NCBI GenBank assembly: GCA_023247475.1
Contig: JAHFGK010000003.1
Location: 1 to 41,148 of the forward strand
Length of the DNA stretch: 41,148 nucleotides
From: Candidatus Omnitrophota bacterium
GTDB taxonomy: Bacteria > Omnitrophota > Gorgyraeia > Zapsychrales > JAHFGK01
Reading direction: 5' to 3'
The notes under the pieces are model-generated. The model did no database searches. It was not told where the DNA came from and worked only from the letters and a program-made list of their open reading frames with translations. Each line of letters begins with the position of its first letter. Position 1 is the stretch's first letter. Positions 1 to 41,148 of the stretch are shown piece by piece. The position numbers and the translations under genes were made by a program.

Positions 1-542
1 AGTCTTTCGGTGGGGATCGTCACTTTTCTTACCTGCAAATGTTTATGGCCTCCAAACTCAATGTAGTTAAAGCCACCATAAGCGGCCAGAGTCTGATCCT
101 GACAGCCGACATTATCTTTACACATCTGTTGTTCAATATAAATAGCCTCTCTGGCTAACCGATCCTTAGTCGGCATCACCCCCAACAAAGCATAGAAACT
201 ATTTAAAAGTCCAACGGTAAAAGAGGAACTCGATCCTAAACCGGTTCGTGCCGGTAGATCTCCGTCATGATGAATTTCCACTCCTTGTTTGATCTTTAAA
301 AATCGCAAGACTTCGCGCACCGCTGGGTGATCAATTTCATCAATGTTTGTAACATGCTCCATTTTGGAATAGATAACACGGGATTTGTGCTCAAAAAAGG
401 GCGGAAGGTAACGACAGGTAATGTAACAGTATTTATCGATGGTTGTTGCTAAAACGGCTCCTGGATGCTCTTTAAACCAAGCGGGATAATCTGTTCCCCC
501 ACCAAAAAATGAGACACGAAATGGTGTGCGACTGATAATCAT
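1..542 (-). CDS. GHMP-family sugar kinase (HddA / D-glycero-D-manno-heptose-7-phosphate kinase-like); 3' end runs off the window
   Basis: Absent from the ORF track because it has no stop in the window. My reverse-strand translation from the ATG at 542-540 gives MIISRTPFRVSFFGGGTDYPAWFKEHPGAVLATTIDKYCYI...HHDGDLPARTGLGSSSSFTVGLL, which contains the GHMP motif PxxxGLGSSS. Its start overlaps the stop of the upstream radical SAM ORF as ATGA. Confidence 0.8.
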   Translation of the reverse strand, partial: MIISRTPFRVSFFGGGTDYPAWFKEHPGAVLATTIDKYCYITCRYLPPFFEHKSRVIYSKMEHVTNIDEIDHPAVREVLRFLKIKQGVEIHHDGDLPARTGLGSSSSFTVGLLNSFYALLGVMPTKDRLAREAIYIEQQMCKDNVGCQDQTLAAYGGFNYIEFGGHKHLQVRKVTIPTER

Positions 543-2059
543 GAGGCAGTGACTCTTGCTTTCTCTTCCAGAATTTTTCGTCTTAATTTGATTTGTGTTG
601 ACTTGAGAGTCTCATCAACGGCCATTTGTCCGAACTTTTCTTTTAACAATGCTAGGTAGCGCGGATTTGTATGGTACCTCATCCATGCTTTATCGCGGAA
701 CCCCAAGACCTCTTCCGCAGTTAAGTGTTTTGTGGGTAAAGGTTGGGTGTAATAGGAATGTTGGGAAAAACCCGCATACCCACTGGGGAGCTTCCACCCT
801 TCTTTCTTAGCGATCCCATACAAAGGACTCCCGGGATAAGCCATGGCGCTATAAAAATTTGCTCCTTCGGTGTTTAATTCTATAGCCAAATCCAAAGTTT
901 CCTGCATCGTTTGTAAATTATCTTCGGGCAATCCGAAAATATAATTGCCCATCACATTAATCCCATGATCTTTAATCTTTTTAACAATATCGCGAATGTC
1001 GATTTCTTCGAATTTACCTTTAACCACATCACTTCTCACTTTCTTATTGCCGCTCTCTATCCCGAGGGCTAAGAAATTCACGCCCGCCTTTTCTAAAGTT
1101 TCCAGGTATTGTTCTTTCACCGTATCTACCCGCGCATAACACCAGATATTAAAATCATATCCTCGCTGAATAATCAGTTCACACAAATTCATAAAATGAT
1201 TTGGATTAAGGACAAACATCTCATCGGCAATCTTAATATTCTTAATTCCTATTTTAGCAAACCGATCAAATTCTCGAATAATAAATTCCGGATCCCAAAA
1301 TCGAAAGACATTACTCCCATCGGAATATTCATTTTCCTGTCGATTAATAATGTTGATCATACAAAAACTACACCGAAAGGGACACCCGAGACTTGTGTAC
1401 AATGCCACAAAGGGTTGTCGTTCACAATGATTAGGAAGGGCATGCCAGAGAGCGGTCCTGTATTTGTCGACTGGTAACTTGTCCCAAACGATCCCCGGCA
1501 ATTCTTGAGCGAAATCTTTTTTATCAACGATAGGGGATGGTTTGTTTAACACAATTGTGTCGTTATCTCTATATCCTAATCCAAGAACCTTGTCGAGATG
1601 ATCCTCTAAATTTGTTTTTAAAAGATTAGAAATCGTATAAACGCCTTCATTTTGGCAGACCATATCCACACAAGAATGTTTTTCCATCACCTCTCGAGGT
1701 AAAGCGCTGACATGGCCACCCACAAAGAGGATTTTAATTTCCGAAGCAACCTTTTTGACTTGTTCCGCTAACGAGACGGCCCCTTCCATATTTTGAGAAC
1801 TTGCCGAAGGTTGCTGTCCATACACCACAAAACAAGCCACCCGAGGGTAAAATTCTTTGATCCTTTGGGCAGCCGTGACATCGTCCAATTGTAAGGCTTC
1901 GCAATCTAGAATTTCTGCCCCCAAACCCCTTTGCAAACAATGAGCCGTTAACATCCCCGCCCAAATGGGAGGTTCAATCGCCGAATAACCCTTACTTAAA
2001 TCTTGATAGATTTTATGGGCAGCGTTGGGATGAATAAATAAAATATCGAATTGTTTCAT
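539..2059 (-). CDS. B12-binding-domain radical SAM enzyme (class B rSAM)
   Basis: 506-aa ORF. The N-terminal region resembles a cobalamin-binding domain (FDILFIHPN...IEPPIWAGML). The CxxxCxxC cluster is CPFRCSFC. It sits inside a sugar-modification cluster. Confidence 0.8.
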   Translation of the reverse strand: MKQFDILFIHPNAAHKIYQDLSKGYSAIEPPIWAGMLTAHCLQRGLGAEILDCEALQLDDVTAAQRIKEFYPRVACFVVYGQQPSASSQNMEGAVSLAEQVKKVASEIKILFVGGHVSALPREVMEKHSCVDMVCQNEGVYTISNLLKTNLEDHLDKVLGLGYRDNDTIVLNKPSPIVDKKDFAQELPGIVWDKLPVDKYRTALWHALPNHCERQPFVALYTSLGCPFRCSFCMINIINRQENEYSDGSNVFRFWDPEFIIREFDRFAKIGIKNIKIADEMFVLNPNHFMNLCELIIQRGYDFNIWCYARVDTVKEQYLETLEKAGVNFLALGIESGNKKVRSDVVKGKFEEIDIRDIVKKIKDHGINVMGNYIFGLPEDNLQTMQETLDLAIELNTEGANFYSAMAYPGSPLYGIAKKEGWKLPSGYAGFSQHSYYTQPLPTKHLTAEEVLGFRDKAWMRYHTNPRYLALLKEKFGQMAVDETLKSTQIKLRRKILEEKARVTAS

Positions 2060-2080
2060 AATCTTATGAAATCTTCCTGT

Positions 2081-3013
2081 TCATACATTTGTAAACTGAT
2101 TCCGTTTAATGATCTGGAATCCTTTGATCAACTCTCGAATACCTTCTGGTAGAGATACATCGGGCTTAAAACCCGTTTTTTCGATCCTTTCATTGCTGAC
2201 GATGTAATCGCGCTTGTCGGGATCTTCGCCAATCTTCGATTCAACAAAATAAAATTCTGGCACTTGCCTTTTGATTTCTTGACAGAGCTCCAATTTGCTT
2301 AAATTCGCATCACTTAAGCCCACATTATAGGGTTCATTTTTCATCTTGTCAAAATTGTTCAGGCAATGAATAAAAGATTTTGCTACGTCGCGCACATGAA
2401 TATAATTGCGTTTAAAATGCGCCTCAAAAAGAACAATAAAACGGTCATACATAGCTCGATAAACAAAATCATTAACCAAAAGATCTAAACGCATCCGTGG
2501 GCTGATTCCAAATGCAGTCGCTAAACGCAAAGTGATGCTACCACCCGCATTGAGAATGGCTTCTTCCGCTTCCACTTTTAATTTGCCATAAAGGGATATG
2601 GGTTTTAACGGTGTCTTCTCATTACAATACTTACCCTTTTGGCCCACGCCATAACCGCTATTGGTGGTGGGATAAATAATAATCTGCTGTTTGCTTCGCA
2701 ATTTCAAAATCATCTTAACCGTACCCAAGATAATGCTCTCAGCCGCCTGGGGGTCTTTGACACACAAGGGAGCGCCTGTTAAACAGGCCAGTGGGAAAAT
2801 AGCATCCGCATCTTTTATCAATTTTGAAATAAAGGCCTTATCTCTTGTGTCTCCGCGAACAACCGTTAATCTGTGGTCATAACAACAATCCAATAGGGAG
2901 GGTTGGTTATACATAAAGTTATCCAAAACCACCACCTCATGATTTTCCTTTAATAAAGCAGGTACAAGGATGGCCCCTAAGTAGCCTGCGCCGCCAGTGA
3001 CGAGAATTTTCAT
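2081..3013 (-). CDS. NAD-dependent epimerase/dehydratase (extended SDR)
   Basis: 310 aa. The N-terminal Rossmann motif is MKILVTGGAGYLG. The YxxxK motif is present as SLYGKLKVE. Confidence 0.85.
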   Translation of the reverse strand: MKILVTGGAGYLGAILVPALLKENHEVVVLDNFMYNQPSLLDCCYDHRLTVVRGDTRDKAFISKLIKDADAIFPLACLTGAPLCVKDPQAAESIILGTVKMILKLRSKQQIIIYPTTNSGYGVGQKGKYCNEKTPLKPISLYGKLKVEAEEAILNAGGSITLRLATAFGISPRMRLDLLVNDFVYRAMYDRFIVLFEAHFKRNYIHVRDVAKSFIHCLNNFDKMKNEPYNVGLSDANLSKLELCQEIKRQVPEFYFVESKIGEDPDKRDYIVSNERIEKTGFKPDVSLPEGIRELIKGFQIIKRNQFTNV

Positions 3014-3029
3014 TGTTTGAACTCCATTT

Positions 3030-4034
3030 TTATTTCGTTGTTCGGGGTTCGGGGTTCGGATTTTGTAACTTTTCTTTCACCAACGATTCACCATCCCCGA
3101 TTGACGAACCCCATTGCTTTCCATACCACTCATATGTCCTACGAATCCCTTCCTTCAAATCCACCTTTGCCCTCCAACCTAGCTTATGGATTCGACTACT
3201 CTCCAACAATTTTCGCATCACGCCATCGGGTTTGGAAGTATCATAAATAATTTTACCGGAAAATCCAGAAACTTCTTTAAGAATTTGTGCCAGTTCCTCA
3301 ATCGACACATCGTAACCACATCCGACGTTGAGCATCTCGTTTCCTTCATAACGATCCATCAAAAATAAAGCCGCTTCGACAAAATCATCCACATAAAGAA
3401 ATTCTCTTCGTGGTTTCCCTGTCCCCCAGACAACAACCTCTTTTTTACCCGAACTGACCGCCTCATGAAATTTTCCTATAATCGCCCCAATCACATGAGC
3501 CGTTTGTAAGTCCACATCACTCCCCGGACCATAAATGGTGGCTGGGATCATCACAATGGCGTTCAAACCGTACTGCCGTCTATAGGATTGACAAAGTTTG
3601 ATTCCAATAATTTTGGCTACAGCATAAGGCTCGCTCGTCGGTTCCAAAGGTCCCGTTAAAAGATATTCCTCTTTCATCGGCTGCGGACATTCCTTAGGGT
3701 AAACACAGGAGCTGGAAAAAAAAAGTAACTTTCTAGTCCCAAACTTCCAAGCCGAATGAATAACATTGTTCTGACTTTCCAAGTTATGATAAATAAACTC
3801 CGCGGGAAATTCTTGATTGGCCCCAATTCCTCCCGAACGCGTCGAGGCTAAAAATACATATTCAGGTTTATGTTGAGAAAAAAAATGATAGACGGAATTT
3901 TGGATAATCGTATTTAAGGCAATGGCTGACGAGGAAAAGACCTGAGAATAGCCCTGGGATTTAAAATAGTTATAAAGAGATTTTTCAATGATATCATTGT
4001 GACCAACTATCAAGATCTGGGAATCTTTCTTCAT
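3030..4034 (-). CDS. GDP-L-fucose synthase (Fcl/WcaG)-like SDR epimerase/reductase
   Basis: 334 aa. Fcl-like core motifs are SSSCVYPKECPQPMKE and EPYAVAKIIGIKLCQSYRRQYG (YxxxK). The N-terminal glycine motif is atypical (IVGHNDIIEKS). There is a C-terminal N/P/E-rich tail. Confidence 0.7.
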   Translation of the reverse strand: MKKDSQILIVGHNDIIEKSLYNYFKSQGYSQVFSSSAIALNTIIQNSVYHFFSQHKPEYVFLASTRSGGIGANQEFPAEFIYHNLESQNNVIHSAWKFGTRKLLFFSSSCVYPKECPQPMKEEYLLTGPLEPTSEPYAVAKIIGIKLCQSYRRQYGLNAIVMIPATIYGPGSDVDLQTAHVIGAIIGKFHEAVSSGKKEVVVWGTGKPRREFLYVDDFVEAALFLMDRYEGNEMLNVGCGYDVSIEELAQILKEVSGFSGKIIYDTSKPDGVMRKLLESSRIHKLGWRAKVDLKEGIRRTYEWYGKQWGSSIGDGESLVKEKLQNPNPEPRTTK

Positions 4035-4058
4035 TCAATTCGTTCGTTCCTTTAAAAG

Positions 4059-4595
4059 CTACTTTTGCTGATAAAAATTTCCGTGCTCAATAAGAAGCGT
4101 GGATTTATTATCCGTACGTTCTAGGGCATGCTTATAAGCGGTGAAAATATCTTCGGGTTCATTTAATTCCACCACCTCAATCCACGTAAACATTTTTTTA
4201 AAACCTTCGGCATAATTGCCTACATGTTGGTGGCCAGGATGAACGGGTGTATCGGGCCCACTAGCTACTCTGATAATAACCTTTGGAACCCATTGATAGG
4301 AACTGATCACCGGTATTTTATCTAACATATTCACCATATCAGCTGTCGCTATTAATAGAAAATTTTGTCGCGGATAAACAGAAATGGGAATATATCCTGC
4401 TAAAGCCAAACCGATAGTAAACTGCATTTGAAAACTCTCATTAACCGGCATCTCAAGGGCGCGATCTTTAGGAATATCCCGTAACGTCTGAAACATAAAC
4501 GTCCCCGGGCCCGCCACCGTCTGGCCCAAAAATAAAGTTTGGGGCTGCTGAGCCAGCCACTCCATTGTTCGTTTAAGTTCGTCGAAGTATTTCAT
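4059..4595 (-). CDS. TPP-dependent enzyme, beta-like subunit (transketolase/E1-beta pyrimidine-binding domain only)
   Basis: 178 aa. LFLGQTVAGPG...EMPVNESFQMQFTIGLALAGYIPISVYP resembles the Pyr domain of E1-beta/transketolase. The stop of the alpha-like ORF lies 4 nt upstream of this start. Confidence 0.6.
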   Translation of the reverse strand: MKYFDELKRTMEWLAQQPQTLFLGQTVAGPGTFMFQTLRDIPKDRALEMPVNESFQMQFTIGLALAGYIPISVYPRQNFLLIATADMVNMLDKIPVISSYQWVPKVIIRVASGPDTPVHPGHQHVGNYAEGFKKMFTWIEVVELNEPEDIFTAYKHALERTDNKSTLLIEHGNFYQQK

Positions 4596-4598
4596 TTT

Positions 4599-5228
4599 TT
4601 AAAACTTAATCAGCTTGCCCAATCCCGAATGGGGAAATCCATTCACATATTTAAAATAAATAATTTTCTCTTCGTACTTCGTATTTTTAAACCAAGGATC
4701 CGGACATCCCCAGACTTCTCTTGTGTTGGTCATAACACTCAAACCATTATCGCAAACAATAAATTTGACGGGCAAATCAAAATTAAAAGCATACTTGACC
4801 GCTTCATGAAAACTTCCTGTTTCGGCCGACATATCGCCGCAAAAGATAAAAACGCGCCCCTTTTTATTTTGCTGCTTTAACGCCCACGCAACCCCAACCG
4901 CTGTACCCATCAAGCTACCTGCAATCCCGGAACAAAGAACTTTATATTCTGGGAAACACAAAGAAATACTTTTCCCATCCAAAATCGCTTGCTTGACTTG
5001 TTCCCTCGGTACCCCTTTAAGAAGCGCTAATTCGTGTGAGTCCCAATAACCAAAGACATAATCATCAGGGCCAATATCATTTTCTTTAAATATTTTAATA
5101 AGCTGTTCTTCTCGACCAGCCCGAAGATGAACCGGCGCTCGAATTGCCCCCGTGGCGAAAATATCCGCGATTTCTTTCTCAAAATTGGCTAAATCTTCTT
5201 TTGTAATCGTTGTGTGGGCTAAAACCAT
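4599..5228 (-). CDS. TPP-dependent enzyme, alpha-like subunit (E1-alpha/transketolase PP domain)
   Basis: The TPP-binding motif is GDMSAETGSFHEAVKYAFNFDLPVKFIVCDNG (GD...N spacing). The ORF track extends to 5285. I prefer the internal Met (MVLAHTTITKEDL), which is preceded by GGAAG. The start is uncertain. Confidence 0.6.
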   Translation of the reverse strand: MVLAHTTITKEDLANFEKEIADIFATGAIRAPVHLRAGREEQLIKIFKENDIGPDDYVFGYWDSHELALLKGVPREQVKQAILDGKSISLCFPEYKVLCSGIAGSLMGTAVGVAWALKQQNKKGRVFIFCGDMSAETGSFHEAVKYAFNFDLPVKFIVCDNGLSVMTNTREVWGCPDPWFKNTKYEEKIIYFKYVNGFPHSGLGKLIKF

Positions 5229-5288
5229 AATTTTTTCTTCCGAGGAGAACAGGAGCAGTATAACGAAAATCCCCTGTCCGTTCAACTG

Positions 5289-6003
5289 CTAATTTGAATT
5301 ATTAGAGAACCACTGAATCGTTTCTTGCAAACCCTCTTCCAATTTAACTTTCGGTTCCCATTTTAAATACTTTTTAGCCAAACTGATATCGGGCTGACGT
5401 TGTTTAGGATCATCCGTCGGAAGGGGTTTAAAAACAATCTTACTTTTGGTCCTTGATAACTTGATCACCAATCTAGCAAATTCCAAAATAGTAAACTCAT
5501 AAGGATTACCGACGTTGACCGGTCCATGGATTGGCGCATAAAGGAGTCTTACAACGCCTTCAATCAAGTCCGAGTAAAAACAAAATGACCTTGTCTGTTG
5601 ACCGTTGCCGTAAACGGTCAGAGGCTGATCATGGAGAGCTTGATAAATAAAGTTGGGAACCACCCGACCATCGTTAATACGCATCCGCGGGCCATAGGTG
5701 TTGAAAATTCGAACAATCTTCGTATTGATTTTATGATAACGATGATAGGCAAAAGTAATCGCCTCGGCAAAACGTTTGGCTTCATCATAAACACCACGCG
5801 GGCCAATAGGATTCACATGCCCCCAATAGGTTTCCTTCTGAGTCCTTATTTTTTAATAAGTGTTTAACATTTTCTTGACTACCTGTAATTAAATTATCCA
5901 CACAGATTACTTTCAAGCCATCCAGTATAAATCGGTCACATAAGTGGCTGCCTAAAAAGCCAGCTCCCCCAGTGACAACGGCAATTTTCCTTCGTTTAAC
6001 CAT
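5289..6003 (-). pseudogene. Decayed UDP-glucuronate decarboxylase (UXS/ArnA-type SDR): internal deletion plus frame change
   Basis: ORF 5785..6003 encodes the Rossmann N-terminus ([48 protein letters not shown]). ORF 5289..5816, in another frame, encodes the region from (QKE)[20 protein letters not shown] to the C-terminus. The roughly 75-90 aa that normally separate these parts are missing. Confidence 0.75.
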
Positions 6004-6020
6004 TTTTTAATTTTCTATTC

Positions 6021-7322
6021 CTAAAGTTTAATTATTTTTTCATCATTGATATTGCGATAAACATTACGAATGTCAAAAATAAATCGAGAATGCTTTCTGA
6101 TCAATGCGTAATTAACCTTCGTATGATCAGTGGCTATCACCACACAGTCATAGCGAGGCAAAACATTGGCTTTGAGTTGAATCGATTTTAAATGGAGCGC
6201 GTCAATCTTAAGATACGGTATAATGGGATCGTAATACTCCACTTTCGCTTTCGCGGACTGTAAAATTTCGATGAGCTTTAGCGGTGGAGATTTGCGTAAG
6301 TCTTTGACATTTTTCTTATAGGTCACACCAATAATCAACAATTTGGATTTATTAAGAGTTTTATTTTTTCTTCTAAGAATTTCTTTAAGACGATCAACGG
6401 CATAATGAGGCATATATAGATTCGTATCAGCTGAAAGCTTAATATACTTTGAACTAAAACCATATTGCTTTGCTTTCCAGTAAAGATATAAAGGGTCGTC
6501 GGGTATACAATGCCCCCCCACTCCCAGTCCTGGATAAAAGGGCATAAATCCGAAAGGTTTCGTTTTAGCGGCCTCAATGACTTCCCAAACATCAATCCCC
6601 AGTTTATGGCACATCATGGCCACTTCATTGATCCAACCGACGTTAATGATACGGAATGAATTCTCCAACAACTTAGTCATCTCCGCAGCCTTAGCAGAGG
6701 AGACCAGATGAACTTCTTTAATAATCTTTTTGTAAAGTAATTTCGTGAGTTGTCCGCAACTGGCCGTTAATCCACCAACCAACTTAGGGATTTTGGTGAC
6801 ATCATATTGTTTATTACCGGGGTCAATCCTTTCCGGAGAAAAGGACAGATAAAAATCTCGACCAGCTTTGAGACCACTTTTTTCCAACTCCGGTTTAATT
6901 AATTCCTCGGTTGTTCCCGGATAAGTCGTACTCTCCAAAATGATAAGCATATCTTTTTTAATATATTTTCTAACGGTTCGCACGGCGCTTAATATATAAG
7001 AAATATCCGGTGTATATTTTCTCTTTAAGGGTGTCGGCACACAAATGATAACCACATCTACAGTCTTTAAAACTTCGAAATCTGTTGTGGCCTCAAAATA
7101 CCCATGACTCATGATAGTTGCAACCTCTGGGGTTGGCACATCCAGTATGTAGCTTTCTTTATTATTCAATCGCTTGACTCGGTCTCGATCATTATCCACC
7201 CCAATGACGTTAAAACCCACTTTCGCAAAATTGACCGCTAAAGGTAATCCCACATACCCTAATCCCAGGATTGCTAAGCGGGCCTTTTTTCTTACAATTT
7301 TTTCCTTTAAATTTCTAGACAT
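6021..7322 (-). CDS. Nucleotide-sugar dehydrogenase, UDP-N-acetyl-D-glucosamine 6-dehydrogenase (WbpA/TviB/Cap5O)-like
   Basis: 433 aa. The N-terminus is LAILGLGYVGLPLAVNFAKVGFNVIGVDND. The catalytic Cys context is GVGGHCIPDDP. Confidence 0.8.
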   Translation of the reverse strand: MSRNLKEKIVRKKARLAILGLGYVGLPLAVNFAKVGFNVIGVDNDRDRVKRLNNKESYILDVPTPEVATIMSHGYFEATTDFEVLKTVDVVIICVPTPLKRKYTPDISYILSAVRTVRKYIKKDMLIILESTTYPGTTEELIKPELEKSGLKAGRDFYLSFSPERIDPGNKQYDVTKIPKLVGGLTASCGQLTKLLYKKIIKEVHLVSSAKAAEMTKLLENSFRIINVGWINEVAMMCHKLGIDVWEVIEAAKTKPFGFMPFYPGLGVGGHCIPDDPLYLYWKAKQYGFSSKYIKLSADTNLYMPHYAVDRLKEILRRKNKTLNKSKLLIIGVTYKKNVKDLRKSPPLKLIEILQSAKAKVEYYDPIIPYLKIDALHLKSIQLKANVLPRYDCVVIATDHTKVNYALIRKHSRFIFDIRNVYRNINDEKIIKL

Positions 7323-7341
7323 CTTTCTTAGGCATTCCCTT

Positions 7342-8673
7342 TCATCTATTGTTTTTGGACATTCCTCTTCCTATCCCATAATATTCGAATCCAAGTTGCT
7401 CTAAATGGTCACCGTGAAAAAGGTTACGGCCATCAAAAATAATTGTCTGTCGCATCAGATGCCGTAACTTTTGAAAATTGATTTTCTTAAATTCTTCCCA
7501 TTCGGTTAAGACCAAAAGACAATCACATCCTTTAGCTAACGTGTATGGGTCTTTACAAAAAGTTACTCCTTTTAAAATTTTTTCGGCATTGACCATGGCT
7601 TGCGGATCATAAGCCTTGATGACGGCGCCCTCATGACGCAAGGTATGAATAATATCAATGGCAGGAGCATTACGCATGTCATCGGTATTAGGCTTAAACG
7701 CTAAACCTAAAATACCAATCATCTTATTTTTAATAATCCACAATTTATCCTCGATCATACGAATAAAGGAAGCCTTTTGTTCTTCATTCACATTCCTTAC
7801 TTCCTTTAATAAACTAAAATGATAACCATTCTTTTCACTTAAGCGGATGAAGGCATCCACATCTTTAGGAAAACAACTTCCCCCATAACCAATCCCTACA
7901 TTTAAGAAACTTCTACCGATGCGTTTATCCAATCCCATGCCTTCGGCAACTTTTAAGACATCGGCACCAACACGGTCACAAATCTGCGCAATGGAATTAA
8001 TAAACGAAATCTTGGTAGCCAAAAAAGAATTCGAGGCATGCTTAATAATCTCGGCAGAATTAATATCGGTCACAACAAGATGCGTATGGAGAGGTTTATA
8101 AATTTCCCGGAGTAATTTCTCTGCCCGCTTGGATTCTACCCCCATCACGACACGATCAGGATGCATAAAATCTTCAATGGCGGAGCCTTCTCTTAAAAAT
8201 TCCGGATTAGAGGCCACATCAAGTTCTATTACCTTGTTTTTACGCTGATACTTCCGCGGCAGATTTAGTCGAATGGTGCGTTCAATCCTTTTTCCCGTCT
8301 CCGCAGGGACGGTTGATTTTTCGATGATTAATTTATAAGAATCAATATTGAGGGCAATTTCGCGGGCGACATTTTCAACATAAGTTAAATCCGCTTCTCC
8401 ATTGGGTTTGGAAGGTGTTCCTACCGCAATAAAAATGACCGTAGATTTTTGCGTTGCCTCTTTAATGGATGTTGTGAAAAGAATTTTTCTTCTTTTCATA
8501 TTTCGGGCAAGCAAAGTTTCTAATCCCGGTTCATAAATCGGCACTTTACCCGATTTAAGCTTTTTAATTTTCTCCTGGTCATTATCGGCACAGATAACCT
8601 TGTGCCCTATTTCTGCTAAACACACACCCGTCACCAGGCCAACATACCCTGAACCAATAATCGAGATATTCAT
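7342..8673 (-). CDS. ugd: UDP-glucose 6-dehydrogenase
   Basis: 443 aa. Motifs are MNISIIGSGYVGLVTGVCLAEIGHKVICADND, GYGGSCFPKDV and LGLAFKPNTDDMRNAP. Confidence 0.9.
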   Translation of the reverse strand: MNISIIGSGYVGLVTGVCLAEIGHKVICADNDQEKIKKLKSGKVPIYEPGLETLLARNMKRRKILFTTSIKEATQKSTVIFIAVGTPSKPNGEADLTYVENVAREIALNIDSYKLIIEKSTVPAETGKRIERTIRLNLPRKYQRKNKVIELDVASNPEFLREGSAIEDFMHPDRVVMGVESKRAEKLLREIYKPLHTHLVVTDINSAEIIKHASNSFLATKISFINSIAQICDRVGADVLKVAEGMGLDKRIGRSFLNVGIGYGGSCFPKDVDAFIRLSEKNGYHFSLLKEVRNVNEEQKASFIRMIEDKLWIIKNKMIGILGLAFKPNTDDMRNAPAIDIIHTLRHEGAVIKAYDPQAMVNAEKILKGVTFCKDPYTLAKGCDCLLVLTEWEEFKKINFQKLRHLMRQTIIFDGRNLFHGDHLEQLGFEYYGIGRGMSKNNR

Positions 8674-8792
8674 ATCAACCTCTTCTCTTCTCAGGTTCCT
8701 TAAAGTTGCTTAAAGTTCTTTGACGTTACGGTTGTTATCGAAAAGAACAAGAAACCTCACGAACATCATGAACCCTTATGGCACCTATTCTA

Positions 8793-10919
8793 TTAATTTC
8801 CTACTGAACTTTGTGAGCCTGTTTTCCTTTTGTTGAAACCCGTCCCTAAATCAAAAAGACCCATTTCAGGAAATGCCTTTAATCGAAAGACGATCCAAAT
8901 TTCATCCCCCTGTCCTTTTGTTTCATTAAAATTAATATCCATTTCCCATTCATGCAAATCGCGTGTCACGGTGAATTCTTGCTCTTTTTGGAGACCATTG
9001 AGCGCATCGAATCGTTCGTAAATTCTAAATCTCCATTTGGGGTTAATTTTATATTTAAACTCCGAGGTGATCTGATCATCGGCGTCAACATCAAATCGTT
9101 TTCCAAAATCGAAAGACCAGCGGGCCCCCGAGGTATTCAAATCAAAATTAACTGATTGAATTTTATCACGATGGGTATTATACGTAGAATCCAAAGCAAA
9201 TACCAGATAATCCGTCGGTTTCAATTCAACATTAGCCTTGATTTGATCGAACCCTCCTGTTCCAGGCATGTCTTTGAGTCGAAAATCCGTACTGACAATA
9301 GCACGTAACAGATCAACGTTTCTTAAATTCCGTTTTGTTTGCAATTTATTTTCTAAGGCAAAGGTAATGGTGTGGTTGCGCTGCATAGAATCTAAACTAT
9401 CAATTTGATCATATTGGGAATCAGGGATGGTGGGGTCATGCTGATAATTATACGTCACAGTGGGTGTGACGATATGTCTTAAGCGATTGATTTCTATTCC
9501 CCAGAGATTACTACGGAAATCAAAGACTTTATAAAATTTTGTACTTAAATCCGCTCCGGTTCTAAACGCTCCACGGATGGAATTATAATTATCCGGATCC
9601 AAGGCCTTGCTGTAATAGGCATGTTGTCCGCCAACACGTGGTTGAAATTCTATAAAGGAAATTTTTATAGGATAAGAAATCTCGTTATCGGTATGAACAC
9701 GCATGGTTTCTTTTCTGATTTCGGTTGGGCTGGCATCTTTTTTGGACAGGTTAGAATAAACGTTTGTACTTCTGAAAAAAAGTCCAGTATTGGCTATCGC
9801 TTGACTCGAGAGGTCATACTGTAACTCAGGCAAACGTTCGACACCCCCTACAAACCGATTAACCCGCTTATCCGTACGAAAACTGAATGTCCCTTTGGAT
9901 AAATGCCGCGTCAACAAAAAATACGTCGGGGGATTAGAATCTAAACGGTTTTCTTTCTTAAAATAATCCTTCAGAAGACCGTCATCGCTTAATTTATAAT
10001 ACTGTAAGATTGCATCGGTATTCTTATCGATCTCAACTTTATGCCTCCATTCGGCTTTAAATCGCTCGCGTTCAATAGTGGGGCTGGGACGCGGTTGATA
10101 AAAATGTTTGGAAGTAATACTTCGTTCATTCATATAATAGGTTCGAATGATACCGTTTCCCATCTTCGCCATGTTATATTTGATATCGAACCCTGAGGAA
10201 ATATCTTTCTTTTCGCGAGCGTCAAAATGGATCGTCCCTTTAAAGTTATCATTGATCTGATACTTCCATTGGGTTAAGGCAAAAGCTCCCCACTGTTTAT
10301 CATAACCAGGCGTGATCACAAAACGCGGTTCACCATTCAAAAGCTGTGTATAACGTGGTACATATAAAAGAGGAACTTTCCCCACCACTAACTTGGCATT
10401 ACGCGCCACCGCCTTTTCTCGTGGGTAAACGTCCACCTTTCTCGAAACCATTCGAAAATGCGGTTCGTCGAGATCACAAGTCGTTAGATAACCTCTTTTC
10501 ATGACAATGTGATTTTCTCCCACCTTAGAAACTTCTTGTCCCGCCCCATAAAAAGGCCTGGAGGTGATGTGTGCCTCGTTAAAATCTCCTTTCATGGTTT
10601 CAAAGTTAAATTTCAAACGATCGCCTTTCATTTCTCCTTCTTTCATGGTTACGACCACATGTCCTTCGGCAACGGCTATTTTAGAATCCCGGTAATACTC
10701 TAACCGATCACACGTTAAGGTTGTGTCTTGACGAACAATGCGCACATGACCTTCCGCCACAACTTTATTCTCCGCGATGGAAAATTCGACATTGTCACCA
10801 TTAACCTCAACAGAGGTGGGTTCCTGCTGGGCGTAAACCTTCAGAGTATTTGCGCACAATGCTATAAAACTAAAACAGAAAATATAAAAAATAGCTGGGA
10901 ATTTTGTTGTTGTATCCAT
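8793..10919 (-). CDS. lptD: LPS-assembly outer-membrane protein LptD (OstA family)
   Basis: 708 aa. It has a signal peptide (…FIALCANTLKVYAQQ). The OstA-like N-terminus is VEVNGDNVEF...AEGHVRIVRQDTTLTCDRLEYY...AEGHVVV. A long, beta-rich C-terminal region follows. Confidence 0.8.
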   Translation of the reverse strand: MDTTTKFPAIFYIFCFSFIALCANTLKVYAQQEPTSVEVNGDNVEFSIAENKVVAEGHVRIVRQDTTLTCDRLEYYRDSKIAVAEGHVVVTMKEGEMKGDRLKFNFETMKGDFNEAHITSRPFYGAGQEVSKVGENHIVMKRGYLTTCDLDEPHFRMVSRKVDVYPREKAVARNAKLVVGKVPLLYVPRYTQLLNGEPRFVITPGYDKQWGAFALTQWKYQINDNFKGTIHFDAREKKDISSGFDIKYNMAKMGNGIIRTYYMNERSITSKHFYQPRPSPTIERERFKAEWRHKVEIDKNTDAILQYYKLSDDGLLKDYFKKENRLDSNPPTYFLLTRHLSKGTFSFRTDKRVNRFVGGVERLPELQYDLSSQAIANTGLFFRSTNVYSNLSKKDASPTEIRKETMRVHTDNEISYPIKISFIEFQPRVGGQHAYYSKALDPDNYNSIRGAFRTGADLSTKFYKVFDFRSNLWGIEINRLRHIVTPTVTYNYQHDPTIPDSQYDQIDSLDSMQRNHTITFALENKLQTKRNLRNVDLLRAIVSTDFRLKDMPGTGGFDQIKANVELKPTDYLVFALDSTYNTHRDKIQSVNFDLNTSGARWSFDFGKRFDVDADDQITSEFKYKINPKWRFRIYERFDALNGLQKEQEFTVTRDLHEWEMDINFNETKGQGDEIWIVFRLKAFPEMGLFDLGTGFNKRKTGSQSSVGN

Positions 10920-10927
10920 TAATCTAA

Positions 10928-11860
10928 TTAATATTTTTTCAAAGCGTCTTTGACTAATACCTGAGCTCCCACAATACCAGCCACATCCCCCAATTTTGCT
11001 TTCTTAATCTTAACCATGGAGGCAGAAACTTTTAGCACTCGTTGCTTTATTGTTTTATAAATGGTTTTAAAAAGAAATTTATGGTTGTTGGCCACACCAC
11101 CACCAATAACAATGAGTCGTGGATTTAAGAGGTTAATCGCAGCCACCAAACCATTACCAATATGAACGGCTGTTTCTTCCCAAAACCGCAAAGCTCGTTT
11201 ATTCCCTTGTTTAGCTAAATCATAAACTTCCTCTAAAGCAATTGTCTTTCTCTGAAGCATTTGAGCAGCTTTTTCCTGAAGATATTTGTTGCCCACATAC
11301 CGTTCAAAACAGGCAAAACCTCCGCAGTTACATTTTGGTCCCTTCTCATTGAGTGGAACATGCCCTAACTCACCAGCGACAAATCCTTCTCCCCGATAAA
11401 GTTCATTATTTAAAATGAGCCCACTTCCGATGCCTGTTCCTAAGGTCATACAGATCATGTTTTGATAACCAGCCCCAGCTCCATATTTCCATTCTGCCAG
11501 CGTTATGACATTAACATCGTTATCAATAAATGTCGGGATGCCTAATTTATTTTCAAAAATCTTTTTAACTGGTACATTTCGCCACCCCGGAATGTTCGGC
11601 AGAAAATTAATTATTCCTCTTTCGGGATTAACCAAGCCAGGTAAACCAACTCCAATGCCTAATATGCTCTGCCTTTTTATTTGCTGAATGTCCAAAATAT
11701 TTTGAATCGCCTTTAAGAGGGCATTAATGAGGATATTTTTATTTTGCGTATAACTCTTTGTTGTTAAATTGGTTTTTACTTTGATATGTCCATTGAGGTC
11801 GACTAAGCCCAACTTGATATTGGTCCCCCCTACATCAACTCCCACAATCCATCGACTCAT
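10928..11860 (-). CDS. ROK-family sugar kinase (glucokinase-like)
   Basis: 310 aa. Motifs are IVGVDVGGTNIKLG, GTGIGSG and the zinc motif GHVPLNEKGPKCNCGGFACFE. Confidence 0.85.
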   Translation of the reverse strand: MSRWIVGVDVGGTNIKLGLVDLNGHIKVKTNLTTKSYTQNKNILINALLKAIQNILDIQQIKRQSILGIGVGLPGLVNPERGIINFLPNIPGWRNVPVKKIFENKLGIPTFIDNDVNVITLAEWKYGAGAGYQNMICMTLGTGIGSGLILNNELYRGEGFVAGELGHVPLNEKGPKCNCGGFACFERYVGNKYLQEKAAQMLQRKTIALEEVYDLAKQGNKRALRFWEETAVHIGNGLVAAINLLNPRLIVIGGGVANNHKFLFKTIYKTIKQRVLKVSASMVKIKKAKLGDVAGIVGAQVLVKDALKKY

Positions 11861-12110
11861 ATTTTCTCTAACATATTATTATTGTTAAAGATTAACGTCT
11901 ATTAAAATAAATTTAAAAAGAGAGTGTATTCTACATGAAAATAAACCTGTATTCAAGATGAATTGCCAGGTTTGGATTGCCAGGTTTTATATTGATCTTT
12001 CTATATATAGTGAAAATTAATATTCCCTTCTTAAGTCAAGAATTATTATTACAGCTAGTAATATAGTAAACTACACTTTAAACACCTCTACCGTCCTCAT
12101 TAATATCCAT

Positions 12111-14330
12111 CTATTCCGTCTTATTAGGGATAACAGGAAAAATGAGACGCGATTGGAATTGGGGATCATGAAAGATGGTCTGTGTCGCACTCATAGGTTT
12201 CTCTTCTGTCGCAATCAAACGCCCTGTATTTAGATTACAATCAAACCGTGGATAATTACTACTGGAAACTTCAAGACGAATACGATGTCCCTTCAAGAAA
12301 ACAATGCTCGTAGGCCAAAGGTCGATTTGAATCTCAGTAAGTTTGTCTATCCCGCTGTAATCACGACGCAGAATTCCTTCGGAGATATTGTAAGCTGCTC
12401 CATCCGGATAAACATCCACTAACTTTGCTGTAAAATCTGTGCTGGGTGCTGAGGTCGAGACATAAAGAAACAATTTAATGGGGCCAGTCACTTCAAGATC
12501 ATCTGTGAGCGGAAACGTACTATAGACTAAAACATCTGAGCGTTTTTCAATTTCATTTTGTAAAGCAATTCCTCCCTTAGGACCAAACAGTGTTCCTCCA
12601 ACTGTTGGAACTGGATTGCGTGGATCATAAACATAAGTGTCCGGTGATTCTGACAACCTGGGTGCGATCAACTCTAAACTTCCGTCACCAACAATACCGT
12701 TGGCTTTACCCTCACCTTTTAAATAATAAGGAGTATAAAGCGTCCGAGCAAGAGGCCATTCCTGTTCATCTCGCCAAACATTTTTTCCCATAACAAAAAT
12801 TCGTAAAGGAGAATTTGTTTGAAACCTTTCATCTTTATCCATAAGATGTTGGTCAAACCATGGCAAACTAGATGCCACAGTCTCAAGACGGTAATTCCTT
12901 AGACGAAATGCTCCCGGCAAGTTTACATCCCGGGCATGTGCCCAAGAGCCAATGATCAGACGACTGGCTTTCGCTACATCTGGATTAGCATACTGTTTAA
13001 TGCGAACAAAATCATCGAGCATCCCCGGCAGAAAAGCATCGTACCATCCGCCCATCATTAGCATAGGAGCACAAAGTGATTCAGGACGATTCACTCCGTT
13101 TATTTTCATCCAATAGCTGTCTAGCTTCGGATGCATGACCAACTGATTAAAAAAACTTATGTCTTGACCTACCCTATCATCAGCTTTAATAAGTGGGAAT
13201 CCATCATACCCAGGCTTAAGTGATTCCTGCGAAGGGGATTCTTCTTTTTTACCATCACTCCACACCGCCCAATAAAGAGCACTTGCTAATGAAAAAGCAC
13301 CTCCCGGATAAAGCATTCTGTACCAATCGGTACTACAAATCGATACAAACAAAGCCGACAGGCCAGGAGCAGTTTGATCAGCTAAGACCCACTGAGTATA
13401 ACCAAAATAGGAACCTCCCCACATTCCAAGCTTACCGTTAAACCATGGTTGCCTTGCAATCCAATTGATCGTCTCGATCCCATCCTGTCGTTCATTTTGA
13501 AAAGGTTCATAGCGTCCAGTAGAAGGAGGATAACCACGAATTGTTTGTACCACAGCCGTGTACCCTCGCTCTGCCCATATTCGGCAAACAATATCCGTCA
13601 TAATCTTATTCTTTATCGATACCGCTAAAGGAATTCGGATAAGAATGGTCGGCGTCTTCTTGATTCTTTGTGGATGATAGATATCAGATGCAAGAATTAC
13701 CCCATCGGATGTTCCCAATGGAACCTTTCGTTCTATCCGGGTAGCAAACTCTGTCTGTCTTAAACCAAGTTGAGAGGCCAAAACGGTTGGGGCAAGCTGA
13801 TAGGCAATCCAAAGTAGAATACCTGTGCTCACCAAAAAAATGAAAATGAATTTAATTAGTTTACGAGTTAGATGAGACGATCCAATATCGTCATATTTCT
13901 TGTGCTGTGTAGAATGCCAGTGGTAGGTCCCGACAATAAGAAGAAATGTTGCAAGTATCCAGTGAAAAAATATTGGAATTGATCCTCCCATCCATCGTTC
14001 ATGAGGATAAAGGCTCATTCGAATAATATAACGAATAATCATTATCCCAAGATATATAGAACCGAAAATTAAAAGACTGGCCCCGAGTTTACGATTAGGA
14101 GTTACAAAAAGTCCCTGATTTCGAGTGAAATCAATGCAGACTTTGCTAAAAAGGATAATGATCAAAATTTGACTAAAAAGAAGCCGCGGGTAAGGAACAG
14201 CACCGGAAAACCATTCTTCCATGGGTGGAAGGAATAGTGCCAATCCTTGGGCAACCAGAAATTGACCAATAACCCTTAAAATAAATAATGATAGTAAGAT
14301 CCATAAAAAGAGTGCTCGTTGCCATGCCAT
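12111..14330 (-). CDS. Polytopic membrane domain fused to a CocE/NonD (S15 X-Pro dipeptidyl-peptidase-like) serine hydrolase
   Basis: 739 aa. The first ~190 aa are very hydrophobic, with several predicted TM spans. The alpha/beta hydrolase nucleophile elbow is GMWGGSYFGYTQW. The C-terminus resembles PepX_C / a galactose-binding-like domain (LWPTSIVFLKGHRIRLEVSSSNYPRFD). Confidence 0.75.
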   Translation of the reverse strand: MAWQRALFLWILLSLFILRVIGQFLVAQGLALFLPPMEEWFSGAVPYPRLLFSQILIIILFSKVCIDFTRNQGLFVTPNRKLGASLLIFGSIYLGIMIIRYIIRMSLYPHERWMGGSIPIFFHWILATFLLIVGTYHWHSTQHKKYDDIGSSHLTRKLIKFIFIFLVSTGILLWIAYQLAPTVLASQLGLRQTEFATRIERKVPLGTSDGVILASDIYHPQRIKKTPTILIRIPLAVSIKNKIMTDIVCRIWAERGYTAVVQTIRGYPPSTGRYEPFQNERQDGIETINWIARQPWFNGKLGMWGGSYFGYTQWVLADQTAPGLSALFVSICSTDWYRMLYPGGAFSLASALYWAVWSDGKKEESPSQESLKPGYDGFPLIKADDRVGQDISFFNQLVMHPKLDSYWMKINGVNRPESLCAPMLMMGGWYDAFLPGMLDDFVRIKQYANPDVAKASRLIIGSWAHARDVNLPGAFRLRNYRLETVASSLPWFDQHLMDKDERFQTNSPLRIFVMGKNVWRDEQEWPLARTLYTPYYLKGEGKANGIVGDGSLELIAPRLSESPDTYVYDPRNPVPTVGGTLFGPKGGIALQNEIEKRSDVLVYSTFPLTDDLEVTGPIKLFLYVSTSAPSTDFTAKLVDVYPDGAAYNISEGILRRDYSGIDKLTEIQIDLWPTSIVFLKGHRIRLEVSSSNYPRFDCNLNTGRLIATEEKPMSATQTIFHDPQFQSRLIFPVIPNKTE

Positions 14331-14331
14331 C

Positions 14332-15504
14332 TTAAGCCTTCTCTTTTACTGTCAAAGTAATGGGTTTGAAAAGAAGTGGAACAGATATTTTACGAACATT
14401 AGGATCTGAAAATCTAAAAATCGCTCGATCCATAATAAAGTGGATATAAACCGATACAAAATTCAACGCTATGAATAGTTTGACAAGAACTGTATTAGCA
14501 AGCAGTAAAGAAAAGACTGCAAGGAAACTGTAACTCCCAGACATTTTTTCCGGATGAACTGCAAATTCAAATAATGGCGCTAATAAAACAGACCCTAAGC
14601 AAAGCACAAAAATAGTAGGCCAAAACCCTTTATTGAATCTATTCCAAAAATTATACCAGAGCGATCCCTTGGGAACCTCAGTAGTATCGTTCTGCGCCAT
14701 ATGCGCCCCTAAGGCAACTGAGACTAACCAATGCTGAACTCCCCATAAAATGAGAAAGCTGATAGGATCTAAAAAATAGGCGAAAACTCCTTGTAGCATC
14801 AAACCGAATACATAAAACATCTTGGGATGAGAAATCGGATTGTTTTTTAATTCTCCAACGTAAAATACAACGGACAAAAGCACGACAATCGTAGGCACTA
14901 TTAGACGAAGAATATCAAAAATTTTTAGAAAAAATACTCGAGGAATAATATTATAAATGAGTGAATCATTTACGACTTGTGCACCATGACATATCTGAGC
15001 AATGGCAACTAACACAGTTCCAACCGCGATACAAAAAAATCTCTCGTAACGTTTCAGCCAGCCTCCATGCGCTTGGCCTGCACGAATCCGATAAATACTT
15101 AATACACCGTAATGTTGAACTCCAAAGTGGTAAGAGTTATAAAGAAAAAAGATTGTCCCTAATATTTGTACTTTGCCCCATGTGTCTAGCTTTACAAAAT
15201 TATTAGGTACAAAAACAAAAGTAAATGTCAGTAACGTAACAATGGTCGGCCACAAGATGAATCGGGAACGTTCCATCCGAACCAAGTCGCGATAGGCAGG
15301 AGTGCAAAAAGCATTGTAGGTAGTAGCAAATCGATGAGATAGCCAAAACAGTGCTGTCCCTCCTAACAGCATAATCTGTAACGCGGTAGGCCTATTTGAA
15401 AATAACAACAATGGAGCCAGCAACCAAATGCCCGAAAGCATCCAAAAACCATCCCATCCTGCGGAACGTAACCACGGATTCTTTATTTCTGTCGCATTAT
15501 TCAT
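14332..15504 (-). CDS. Polytopic integral membrane protein of unknown function with conserved-looking His motifs
   Basis: 390 aa and hydrophobic almost throughout. His-containing motifs are WLSHRF, NSYHFGVQHYG, WGVQHW and YIHFIMD. The start shares 1 nt with the upstream stop (TGATG). The next gene's ATG follows this stop after 1 nt. Confidence 0.6.
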   Translation of the reverse strand: MNNATEIKNPWLRSAGWDGFWMLSGIWLLAPLLLFSNRPTALQIMLLGGTALFWLSHRFATTYNAFCTPAYRDLVRMERSRFILWPTIVTLLTFTFVFVPNNFVKLDTWGKVQILGTIFFLYNSYHFGVQHYGVLSIYRIRAGQAHGGWLKRYERFFCIAVGTVLVAIAQICHGAQVVNDSLIYNIIPRVFFLKIFDILRLIVPTIVVLLSVVFYVGELKNNPISHPKMFYVFGLMLQGVFAYFLDPISFLILWGVQHWLVSVALGAHMAQNDTTEVPKGSLWYNFWNRFNKGFWPTIFVLCLGSVLLAPLFEFAVHPEKMSGSYSFLAVFSLLLANTVLVKLFIALNFVSVYIHFIMDRAIFRFSDPNVRKISVPLLFKPITLTVKEKA

Positions 15505-17075
15505 CAGAGCTGCTCCTTTCTTTCGTTCAAATCTTCCCAGAATATTTTATATAAAGGTAAAACCTTAAACTGAGCAGAACTTGTCTCAACAGAACAATGA
15601 TTATAATTTCTCAATTTATCCACAAATTGTTTGTAATTTTGTACTACGATTTCAGGTTTAGCCAAACGATTGGATTTTCGTTTACTGGTATACTCTTCAT
15701 TTATCTCCATAAGGGCTTGATCGATCATTTCTGCTGAAATATCTGTTAAAAGACCAGTAGTATCTTTATCCATGATACATACAAACACGTATCCCGGCAC
15801 GCTTCCTTGATTAAGTTTTGGAAAACAAGTAAAGGCTATTTCTGAAATTTTAATGACGTCGCGGATATTTTGATACACCTGGAGCAATTGTTTGTCTGTG
15901 ATCTTTTCACCGGTAAACGAATAATTGAGTCCTATTCGTCCGATGAATTGAAGAATTGGAGTGTTATATTTAAAACCTAAACATTCAAAGATATCCTCGG
16001 TGTGGTACCGCTTAAATCCATAAGCATCTGAAATCAACATCGTATATTGATATCCCTCTTTAAGTTCCCATGGTTTTAAAATATTTGCTTCATTAATAGA
16101 TAGACCTGTTGAGACAAATTCATAACACACACCGCAATATATCGGCAATCCCCCTTGGGTGGATATCCCAGGATAAATTAAATAAGCGACGGTTTCTGTC
16201 GATAAAGAAAACATTGGGAAGAACTGAAGTGAAATTGGAGCGAATTGGCTTTTTACGTTGTCAATGAATGGCTGGACGTAACCACCGTCCCAGCAGTAAA
16301 TGACCTTCAATTCCGGAAATAATTCTTGAATTTGAGGAGATTGCGGCTGGTTGATTAGTTGCTTCACCCGTTTCATACGTAGATCGACATCAGGACCTAA
16401 CTTCTTGCGCAATTCCGTCACCCATAGCTCCTGAAAAATCTTGGCTAATTGTTGTCCCACTGCACTCCAATCGGTACGCACTTGCTCCATAAGAATATAA
16501 ATTGATGAAGGATTCGCCGTAGCCAGTAAAGACGGTTGACTTAATAGTAACATTGCCAAATGAAGTGTTTCCTGTCGATATTTGCTAGTGAGCTGTGCGA
16601 TCTCAGGCATAAAAACAATTGAATCAGAAAGAACCAAGTTTGCCAGAATTCGGGGAAGCGGTTCTCTGCATAATAAATTACTCACAGAGTTGTCGGCGGA
16701 CATGTTGGTAAAAAAATAAAAAGCAGGTTTATCAAGACCAAGGTATTTATATGCCAGTACGACTTGCTCTATGTAAATCCTCTGCAATTTCCGCAGACGA
16801 TGTTTGGGATAAAAAATTTGTTTCGGCTTATTCATCGTGCCTGACGTCCAGGCGAAATCTTTTGCTTCCCGACAAACCGAAGCCAAATCTGATATTCGAA
16901 TTCGTATAACATCACTGTAAGTTTCGATTTTGCTGTTTGAGATCTCATATCGCTGCGCCAACATGGTCTGCTCTCGCCTATAACGCAACAGTCGATATTC
17001 CAGAATCCAATAGAGCCACCACACCCAGCATCGGATAACAATTCGAGTTATTTTTCGATGGAAAATAAATTTCAT
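15504..17075 (-). CDS. GH3-family-like adenylate-forming (acyl acid-amido synthetase-type) enzyme
   Basis: 523 aa. FAWTSGTMNKPKQIFYP matches the GH3/ANL P-loop-like pattern (F-x-x-SSGTT-x-x-K-x-K-x-IP). FKRYHTEDIFECLGF resembles the GH3 YR-x-GD-V motif. The family call is by eye only. Confidence 0.5.
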   Translation of the reverse strand: MKFIFHRKITRIVIRCWVWWLYWILEYRLLRYRREQTMLAQRYEISNSKIETYSDVIRIRISDLASVCREAKDFAWTSGTMNKPKQIFYPKHRLRKLQRIYIEQVVLAYKYLGLDKPAFYFFTNMSADNSVSNLLCREPLPRILANLVLSDSIVFMPEIAQLTSKYRQETLHLAMLLLSQPSLLATANPSSIYILMEQVRTDWSAVGQQLAKIFQELWVTELRKKLGPDVDLRMKRVKQLINQPQSPQIQELFPELKVIYCWDGGYVQPFIDNVKSQFAPISLQFFPMFSLSTETVAYLIYPGISTQGGLPIYCGVCYEFVSTGLSINEANILKPWELKEGYQYTMLISDAYGFKRYHTEDIFECLGFKYNTPILQFIGRIGLNYSFTGEKITDKQLLQVYQNIRDVIKISEIAFTCFPKLNQGSVPGYVFVCIMDKDTTGLLTDISAEMIDQALMEINEEYTSKRKSNRLAKPEIVVQNYKQFVDKLRNYNHCSVETSSAQFKVLPLYKIFWEDLNERKEQL

Positions 17076-17076
17076 A

Positions 17077-18240
17077 CTATCCAGAGCAATATGTTTTAAA
17101 AGCTTTTTTTCTTAAACGATCTACATTAAAAAAAGGCACTAACCCAGCGTGAGGCAGTTGTTTAAAAGAAATTTTTCCTTTACGTGTGAAAGTCAGAGAA
17201 GGCTGAACCACATCCCACTTGTTTAAATAATTTCCAAAGCATCCTTCGTAATAGCGCAACCGGTCAGCCACAGCCGCGAAATGTAACCCGGCGTAAGCTA
17301 AAACGGAAGATTCTCCCACATAACAGCCAAGCTGCGTTTCTAAACCGCACTGCACAGCTCTTTGGTATAATTCCAAAGCTTTAAATAATCCTCCGTTTTT
17401 GGCAATACGAATGTTGATTGCCCGAAATGCTCCTTCCCGTATTATTCGTTCAAGATCTTCCATTGAACAAATTGTTTCATCGGCGCAAAAAACAATGTCA
17501 GATGCAAACTTTTTCTGAAATTTTTCTGAGATTTCCCAATCATGTTTTTGAAAAGGTTGTTCAAACCAGCGGATGCCATTGTTAGACTCAAGCATCCTGG
17601 AAAAATACTTCTCAGCGTGCTCGGATAAAAGGCTTCCATTAAGATCTAATCGCAAATCTATCGGATAAGGGAATGCTTTTCGTACAGTAGCCACGTAAGC
17701 TAAATCATCCTCGACTCGCCCTGTTCCCTTCACTTTTATACATTCAGCTTGTATGACTGTTCGATAAAAAAAATGGAGTGCAGAAAGTTTTAAGCCTGAA
17801 GCAAAAGGATAAACAGCGGAGTATTTCAAACTGTTGTCAGGATTCAACTTATCAGAACAAAATAATTCAGCTACAGGCTTGCCTTGCTGTCTTCCCCAAA
17901 GGTCAAACAAGGCCAGCTCCAAAGCACAAATAGCGCCATATTTTCCCGTCTTATCGGCACATTGATTCCAAATTGCTTTGATGAACTCTAAAGGATTATC
18001 GACAATGCTTTGGGTCAATTCTGGAGCTATTTGTTGGAGACACTGGATACTATCTTCTACATTTTCGCCGGTTACATAATCACGACAAAGAAATTCCCCG
18101 ATGCCGAAGTCGCCATCATCAGCAGACAAAATAATAAATCCTGTTGTGTTAGCAGTTCGATGGTGAAGAGCATGTTTTATAGAAAAGCGCAGTGGAATAT
18201 TTACCAAAAAAATTTCGACTTGTTTTATCCGCAAAGACAT
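17077..18240 (-). CDS. Enolase-superfamily enzyme, MLE subgroup (dipeptide epimerase / N-acylamino-acid racemase / OSBS-like)
   Basis: 387 aa. The KxK motif is IKVKG. Putative metal ligands lie in DLRLDLNGS, WFEQPF and FCADET. The second catalytic Lys context is IRIAKNGG. Confidence 0.75.
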   Translation of the reverse strand: MSLRIKQVEIFLVNIPLRFSIKHALHHRTANTTGFIILSADDGDFGIGEFLCRDYVTGENVEDSIQCLQQIAPELTQSIVDNPLEFIKAIWNQCADKTGKYGAICALELALFDLWGRQQGKPVAELFCSDKLNPDNSLKYSAVYPFASGLKLSALHFFYRTVIQAECIKVKGTGRVEDDLAYVATVRKAFPYPIDLRLDLNGSLLSEHAEKYFSRMLESNNGIRWFEQPFQKHDWEISEKFQKKFASDIVFCADETICSMEDLERIIREGAFRAINIRIAKNGGLFKALELYQRAVQCGLETQLGCYVGESSVLAYAGLHFAAVADRLRYYEGCFGNYLNKWDVVQPSLTFTRKGKISFKQLPHAGLVPFFNVDRLRKKAFKTYCSG

Positions 18241-18246
18241 GGTATT

Positions 18247-20469
18247 TTATTTAGCTAAAACCCTTTGTTGCGCCATTTCTTTTATGCGCTTTAAATCTCT
18301 TTTTCCTGATCCTAAAAGAGGAATATCATTGATTTGATAAAAATTCTCCCTTTTGGGAATCCATAACTTCGGAATTTCTTTTTGATTAAGCTCTTCCCAC
18401 AAATCTTCAACTTCCATGGTACCCTTATAAAAAACCACGAGGGATTCTCCCCTCTTCTCATCTTGAACAGCTGTTACAGCGCACATGGATTCTGAACCAC
18501 CCAGAATATTTTGGATCTCTTGTTCAATTTTAATATGAGGTACCATCTCACCACCGATTTTACTAAATCGATTCAAGCGATCCGTAATATGAATAAAACC
18601 GTCCTTATCAATCGTTGCAATATCTCCGGTAATATACCAATCATCTTTCATGACCTCTTTGGTCTTCTCTGGGTTATTAAGATAACCTTTCATGACATTG
18701 GGACCTTTAATGAGTAACAACCCTTCTTCATCAAAAGAGCGGAGTTCATAGGTCTCGGGATCAACCACCTTGGCAGCAACTCCCGGAATAGGCTGACCAA
18801 CTTTTCCTGGCTTGTTGCCAACTTGTATAATGTCCTCGTTTGTATTATCCGGATCAGGTACACTTAAGGAAACGATCGGGGAAAGTTCTGTAGCTCCATA
18901 GCCTTCATACGGAAAAATATGAAATTTTTCATAAAAAGCCTTAACAAATTGCTCTTGTAGTTTTTCTGCTCCTGCAACTACATACCTGACAGTTTTGAAT
19001 TGTTCCGTTGTGCATTTACGAATATACGCTGAAAAAAATGTCGGCGTGCCCAAAAGAATTGTCGCTTTGTATTCCTTAATCAACTGACCAATGGTCGCGG
19101 CGTCCAATGGATTAGAATGATACACTGCTGTTAATCCTGTTCCGACGGGAAAACATAACCCGGCCGTAAAACCAAAAGAATGAAAGAATGGAAGAATACC
19201 CAAAATAACGTCGTCCAACTTAACATTGCCAACCTGATAAAAACCCTGGATATTAGAGAATATATTCCCGTGGGACAACATGACGCCTTTGGGTTCGCCG
19301 GTACTACCGCTTGAAAATATAATCGTTGCTACATCATCAATATTTGTTCTATCGCCACGAACAAAGAAAATCTTAATTAAGAATGAAGGTAATAAGAATG
19401 CAGTAACTGTAAACAAAATTTGCTCAAAGATGCTTATCTTCTCCTTAAGGTCTTCCAGAAAAACCATATTCTCTTTAGGTTCAATCTTAATTTTCTCCAA
19501 AAATTTTTTAGAAGTTATGATCATCTTCATTTCGCATTGTCGAATCGCGGATTCCATACTTTCTTTCGATACGGTATAATTAAGATTGACCACAATCTTC
19601 CCCGCCATCAAAACTGCACCATTAATTAAAGAGGCCATGCAAGACGACGGAAGTAAAATTCCTACCATTTCAACTTTGCTGGTATCCTTTTCATGAAATC
19701 TGAACAATTTTCTCGACAATAAAATCAAACTTCCTAAAGCTTGTATGTAATTCACCTTCAAACCTGTAGAATCTGCGACGCACAATTTAAATGGCCGCTT
19801 TTTTGCTTCCCTAATAAAAGCGATATGCAACTTTTCCTGATTTTTACCTCTTAATTTAAACGCGTCCGCTGAAAGTTCTTGAATAGCAAGCCGAACTTGA
19901 TGCACTTTAGATTGGGAAGGCAATGGATGTCCTATTGAAATAGTGACTGGATAAGGAATCGCCTGGGGAATTTTCCAGAAATACTTCCCCCTCTCGAAAC
20001 TGAAAATACTACCCCAGATACAATCCAAATGAATCGGAATAATTGGTGCATCCAAATCTTTCATGATATGCTCAAACCCTCTATTAAAGGTCAACATATT
20101 TCCTGTACGACTTAAAGCACCCTCGGCAAATATGCACACCAAATGCCCTTCCTCTATTGCTACACGAGCTTCTTGAAGAGATTTCATGATCATCTTAGGG
20201 GAATCATTCAAAGAAACGGGGATAGCCCGCATTGATCGGCAAAGAGGATTAAGGAAGAGATTTTCGTAAATCGGCCGGTAAACTAAAAATCGGACATGTC
20301 TTTTTACGGAAGCTAAAACTAAAGGCGGGTCTGCATAAGAAACGTGATTACAAACTAAAAGGGCGCCGTCCGATTCTGGAATATTTTCTGCGCCAACAAC
20401 TTTAATCTTATAAATCACATTCGTTAAGAGCCATTTGATTACTTGTAAAATAGCCTGCTTTATGTCCAT
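18247..20469 (-). CDS. Bifunctional acyltransferase / acyl-ACP (acyl-CoA) synthetase, Aas-like
   Basis: 740 aa. The N-terminal PlsC-type HxxxxD motif is CNHVSYADP. The C-terminal ANL adenylation motifs are IFSSGSTGEPKGVMLSHGNI, EGYGATE and TGDIATIDKDGFIHITDR. The domain order matches E. coli Aas. Confidence 0.8.
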   Translation of the reverse strand: MDIKQAILQVIKWLLTNVIYKIKVVGAENIPESDGALLVCNHVSYADPPLVLASVKRHVRFLVYRPIYENLFLNPLCRSMRAIPVSLNDSPKMIMKSLQEARVAIEEGHLVCIFAEGALSRTGNMLTFNRGFEHIMKDLDAPIIPIHLDCIWGSIFSFERGKYFWKIPQAIPYPVTISIGHPLPSQSKVHQVRLAIQELSADAFKLRGKNQEKLHIAFIREAKKRPFKLCVADSTGLKVNYIQALGSLILLSRKLFRFHEKDTSKVEMVGILLPSSCMASLINGAVLMAGKIVVNLNYTVSKESMESAIRQCEMKMIITSKKFLEKIKIEPKENMVFLEDLKEKISIFEQILFTVTAFLLPSFLIKIFFVRGDRTNIDDVATIIFSSGSTGEPKGVMLSHGNIFSNIQGFYQVGNVKLDDVILGILPFFHSFGFTAGLCFPVGTGLTAVYHSNPLDAATIGQLIKEYKATILLGTPTFFSAYIRKCTTEQFKTVRYVVAGAEKLQEQFVKAFYEKFHIFPYEGYGATELSPIVSLSVPDPDNTNEDIIQVGNKPGKVGQPIPGVAAKVVDPETYELRSFDEEGLLLIKGPNVMKGYLNNPEKTKEVMKDDWYITGDIATIDKDGFIHITDRLNRFSKIGGEMVPHIKIEQEIQNILGGSESMCAVTAVQDEKRGESLVVFYKGTMEVEDLWEELNQKEIPKLWIPKRENFYQINDIPLLGSGKRDLKRIKEMAQQRVLAK

Positions 20470-20542
20470 TTTTCCTTATACGACAATTAATATAAAAAAT
20501 TTTCTATTAATAAAGAAAAGGCTATTATCGGAAAGTCTGGGG

Positions 20543-21562
20543 CTATTTATCATATACTCCAAAGGAACAAACGGAATTACGACCATTTTTCTTAGCTCGA
20601 TAAAGAGCCCAATCAGCCCTTTCCATGAGTTCTTCCAGGGATTGTCCATGCTGTGGATAGCAGGCTACACCAATGCTGACGGTTGTATTAACGGTAGCGT
20701 CATAAATTTTAATAGATGTGGTTTGTACCGCTGATCGAATACGTTCAGCCACGTATTTAGCTCCCTCGGTACTGGTATCCGGCAGGAGTACACAGAATTC
20801 TTCCCCACCATAGCGACCAACAATATCAATTTCTCGAATATTTAGCTTAATGATGGCAGCAATTTCAAGCAGCATTTGATCCCCTGTGAGATGTCCATAT
20901 CGATCATTAAACGTCTTAAAATAATCGACATCAATCATCAAAATCGATAGTTCCATTTTACGCAACTTCGATCGTCGCAACTCTTCTTCTAAGCGTGTCA
21001 GGATATAGCGACGCGTATAAACTTCCGTTAAACTATCGGTGGTCGCTAATCTTTCAATTTCTTGATAAAGTCTAATCCGACGTAAAGCCAAGGCAAATTG
21101 ATGACCTAAAATGACTATTTTCTCCTTATCTAACTCAGAAACTCTCTTAACCGCCAAATACCCTATGGTCCTCTCCTTATCCTGCAAGGTAAAAACAAGA
21201 TAATCTGGCAACTTTTTCAATGATTCAACGTCCTGATCGAAAACATCGAGCAATCGACATTCTTCGAAAGGGATATTCTCTCGTAATTTACCTTTAAAAA
21301 CCTCAAAGGCATCGTGCTCATTAAAATTTTTGGCAATTTCCCTCGTCATTTCATAAAGGATAAATATTTTGGTGGCCTCCTCTTCTAATTGTTCTCTCCC
21401 TTTATGGATCTCCGCCCTTTTTTCGATAAGATTCTGATAATTTTCCTTAATCTTAAGCATATCTTCCGCAAATTTATTCTCGGTCTGCTTAACGACATTT
21501 TTAGCAATGGTCCACACTGCCCATACATAACCAATGATCAAAACAAACATCATGAATTCCAT
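20543..21562 (-). CDS. Diguanylate cyclase (GGDEF) with N-terminal TM helix, coiled-coil and sensor-like region
   Basis: 339 aa. The active site is RYGGEEF. An RxxD I-site (REID) lies five residues upstream. Confidence 0.85.
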   Translation of the reverse strand: MEFMMFVLIIGYVWAVWTIAKNVVKQTENKFAEDMLKIKENYQNLIEKRAEIHKGREQLEEEATKIFILYEMTREIAKNFNEHDAFEVFKGKLRENIPFEECRLLDVFDQDVESLKKLPDYLVFTLQDKERTIGYLAVKRVSELDKEKIVILGHQFALALRRIRLYQEIERLATTDSLTEVYTRRYILTRLEEELRRSKLRKMELSILMIDVDYFKTFNDRYGHLTGDQMLLEIAAIIKLNIREIDIVGRYGGEEFCVLLPDTSTEGAKYVAERIRSAVQTTSIKIYDATVNTTVSIGVACYPQHGQSLEELMERADWALYRAKKNGRNSVCSFGVYDK

Positions 21563-21591
21563 CCCTAATCTTTCTTAAAATACTATTTTTT

Positions 21592-22881
21592 TTAGACTGT
21601 ACAAACTTTATTTTTTCCACTCTGCTTAGCACTATAAAGGGCATAATCGGCCTGTTGAATTAATTCTTCCTTAATCTGAGCATCTTTAGGAAAAGTAGCA
21701 ACACCCACCGAAACCGTAATAGATGTTTTTTCTCGTCGCAAAATGATACTCTGCAACTCAATCCTTTTTCTTACTTCTTCCGCCAATTCTACCGCCTTCG
21801 GTTTGGGACAATCCGGCAAGATGACCACAAATTCTTCCCCTCCATAACGACAAACCAAATCCCCCGGGGCTTGAAAAATTTCCCTTAAAATCATCCCCGC
21901 TGTTCGTAAAACAATATCCCCAGCCATATGCCCAAATTTATCGTTGTATTGTTTAAAGTTATCGATATCAATCATCAAAAAAGAGAGCTCTTGTTTTCGA
22001 CGCAGTACTCGACCGATTTCTTGTGGTAAACGATCCAGCAGATACCGACGTAGATAAAGTCTTGTCAGGCTGTCACGAATGGCTAGATCTTCTAATTTTT
22101 CGTAAAGCTGCGCATTTTCGATTGCCATGGCTCCTACATCCCCCATAGTCATCAATAATCTTAAATCTTCGGTAGTAAACTCCTTTTCCTGGGGACAGTC
22201 CACTCGTAAAATCCCAATAGGTTTATGGTGAACAATTAACGGAACACTCATAACCGAACGAATAGGTCTATATTCTTCCAGAATAATTTTATCTAAATCG
22301 AAACGAAAATCATTTCGGGTGTCCTCAATTAACAACGGTTGCATGGTCTTAACAACCCATTGATCAAACACATCTCCCTTTTTGGCTTTCAAATTGATAT
22401 GGTATTGTCCTTTCTGTGAGGAAATAATTCCTAATTCCCTCTTTTCATGATGGAATAGATAAAGGATGATCGTTACATCGTCACTCCATAACTGACTCAC
22501 TTCTGAAGAAAGTGCCAAGGAAGTATCCTCTAGCGTCAGACACATCGTTAATTTTTCGGTGAGCTCTTTGAGTAGGGCATGATTAATGATTTTCTGGCGT
22601 AAAGCTTCAATGGTCTGCTCTTGTTTAAGGATTTCTGCTTCGATCAAATTAACTCGTTCAAGGTAATCCTGTTTTTGCAAACTGATCTCCGCTTGCTTTT
22701 TAATGAGACGGATATGCAAGGAAACCAAAAGAAGAATACATGCCAACAGTGCTAGAGCTAAAAAGATAAAAAAATGGGGTTGATAAACCTTGGCGTAGAC
22801 AAAAAAACCAACAAGAGGAAGTAAAAGGATGGCAAGAAGAAAATGAGGGCTAAAGAATTGTTTTTTCGGATTCTTTATCAA
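21592..22881 (-). CDS. Membrane-anchored GAF-domain diguanylate cyclase (GGDEF)
   Basis: 429 aa. It has two N-terminal TM spans, a coiled-coil and a GAF-like middle region. The active site is RYGGEEF, and no RxxD sits at the I-site position (APGD). The ORF-track start is a TTG that overlaps the upstream ATPase gene by 32 nt, so the start is uncertain. Confidence 0.8.
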   Translation of the reverse strand: MIKNPKKQFFSPHFLLAILLLPLVGFFVYAKVYQPHFFIFLALALLACILLLVSLHIRLIKKQAEISLQKQDYLERVNLIEAEILKQEQTIEALRQKIINHALLKELTEKLTMCLTLEDTSLALSSEVSQLWSDDVTIILYLFHHEKRELGIISSQKGQYHINLKAKKGDVFDQWVVKTMQPLLIEDTRNDFRFDLDKIILEEYRPIRSVMSVPLIVHHKPIGILRVDCPQEKEFTTEDLRLLMTMGDVGAMAIENAQLYEKLEDLAIRDSLTRLYLRRYLLDRLPQEIGRVLRRKQELSFLMIDIDNFKQYNDKFGHMAGDIVLRTAGMILREIFQAPGDLVCRYGGEEFVVILPDCPKPKAVELAEEVRKRIELQSIILRREKTSITVSVGVATFPKDAQIKEELIQQADYALYSAKQSGKNKVCTV

Positions 22882-23953
22882 AAAAATGTACCTTACTCAT
22901 ATCCAAGACTAAATCCATATCACGATTAACTTCGGGACGATCATGGGCCCCAACCCGGGCGATAAAGGGATGTCTTCCAGAATTAAGATGCAAGTACACC
23001 TCCGATCCCATGGGTTCGATAACCTCACAGGTCGCACGAACCGTATTTTCTAAAGGAGCATCCGAAACAAATAACTTGTCATAAATATCTTCGGGTCGAA
23101 TTCCAAATATAATCTCTTTGCCTTCATAAGGGGCGAGGGTTGGGTACATCTCTTCAACTAACTTAACTTGAAACTTACCTTCATCAAAATAATATTTTTT
23201 TTCCTTCTTGATGATTCGGCCGTCCATCAAATTGATTGGCGGTGAACCGATAAAACTGGCGACAAATTTATTGACCGGTTTATCATAAATGGTGATCGGA
23301 TCGGCGCATTGGTGGATTTTACCATCCTTCATCACAGCAATCCGGTCCCCTAAAGTCATAGCTTCTGTCTGATCATGCGTGACATAAATGAAGGTGGTTT
23401 GTAAACGTAAACGCAATTTATGGATTTCGGTGCGCATCTGCACACGCATTTTCGCATCCAAATTACTCAAAGGCTCATCAAACAAAAAGGCCAAGGGTTT
23501 TCGGACAATGGCCCGTCCTAAAGCCACCCGTTGTCTTTCCCCACCAGAAAGTTGCCGAGGTCGACGCTCCAAAAGATGTTTGATCCCCAAAATCTCGGCG
23601 GCCTCGTGGACACGCCGAGTAATTTCCGGCTTAGGGTACTTACGCAATTTCAGTCCAAAGGACATATTCTCAAAAACCGTCATGTGCGGATAAAGGGCAT
23701 AATTTTGAAAAACCATCGCTATATTTCGGTCTTTGGCGGGAACATCATTGACGATTCTGTCTCCAATCCAAATTTTTCCTTCCGTCATTTCCTCCAGACC
23801 AGCGATCATCCTCAACGTCGTTGATTTCCCACAACCTGATGGACCAACAAGGACGAGAAATTCTTTATTCTCTATTCCCAAATTAACATCCTCAACTGCT
23901 TTGACGCCGCCCTTATAAGTTTTACTCACATTTCTCAAACTGATTTGAGCCAT
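22850..23953 (-). CDS. ABC transporter ATP-binding protein, MalK/UgpC/MsmK carbohydrate-importer type
   Basis: 367 aa. It carries Walker A (GPSGCGKST), the signature LSGGERQRV and Walker B (FLFDEPLSNLD). A MalK-like C-terminal regulatory/TOBE region is present. Confidence 0.85.
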   Translation of the reverse strand: MAQISLRNVSKTYKGGVKAVEDVNLGIENKEFLVLVGPSGCGKSTTLRMIAGLEEMTEGKIWIGDRIVNDVPAKDRNIAMVFQNYALYPHMTVFENMSFGLKLRKYPKPEITRRVHEAAEILGIKHLLERRPRQLSGGERQRVALGRAIVRKPLAFLFDEPLSNLDAKMRVQMRTEIHKLRLRLQTTFIYVTHDQTEAMTLGDRIAVMKDGKIHQCADPITIYDKPVNKFVASFIGSPPINLMDGRIIKKEKKYYFDEGKFQVKLVEEMYPTLAPYEGKEIIFGIRPEDIYDKLFVSDAPLENTVRATCEVIEPMGSEVYLHLNSGRHPFIARVGAHDRPEVNRDMDLVLDMSKVHFFDKESEKTIL

Positions 23954-24006
23954 ATTTTATTCCTTGATCAAATTGAAAAGATCCTCTTTATAGAATTAAG
24001 GGTTTT

Positions 24007-24035
24007 ATTTTATAGAAAACCGTTTGAGTTTGCAA
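24007..24035 (-). promoter_or_regulatory. Candidate sigma70-type promoter upstream of the ABC ATPase gene
   Basis: On the minus strand: TTGCAA (24035-24030), a 17-nt spacer, then TAAAAT (24012-24007). Confidence 0.3.
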
Positions 24036-24050
24036 TGAAATTTATTCGAC

Positions 24051-24905
24051 CTAATTTTTGAGAGAACTCTGAGAGTAATCAATGGTTTGGCTTATGACAT
24101 TTTTAAGATCTTTTCGTTTGACAATCATATCAATCAGCCCATGGGCGAGAAGAAATTCGGATTTTTGGAAACCTTCCGGTAATCTTTGGCGGATCGTTTG
24201 TTCAATAACTCGAGGACCGGTAAAACCAATCAAGGCCTGGGGCTCAGCGATAATGACATCCCCTACCCCCGCAAAGGAAGCCATAATTCCAGCCATCGTG
24301 GGGTTGGTTAAAACGGAAATATACAATAAACCTGCCTCATGATGTCGGGCAAGGGCAGCACAAGTTTTCGCCATTTGTATTAAAGAATAAACACCTTCGT
24401 ACATTCTGGCCCCACCGCCTGAACCAGAAATAATCACAACTGGTAGATGCTGCTTTGTGGCGTATTCCACGGCTCGGGTAATTTTTTCGCCTACGACAGA
24501 TCCCATACTCCCCATAATAAACTGGGAATCAGTCACCGCAATCACGCTGGACTTCTCTTCTAATTTCCCTTGCCCGGTGATGACTGCATCCAGTAACCCG
24601 GTGAGTTTCTGGTCACTTTCTAATTTTTCTTTATACGTTTTGGGGCCTTTGAATTGCAGAGGATCCACCGAAGTCATTTTGGCGTCGAATTCCTCGAAGG
24701 TATCCTTATCGATCAGAAGCTCAATACGCTCTTTGGCGGTAATGGTGAGATGAAACTCACAATGGGGACAAACGTTTAAATTATTTTTTAATTCCTTATG
24801 ATAGGTTGGGGTTTCACATTCTGGACATTTAGCCCATAAACCTTCCGGAATGTCTTTTTTCTTAACTTTAACTAAGGTATATTTATTTTTACCAAAAAGA
24901 GGCAT
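24051..24905 (-). CDS. accD: Acetyl-CoA carboxylase carboxyltransferase beta subunit
   Basis: 284 aa. The N-terminal zinc ribbon is CPECETPTYHKELKNNLNVCPHCEFH. The carboxyltransferase core includes SGSGGARMYEG. Confidence 0.9.
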   Translation of the reverse strand: MPLFGKNKYTLVKVKKKDIPEGLWAKCPECETPTYHKELKNNLNVCPHCEFHLTITAKERIELLIDKDTFEEFDAKMTSVDPLQFKGPKTYKEKLESDQKLTGLLDAVITGQGKLEEKSSVIAVTDSQFIMGSMGSVVGEKITRAVEYATKQHLPVVIISGSGGGARMYEGVYSLIQMAKTCAALARHHEAGLLYISVLTNPTMAGIMASFAGVGDVIIAEPQALIGFTGPRVIEQTIRQRLPEGFQKSEFLLAHGLIDMIVKRKDLKNVISQTIDYSQSSLKN

Positions 24906-24937
24906 AAAAAAAATTCCCTTTCAATACTCCATTCTCA

Positions 24938-26203
24938 TTATTCCATCTTATAAATCGTCAGACCAGATAAAATTTTTGGATAAAAATAAGTGGTCTTGGG
25001 TGGCATGCGTTCACCATTAAGGGCGATGGCCTTCAATTGCTGAATGGTAACGGGGTTCATCGTAAAGCTGACATCAGCTTCCTTTTCATCAACCATTGCG
25101 ATGGCTTGATTAATGTCCTTGGTATAGAAAATATCATCCAATTTTACCCCAACGCGATCAAAAACCAGACATTTCAGGATGGTCGCGTCCAAACGACGAT
25201 ACTCTGGAGAACCTTCCTGAATCTGCTGGTCAATAATCGACTTATTTTTAAGACGTAACAGCCGGATGCCCTCCCTTGAGTATATACCGAAGGCATGTTC
25301 GTTTTTCCCGGCCTTAGCTAATAATATACTCAGATCTTCTTTAGTTTTGATCTTATCAATTCGAAAAAATTCTTCTAGGAAATCTAACCGCGATGGAAAT
25401 TTTTTAACAATCCTGTGCATGGGAAAAATTTCTAAATTCCTCGAATCTATATTGGTAAAATAAGTCATCACATAATTAAATGGCTCTTGCCCGTTCGATT
25501 TGGATTGCTGCTGTAATCGAAAATTGCGATATTCCAACGCCACTTCGTAGCGGTGGTGTCCATCCGCGATGAATAATTCCTGATCGGCTAAGGATTCCGC
25601 AATTTGATTGATTAAGAACGGGTCATCCAAACGCCATAATGTATGGCGCACGTTATCATCACCAACTAAATCAATAAATGGTTTCGTTAAGGACACTTTC
25701 GTATTAAATATTTTTTCCACCCTTTTATCCGTATCCGAAAAACAGACAAAAATCGGACTTAAGTTAGTTTTGAGAAGACTCCATAAACGGTAACGATCCT
25801 CTTTGGCTTTGGACTGGGTATTTTCATGAGGGTAGATGCTGGTGTCGCCTTCATCTTGTAATCTCATCAAAGAAATAAACCCTAAACGACTATGCTTCTC
25901 ACCCAAAACAGAATATTCCTGTTTACAGTAATAGATACAGAGCTTTTGGTCCTCGATGAGGATTCCCTCCTTTAACCATTCTTCATAAATCATTTTCGCC
26001 CGAGTATATTTATTCTCGATCTCATTATCTTTGGGACTATCTTTCCCCAACGAAATACGAATAAAATTATACGGGTTACGCTTATGATACGCATTTTGCT
26101 GTTCTGGAGAAATAACATCATACGGTGGGCAGGTTACCTCCACAAGATCTTTAATTTTCTCCGGATTGTAGTGAACAGCTTTAAATGGTTTTATATACGC
26201 CAT
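24938..26203 (-). CDS. DUF1015 family protein
   Basis: 421 aa. The N-terminus (IKPFKAVHYNPEKI...CPPYDVIS) and IADGHHRYEVAL are typical of DUF1015. Confidence 0.7.
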   Translation of the reverse strand: MAYIKPFKAVHYNPEKIKDLVEVTCPPYDVISPEQQNAYHKRNPYNFIRISLGKDSPKDNEIENKYTRAKMIYEEWLKEGILIEDQKLCIYYCKQEYSVLGEKHSRLGFISLMRLQDEGDTSIYPHENTQSKAKEDRYRLWSLLKTNLSPIFVCFSDTDKRVEKIFNTKVSLTKPFIDLVGDDNVRHTLWRLDDPFLINQIAESLADQELFIADGHHRYEVALEYRNFRLQQQSKSNGQEPFNYVMTYFTNIDSRNLEIFPMHRIVKKFPSRLDFLEEFFRIDKIKTKEDLSILLAKAGKNEHAFGIYSREGIRLLRLKNKSIIDQQIQEGSPEYRRLDATILKCLVFDRVGVKLDDIFYTKDINQAIAMVDEKEADVSFTMNPVTIQQLKAIALNGERMPPKTTYFYPKILSGLTIYKME

Positions 26204-26228
26204 TGTGGTATTGGTCTAGATAAGATAT

Positions 26229-26645
26229 CTAGATATCCTCTCTTCCTAGGGATGCATTCAATGATTGCTTATCTCTCTTCCGAAAATAAATCTTCCCGCC
26301 AATAAAAGCTCCTATGACATCCGCCATAAGGTCAGTCAATGACGACGTTCGCCCCGAAACAAATATCTGATGCAATTCATCACTCACGCCATAAAAAAAG
26401 GATATCATGACGGTCAGAAATAAAATTCCTTTTCTAGACCAATCACCTTTGGTGCGCAGCAGAGCTCGCGCCACGAGAAAGCCATAAAGCGTATATTCTA
26501 GAATATGGCAAACCTTATCAAATGGAATGTTCCCTAATGACGGGGCCTGCAAATCTGGCCAGGATGACACCCCAAAAATAATACCAGAATATAAAATAAC
26601 TGGAAACCAAAATCTAAGGAATTTTCTATTTGTAAACGAGGTCAT
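26229..26645 (-). CDS. VanZ-like membrane protein
   Basis: 138 aa with four hydrophobic spans. Motifs are DKVCHILEY and SDELHQIFVSGRTSSLTDLMADVIG. Confidence 0.7.
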   Translation of the reverse strand: MTSFTNRKFLRFWFPVILYSGIIFGVSSWPDLQAPSLGNIPFDKVCHILEYTLYGFLVARALLRTKGDWSRKGILFLTVMISFFYGVSDELHQIFVSGRTSSLTDLMADVIGAFIGGKIYFRKRDKQSLNASLGREDI

Positions 26646-26670
26646 ATTTTTGTTTACTTGATTGGCTTCC

Positions 26671-26976
26671 TCAGTTGGTGTTTCTGCATGAGCAGTGTGT
26701 ACACGGTTCGGTCTTGGGGGGCTGGGATGGTTTTTCCGAATCTATTTTAGATGCTTCTGTACTCTTTTGTCCTCTTGCACGAGGAAGGTTTTTTTTCTTA
26801 TAATCGGTTTCATAAAAACCGCTGCCTTTAAAAATAATTCCACTCCCCGTACCAAGCAAACGATCCAATTTCCTTTTACCACATTGAGGACATTTCTTAA
26901 GCTTTCTATCCGTCATAGACTGTAAAATTTCAAAACTATAATTACATTCCGAACATTCATACTGATAAGTCGGCAT
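26671..26976 (-). CDS. FmdB-family zinc-ribbon protein (CxxC_CxxC_SSSS)
   Basis: 101 aa. The N-terminus is MPTYQYECSECNYSFEILQSMTD...CPQCG. Confidence 0.8.
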   Translation of the reverse strand: MPTYQYECSECNYSFEILQSMTDRKLKKCPQCGKRKLDRLLGTGSGIIFKGSGFYETDYKKKNLPRARGQKSTEASKIDSEKPSQPPKTEPCTHCSCRNTN

Positions 26977-27005
26977 GTAACCTCCTTGATTCCCAAATCC
27001 CTGCT

Positions 27006-28148
27006 CTATTTAAAAACCTTCTTTATTTTCTCCTTCAAAGATTCGCCATTGTCCCCGACTTTTTCCCCACTCATCTTAGCAAATTCTTCCAGTAATCGCT
27101 TCTGCTCAGTGGTTAAATGAGTCGGGACCTGTATCATCGCTCGAACATAGAGATCTCCTGGAGATCCGCCATGCACATCCGGCACCCCTTTACCTTTAAG
27201 ACGAAATATCTTGCCACTCTGCGTGCCAGCAGGAATGTTCATCATAACTTGACCATTAAGAGTAGTGACCGGGACCTCGGCCCCTAAGGCCGCTTTAACA
27301 AAACTCACCAGCAATTCGTTATGGATATCTTTTCCTTCTCGGTGAAATAACGAATGTGGCTTCACCACAATATAAAGATAAAGATCTCCCGAACCGCTAA
27401 TTCCAGATTCTCCTTCTCCCTTAATTCTCAGACGCGTATCCGTATCGACACCGGCGGGAATAGTCACATCAATATTGCGTGTAATTTGAACGACCCCTTT
27501 CCCTCGGCATTGAGGACAAAATTCCGTAATCACCTTCCCTTGTCCACCACATGTTGAACAAGTTTGAGCCATTCTAAAAAATCCACTGGACATAACAACC
27601 TGTCCTTGACCTCGGCATGTCGAACAGGTTTTCAATGCCGTGCCCGATTTGGCTCCTGTCCCTTGGCAAGAACTACAATGTTCGTGTCGGGGAATCTTAA
27701 TGCTCTTTTTAACACCACTAAAAGCTTCTTCCAAAGTGATTTCCATTTCATACTGGATGTCTCGCCCCCGACGTGCTCTTCTGGAGCCGGAGCGACTTTC
27801 GGTACCAAAAAAGTCAAAAGAATCCCCGAAAAATCGACTTAAAATATCTCCCAAACCCGTTTCCGCAAAAATATCACTAAAATCGGCGCCGCGAAAGATA
27901 TCTTCGGTGGTATAACGTTGATCAATCCCGGCATGACCATACTGGTCGTACATTTGTCGTTTCTGTGTATCGGACAAAACAGCATAAGCCTCAGATATTT
28001 CCTTAAACTTTTCCTCAGCCTCCTTTTTCTGATCCGCAGGAACGCGATCAGGATGATACTTAAGCGCTAAAGACCGGTACGCTTTTTTGATTTGCTGTAG
28101 GTCTGCGCTTTTCGGAACACCTAATATTTCGTAGTAATCTTTTTTCAT
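27006..28148 (-). CDS. dnaJ: Molecular chaperone DnaJ
   Basis: It has a J domain (DYYEILGV...HPD) and a G/F region. The four CxxCxG zinc-finger repeats are CSSCQG, CSTCRG, CSTCGG and CPQCRG. The ORF track starts at 28178. I prefer [11 protein letters not shown] at 28148 by homology. Confidence 0.9.
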
Positions 28149-28188
28149 ATCTTTAAAAATTCCCTTAACACTGATCATCTGCGGTTAA

Positions 28189-30111
28189 TTATTTCTTATC
28201 ATCCTCCGCTTTAAAATCAGCATCGATTATATCATCCTTGTTTCCTCCCTGAGTCTGTTTCTGTCCACCGGATTCCGAGGAAGATTGATATCCACCACCC
28301 CCAGCACCCGCAGTTTGGCCAGCCTGTTGAGCGGCACTCGCTTTATAAACTTCCTCCGCTAATTTATGGCTAGCCTTTTGCAAGGATTCTATTCCCTTCT
28401 TAATTCTTTCCTCATGTTTATTCTTAATGGCTTCCTTTAAATTATTAAGTTCACTTTCAATATTAGTTCGGTCAGTAGCAGAAACTTTATCGCCATAATC
28501 TTTTAAAGATTTCTCCGTCGCATAAACAAGTGTATTCGCCTGATTAATGAGCTCTACCTCTTCGCGTTTTTTCTTATCCTGCTCGGCGAATTTTTCTGCT
28601 TCTTTAACCATCTTATCAATCTCAGCCGAGGATAATTTTGTCGGAGCGGTAATTTTTATGGATTGTTCTTTCCCCGTCCCTTTATCTTTGGCGGAAACAT
28701 GAACGATGCCGTTTGCATCAATATCAAAGGTAACCTCAACTTGAGGGATACCTCGCGGGGCTGGCGGAATACCGACGAGATCAAACCGTCCCAACTCGGT
28801 ATTATCATTGGCCATCGGGCGTTCCCCCTGAAGAACCCGAATGGTCACTGCCGGTTGATTATCTTCTGCCGTTGAAAAAATCTGACTTCTTCGTGTTGGG
28901 ATCGTTGTGTTTCGTTCAATTAGTTTAGTGAAGACACTGCCCAACGTCTCGATTCCTAACGAAAGTGGCGTGACATCCAAAAGGAGAACTTCTTTGGCTT
29001 CTCCTTTAATGATTCCTGCTTGAATGGCAGCGCCTAAAGCCACACATTCCATCGGGTCAATGCCGCGCTCGATTTTTTGCCCTACTTCTCGTTCCACAAA
29101 TTGCTGAACAATCGGCATCCGCGTTGGCCCACCGACGAGAATAACCTTATCAATTTTAATCTGTTCGCCTAACTTTGTGGAGGCATCCTTCATGGCCTGA
29201 AGGAGCGGACCACGGCATCGTTCGACAATCGGAGAAACCAAACTTTCGAGTTTGGCTCGGTCGATCGTTAAATTCAAATGCTTGGGACCCGTAGCATCCG
29301 CAGTGACAAACGGTAAATTCACTTCGGTGGAAATTGTACTTGAAAGTTCTACCTTTGCCTTTTCCGCGGCTTCCCGTATTCTTTGAAAAGCCATTTTGTC
29401 ATTTTTAAGATTGACGCCGCTCTCTTTGCGAAATTGTTCAATAACATAATCAATAAGAACGTTATCCATGTCGGTACCACCCAGTTGATTATCTCCATTG
29501 GTAGATAGCACTTCAAAAGTGGCTGCTTTACTTTCTGAATCCCACCCCATCTCAAGGATGGTGACATCTAACGTCCCACCACCGAGGTCAAAGACCATAA
29601 TTTTCTGTTCTTTTCCGGCTTTGTCCAAACCATAAGCTAAACAAGCAGCGGTGGGTTCATTAATAATTCTTAACACTTTTAAACCGGCAATTTCCCCCGC
29701 ATCTTTGGTGGCTTGTCTTTGGTTATCATTAAAATAAGCCGGAACGGTAATGACCGCTTCCTCAACGGTATCCCCAAGATATTTCTCCGCATCTGCTTTA
29801 ATTTTCTGTAAGATAAAAGCACTGACCTGCTGCGGTGTAAACTCTTTATCGAAAACTTTAAATTTATGATTAGTTCCCATTTTTCTTTTTGCCGCATAAA
29901 TGGTTCCCTCTGGATTAATGGGGGCTTGTCGATGCGCCGGTTCACCAACGAGACGCTGTCCATCTTTGGTAAAACCCACAAACGAAGGAAACGCTTTACC
30001 TGAAGCCACCCCCGCCCCTTCGGCCGAAGGGATGATAACCGGCCGACCACCTTCCATCACAGCAGCAGCCGAATTGGATGTTCCTAAATCAATTCCTATT
30101 GCTCTTGCCAT
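28189..30111 (-). CDS. dnaK: Molecular chaperone DnaK (Hsp70)
   Basis: Motifs are [20 protein letters not shown] and the C-terminal lid. The ORF track starts at 30129. The ATG at 30111 is preceded by GAAGGAGG at good spacing and gives the canonical [11 protein letters not shown]. Confidence 0.95.
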
Positions 30112-30209
30112 AGCTAAACCCTCCTTCAAGTCATCTCAAAAATTTTGACTATTCGAAGCAACCCGAGTCAAAATTTTCTTTAACTTTTTAGATCAAAAAG
30201 TTTGTTGAA

Positions 30210-30881
30210 TTATGAACCTTCCTGTTTTCGCTTAGCTACCTTCACCTTGGCGGTGCGCACCACTTTATCGCCAAGATAATAACCTTTTTGAAATACCTCG
30301 ACTACCGTATCATCTTCATCTTTGTCTGATTCAGCCATCATCAAAATTTCATGACAGTGGGGATCAAACTTTTTGCCCAAGGCCTCGATGGGTCGAACAT
30401 TATTTTTTTTAAGTAATTCCTGAATCCGTGACATAATCATTTCCACACCTTGCAAAAAAGCACCGTAATCTTCGTGTTTAACTTTGGCGGCTTCCAGAGA
30501 ACGCTCTAAATCATCGAGGATGCCTAAAAACTGAGTAATCAGCTCTTCATTTGCGTATTTGACAAATTCCAGCCGTTCCCGTTCCTGCCGTTTTCGCGCA
30601 TTATCAAATTCCGCAAACAAACGAAGATATTTATCTTTGTAACTAGTCAGTTCCTCGTTAAGTTTTTTATATTCCCCCTCAGAAACTTCGATGGTTTTCT
30701 CTTTGCCGGGCTGTTGAGATTGTAACTTTTGTTCTCCAAGGGTCTCGGCATCTTTGGTCTTCTCCTTTTTCTGCTGTTCAAACTCTGTTGTACCCGTCTG
30801 ACTCTTCTCTAATTCTTTTTCCTGGGTCATATTTTCAGTCATCTTTACTTCTTCTTTTGTTTCTCTTTTCTTCCCAAACAT
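30210..30881 (-). CDS. grpE: Nucleotide exchange factor GrpE
   Basis: 223 aa. Motifs are YLRLFAEFDNARKRQERE and the C-terminal VVEVFQKGYYLGDKVVRTAKVKV. It lies between hrcA and dnaK. Confidence 0.9.
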   Translation of the reverse strand: MFGKKRETKEEVKMTENMTQEKELEKSQTGTTEFEQQKKEKTKDAETLGEQKLQSQQPGKEKTIEVSEGEYKKLNEELTSYKDKYLRLFAEFDNARKRQERERLEFVKYANEELITQFLGILDDLERSLEAAKVKHEDYGAFLQGVEMIMSRIQELLKKNNVRPIEALGKKFDPHCHEILMMAESDKDEDDTVVEVFQKGYYLGDKVVRTAKVKVAKRKQEGS

Positions 30882-30896
30882 AGGCCACGCGTATCC

Positions 30897-31634
30897 TTAG
30901 AGAACCTTACCCATTAACTCCGAGAAATAATCCAAAGTAGAAACAACCCGTTCGTAATTCATACAAGTGGGACCTAAAACGGCGATCCGTCCACTGGGAC
31001 CGCTGGAAACTTTATACTGGGAGATCACCAGGGAACAATTGTCAATGGCGGAAAAGGTTAGTTCATGACCAATAAAAATATTAATTTTTTCCTCTAAATC
31101 ACGGTTAAGCAATTCTAAGATGCGTTCCTTTTCTTCTAAAGCATAAAGAATTTCTTTAATCTTGTTTAAATCACGGATATCAGGATATTCGATCACGTGA
31201 CTTGTCCCTTTACAAAAAATTTTTCGTGTCCAACCATCCACGGAAACTATACTTGTGTAGTGGGTTAAATCCGCAATGACCTCGGATGTCCTATCGAGCA
31301 AGGTTTCTAGATCTTTAACTTCTTTTTGATATTCAACCTTGATACGCTCTTTTTCCTCTCCTAAAAGTTGAATTTCATGCATTAAGTGATCCACATAATA
31401 ACGGTAACCCTGTTGCGTGGGGATACGCCCCGCAGAAGTGTGAGGATGAGTTAAATAACCATCTTCTTCTAATTCGGCTAAAATATTCCGTATCGTAGCC
31501 GGACTCAAATCAAGATGATACTTCTGAGCGATGTAGCCTGAACTTACCGGAGTTACACTTTTAATGTATTCATTAACCACGATCCCTAAAACTATTTCCT
31601 TTCGTTCCTTGTACTCAATTCGTTTGGAGGTCAT
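30897..31634 (-). CDS. hrcA: Heat-inducible transcription repressor HrcA (short form, 245 aa)
   Basis: The N-terminal winged helix is PVSSGYIAQKYHLDLSPATIRNILAELEEDGYLTHPHTSAGRIPTQQGYRYYVDHLM. The C-terminus is LGPTCMNYERVVSTLDYFSELM. It is the first gene of the hrcA-grpE-dnaK-dnaJ order and has a CIRCE element upstream. Confidence 0.85.
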   Translation of the reverse strand: MTSKRIEYKERKEIVLGIVVNEYIKSVTPVSSGYIAQKYHLDLSPATIRNILAELEEDGYLTHPHTSAGRIPTQQGYRYYVDHLMHEIQLLGEEKERIKVEYQKEVKDLETLLDRTSEVIADLTHYTSIVSVDGWTRKIFCKGTSHVIEYPDIRDLNKIKEILYALEEKERILELLNRDLEEKINIFIGHELTFSAIDNCSLVISQYKVSSGPSGRIAVLGPTCMNYERVVSTLDYFSELMGKVL

Positions 31635-31721
31635 GGTTCACTCTCCTAATTCCTTTTGATTATTCTATTTACTTTTAATACTTATAAAATTTTATAGATA
31701 ATTTCCGTCATTTCCAAATTT

Positions 31722-31748
31722 TTAGCACTCATCTAGTATGATTGCTAA
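31722..31748. promoter_or_regulatory. CIRCE operator (HrcA binding site) of the dnaK operon
   Basis: TTAGCACTC-ATCTAGTAT-GATTGCTAA matches the consensus TTAGCACTC-N9-GAGTGCTAA at 17 of 18 arm positions. It begins 6 nt downstream of the -10 box. Confidence 0.85.
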
Positions 31749-31754
31749 AGCCGT

Positions 31755-31782
31755 ATTATAACAAAAACAATTCCCCTGTCAA
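31755..31782 (-). promoter_or_regulatory. Sigma70 consensus promoter of hrcA-grpE-dnaK-dnaJ
   Basis: On the minus strand: TTGACA (31782-31777), a 16-nt spacer, then TATAAT (31760-31755). The CIRCE element follows directly. Confidence 0.65.
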
Positions 31783-31807
31783 TAACCGTTTTTTGCTTAC
31801 TCCCCCT

Positions 31808-32791
31808 TTAATATTTGCCACGGATATATTGAGCAACTTTCTTATCATAGAATTCCTTTAGCTTAAAATGCAAATCTTTTGACAAAGGTGGCAAGTAACT
31901 TGCAGATACGTTTTCGGTAACCTGTTTTGAATTCGTTGCACCTGGAATAACCGCCGTTACGGCACCAAAATCGAGAATCCAGCGTAAAGCCATTTGAGCC
32001 ATAGTCATTCCCACTGGAATGAAGGCCTTAAGTTCCTCGACAAGTTCAATCCCTTTTTCAAAAGGAATACCTGCGAATGTTTCGCCAACATTAAATATTC
32101 GTCCGTCTCTATTGTAATAACGATGATCGTTTTTTGAAAATTTTGTTTTCTTCCTAAATTTTCCTGACAAAAGTCCAGAAGCTAATGGAAGACGTACGAG
32201 CAGAGCAACACCTTTTTGTTTTGCTTGCTCAAGTAAAGTCGATATCGGTTTTTGCCTAAATATATTAAAAATAACCTGAAGCGAAGCTAACCCTTCTTGC
32301 TTCAAGCAATAAATCGCTTCTTCCATTGATTCCACACTTGCTCCAAAATTTTTTATCTTCCCTTCTTTCTTCAAAATCCTTAGCCACTCAAACAGATCAC
32401 CTTTTTTCAAGAACTCAGTAGGCAGACAATGAATCTGCGTCAGATCCAAAGCCTCCGTCCCTAATCGCTTTAATGAGGCTTCGGTATGACCCCGAAAATT
32501 CGTAAGTGAAAAGTTTTTAGGCCATCCCGGATCAGAGAAACGGCCCAACTTTGTTGCCACAAATACCTTTTCGGAACATCCCTTCAAAAATTTACCAATC
32601 CGTGATTCACTTAAACCTCTCCCATAAACATCAGCGGTATCAAAAAAATTGACTCCCTGGTCAACCGCCTCTTTTAAAATTGTTCGAGCCGTCTTATCAT
32701 CAACTCGCTTCCAATCCCCACCCAATTGCCATGTCCCTAGGCCGACTTCCGAAACATTTATTCCTGTTTGTCCAATTACTCTAAATTTCAT
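31808..32791 (-). CDS. Aldo/keto reductase
   Basis: The N-terminus MKFRVIGQTGINVSEVGLGTWQLGGDW...FFDTADVYG is typical of AKRs. The ORF track extends to 32848 and overlaps the upstream gene. The Met at 32791 removes the overlap. Confidence 0.85.
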   Translation of the reverse strand: MKFRVIGQTGINVSEVGLGTWQLGGDWKRVDDKTARTILKEAVDQGVNFFDTADVYGRGLSESRIGKFLKGCSEKVFVATKLGRFSDPGWPKNFSLTNFRGHTEASLKRLGTEALDLTQIHCLPTEFLKKGDLFEWLRILKKEGKIKNFGASVESMEEAIYCLKQEGLASLQVIFNIFRQKPISTLLEQAKQKGVALLVRLPLASGLLSGKFRKKTKFSKNDHRYYNRDGRIFNVGETFAGIPFEKGIELVEELKAFIPVGMTMAQMALRWILDFGAVTAVIPGATNSKQVTENVSASYLPPLSKDLHFKLKEFYDKKVAQYIRGKY

Positions 32792-32801
32792 TATAGTTTT
32801 A

Positions 32802-33506
32802 CTATAATTCCTCATTATCTTTTTCAATCTCAACTCGTCCAAGGCCATTGAGTTTCTTCACCAAAATCATCAGCTGATCAACATACTTTTCGATAACCGA
32901 ATAATCGTCGTGCAATTGGTAAATATGCGGCCGTAATAATCGGTTGGAATGAAACTCCAGGACAATTAATCCCTCTTTAATTTCTAGCGACAGGGACGGT
33001 CGACCGCGAAAATCCCGATTCTTAAATCCCTTTAATATACTCAATACCTCATCATCGGCAAATAACGCATTCACTCGTCTCGGTGAATTTGTATGAATAT
33101 AAAATTCCTGAAATTCCGGTGGGACTATTACCTTTCGGATATCTACTCCCTGCGCCGGGATTTCGGTAGCTCGCACAATATTGGTGCGAACCTTAGTTGT
33201 CTCTTTTTCGGTAAAACTGAAGGTTAAATTGCTTTGTGTTTGTACTTTTAAATAACCTTTAAATTGATTGCTAGAAAATCCGACCTCCTCAATAATATCT
33301 TCAAACACAAATTCGGTCCCTTCCACAACAAAAATTAATTTATAAGAATTGGGGTGACGTTCTAAAGGTTCTAGTTGTCCCTCTAAAAATTTTTTCATTT
33401 TTTCCAAATGAATTGTTCGGGGTTTTTCTTTTTTAACAAACAATCCAATCAGAAGAACAATACCGTAGATAATGGCAGCTACCAACAAAATATTGGTTAA
33501 ACTCAT
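32802..33506 (-). CDS. Hypothetical protein with an N-terminal membrane anchor
   Basis: 234-aa ORF with one N-terminal hydrophobic helix (ILLVAAIIYGIVLLIGLF). I recognise no motif. Confidence 0.5.
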   Translation of the reverse strand: MSLTNILLVAAIIYGIVLLIGLFVKKEKPRTIHLEKMKKFLEGQLEPLERHPNSYKLIFVVEGTEFVFEDIIEEVGFSSNQFKGYLKVQTQSNLTFSFTEKETTKVRTNIVRATEIPAQGVDIRKVIVPPEFQEFYIHTNSPRRVNALFADDEVLSILKGFKNRDFRGRPSLSLEIKEGLIVLEFHSNRLLRPHIYQLHDDYSVIEKYVDQLMILVKKLNGLGRVEIEKDNEEL

Positions 33507-33579
33507 ATCATTTGCCTCTCAATTATGAAAATACAGCTTTAATTCAATTGACATTAATTTCATTGTTAACTCCTAAAAC

Positions 33580-33840
33580 TTATTTATATCGTATCTTCAT
33601 AATGATGATATAAAGAGTCAGCAAAAAAACGACGGTGTTGGGAAGAATAATCGCAATGGCCTTCGCTAAAATGCCATAAATCACCCACAACCAAAGGCCC
33701 ATAGCAAGGATAATGTACGTTGGTAAAGATAGATCTCGAGTACGTCTCGTACGATGTATTCTCTTTATCTGGGGCAAGAACGATATCGTTGTACACGCCC
33801 CCGCCATTAGTCCAATAATCGTTAGATAATCAATGTGCAC
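33580..33840 (-). CDS. SemiSWEET / PQ-loop family small transporter
   Basis: 86 aa with three TM helices and a PQ motif (TTISFLPQIKRI). The apparent start codon is GTG. Confidence 0.7.
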   Translation of the reverse strand: MHIDYLTIIGLMAGACTTISFLPQIKRIHRTRRTRDLSLPTYIILAMGLWLWVIYGILAKAIAIILPNTVVFLLTLYIIIMKIRYK

Positions 33841-33924
33841 AATTTAAGTCTTTCTAAACCTTGTTAGCGAACTCATTTAAATAGTAATTATCTTAACATT
33901 TTCTTCTTTTGCGTCTATGTATTC

Positions 33925-36519
33925 TCAATTTATTTGACCATTTACTTTCAACTCAAGTTCTCCGTCTCTGGCAACCCCGATTTTGATATGATTCTTTTCT
34001 TTAATTTCGCCATTAAGAATTTTCCTGGCAATGATATCTTGAACATACCTCTGGACAACCCGTTTCAGTGGACGAGCGCCATACACAGGGTCATAACCCC
34101 TAATCGCTAGGATGTCCTTGGCTTTATCCGTTAATTCGAGCGTGATATTTTTGTCTTTTAATCGGTTCTTCAGAATTCCAATCTGAATATCCACGATTCT
34201 TTGAATATCCTGCTGCTTTAACCGATTAAAGATCACTTTTTCATCGATACGATTTAAAAATTCTGGACGAAAATGGGCTTTTAACGCTTCATTAATGCGT
34301 TGTTCAATTTCATTTTTATTCTCCAAATCCACGATCAATTCGGAGCCGCTATTAGAAGTCATGATAATAATCGTGTTCTTAAAATTCACCACCCGTCCTT
34401 GCCCATCTGTTAAGCGACCATCGTCCAAGATCTGCAAAAGCGCGTTAAAAACTTCACTGTGCGCCTTTTCGATTTCATCGAAAAGCACAACCGAAAAGGG
34501 GCGGCGACGCACGGACTCGGTTAATTGTCCGCCTTCCTCGTAACCAACGTATCCGGGTGGTGCGCCAATGAGCCGGGCCACGCTATGTTTTTCCATGTAC
34601 TCGCTCATATCGATCCGAATCAGAGCATTTTCATCGTCAAATAAAAACCACGCCAACGATCGGGCCAATTCTGTCTTTCCCACACCCGTGGGGCCGACAA
34701 AAAGAAACGAACCAATCGGACGGTTAGGATCATTTAATCCCGTCCGTGATCGGCGAATACAGGAGGACACCAAAGCAATCGCCTCATCCTGACCAACTAC
34801 ACGCGTCTTAAGACTCTCTTCAATATGAATCAACTTTTCGGTTTCCCCTTCCATTAATTTGGAAACAGGAATCTTGGTCCATTTAGAAACAATCTCCGCA
34901 ATGTCTTGATCATCCACTTCTTCTTTAAGTAGAGCGCCCTTAGCTTGGAGTTTAGTTAATTCCTTATTTTGTTGAGCTAATTCCTTCTCGAAATTCACCA
35001 ATATTCCATACCGAATCTCAGCGACTTTATCGAGGTTACCGACCTTCTCCGCTTTTGATTCTTCCAGTTTCTTTTGTTCAATCTCGGCTTTGATTTTACG
35101 GATTTTATTAATGACATCTTTTTCCGATTGCCAACGCAGACGCAATTTTTTACTTTCTTCTTTCAGTCCTTCTAATTCTTTTTCTAATTTTTTGAGTCGT
35201 TCTTGAGAAGCCTCATCCTTTTCCTTCTTTAAGGCTTGGCGTTCAATTTCCAATTGACGGATCCGGCGCTCGTTAATATCCAATTCCTGCGGCATGCTGT
35301 CGATTTCAATACGCAAACGCGAAGCGGCTTCGTCAATTAAATCAATGGCTTTATCAGGTAAAAATCGGTCAGTAATATACCGCTGCGACATTGTGGCTGC
35401 AGCAATCAGAGCCGCATCTTGAATGCGCACGCCATGATGAACTTCATAACGCTCTTTAAGTCCACGTAAAATCGCAATTGTATCTTCGACGGACGGTTCA
35501 TTGACCAAAACAGGTTGAAAACGTCGCTCGAGAGCGGCATCTTTTTCAATATGTTTTCGATATTCATCCAGAGTCGTTGCGCCAATGCAGCGCAAAAGTC
35601 CCCGCGCTAACGCCGGTTTTAATAAATTGGAAGCGTCCATTGAACCTTCCGCTCGACCGGCTCCGACAATCGTGTGCAGTTCGTCAATGAAAAGAATGAT
35701 TTGCCCTTCTTTCGATTCGATTTCTTTAAGCACCGCCTTTAAACGGTCTTCAAATTCACCGCGAAATTTTGACCCCGCCACCAACGCGCCCATATCCAGA
35801 ACAACGACTTTTTTATTTTTTAAACCTTCGGGAACATCACCGAAAAAAATACGCTGCGCCAATCCTTCCACGATCGCTGTTTTCCCCACACCGGGCTCAC
35901 CAATAAGCACCGGGTTATTTTTTGTGCGACGGGATAGCACTTGAATCACCCGACGAATTTCTTCATCCCGACCAATCACCGGATCCAATTTTCCTTTACT
36001 GGCCAATTCCGTTAAATCGCGACCGTATCGTTCCAAAGCCTGATATTTATCTTCGGGATTCATATCCGTTACTTTTTGTCCCCCGCGAATTTGTTTTAGA
36101 ACATTTAACAAATCTTCTTCTTGAATGCCGTTACGTTTCAACTCCCGAGTTAAAACAGAATTATCTTCTTTATAGAGAGCCAAAAGGATGTGTTCTTGTG
36201 AAACATATTCGTCCTTCATTCCCGAAGCGATTTTTTGGGCCTGATTCAAAACCTTGTTGAGGCTATTCGACACATAGGGCCCGCTTGCTCCTTCAACTTG
36301 CGGCTTCTGACGCAATTCATTCTCTAAGGATTGCAATAGAGAAACGGTAGAAATCCCCATCTTCTCTAATATAGAGGGAACGATTTCTTCCCTTTCTTTT
36401 AATAACGAATAGGCCAAGTGCTCGGGCGTGATTTCTTGATGCCCACGTTCGCTGGCCAATTGCAGGGCATTTTGAACGGCCTCCTGACTTTTCATGGTGA
36501 ATTTATCTAGTCTTAACAT
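33925..36519 (-). CDS. clpB: ATP-dependent chaperone/disaggregase ClpB
   Basis: 864 aa. It has two AAA+ modules ([10 protein letters not shown] and [10 protein letters not shown]), a long middle coiled-coil and a Clp N-domain. Confidence 0.95.
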
Positions 36520-36566
36520 TAGTTAATTTCTCCTTCTCTTCTATTTCCTTTCATGCACAAATTCAA

Positions 36567-36593
36567 TTAGCACTACATAATTGCAAGCGCTAA
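36567..36593. promoter_or_regulatory. CIRCE-like inverted repeat between the MerR/HspR-like gene and clpB
   Basis: The minus-strand reading is TTAGCGCTT-GCAATTATG-TAGTGCTAA. It matches the consensus at 15 of 18 arm positions with the correct 9-nt spacer. It lies 48 nt upstream of the clpB ATG. Confidence 0.55.
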
Positions 36594-36610
36594 TTCGAAA
36601 GTAAAAAAAT

Positions 36611-36901
36611 TTAATCTTTCCTTCTTATCTCAATTTTCATTTCTAAAATGACTTTGATACCACTAATATTCACGTGCCTTTCTTCCATTAAATAATGAAC
36701 ATAATTTAAAATTTTAATTTGCTTATGAGAATAACAGCGAGTCTTCTTACCAATGCGTTTAGCTTTAACAACTCCCAACTCATCCAGTTTACGCAAAGTC
36801 CAAACCGGAATTCTTACGATATGACTTACGACCGTAATGATGTAAACCGGTTCTTCGGGATGAATCTTCACATCAAAATGATCTTTAGATATTTCCTTCA
36901 T
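36611..36901 (-). CDS. MerR-family HTH regulator, HspR-like (heat-shock repressor candidate)
   Basis: 96 aa. A MerR-type HTH is present (YIITVVSHIVRIPVWTLRKLDELGVV). It lies directly upstream of clpB, as HspR does in several phyla. The GAGGG RBS is 5 nt from the ATG. Confidence 0.6.
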   Translation of the reverse strand: MKEISKDHFDVKIHPEEPVYIITVVSHIVRIPVWTLRKLDELGVVKAKRIGKKTRCYSHKQIKILNYVHYLMEERHVNISGIKVILEMKIEIRRKD

Positions 36902-36927
36902 AGGAACCCTCGTTTATTCTCAGCAAA

Positions 36928-36956
36928 AATATAGCATAAACTAATTATTTTGTCAA
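36928..36956 (-). promoter_or_regulatory. Candidate sigma70 promoter of the hspR-like/clpB unit
   Basis: On the minus strand: TTGACA (36956-36951), a 17-nt spacer, then TATATT (36933-36928). This is about 27 nt upstream of the ATG. Confidence 0.5.
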
Positions 36957-36968
36957 GTTTTCTAATAA

Positions 36969-36980
36969 TTCTAATTAGAA
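36969..36980. promoter_or_regulatory. Perfect 12-bp palindrome TTCTAATTAGAA within three TTCTAA repeats (possible operator)
   Basis: The sequence ttctaataattctaattagaaattctaac lies just upstream of the -35 box of the hspR-like promoter, in the divergent intergenic region. Confidence 0.25.
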
Positions 36981-37029
36981 ATTCTAACTATTGACTATCT
37001 CTTCGTTAGGTAATGTTTCGTCCATCGAG

Positions 37030-37049
37030 AAGAAAAATGAATTTTTCTT
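37030..37049. promoter_or_regulatory. Inverted repeat AAGAAAAAT-GA-ATTTTTCTT in leader copy A
   Basis: Perfect 9-bp arms with a 2-nt spacer. The repeat is conserved exactly in copy B (39674-39693). Confidence 0.4.
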
Positions 37050-37067
37050 TGCTATCATCTGAGAATG

Positions 37068-37099
37068 GGTAAATGTTTAGCTGATCGAGGTAAATGTTT
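37068..37099 (+). promoter_or_regulatory. Two direct repeats GGTAAATGTTT phased 21 bp apart (candidate regulator binding sites), copy A
   Basis: The repeats are at 37068-37078 and 37089-37099. The same pair occurs in copy B at 39712-39722 and 39733-39743. Confidence 0.35.
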
Positions 37100-37152
37100 G
37101 AGAGCAAAATTGGGAATTTTCATTGTCTCATCGAGGTTACTTTATTCCGCTA

Positions 37153-37168
37153 AGGGATTGTGCTTGCA
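37153..37168 (+). promoter_or_regulatory. Promoter-like element, copy A: sigma54-type GG-N10-GC (aGGgattgtgcTTGCa), or alternatively a sigma70 -35 TTGCAT
   Basis: GG at 37154-37155 and TTGC at 37164-37167 have the spacing of TGGCAC-N5-TTGC. In the alternative reading, TTGCAT is followed 18 nt later by an extended -10-like TGTCATACT. It lies about 75 nt upstream of the start codon. Confidence 0.3.
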
Positions 37169-37243
37169 TAGAGCCTCACGAATATGTCATACTTGAACAG
37201 TGAAGTCATTTTTTACTATTAGAAGCTTAGGAAAGGATTAACC

Positions 37244-39628
37244 GTGAAACTCAATAACCGCATTCTTCCGATATCGGTGCTTGTTTTAGCCAGTTTGGGG
37301 ATTTTAACCTCCCATTCTTCCTTGGCTCAGGAGGTTGCGGGTGCGCCATTTGAATGCAGTTATCAAGAGCCCCCGCAAGGAGACGGCGGCGGCGCTAGCC
37401 TAGACACTACTCCAGACTCCCTGGGTGCCCAGAGAATCATGGTCATTAAAGTCTTGCCAGAAGGAACCACTGAAGAACCCAATATCTCAACCGATGAAAT
37501 CGTTAAGATGATAACCAAGATTGGGGACTCCTATCGGGAAGATTCTTATAACCAGATGTGGTTTGTCGGTGCGAATAACACTCCTTTCAGCAGTAAAGAC
37601 GTCTATCCTCAAGTCGGGTCTTATCCTATCACTGTTGGTGAATATGTGTGTGACAAGAATTTATACAAAAAATGTGACGGACTCGATGACGCAACCACCT
37701 GTATCAACGCTGGAACAACCTCGGAAGGTCAATGCAAGGTAATTTGTGATGCGGTGAGCAAACTCACTCAAGCCGCTGTCAATGCTGCCCAAAATGATTT
37801 TACCTCCCCCCTTAATCCTGACCAAAATACTCAAATTGTCATTATAGCCGGTCAATGCCTTCTCACAAGAGGTGCTGTGGCTCTCCCAGGTGGTGTTTTA
37901 CAAGGGAATATAGAATCTATTTTCACTCTATCGTCCGATCATAGTAGCATTACCCATGAACTGGGCCATAATTTCGGCATGAATCATGCGGGTTATCGTC
38001 AGTGCACGGAAGGCCAGAACATCAATGATTGTCCTTTGAGGAGTGCCTACTCCGATCTTTATGATTTTATGGGGAGTGGGCCTTATTTTGCCGACAGCAC
38101 TGCTTTTTTAAAAGAAAAGGTCTTTTGGTTGACACCCACAGGTCAACACCAAATCCTGGATATCACCCCGCAACTTTCTGGAACAACTCAGTATCTTGAT
38201 TCTTTGGAAAAACAATCCCCGGGATTAAAAGCCCTGAAATTCCAAAGGGACCAAGAGGGCCGATTAAAAAGTCATATGTACATCGAATGGCGGGGGCTGG
38301 AAGAAGTTAACAATATTTACCGTACTAGAACCAATGTCCGGGATGGTGTTCTTCTGCATGTGGCGCCTGACAAAGAAGATGTCTTTAGATATGGAATGGA
38401 TGTTTCTTTGTTTGATCCCTTCTCGTTTGTGTCACAATTGGATGCGGCTCTTCCCTACAATACTTCTTATACTGACCCCGGCTCTGGGACAGTGATTACC
38501 GTTGGGCCTGATCCCAGAGGTATCCCTAACGCTAAACTGGAAGTCACCGTAAATTTAGGACGCACAGATTTTAAAGGACCCGTGATTGGCCAGCTTCATG
38601 TTGAGGAACTGGAACCCTGTGTGGCCGACATCTGGCCTGATCTTAGTGATGACAGCGGGATTTCCCGGGTTGTTTTTTATTATGCCCAAAACATGTTAGA
38701 TACTGACCCAGTGATTGGAGAATCCACCCAGCCGCCGTTTAAGTTGCATTTTGACATCCGGACCAGGAAAAGACCGATCTGGTTTAGGGTTTATGACAAC
38801 GCCAAACAACAAGGTGGAGTCAACGAAAACAATTCAACGGACAGTCCAGCCATGACCTTTCGCCTCCAACAATCCTGCCCTTACAGCGATAAAGCAGATC
38901 AGCTGCCTTCTGTTATTACAGTGACATCGTTAAGATCCGACTTTTCTCTGTCGACACTAGATATGGATCCGCCTGGTGATTCCTTTTATGACTCTTATTA
39001 CTACTTCTACCGCCCCCAAATCAATTTAAGAACACCAGTTGAGTTTCAGATTGAGATAGCAGATATAAATTTAATCCGACTGATAAAAATGACAGTCACG
39101 AGTACTACAGATTTTTCCTCTAATTGCCCCACTTATTGTAGTTCATGTGCTCCTTACAGTTCAACTGAGGATGCGTGTTACCTCCCATATTTCCATAGTT
39201 TCTCTTTGCCCCCAATTCCCAACAAATCTTTCCAGACACATATTCCATTCAGCCCTGGAAATTATCAGTTATATATTAAGGTAGAAGATAATAAGACTAG
39301 TTTGACAAGGTTATTCCTAGTAGCCCTCCACATTCTCCCGCCCATCTTCACCCGCGGCGACGCCAATGATGACGGCAGGGTCGACATCTCCGATGCCACT
39401 CGCATTCTGGAATTCCTCTTTTCGGATCCAAGCAAAAAACCCGTTTGTATGGACGCCGCCGATGTTAATGATAACGGAGCGGTCGATATCTCGGATGCGA
39501 TTTCGCTTCTGGGCTTTCTTTTTACTGGGCAATCCCCCCAGCCGCCCGCCCCTTTCCTCCAATGCGGCGAAGACCCAACCGCCGACACCCTCCCCGACTG
39601 CCAAAGCATTGTGTGCCGAGAAAATTAA
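37244..39628 (+). CDS. Secreted zinc metalloprotease (metzincin, reprolysin/M12B-like HExxHxxGxxH) with C-terminal dockerin-like repeats
   Basis: 794 aa. The GTG start is preceded by AGGAAAGGA. The signal peptide is ILPISVLVLASLGILTSHSSLAQE. The zinc motif is HELGHNFGMNHAG. The two calcium-binding dockerin-type repeats are GDANDDGRVDISDATRILEFLF and ADVNDNGAVDISDAISLLGFLF. The C-terminus is a Cys-containing tail. Confidence 0.8.
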   Translation: MKLNNRILPISVLVLASLGILTSHSSLAQEVAGAPFECSYQEPPQGDGGGASLDTTPDSLGAQRIMVIKVLPEGTTEEPNISTDEIVKMITKIGDSYREDSYNQMWFVGANNTPFSSKDVYPQVGSYPITVGEYVCDKNLYKKCDGLDDATTCINAGTTSEGQCKVICDAVSKLTQAAVNAAQNDFTSPLNPDQNTQIVIIAGQCLLTRGAVALPGGVLQGNIESIFTLSSDHSSITHELGHNFGMNHAGYRQCTEGQNINDCPLRSAYSDLYDFMGSGPYFADSTAFLKEKVFWLTPTGQHQILDITPQLSGTTQYLDSLEKQSPGLKALKFQRDQEGRLKSHMYIEWRGLEEVNNIYRTRTNVRDGVLLHVAPDKEDVFRYGMDVSLFDPFSFVSQLDAALPYNTSYTDPGSGTVITVGPDPRGIPNAKLEVTVNLGRTDFKGPVIGQLHVEELEPCVADIWPDLSDDSGISRVVFYYAQNMLDTDPVIGESTQPPFKLHFDIRTRKRPIWFRVYDNAKQQGGVNENNSTDSPAMTFRLQQSCPYSDKADQLPSVITVTSLRSDFSLSTLDMDPPGDSFYDSYYYFYRPQINLRTPVEFQIEIADINLIRLIKMTVTSTTDFSSNCPTYCSSCAPYSSTEDACYLPYFHSFSLPPIPNKSFQTHIPFSPGNYQLYIKVEDNKTSLTRLFLVALHILPPIFTRGDANDDGRVDISDATRILEFLFSDPSKKPVCMDAADVNDNGAVDISDAISLLGFLFTGQSPQPPAPFLQCGEDPTADTLPDCQSIVCREN

Positions 39629-39792
39629 TTCGAAATTAATTCGGGACACATCTTAAATGTTCCCTCCATCGATAAGAAAAATGAATTTTTCTTTGCTATC
39701 GTCTGAGAATGGGTAAATGTTTAGCTGATCGAGGTAAATGTTTGAGAGCAAAATTTGGGAATTTTCATTGTCTCATCGAGGTTACTTTATTC

Positions 39793-40011
39793 TCCTTCGC
39801 CGAAAACCCCGGACTTCAGTCCGGGGATGAAGGCGAAAGGAGAACTGCTGCGAAGCCCAACGCGAAAGCAATTGGGCGAAGCAGAGTTTGGTCCGCCTTC
39901 GCCAAGGCTTCGGCTAGATCTCTGCGAAGCTTTAGCGAAGCAGGACTTCGGAGCAATGAACCTCCAGGAAACTCCTCAAAGATACCCCGCTTTACTGCGG
40001 GGAGGTTCATT
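39793..40011 (+). other. 219-nt GC-rich, stem-loop-dense insertion (candidate structured ncRNA / cis-regulatory RNA, or a MITE/REP-like element)
   Basis: My count gives 122 of 219 G+C (56%), against 42 of 120 (35%) for leader positions 37021-37140. It contains multiple perfect stems with GAAA and UUCG tetraloops, detailed in the findings. The boundaries are ambiguous by 1-2 nt. Confidence 0.6.
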
Positions 40012-40017
40012 CCGCTA

Positions 40018-40033
40018 AGGGATTGTGCTTGCA
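40018..40033 (+). promoter_or_regulatory. Promoter-like element, copy B (same sequence as 37153-37168)
   Basis: aGGgattgtgcTTGCa is identical to copy A. In copy B it lies immediately downstream of the 219-nt insertion. Confidence 0.3.
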
Positions 40034-40106
40034 TAGAGCCTTACGTATATGTCATACTTTTACCATGAAATCATTTTTTACCAAGGAGCTTAGGAAAGGA
40101 TTAACC

Positions 40107-41148
40107 GTGAAACTCAATAACCGCATTCTTCTGATATCGGTGCTTGTTTTAGCCAGTTTGGGGATTTTAACCTCCCATTCTTCCTTGGCGCAGGATGTCC
40201 CGAATGCGCCATTCGTATGCGGTTATCAGGAACCGCAAGCAGGAGACGGCGGCGGCGCTGGTCAACCGATCGGCTCTCTGGGTCCCCAGAGGATCGTTGT
40301 CATGAAGGTCATCCCGGAAGGAACCACCGAAGAGCCTAACATCTCCACCCCCGCGATCGTTGAGATGATAAAAAATATTGGCGATGCTTATTACGAAGAT
40401 TCTTATCACCAGATGTGGTTTGTCGGTGCGAATGGGAATCCTTTCAGCAGTCTCGATGTCTACCCTCAAGTCGGGTCTTATCGGGTGGCGAATGTCGGCG
40501 CCTATCGCTGCGAAAGAAATCTTAAGAAGGAATGCCAAGGACTCAACGACACAACCACCTGCCTCAACGACGCTACAACCTCGGAAGGCCAATGCAAAGT
40601 CTTTTGTGATGAGGTCAGCAAACTCACTTCCGCCGCGGTCACCGCCGCCCAAAATGATCTGACCTTCAATCCCGGTGAAAGTACTCAGATTGTCATGATC
40701 GTCGGCCAATGCCTTTCTACAGGACTTGCTATAGCAGGCGGAGTTTACCAAAGTAATATCAAATCTATTTTCACTCTATCGTCCGATCATAGGAGCATTG
40801 CCCATGAACTGGGCCATAATTTCGGCATGAATCATGCGGGTTATCGTCAGTGCACGGAAGGCCAGAACATCAATGATTGTCCTCTGCGAGGTGCCTACAG
40901 CGATATCTATGATTTTATGGGGGGTGGACCTTATATTGCCGATAACACGGCTTTTTTAAAGGAAAAGGTTGCCTGGCTGACACCCGGGGGTCAGCATCAG
41001 ATCCTTGAGGTCACAGCGGGAAATTCCGGCCAACCCCAATATCTCAACCCATTGGAAAGTGAGGCCCCGGGATTAAAAGCCCTGAAATTCCAAAGGGACC
41101 ATGAGGGCCGATTAAAAAATCATATGTACATCGAATGGCGGGGGTTGG
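40107..41148 (+). CDS. Paralogous secreted zinc metalloprotease; 3' end runs off the window
   Basis: Absent from the ORF track because it has no stop in the window. My translation from the GTG at 40107 is VKLNNRILLISVLVLASLGILTSHSSLAQDVPNAPFVCGYQEP...SDHRSIAHELGHNFGMNHAGYRQCTEGQNINDCPL...HMYIEWRGL. The SD and GTG context match copy A. An in-frame ATG at 40065 is an alternative start. Confidence 0.8.
   Translation, partial: MKLNNRILLISVLVLASLGILTSHSSLAQDVPNAPFVCGYQEPQAGDGGGAGQPIGSLGPQRIVVMKVIPEGTTEEPNISTPAIVEMIKNIGDAYYEDSYHQMWFVGANGNPFSSLDVYPQVGSYRVANVGAYRCERNLKKECQGLNDTTTCLNDATTSEGQCKVFCDEVSKLTSAAVTAAQNDLTFNPGESTQIVMIVGQCLSTGLAIAGGVYQSNIKSIFTLSSDHRSIAHELGHNFGMNHAGYRQCTEGQNINDCPLRGAYSDIYDFMGGGPYIADNTAFLKEKVAWLTPGGQHQILEVTAGNSGQPQYLNPLESEAPGLKALKFQRDHEGRLKNHMYIEWRGL

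Follow-up and report, generated by a model that had tools for sequence, protein, structure and literature searches.

Of two duplicated protease genes, one has an additional segment in its leader, and this segment is best understood as a small mobile element. We put at roughly 87% the probability that positions 39792-40011 of the window (the whole 41,148-nt stretch of DNA that was analysed) are a 220-nt, protein-less, non-autonomous element of the IS200/IS605 family (PATE), which inserted 3′ of the sequence TTTATT upstream of paralog B. On this reading the insert is an ordinary kind of mobile DNA and not a new regulatory RNA.

The extent of the insertion is well defined. An insert of 219 nt in leader B relative to leader A had been described in the initial annotation; the insert is real, and its length proves to be 220 nt. 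When positions 39792-40011 are removed from leader B, 217 of 232 positions align to leader A across a clean junction. The base composition given earlier is exact, with 122 G or C among 219 nt (56%) in the insert and 42 of 120 at 37021-37140. The junction taken by itself is ambiguous by at most 4 nt (ATTC), and the best boundaries come from two other copies of the element, which give TTTATT/C...GGTTCATT/, i.e., 39792-40011. The features that define the insertion are:

39792..40011, + (top) strand: whole non-autonomous IS200/IS605-type element (PATE), 220 nt, a precise extra segment compared with leader A
39786..39791, + strand: TTTATT, target and predicted left cleavage site, in flanking DNA outside the element
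40008..40011, + strand: CATT, predicted right cleavage tetranucleotide (end of TTCATT), the last bases of the element
37141..37175, + strand: paralogous unoccupied site in leader A, TTTATT/CCGCTAAGGGATTGTGCTTGCATAGAGCC

An unoccupied site in leader B would read TTTATT/CCGCTAAGG.

Each of the three copies (in the window, L014 and L015) follows TTTATT(C), and TTTATT is present at the unoccupied sites of leader A (37141-37146) and of a related strain (L001). Leader A past TTTATT and leader B past the element share the same 29 nt. Each of the three copies has GGTTCATT as its end, and the next base is C, G or T; since this base differs between copies, it belongs to the flank, and there is no target duplication. 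Inverted terminal repeats are also absent, the first 30 nt matching the reverse complement of the last 30 nt at 3 of 30 positions. A resemblance between the left flank and the right end had been read as a possible target duplication; what it reflects instead is a target, TTTATT, paired with an element end, TTCATT. Pairing of this kind between target and element end is typical of the IS200/IS605 family. In the related strain, whose paralog A protein is 98% identical, both leaders are without the insert, and its leader A is the same unoccupied leader as leader A of the window.

A search for further copies, proposed in the initial annotation, was made by exact 25-mer scans of genome and metagenome collections and found two, at unrelated loci, which define the ends of the element. 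One (L014) is in a Planctomycetia MAG, between genes of a tRNA cluster; the other (L015) is in an Omnitrophota-like metagenome contig, between recA and htrA, the RecA protein being most similar to Omnitrophota proteins. The neighbours of the three copies are a metalloprotease paralog, tRNA genes and recA/htrA. Both other copies are 174 nt long and 87-89% identical to the window copy over the shared parts, and they have the same ends, with TTTATT before the element and GGTTCATT at its end. The right hairpin of L015 is degraded, as expected of a decaying mobile element. The element thus shows the presence/absence polymorphism (leader A and the related strain) and the copies at two unrelated loci by which PATEs are recognised. 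There is no second copy within the 41-kb window and none in about 82 kb around ClpB homologues of related Omnitrophota, so that, with two copies from the 25-mer scans, the copy number looks low. Scans of viral sequences with two element-specific 20-22-mers and the pattern of the long-range helix described below gave 0 matches, and a BLAST comparison with plasmid and phage records yielded nothing of use. No unoccupied L015-type site was found downstream of recA, the closest RecA contigs with usable DNA being too short or having a different gene order.

The second line of evidence is provided by the ends, which carry the following features:

39807..39826, + strand: left subterminal palindrome CCCCGGAC-TTCA-GTCCGGGG, 15 nt from the left end
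39985..40002, + strand: right subterminal palindrome CCCCGC-TTTACT-GCGGGG, with a 9-nt tail, AGGTTCATT, to the right end
39803..39806, + strand: putative left guide tetranucleotide AAAA, directly 5′ of the hairpin foot, assigned by position and by analogy with GL of IS608 (PMC3201880, PMC5934647)
39981..39984, + strand: putative right guide tetranucleotide GATA (GAAA in L014, AAAA in L015), assigned by position and by analogy with GR of IS608 (PMC3201880)

The first hairpin of the insert, CCCCGGACTTCAGTCCGGGG, is identical to the IS605 end hairpin at two other loci. At one (L002) this 20-mer lies 5′ of tnpA (Pfam Y1_Tnp, E = 4.5e-39) and tnpB; at the other (L005) it lies 4 nt 3′ of a TnpB ORF, at the TnpB right end, and the site is recognised as Rfam HgcC with 52.6 bits (gathering score 50). 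The HgcC model gave no match to the window element in stretches of 251 and 601 nt, even at E <= 10. The right hairpin belongs to the class of the HgcC consensus CccCGcccUUuAgggCGggG-AGGAGGUCAG, which is also found at the right ends of L002, L006 and L016, and the right-end stretch CTCCTCAAAG...CCCCGC..GCGGGG resembles the right end of L002, CTCCTACAAAGCCTCGCGC..GCGCGGGG. Within the 41-kb window, CCCC...GGGG hairpins of at least 6 bp occur only at 39807-39826 and 39985-40002. As in other PATEs, then, there are near-terminal palindromes at both ends that are related to those of IS605-type elements. The IS200/IS605 end hairpin has been described as an 'RE-like UUCA tetraloop', and HgcC and this tetraloop have been tied to the 3′ ends of IS1341-type tnpB genes and to a PATE-derived RNA (PMC4615843). 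The distance from hairpin to end is asymmetric, with 15 nt on the left and 9 nt on the right; the spacings in IS608 are 19 and 10 nt (PMC3201880), and asymmetric spacing is shared by PATEs (PMC3119063). These hairpins, together with the copies at unrelated loci, support the mobile insertion that the initial annotation had allowed as one option.

At 220 nt, the element is too short to encode a transposase. ORFs across it contain no Pfam domain at E <= 1 that would indicate a coding remnant, tblastn gave no significant similarity to TnpA or TnpB, and neither tnpA nor tnpB was found in the 41-kb window or at any copy-bearing locus. The transposase, like any current activity, we infer by analogy with IS608 and ISDra2. 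Under that paradigm, a Y1 (HUH) TnpA encoded elsewhere would bind both subterminal hairpins on the single-stranded top (+) strand. Its left cut would fall just 3′ of TTTATT in the flank, and its right cut just 3′ of TTCATT, which belongs to the element itself. The cuts would probably be positioned by guide bases 5′ of each hairpin, for which AAAA and GATA are the candidates. Read in register, TATT and AAAA would form T-A pairs at positions 1, 3 and 4; GAAA of L014 and CATT would form C-G at position 1, in place of the T-A pair of the left end. The top strand would then leave as a circle and be pasted 3′ of another TTTATT without target duplication. The departure of the right guide in the window copy (GATA, compared with GAAA and AAAA in the others) and a nested 54-nt insertion suggest that this copy may be immobile. 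A further observation runs against the PATE reading: the GC skew of the + strand is negative over most of the window, and if the skew reflects replication, the top strand would be on the leading-strand template, opposite to the usual strand bias reported for the family (PMC5027513). This argument is weak, as it rests on one contig whose genes lie mostly on the same strand.

The interior of the element is made of hairpins, and the minimum free energy fold consists of four successive hairpin domains:

39792..39842, + strand: left-end domain, with outer stem CTCCTTCGCC/GGCGAAAGGAG, a 5x5 internal loop and the inner hairpin (from folds)
39843..39888, + strand: internal hairpin 2, with base module CTGC(T)GCGAAGC...GCGAAGCAG and an apical GC-GAAA-GC extension (from folds)
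39892..39945, + strand: hairpin 3, a nested insertion of 54 nt in which two GAA/GAA hairpin modules flank the loop TAGATCT as an inverted doublet
39955..40011, + strand: right-end domain, in which an 11-bp helix of AATGAACCTCC (39955-39965) and GGAGGTTCATT (40001-40011) encloses a small hairpin and the right palindrome

All of the stems previously listed exist, with the correction that the local GC-TTCG-GC and CTGC/GAA/GC-TTTA hairpins are the arms of a single hairpin at 39890-39946. The left-end architecture is shared by L002 and L004, which have covarying outer stems around an identical inner hairpin. The base of hairpin 2 is kept in L014 and L015 while its apex varies, and the 11-bp long-range helix is invariant in all three copies. 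Folding against shuffled controls, as had been proposed, found the insert to be far more stable than the shuffles on either strand, with z about -7.5. The RNA fold has an energy of -108.2 kcal/mol, with z = -7.75 for the + strand and z = -6.66 for the - strand; the values for DNA are z = -7.4 and z = -6.7, and in each of the four tests 0 of 200 shuffles folded as well. Near-equal folding of the two strands is expected for DNA palindromes.

A recurring unit accounts for much of this structure. The motif GCGAAG, for which five occurrences had been claimed, is present four times on the + strand; its complement CTTCGC occurs twice and GCGAAAGC once in the insert, and the six occurrences of GCGAAG/CTTCGC compare with 0.13 expected from shuffles. 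The unit has the form 5′-C-T-S-C GAA GC [Y-T-Y-R] GC GAA G-S′-A-G-3′, with the bracketed bases as the tetraloop, and amounts to two GCGAAGC-type mini-hairpin sequences in one hairpin with a GAA/GAA internal loop. The units GC-GAA-GC and GC-GAAA-GC are ultra-stable DNA mini-hairpins (PMC13037366). In hairpin 3 the two arms match as inverted repeats at 17 of 24 positions. L014 and L015 are without this hairpin and read ...GTATGG/CTTCGGAGC.... The right arm of hairpin 3 (39922-39943) is found as an exact 22-mer in unrelated viral contigs, and a similar doublet is present in L011. The module is common in unrelated viral contigs, where one finds paired variants often but an unpaired variant only rarely, and it has a clean natural covariation signal there. 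Its orientation relative to flanking ORFs is inconstant, and no protein gene common to the module-bearing loci was found. An Rfam search with the module returned no family match, plasmid records gave weak, scattered matches only, and we found no paper that contains its exact sequences. It is conceivable, if rather doubtful, that the module is a previously undescribed, structure-constrained nucleic-acid motif, found alone or in inverted doublets in phage and bacterial genomes that are not related to one another, and that the 54-nt doublet is a fresh insertion or expansion. Such a module could be a tiny mobile or REP-like unit, or else a functional ssDNA or RNA structure, with a role such as keeping SSB or nucleases away. 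In the PATE reading, the interior would be passenger DNA composed of this GC-GAA-GC hairpin module, and the window copy would have gained its nested doublet later.

There are several alternative explanations for a structured segment in this position. The initial annotation favoured a folded functional RNA tied to paralog B, such as a riboswitch-like leader that evolved to control the gene, and the very stable predicted fold (z = -7.75), the GNRA-like and UUCG-like loops, the G-A internal loops and the position 95 nt upstream of the paralog B start codon are all compatible with a structured cis-regulatory RNA. The loops have a different meaning, however, when they are compared with known sequences: the TTCA hairpin is an IS200/IS605 end hairpin, and the GC-GAA-GC and GC-GAAA-GC units are the DNA mini-hairpins noted above. 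The minus strand folds almost as well, compensatory changes are found in 0 of 55 predicted pairs among the three copies (87-94% identical), and the copies adjoin unrelated genes with no constant downstream gene family. Neither leader A nor either leader of the related strain has the segment. No RNA family was matched, as the initial annotation had said: the Rfam search it proposed found nothing at gathering thresholds in the whole window and only chance matches (e.g., mir-9424 and anti-hemB) in the element region at E <= 10, and a tRNA/tmRNA scan found none. Finally, because the element lies upstream of a block conserved in all four leaders, which is the likely promoter, it is probably outside the paralog B 5′ UTR unless there is read-through. 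We consider a regulatory RNA highly improbable. The least credible explanation is a deletion, in which copy A would have lost a stretch of ancestral leader sequence between the short direct repeats TTTATTC and TTCATTC. Similar short sequences at the junctions could in principle permit such a repeat-mediated loss, but the same segment with the same ends is present at two unrelated loci in other genomes, and the related strain is without it in both leaders; these observations contradict the deletion that had been raised as a possibility.

Palindromic repeats of the REP/BIME or REPIN type, spread by a domesticated RAYT (TnpA-REP) and not by an IS200/IS605 transposase, would resemble the insert in some respects. 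Imperfect GC-rich palindromes follow one another in tandem within an AT-rich intergenic region, the nested hairpin 3 is a REPIN-like inverted doublet, and RAYTs are related to IS200 TnpA (PMC3333891). On the other hand, the terminal hairpins match IS605 ends either exactly or by class, and the defined asymmetric ends with one fixed target site are the behaviour of a PATE. REPs are usually dense, with a conserved GTAG-type 5′ tetranucleotide and a high copy number; here there is no GTAG-type tetranucleotide at the palindrome feet and there are no other copies in the 41 kb or in 82 kb from relatives. A REP-type origin is accordingly very unlikely, if slightly less so than a regulatory RNA. A further scenario is compatible with the PATE reading and adds to it, namely that the element is also a working guide-RNA gene, with its right part as an omega-RNA-like scaffold and the flanking CCGCTAAGGGATTGTG... 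as the 3′ guide. Cuts made by a TnpB from elsewhere at unoccupied TTTATT sites, such as that of leader A, could then promote further copying of the element. In favour are the frequent presence of omega RNAs in PATEs (PMC10055086) and the expression in Halobacterium of a PATE-derived RNA that has a UUCA hairpin (PMC4615843); at a TnpB right end, moreover, HgcC has a hairpin of the same class as its 3′ part. The invariant 11-bp helix joins the last bases of the element to an upstream segment, and the 29 nt shared by leader A and the DNA past the element would supply a matching target. Against this are the failure of the HgcC model to match the element, the absence of TnpB from every copy-bearing locus, the lack of a promoter-like + strand site inside or just upstream of the element, and the long-range helix, which is without covariation and is not seen at the right ends of L002 or L005. 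We therefore think this added function improbable, although it is more plausible than the REP, regulatory RNA and deletion scenarios.

Like the PATEs of haloarchaea and Geobacillus (Dyall-Smith et al. 2011, PMC3119063; Meers et al. 2023, PMC10055086), the element is too short for a protein, has no inverted terminal repeats and no target duplication, has near-terminal IS605-type palindromes that are farther from the end at the 5′ than at the 3′ side, and follows a short fixed targeting oligonucleotide on its 5′ side. It also receives further small repeats, as haloarchaeal PATEs are struck by SMR-A elements. Unlike the known PATEs, its host is an Omnitrophota-like (PVC group) bacterium, its copy number appears low, its interior is the GC-GAA-GC hairpin module with no tnpB remnant, and an 11-bp helix sequesters its right tail. 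The autonomous elements IS608 and ISDra2 share the subterminal hairpins on one strand, the left cleavage site that lies outside the element and serves as target, the right cleavage inside the element about 10 nt past the hairpin, and the guides 5′ of the hairpin foot (PMC3201880, PMC5934647); for the window element, cleavage and guide pairing are predicted from the geometry of the sequence. It differs from them in having no tnpA or tnpB, in its target (TTTATT, not TTAC or TTGAT) and in its left spacing (15 versus 19 nt). In Rfam RF00062 HgcC/sotRNA (Gomes-Filho et al. 2015, PMC4615843), the hairpin CCCCGGAC-UUCA-GUCCGGGG is found as well, and together with the class CCCCGNNN-UUUA-NNNCGGGG followed by AGG... 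it marks the right ends of IS1341-type tnpB elements and PATE-derived RNAs; in the window element, by contrast, the UUCA hairpin is at the left end, and the covariance model gives no score. As for the mini-hairpin DNAs d(GCGAAGC) and d(GCGAAAGC) (Hirao and colleagues; PMC13037366), the top strand has four GCGAAGC and one GCGAAAGC. These two are the most stable mini-hairpins and are reported to be nuclease-resistant, poorly bound by SSB and frequent at ssDNA priming sites (PMC13037366). In the element they are not free, but are embedded in longer hairpins as GAA/GAA internal loops, and a role in transposition is putative.

The insertion may have had consequences for the host locus. The element lies 95 nt upstream of the paralog B start codon and, as previously noted, separates the upstream repeats of leader B from its conserved promoter-like block. 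It pushes these repeats 220 bp away from that block, and its very stable hairpins would enter any read-through transcript from paralog A. A promoter/terminator scan found no sigma-70-like + strand promoter in either leader, and the right hairpin is terminator-like on the minus strand only. Any regulatory effect would be a by-product of the insertion.

Finally, we note that a conspicuous candidate for a structured RNA has turned out, in the most probable reading, to be a miniature derivative of IS200/IS605. PATEs have been known mostly from haloarchaea and Geobacillus, and their range is now extended to genomes of Omnitrophota and of the Planctomycetia type. The pair TTTATT/TTCATT offers a concrete rule for target and end, and the combination of CCCCG...CGGGG with an AGG tail, a TTTATT to the left of the element and TTCATT as its right end provides a signature for scans of the PVC group. 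For the host, the element marks a recent rearrangement of the leader in one of two protease paralogs.

Leader B, upstream of the second of two paralogous metalloprotease genes, contains an extra segment relative to the otherwise collinear leader A. The initial annotation had put its length at 219 nt; the segment is real and far from chance, with a length of 220 nt (39792-40011). A repeat finder shows the A/B register shifting by 220 nt between 39792 and 40006, and excising 39792-40011 leaves leader B identical to leader A at 217 of 232 positions, with a seamless junction that slides by at most 4 nt (ATTC) when judged from the window alone. The earlier GC counts were exact on recounting (122/219 for the insert, 42/120 for a leader stretch; 40.8% window-wide). 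The genes start at 37244 (A) and 40107 (B) and encode secreted M12-like metalloproteases; paralog A, the sole complete copy of the two, has a dockerin domain.

39792-40011, + strand: the extra segment (element)
39807-39826: left hairpin (hairpin 1)
39843-39888: hairpin 2
39892-39945: nested 54-nt piece (hairpin 3)
39985-40002: right palindrome

The structural observation made earlier is confirmed: the insert folds as four hairpin domains in succession, at -108.2 kcal/mol as RNA compared with -71.5 +/- 4.7 in dinucleotide shuffles (z = -7.75); z is -6.66 for the reverse strand, and -7.4 and -6.7 for the two strands under DNA parameters. Because both strands fold equally, the predicted structure is more suggestive of palindromic DNA than of a fold specific to RNA. 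The interpretation as a functional RNA is unsupported, and no Rfam family matched the window or the element region. The + strand has four GCGAAG, where five were first counted, and two copies of its complement; the expectation from shuffles is 0.13.

The core of hairpin 1, CCCCGGACTTCAGTCCGGGG, has exact matches in seven viral contigs. In one (L002) an ORF matching Pfam Y1_Tnp (IS200 transposase; E = 4.5e-39) comes directly 3′ of it, and after that ORF a TnpB carrying OrfB_IS605 and Cas12f1-like_TNB domains; L005 and L007 have it 4 nt 3′ of a TnpB ORF. The L005 site is Rfam HgcC (52.6 bits, above threshold), whose consensus includes the hairpin CccCGcccUUuAgggCGggG, then AGGAGGUCAG. [quoted passage not shown] Judged by sequence, the left hairpin of the insert is an IS605 end hairpin. 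The right end, CCCCGC-TTTACT-GCGGGG plus AGGTTCATT, is of the same hairpin class, and CTCCTCAAAG..., directly before it, is similar to the L002 element's right end. The 41-kb window has no hairpins of this class besides these two.

Other short protein-less elements share the left hairpin and have different interiors (L016 1645-1770, ~125 nt, right hairpin CCCCGGCCTTTAGGCCGGGG-AGGCTTCACTT; L013 7440-7700); they show that this hairpin family has PATE-like derivatives across several lineages, a Bacteroidetes MAG among them. In L006 (IMGVR_UViG_3300019360_000147; ~854-1245, and also next to 6317 and next to 10499), two IS605-type hairpins (CCCCGCACTTTAGCGCGGGG-TAGTTGAC and CCCCGGACTTCAGTCCGGGG-AGGACGTCAA) enclose mini CRISPR-like arrays whose 36-nt repeat is GGCACAATCGAATCCGAAACTCAGAGGGGATTGCGAG, as if a PATE-like element carried a mini-array as cargo.

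Scanning the genome and the metagenome collections once each for an exact pattern gave two further copies of the element, both of 174 nt and 87-89% identical to the window copy across shared parts. One (L014), in an uncultured Planctomycetia MAG, lies between tRNA genes, and its first 67 nt equal the window copy exactly; the other (L015) is flanked by recA and an htrA-like gene, and its RecA is most similar to Candidatus Omnitrophota proteins, as is the window ClpB (81%). TTTATT(C) precedes all three copies, all three end in GGTTCATT, and the next base 3′ is C, G or T. Given these common ends and the unoccupied site in leader A, where TTTATT is followed by CCGCTAAGG..., the simplest boundaries are TTTATT/C...TTCATT/; the target stays in the flank and is not duplicated. 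Inverted terminal repeats are absent (3/30 end positions match). The end-to-hairpin distances are 15 nt (left) and 9 nt (right), the same asymmetry as in IS608 (19 and 10 nt; PMC3201880) and likewise in PATEs (PMC3119063). In a related-strain contig from another metagenome (L001; paralog A product 98% identical), leader A lacks the segment, as does the shorter leader B, which has an unoccupied TTTTATT at the equivalent position.

Around these loci there are other differences. The paralog B leader in L001 is much shorter (2640-2690 versus window 39629-39791) and has none of the upstream repeats, paralog A ends in different C-terminal residues in L001 and in the window, and a leader A copy of 137 nt (94-98% identical) lies upstream of the element in the window, which suggests recombination or gene conversion between paralog leaders. 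L001 leader A (121-150 versus window 37069-37108) has one fewer direct repeat GGTAAATGTTT(AGCTGATCGA), which looks like a small repeat-mediated indel. The tRNA cluster of L014 (80-380 and 730-915) has a duplicated tRNA 3′ end (CGAGTTCGACCCTCGGGCGGCTCA) and several more GCGAAG-bearing hairpins around the element copy, which may be integration remnants.

ORFs overlapping the segment have no Pfam domains, and the segment has no TnpA/TnpB similarity. A PATE is by published definition a non-autonomous IS200/IS605 derivative (PMC3119063; PMC10055086). Taken together, the IS605-type ends, the extra copies, the ends and target rule, the absence from the related strain and the non-coding character assign the element to the PATEs of the IS200/IS605 family, in agreement with every sequence-level feature tested. 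It behaves neither as a gene-linked cis-regulatory RNA nor as a REP, and membership of Rfam HgcC fails by score.

By analogy with IS608 (PMC3201880, PMC5934647, PMC5027513), a Y1 TnpA supplied in trans would bind both hairpins on the + strand when single-stranded, cut on the left after TTTATT and on the right after TTCATT, and circularise the top strand, which would then be inserted 3′ of another TTTATT. Cleavage in IS608 is guided by the four bases that lie 5′ of each hairpin foot (PMC3201880, PMC5934647). The corresponding bases here are AAAA on the left and GATA (window), GAAA (L014) or AAAA (L015) on the right; in register with the cleavage tetranucleotides TATT/CATT, position 1 is T-A on the left and, in L014, C-G on the right, a pattern suggestive of guide pairing. 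No transposase was found in any of the three copy-bearing loci, which leaves mobilisation in trans putative. The window copy may be inactive, given its GATA variant and nested insertion, and the right hairpin of the L015 copy is damaged, as expected of decaying mobile DNA.

What the PATE assignment leaves unexplained is a GAA/GAA hairpin module. The nested piece, 39892-39945, is missing from L014 and L015; it is an inverted doublet whose arms match at 17/24 positions, and its right arm, CTGCGAAGCTTTAGCGAAGCAG, has exact matches in four unrelated viral contigs, in one case within a similar doublet. This module also makes up the base of hairpin 2 in each of the three copies. Its form, C-T-S-C GAA GC (YTYR) GC GAA G-S'-A-G (window 39845-39884, 39892-39945), recurs in dozens of unrelated viral contigs (L009-L012, L017-L028, L035-L058), in some several times or as inverted doublets.

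Module variants counted in viral contigs
CTGCGAAGC-NNNN-GCGAAGCAG, paired: 17 matches in 16 loci, contig GC 27-70%; loops TTTA, CTTG, TTCA, CTCG, TTTG
CTCC...GGAG, doubly changed, still paired: 26 matches in 25 loci; same loop set
CTGC...GGAG, half-changed, unpaired, same base composition: 2 loci; loops unrelated

This three-way comparison is a natural covariation test, and its counts show a pairing constraint on the module. The first and last loop bases are pairable in every case of the CTGCGAAGC-NNNN-GCGAAGCAG form, and bases flanking the module extend the stem and covary (81% paired cells versus 72% shuffled; 0/500 shuffles reach the observed value). The module matched no Rfam family, its loci share no neighbouring gene, its orientation to flanking ORFs is not constant, and its exact sequences had no match in the literature. 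Among 'mini-hairpin DNA' sequences, GCGAAGC and GCGAAAGC rank as the two most stable, with reported resistance to nucleases and poor binding by SSB (PMC13037366). The element has five of these sequences in total, each on its top strand, and it is conceivable that they stabilise or compact a putative single-stranded transposition intermediate.

At the host locus, the element lies ~20 nt upstream of a block, TTGTGCTTGCATAGAGCC...TATGTCATACT, conserved in 4/4 leaders and likely a promoter, and therefore separates it from the ATCGAG/GTAAATGTTT repeats, as first proposed. The GTG start of paralog B is 95 nt downstream of the element. Since the repeats are wholly absent from L001 leader B, they are not essential for paralog B, and the effect of the element may be small. 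Terminator prediction gave none on the + strand between paralog A and the element, and read-through RNA from paralog A would carry its hairpins. A MerR-family gene (36611-36901) directly upstream of clpB (33925-36519) looks like an HspR-like heat-shock regulator arrangement; it is kept in related Omnitrophota (L030-L033), where the metalloprotease paralogs are not adjacent to it.

TnpB guide RNAs are common cargo of PATEs (PMC10055086). In leader A the 29 nt 3′ of TTTATT equal those 3′ of the element, so if the element made an omega-RNA, its guide would match leader A; this reading is speculative, given that the element has no HgcC match and that no TnpB was found at the copy-bearing loci. The element adds to a known kind, the PATEs, from a little-studied phylum.
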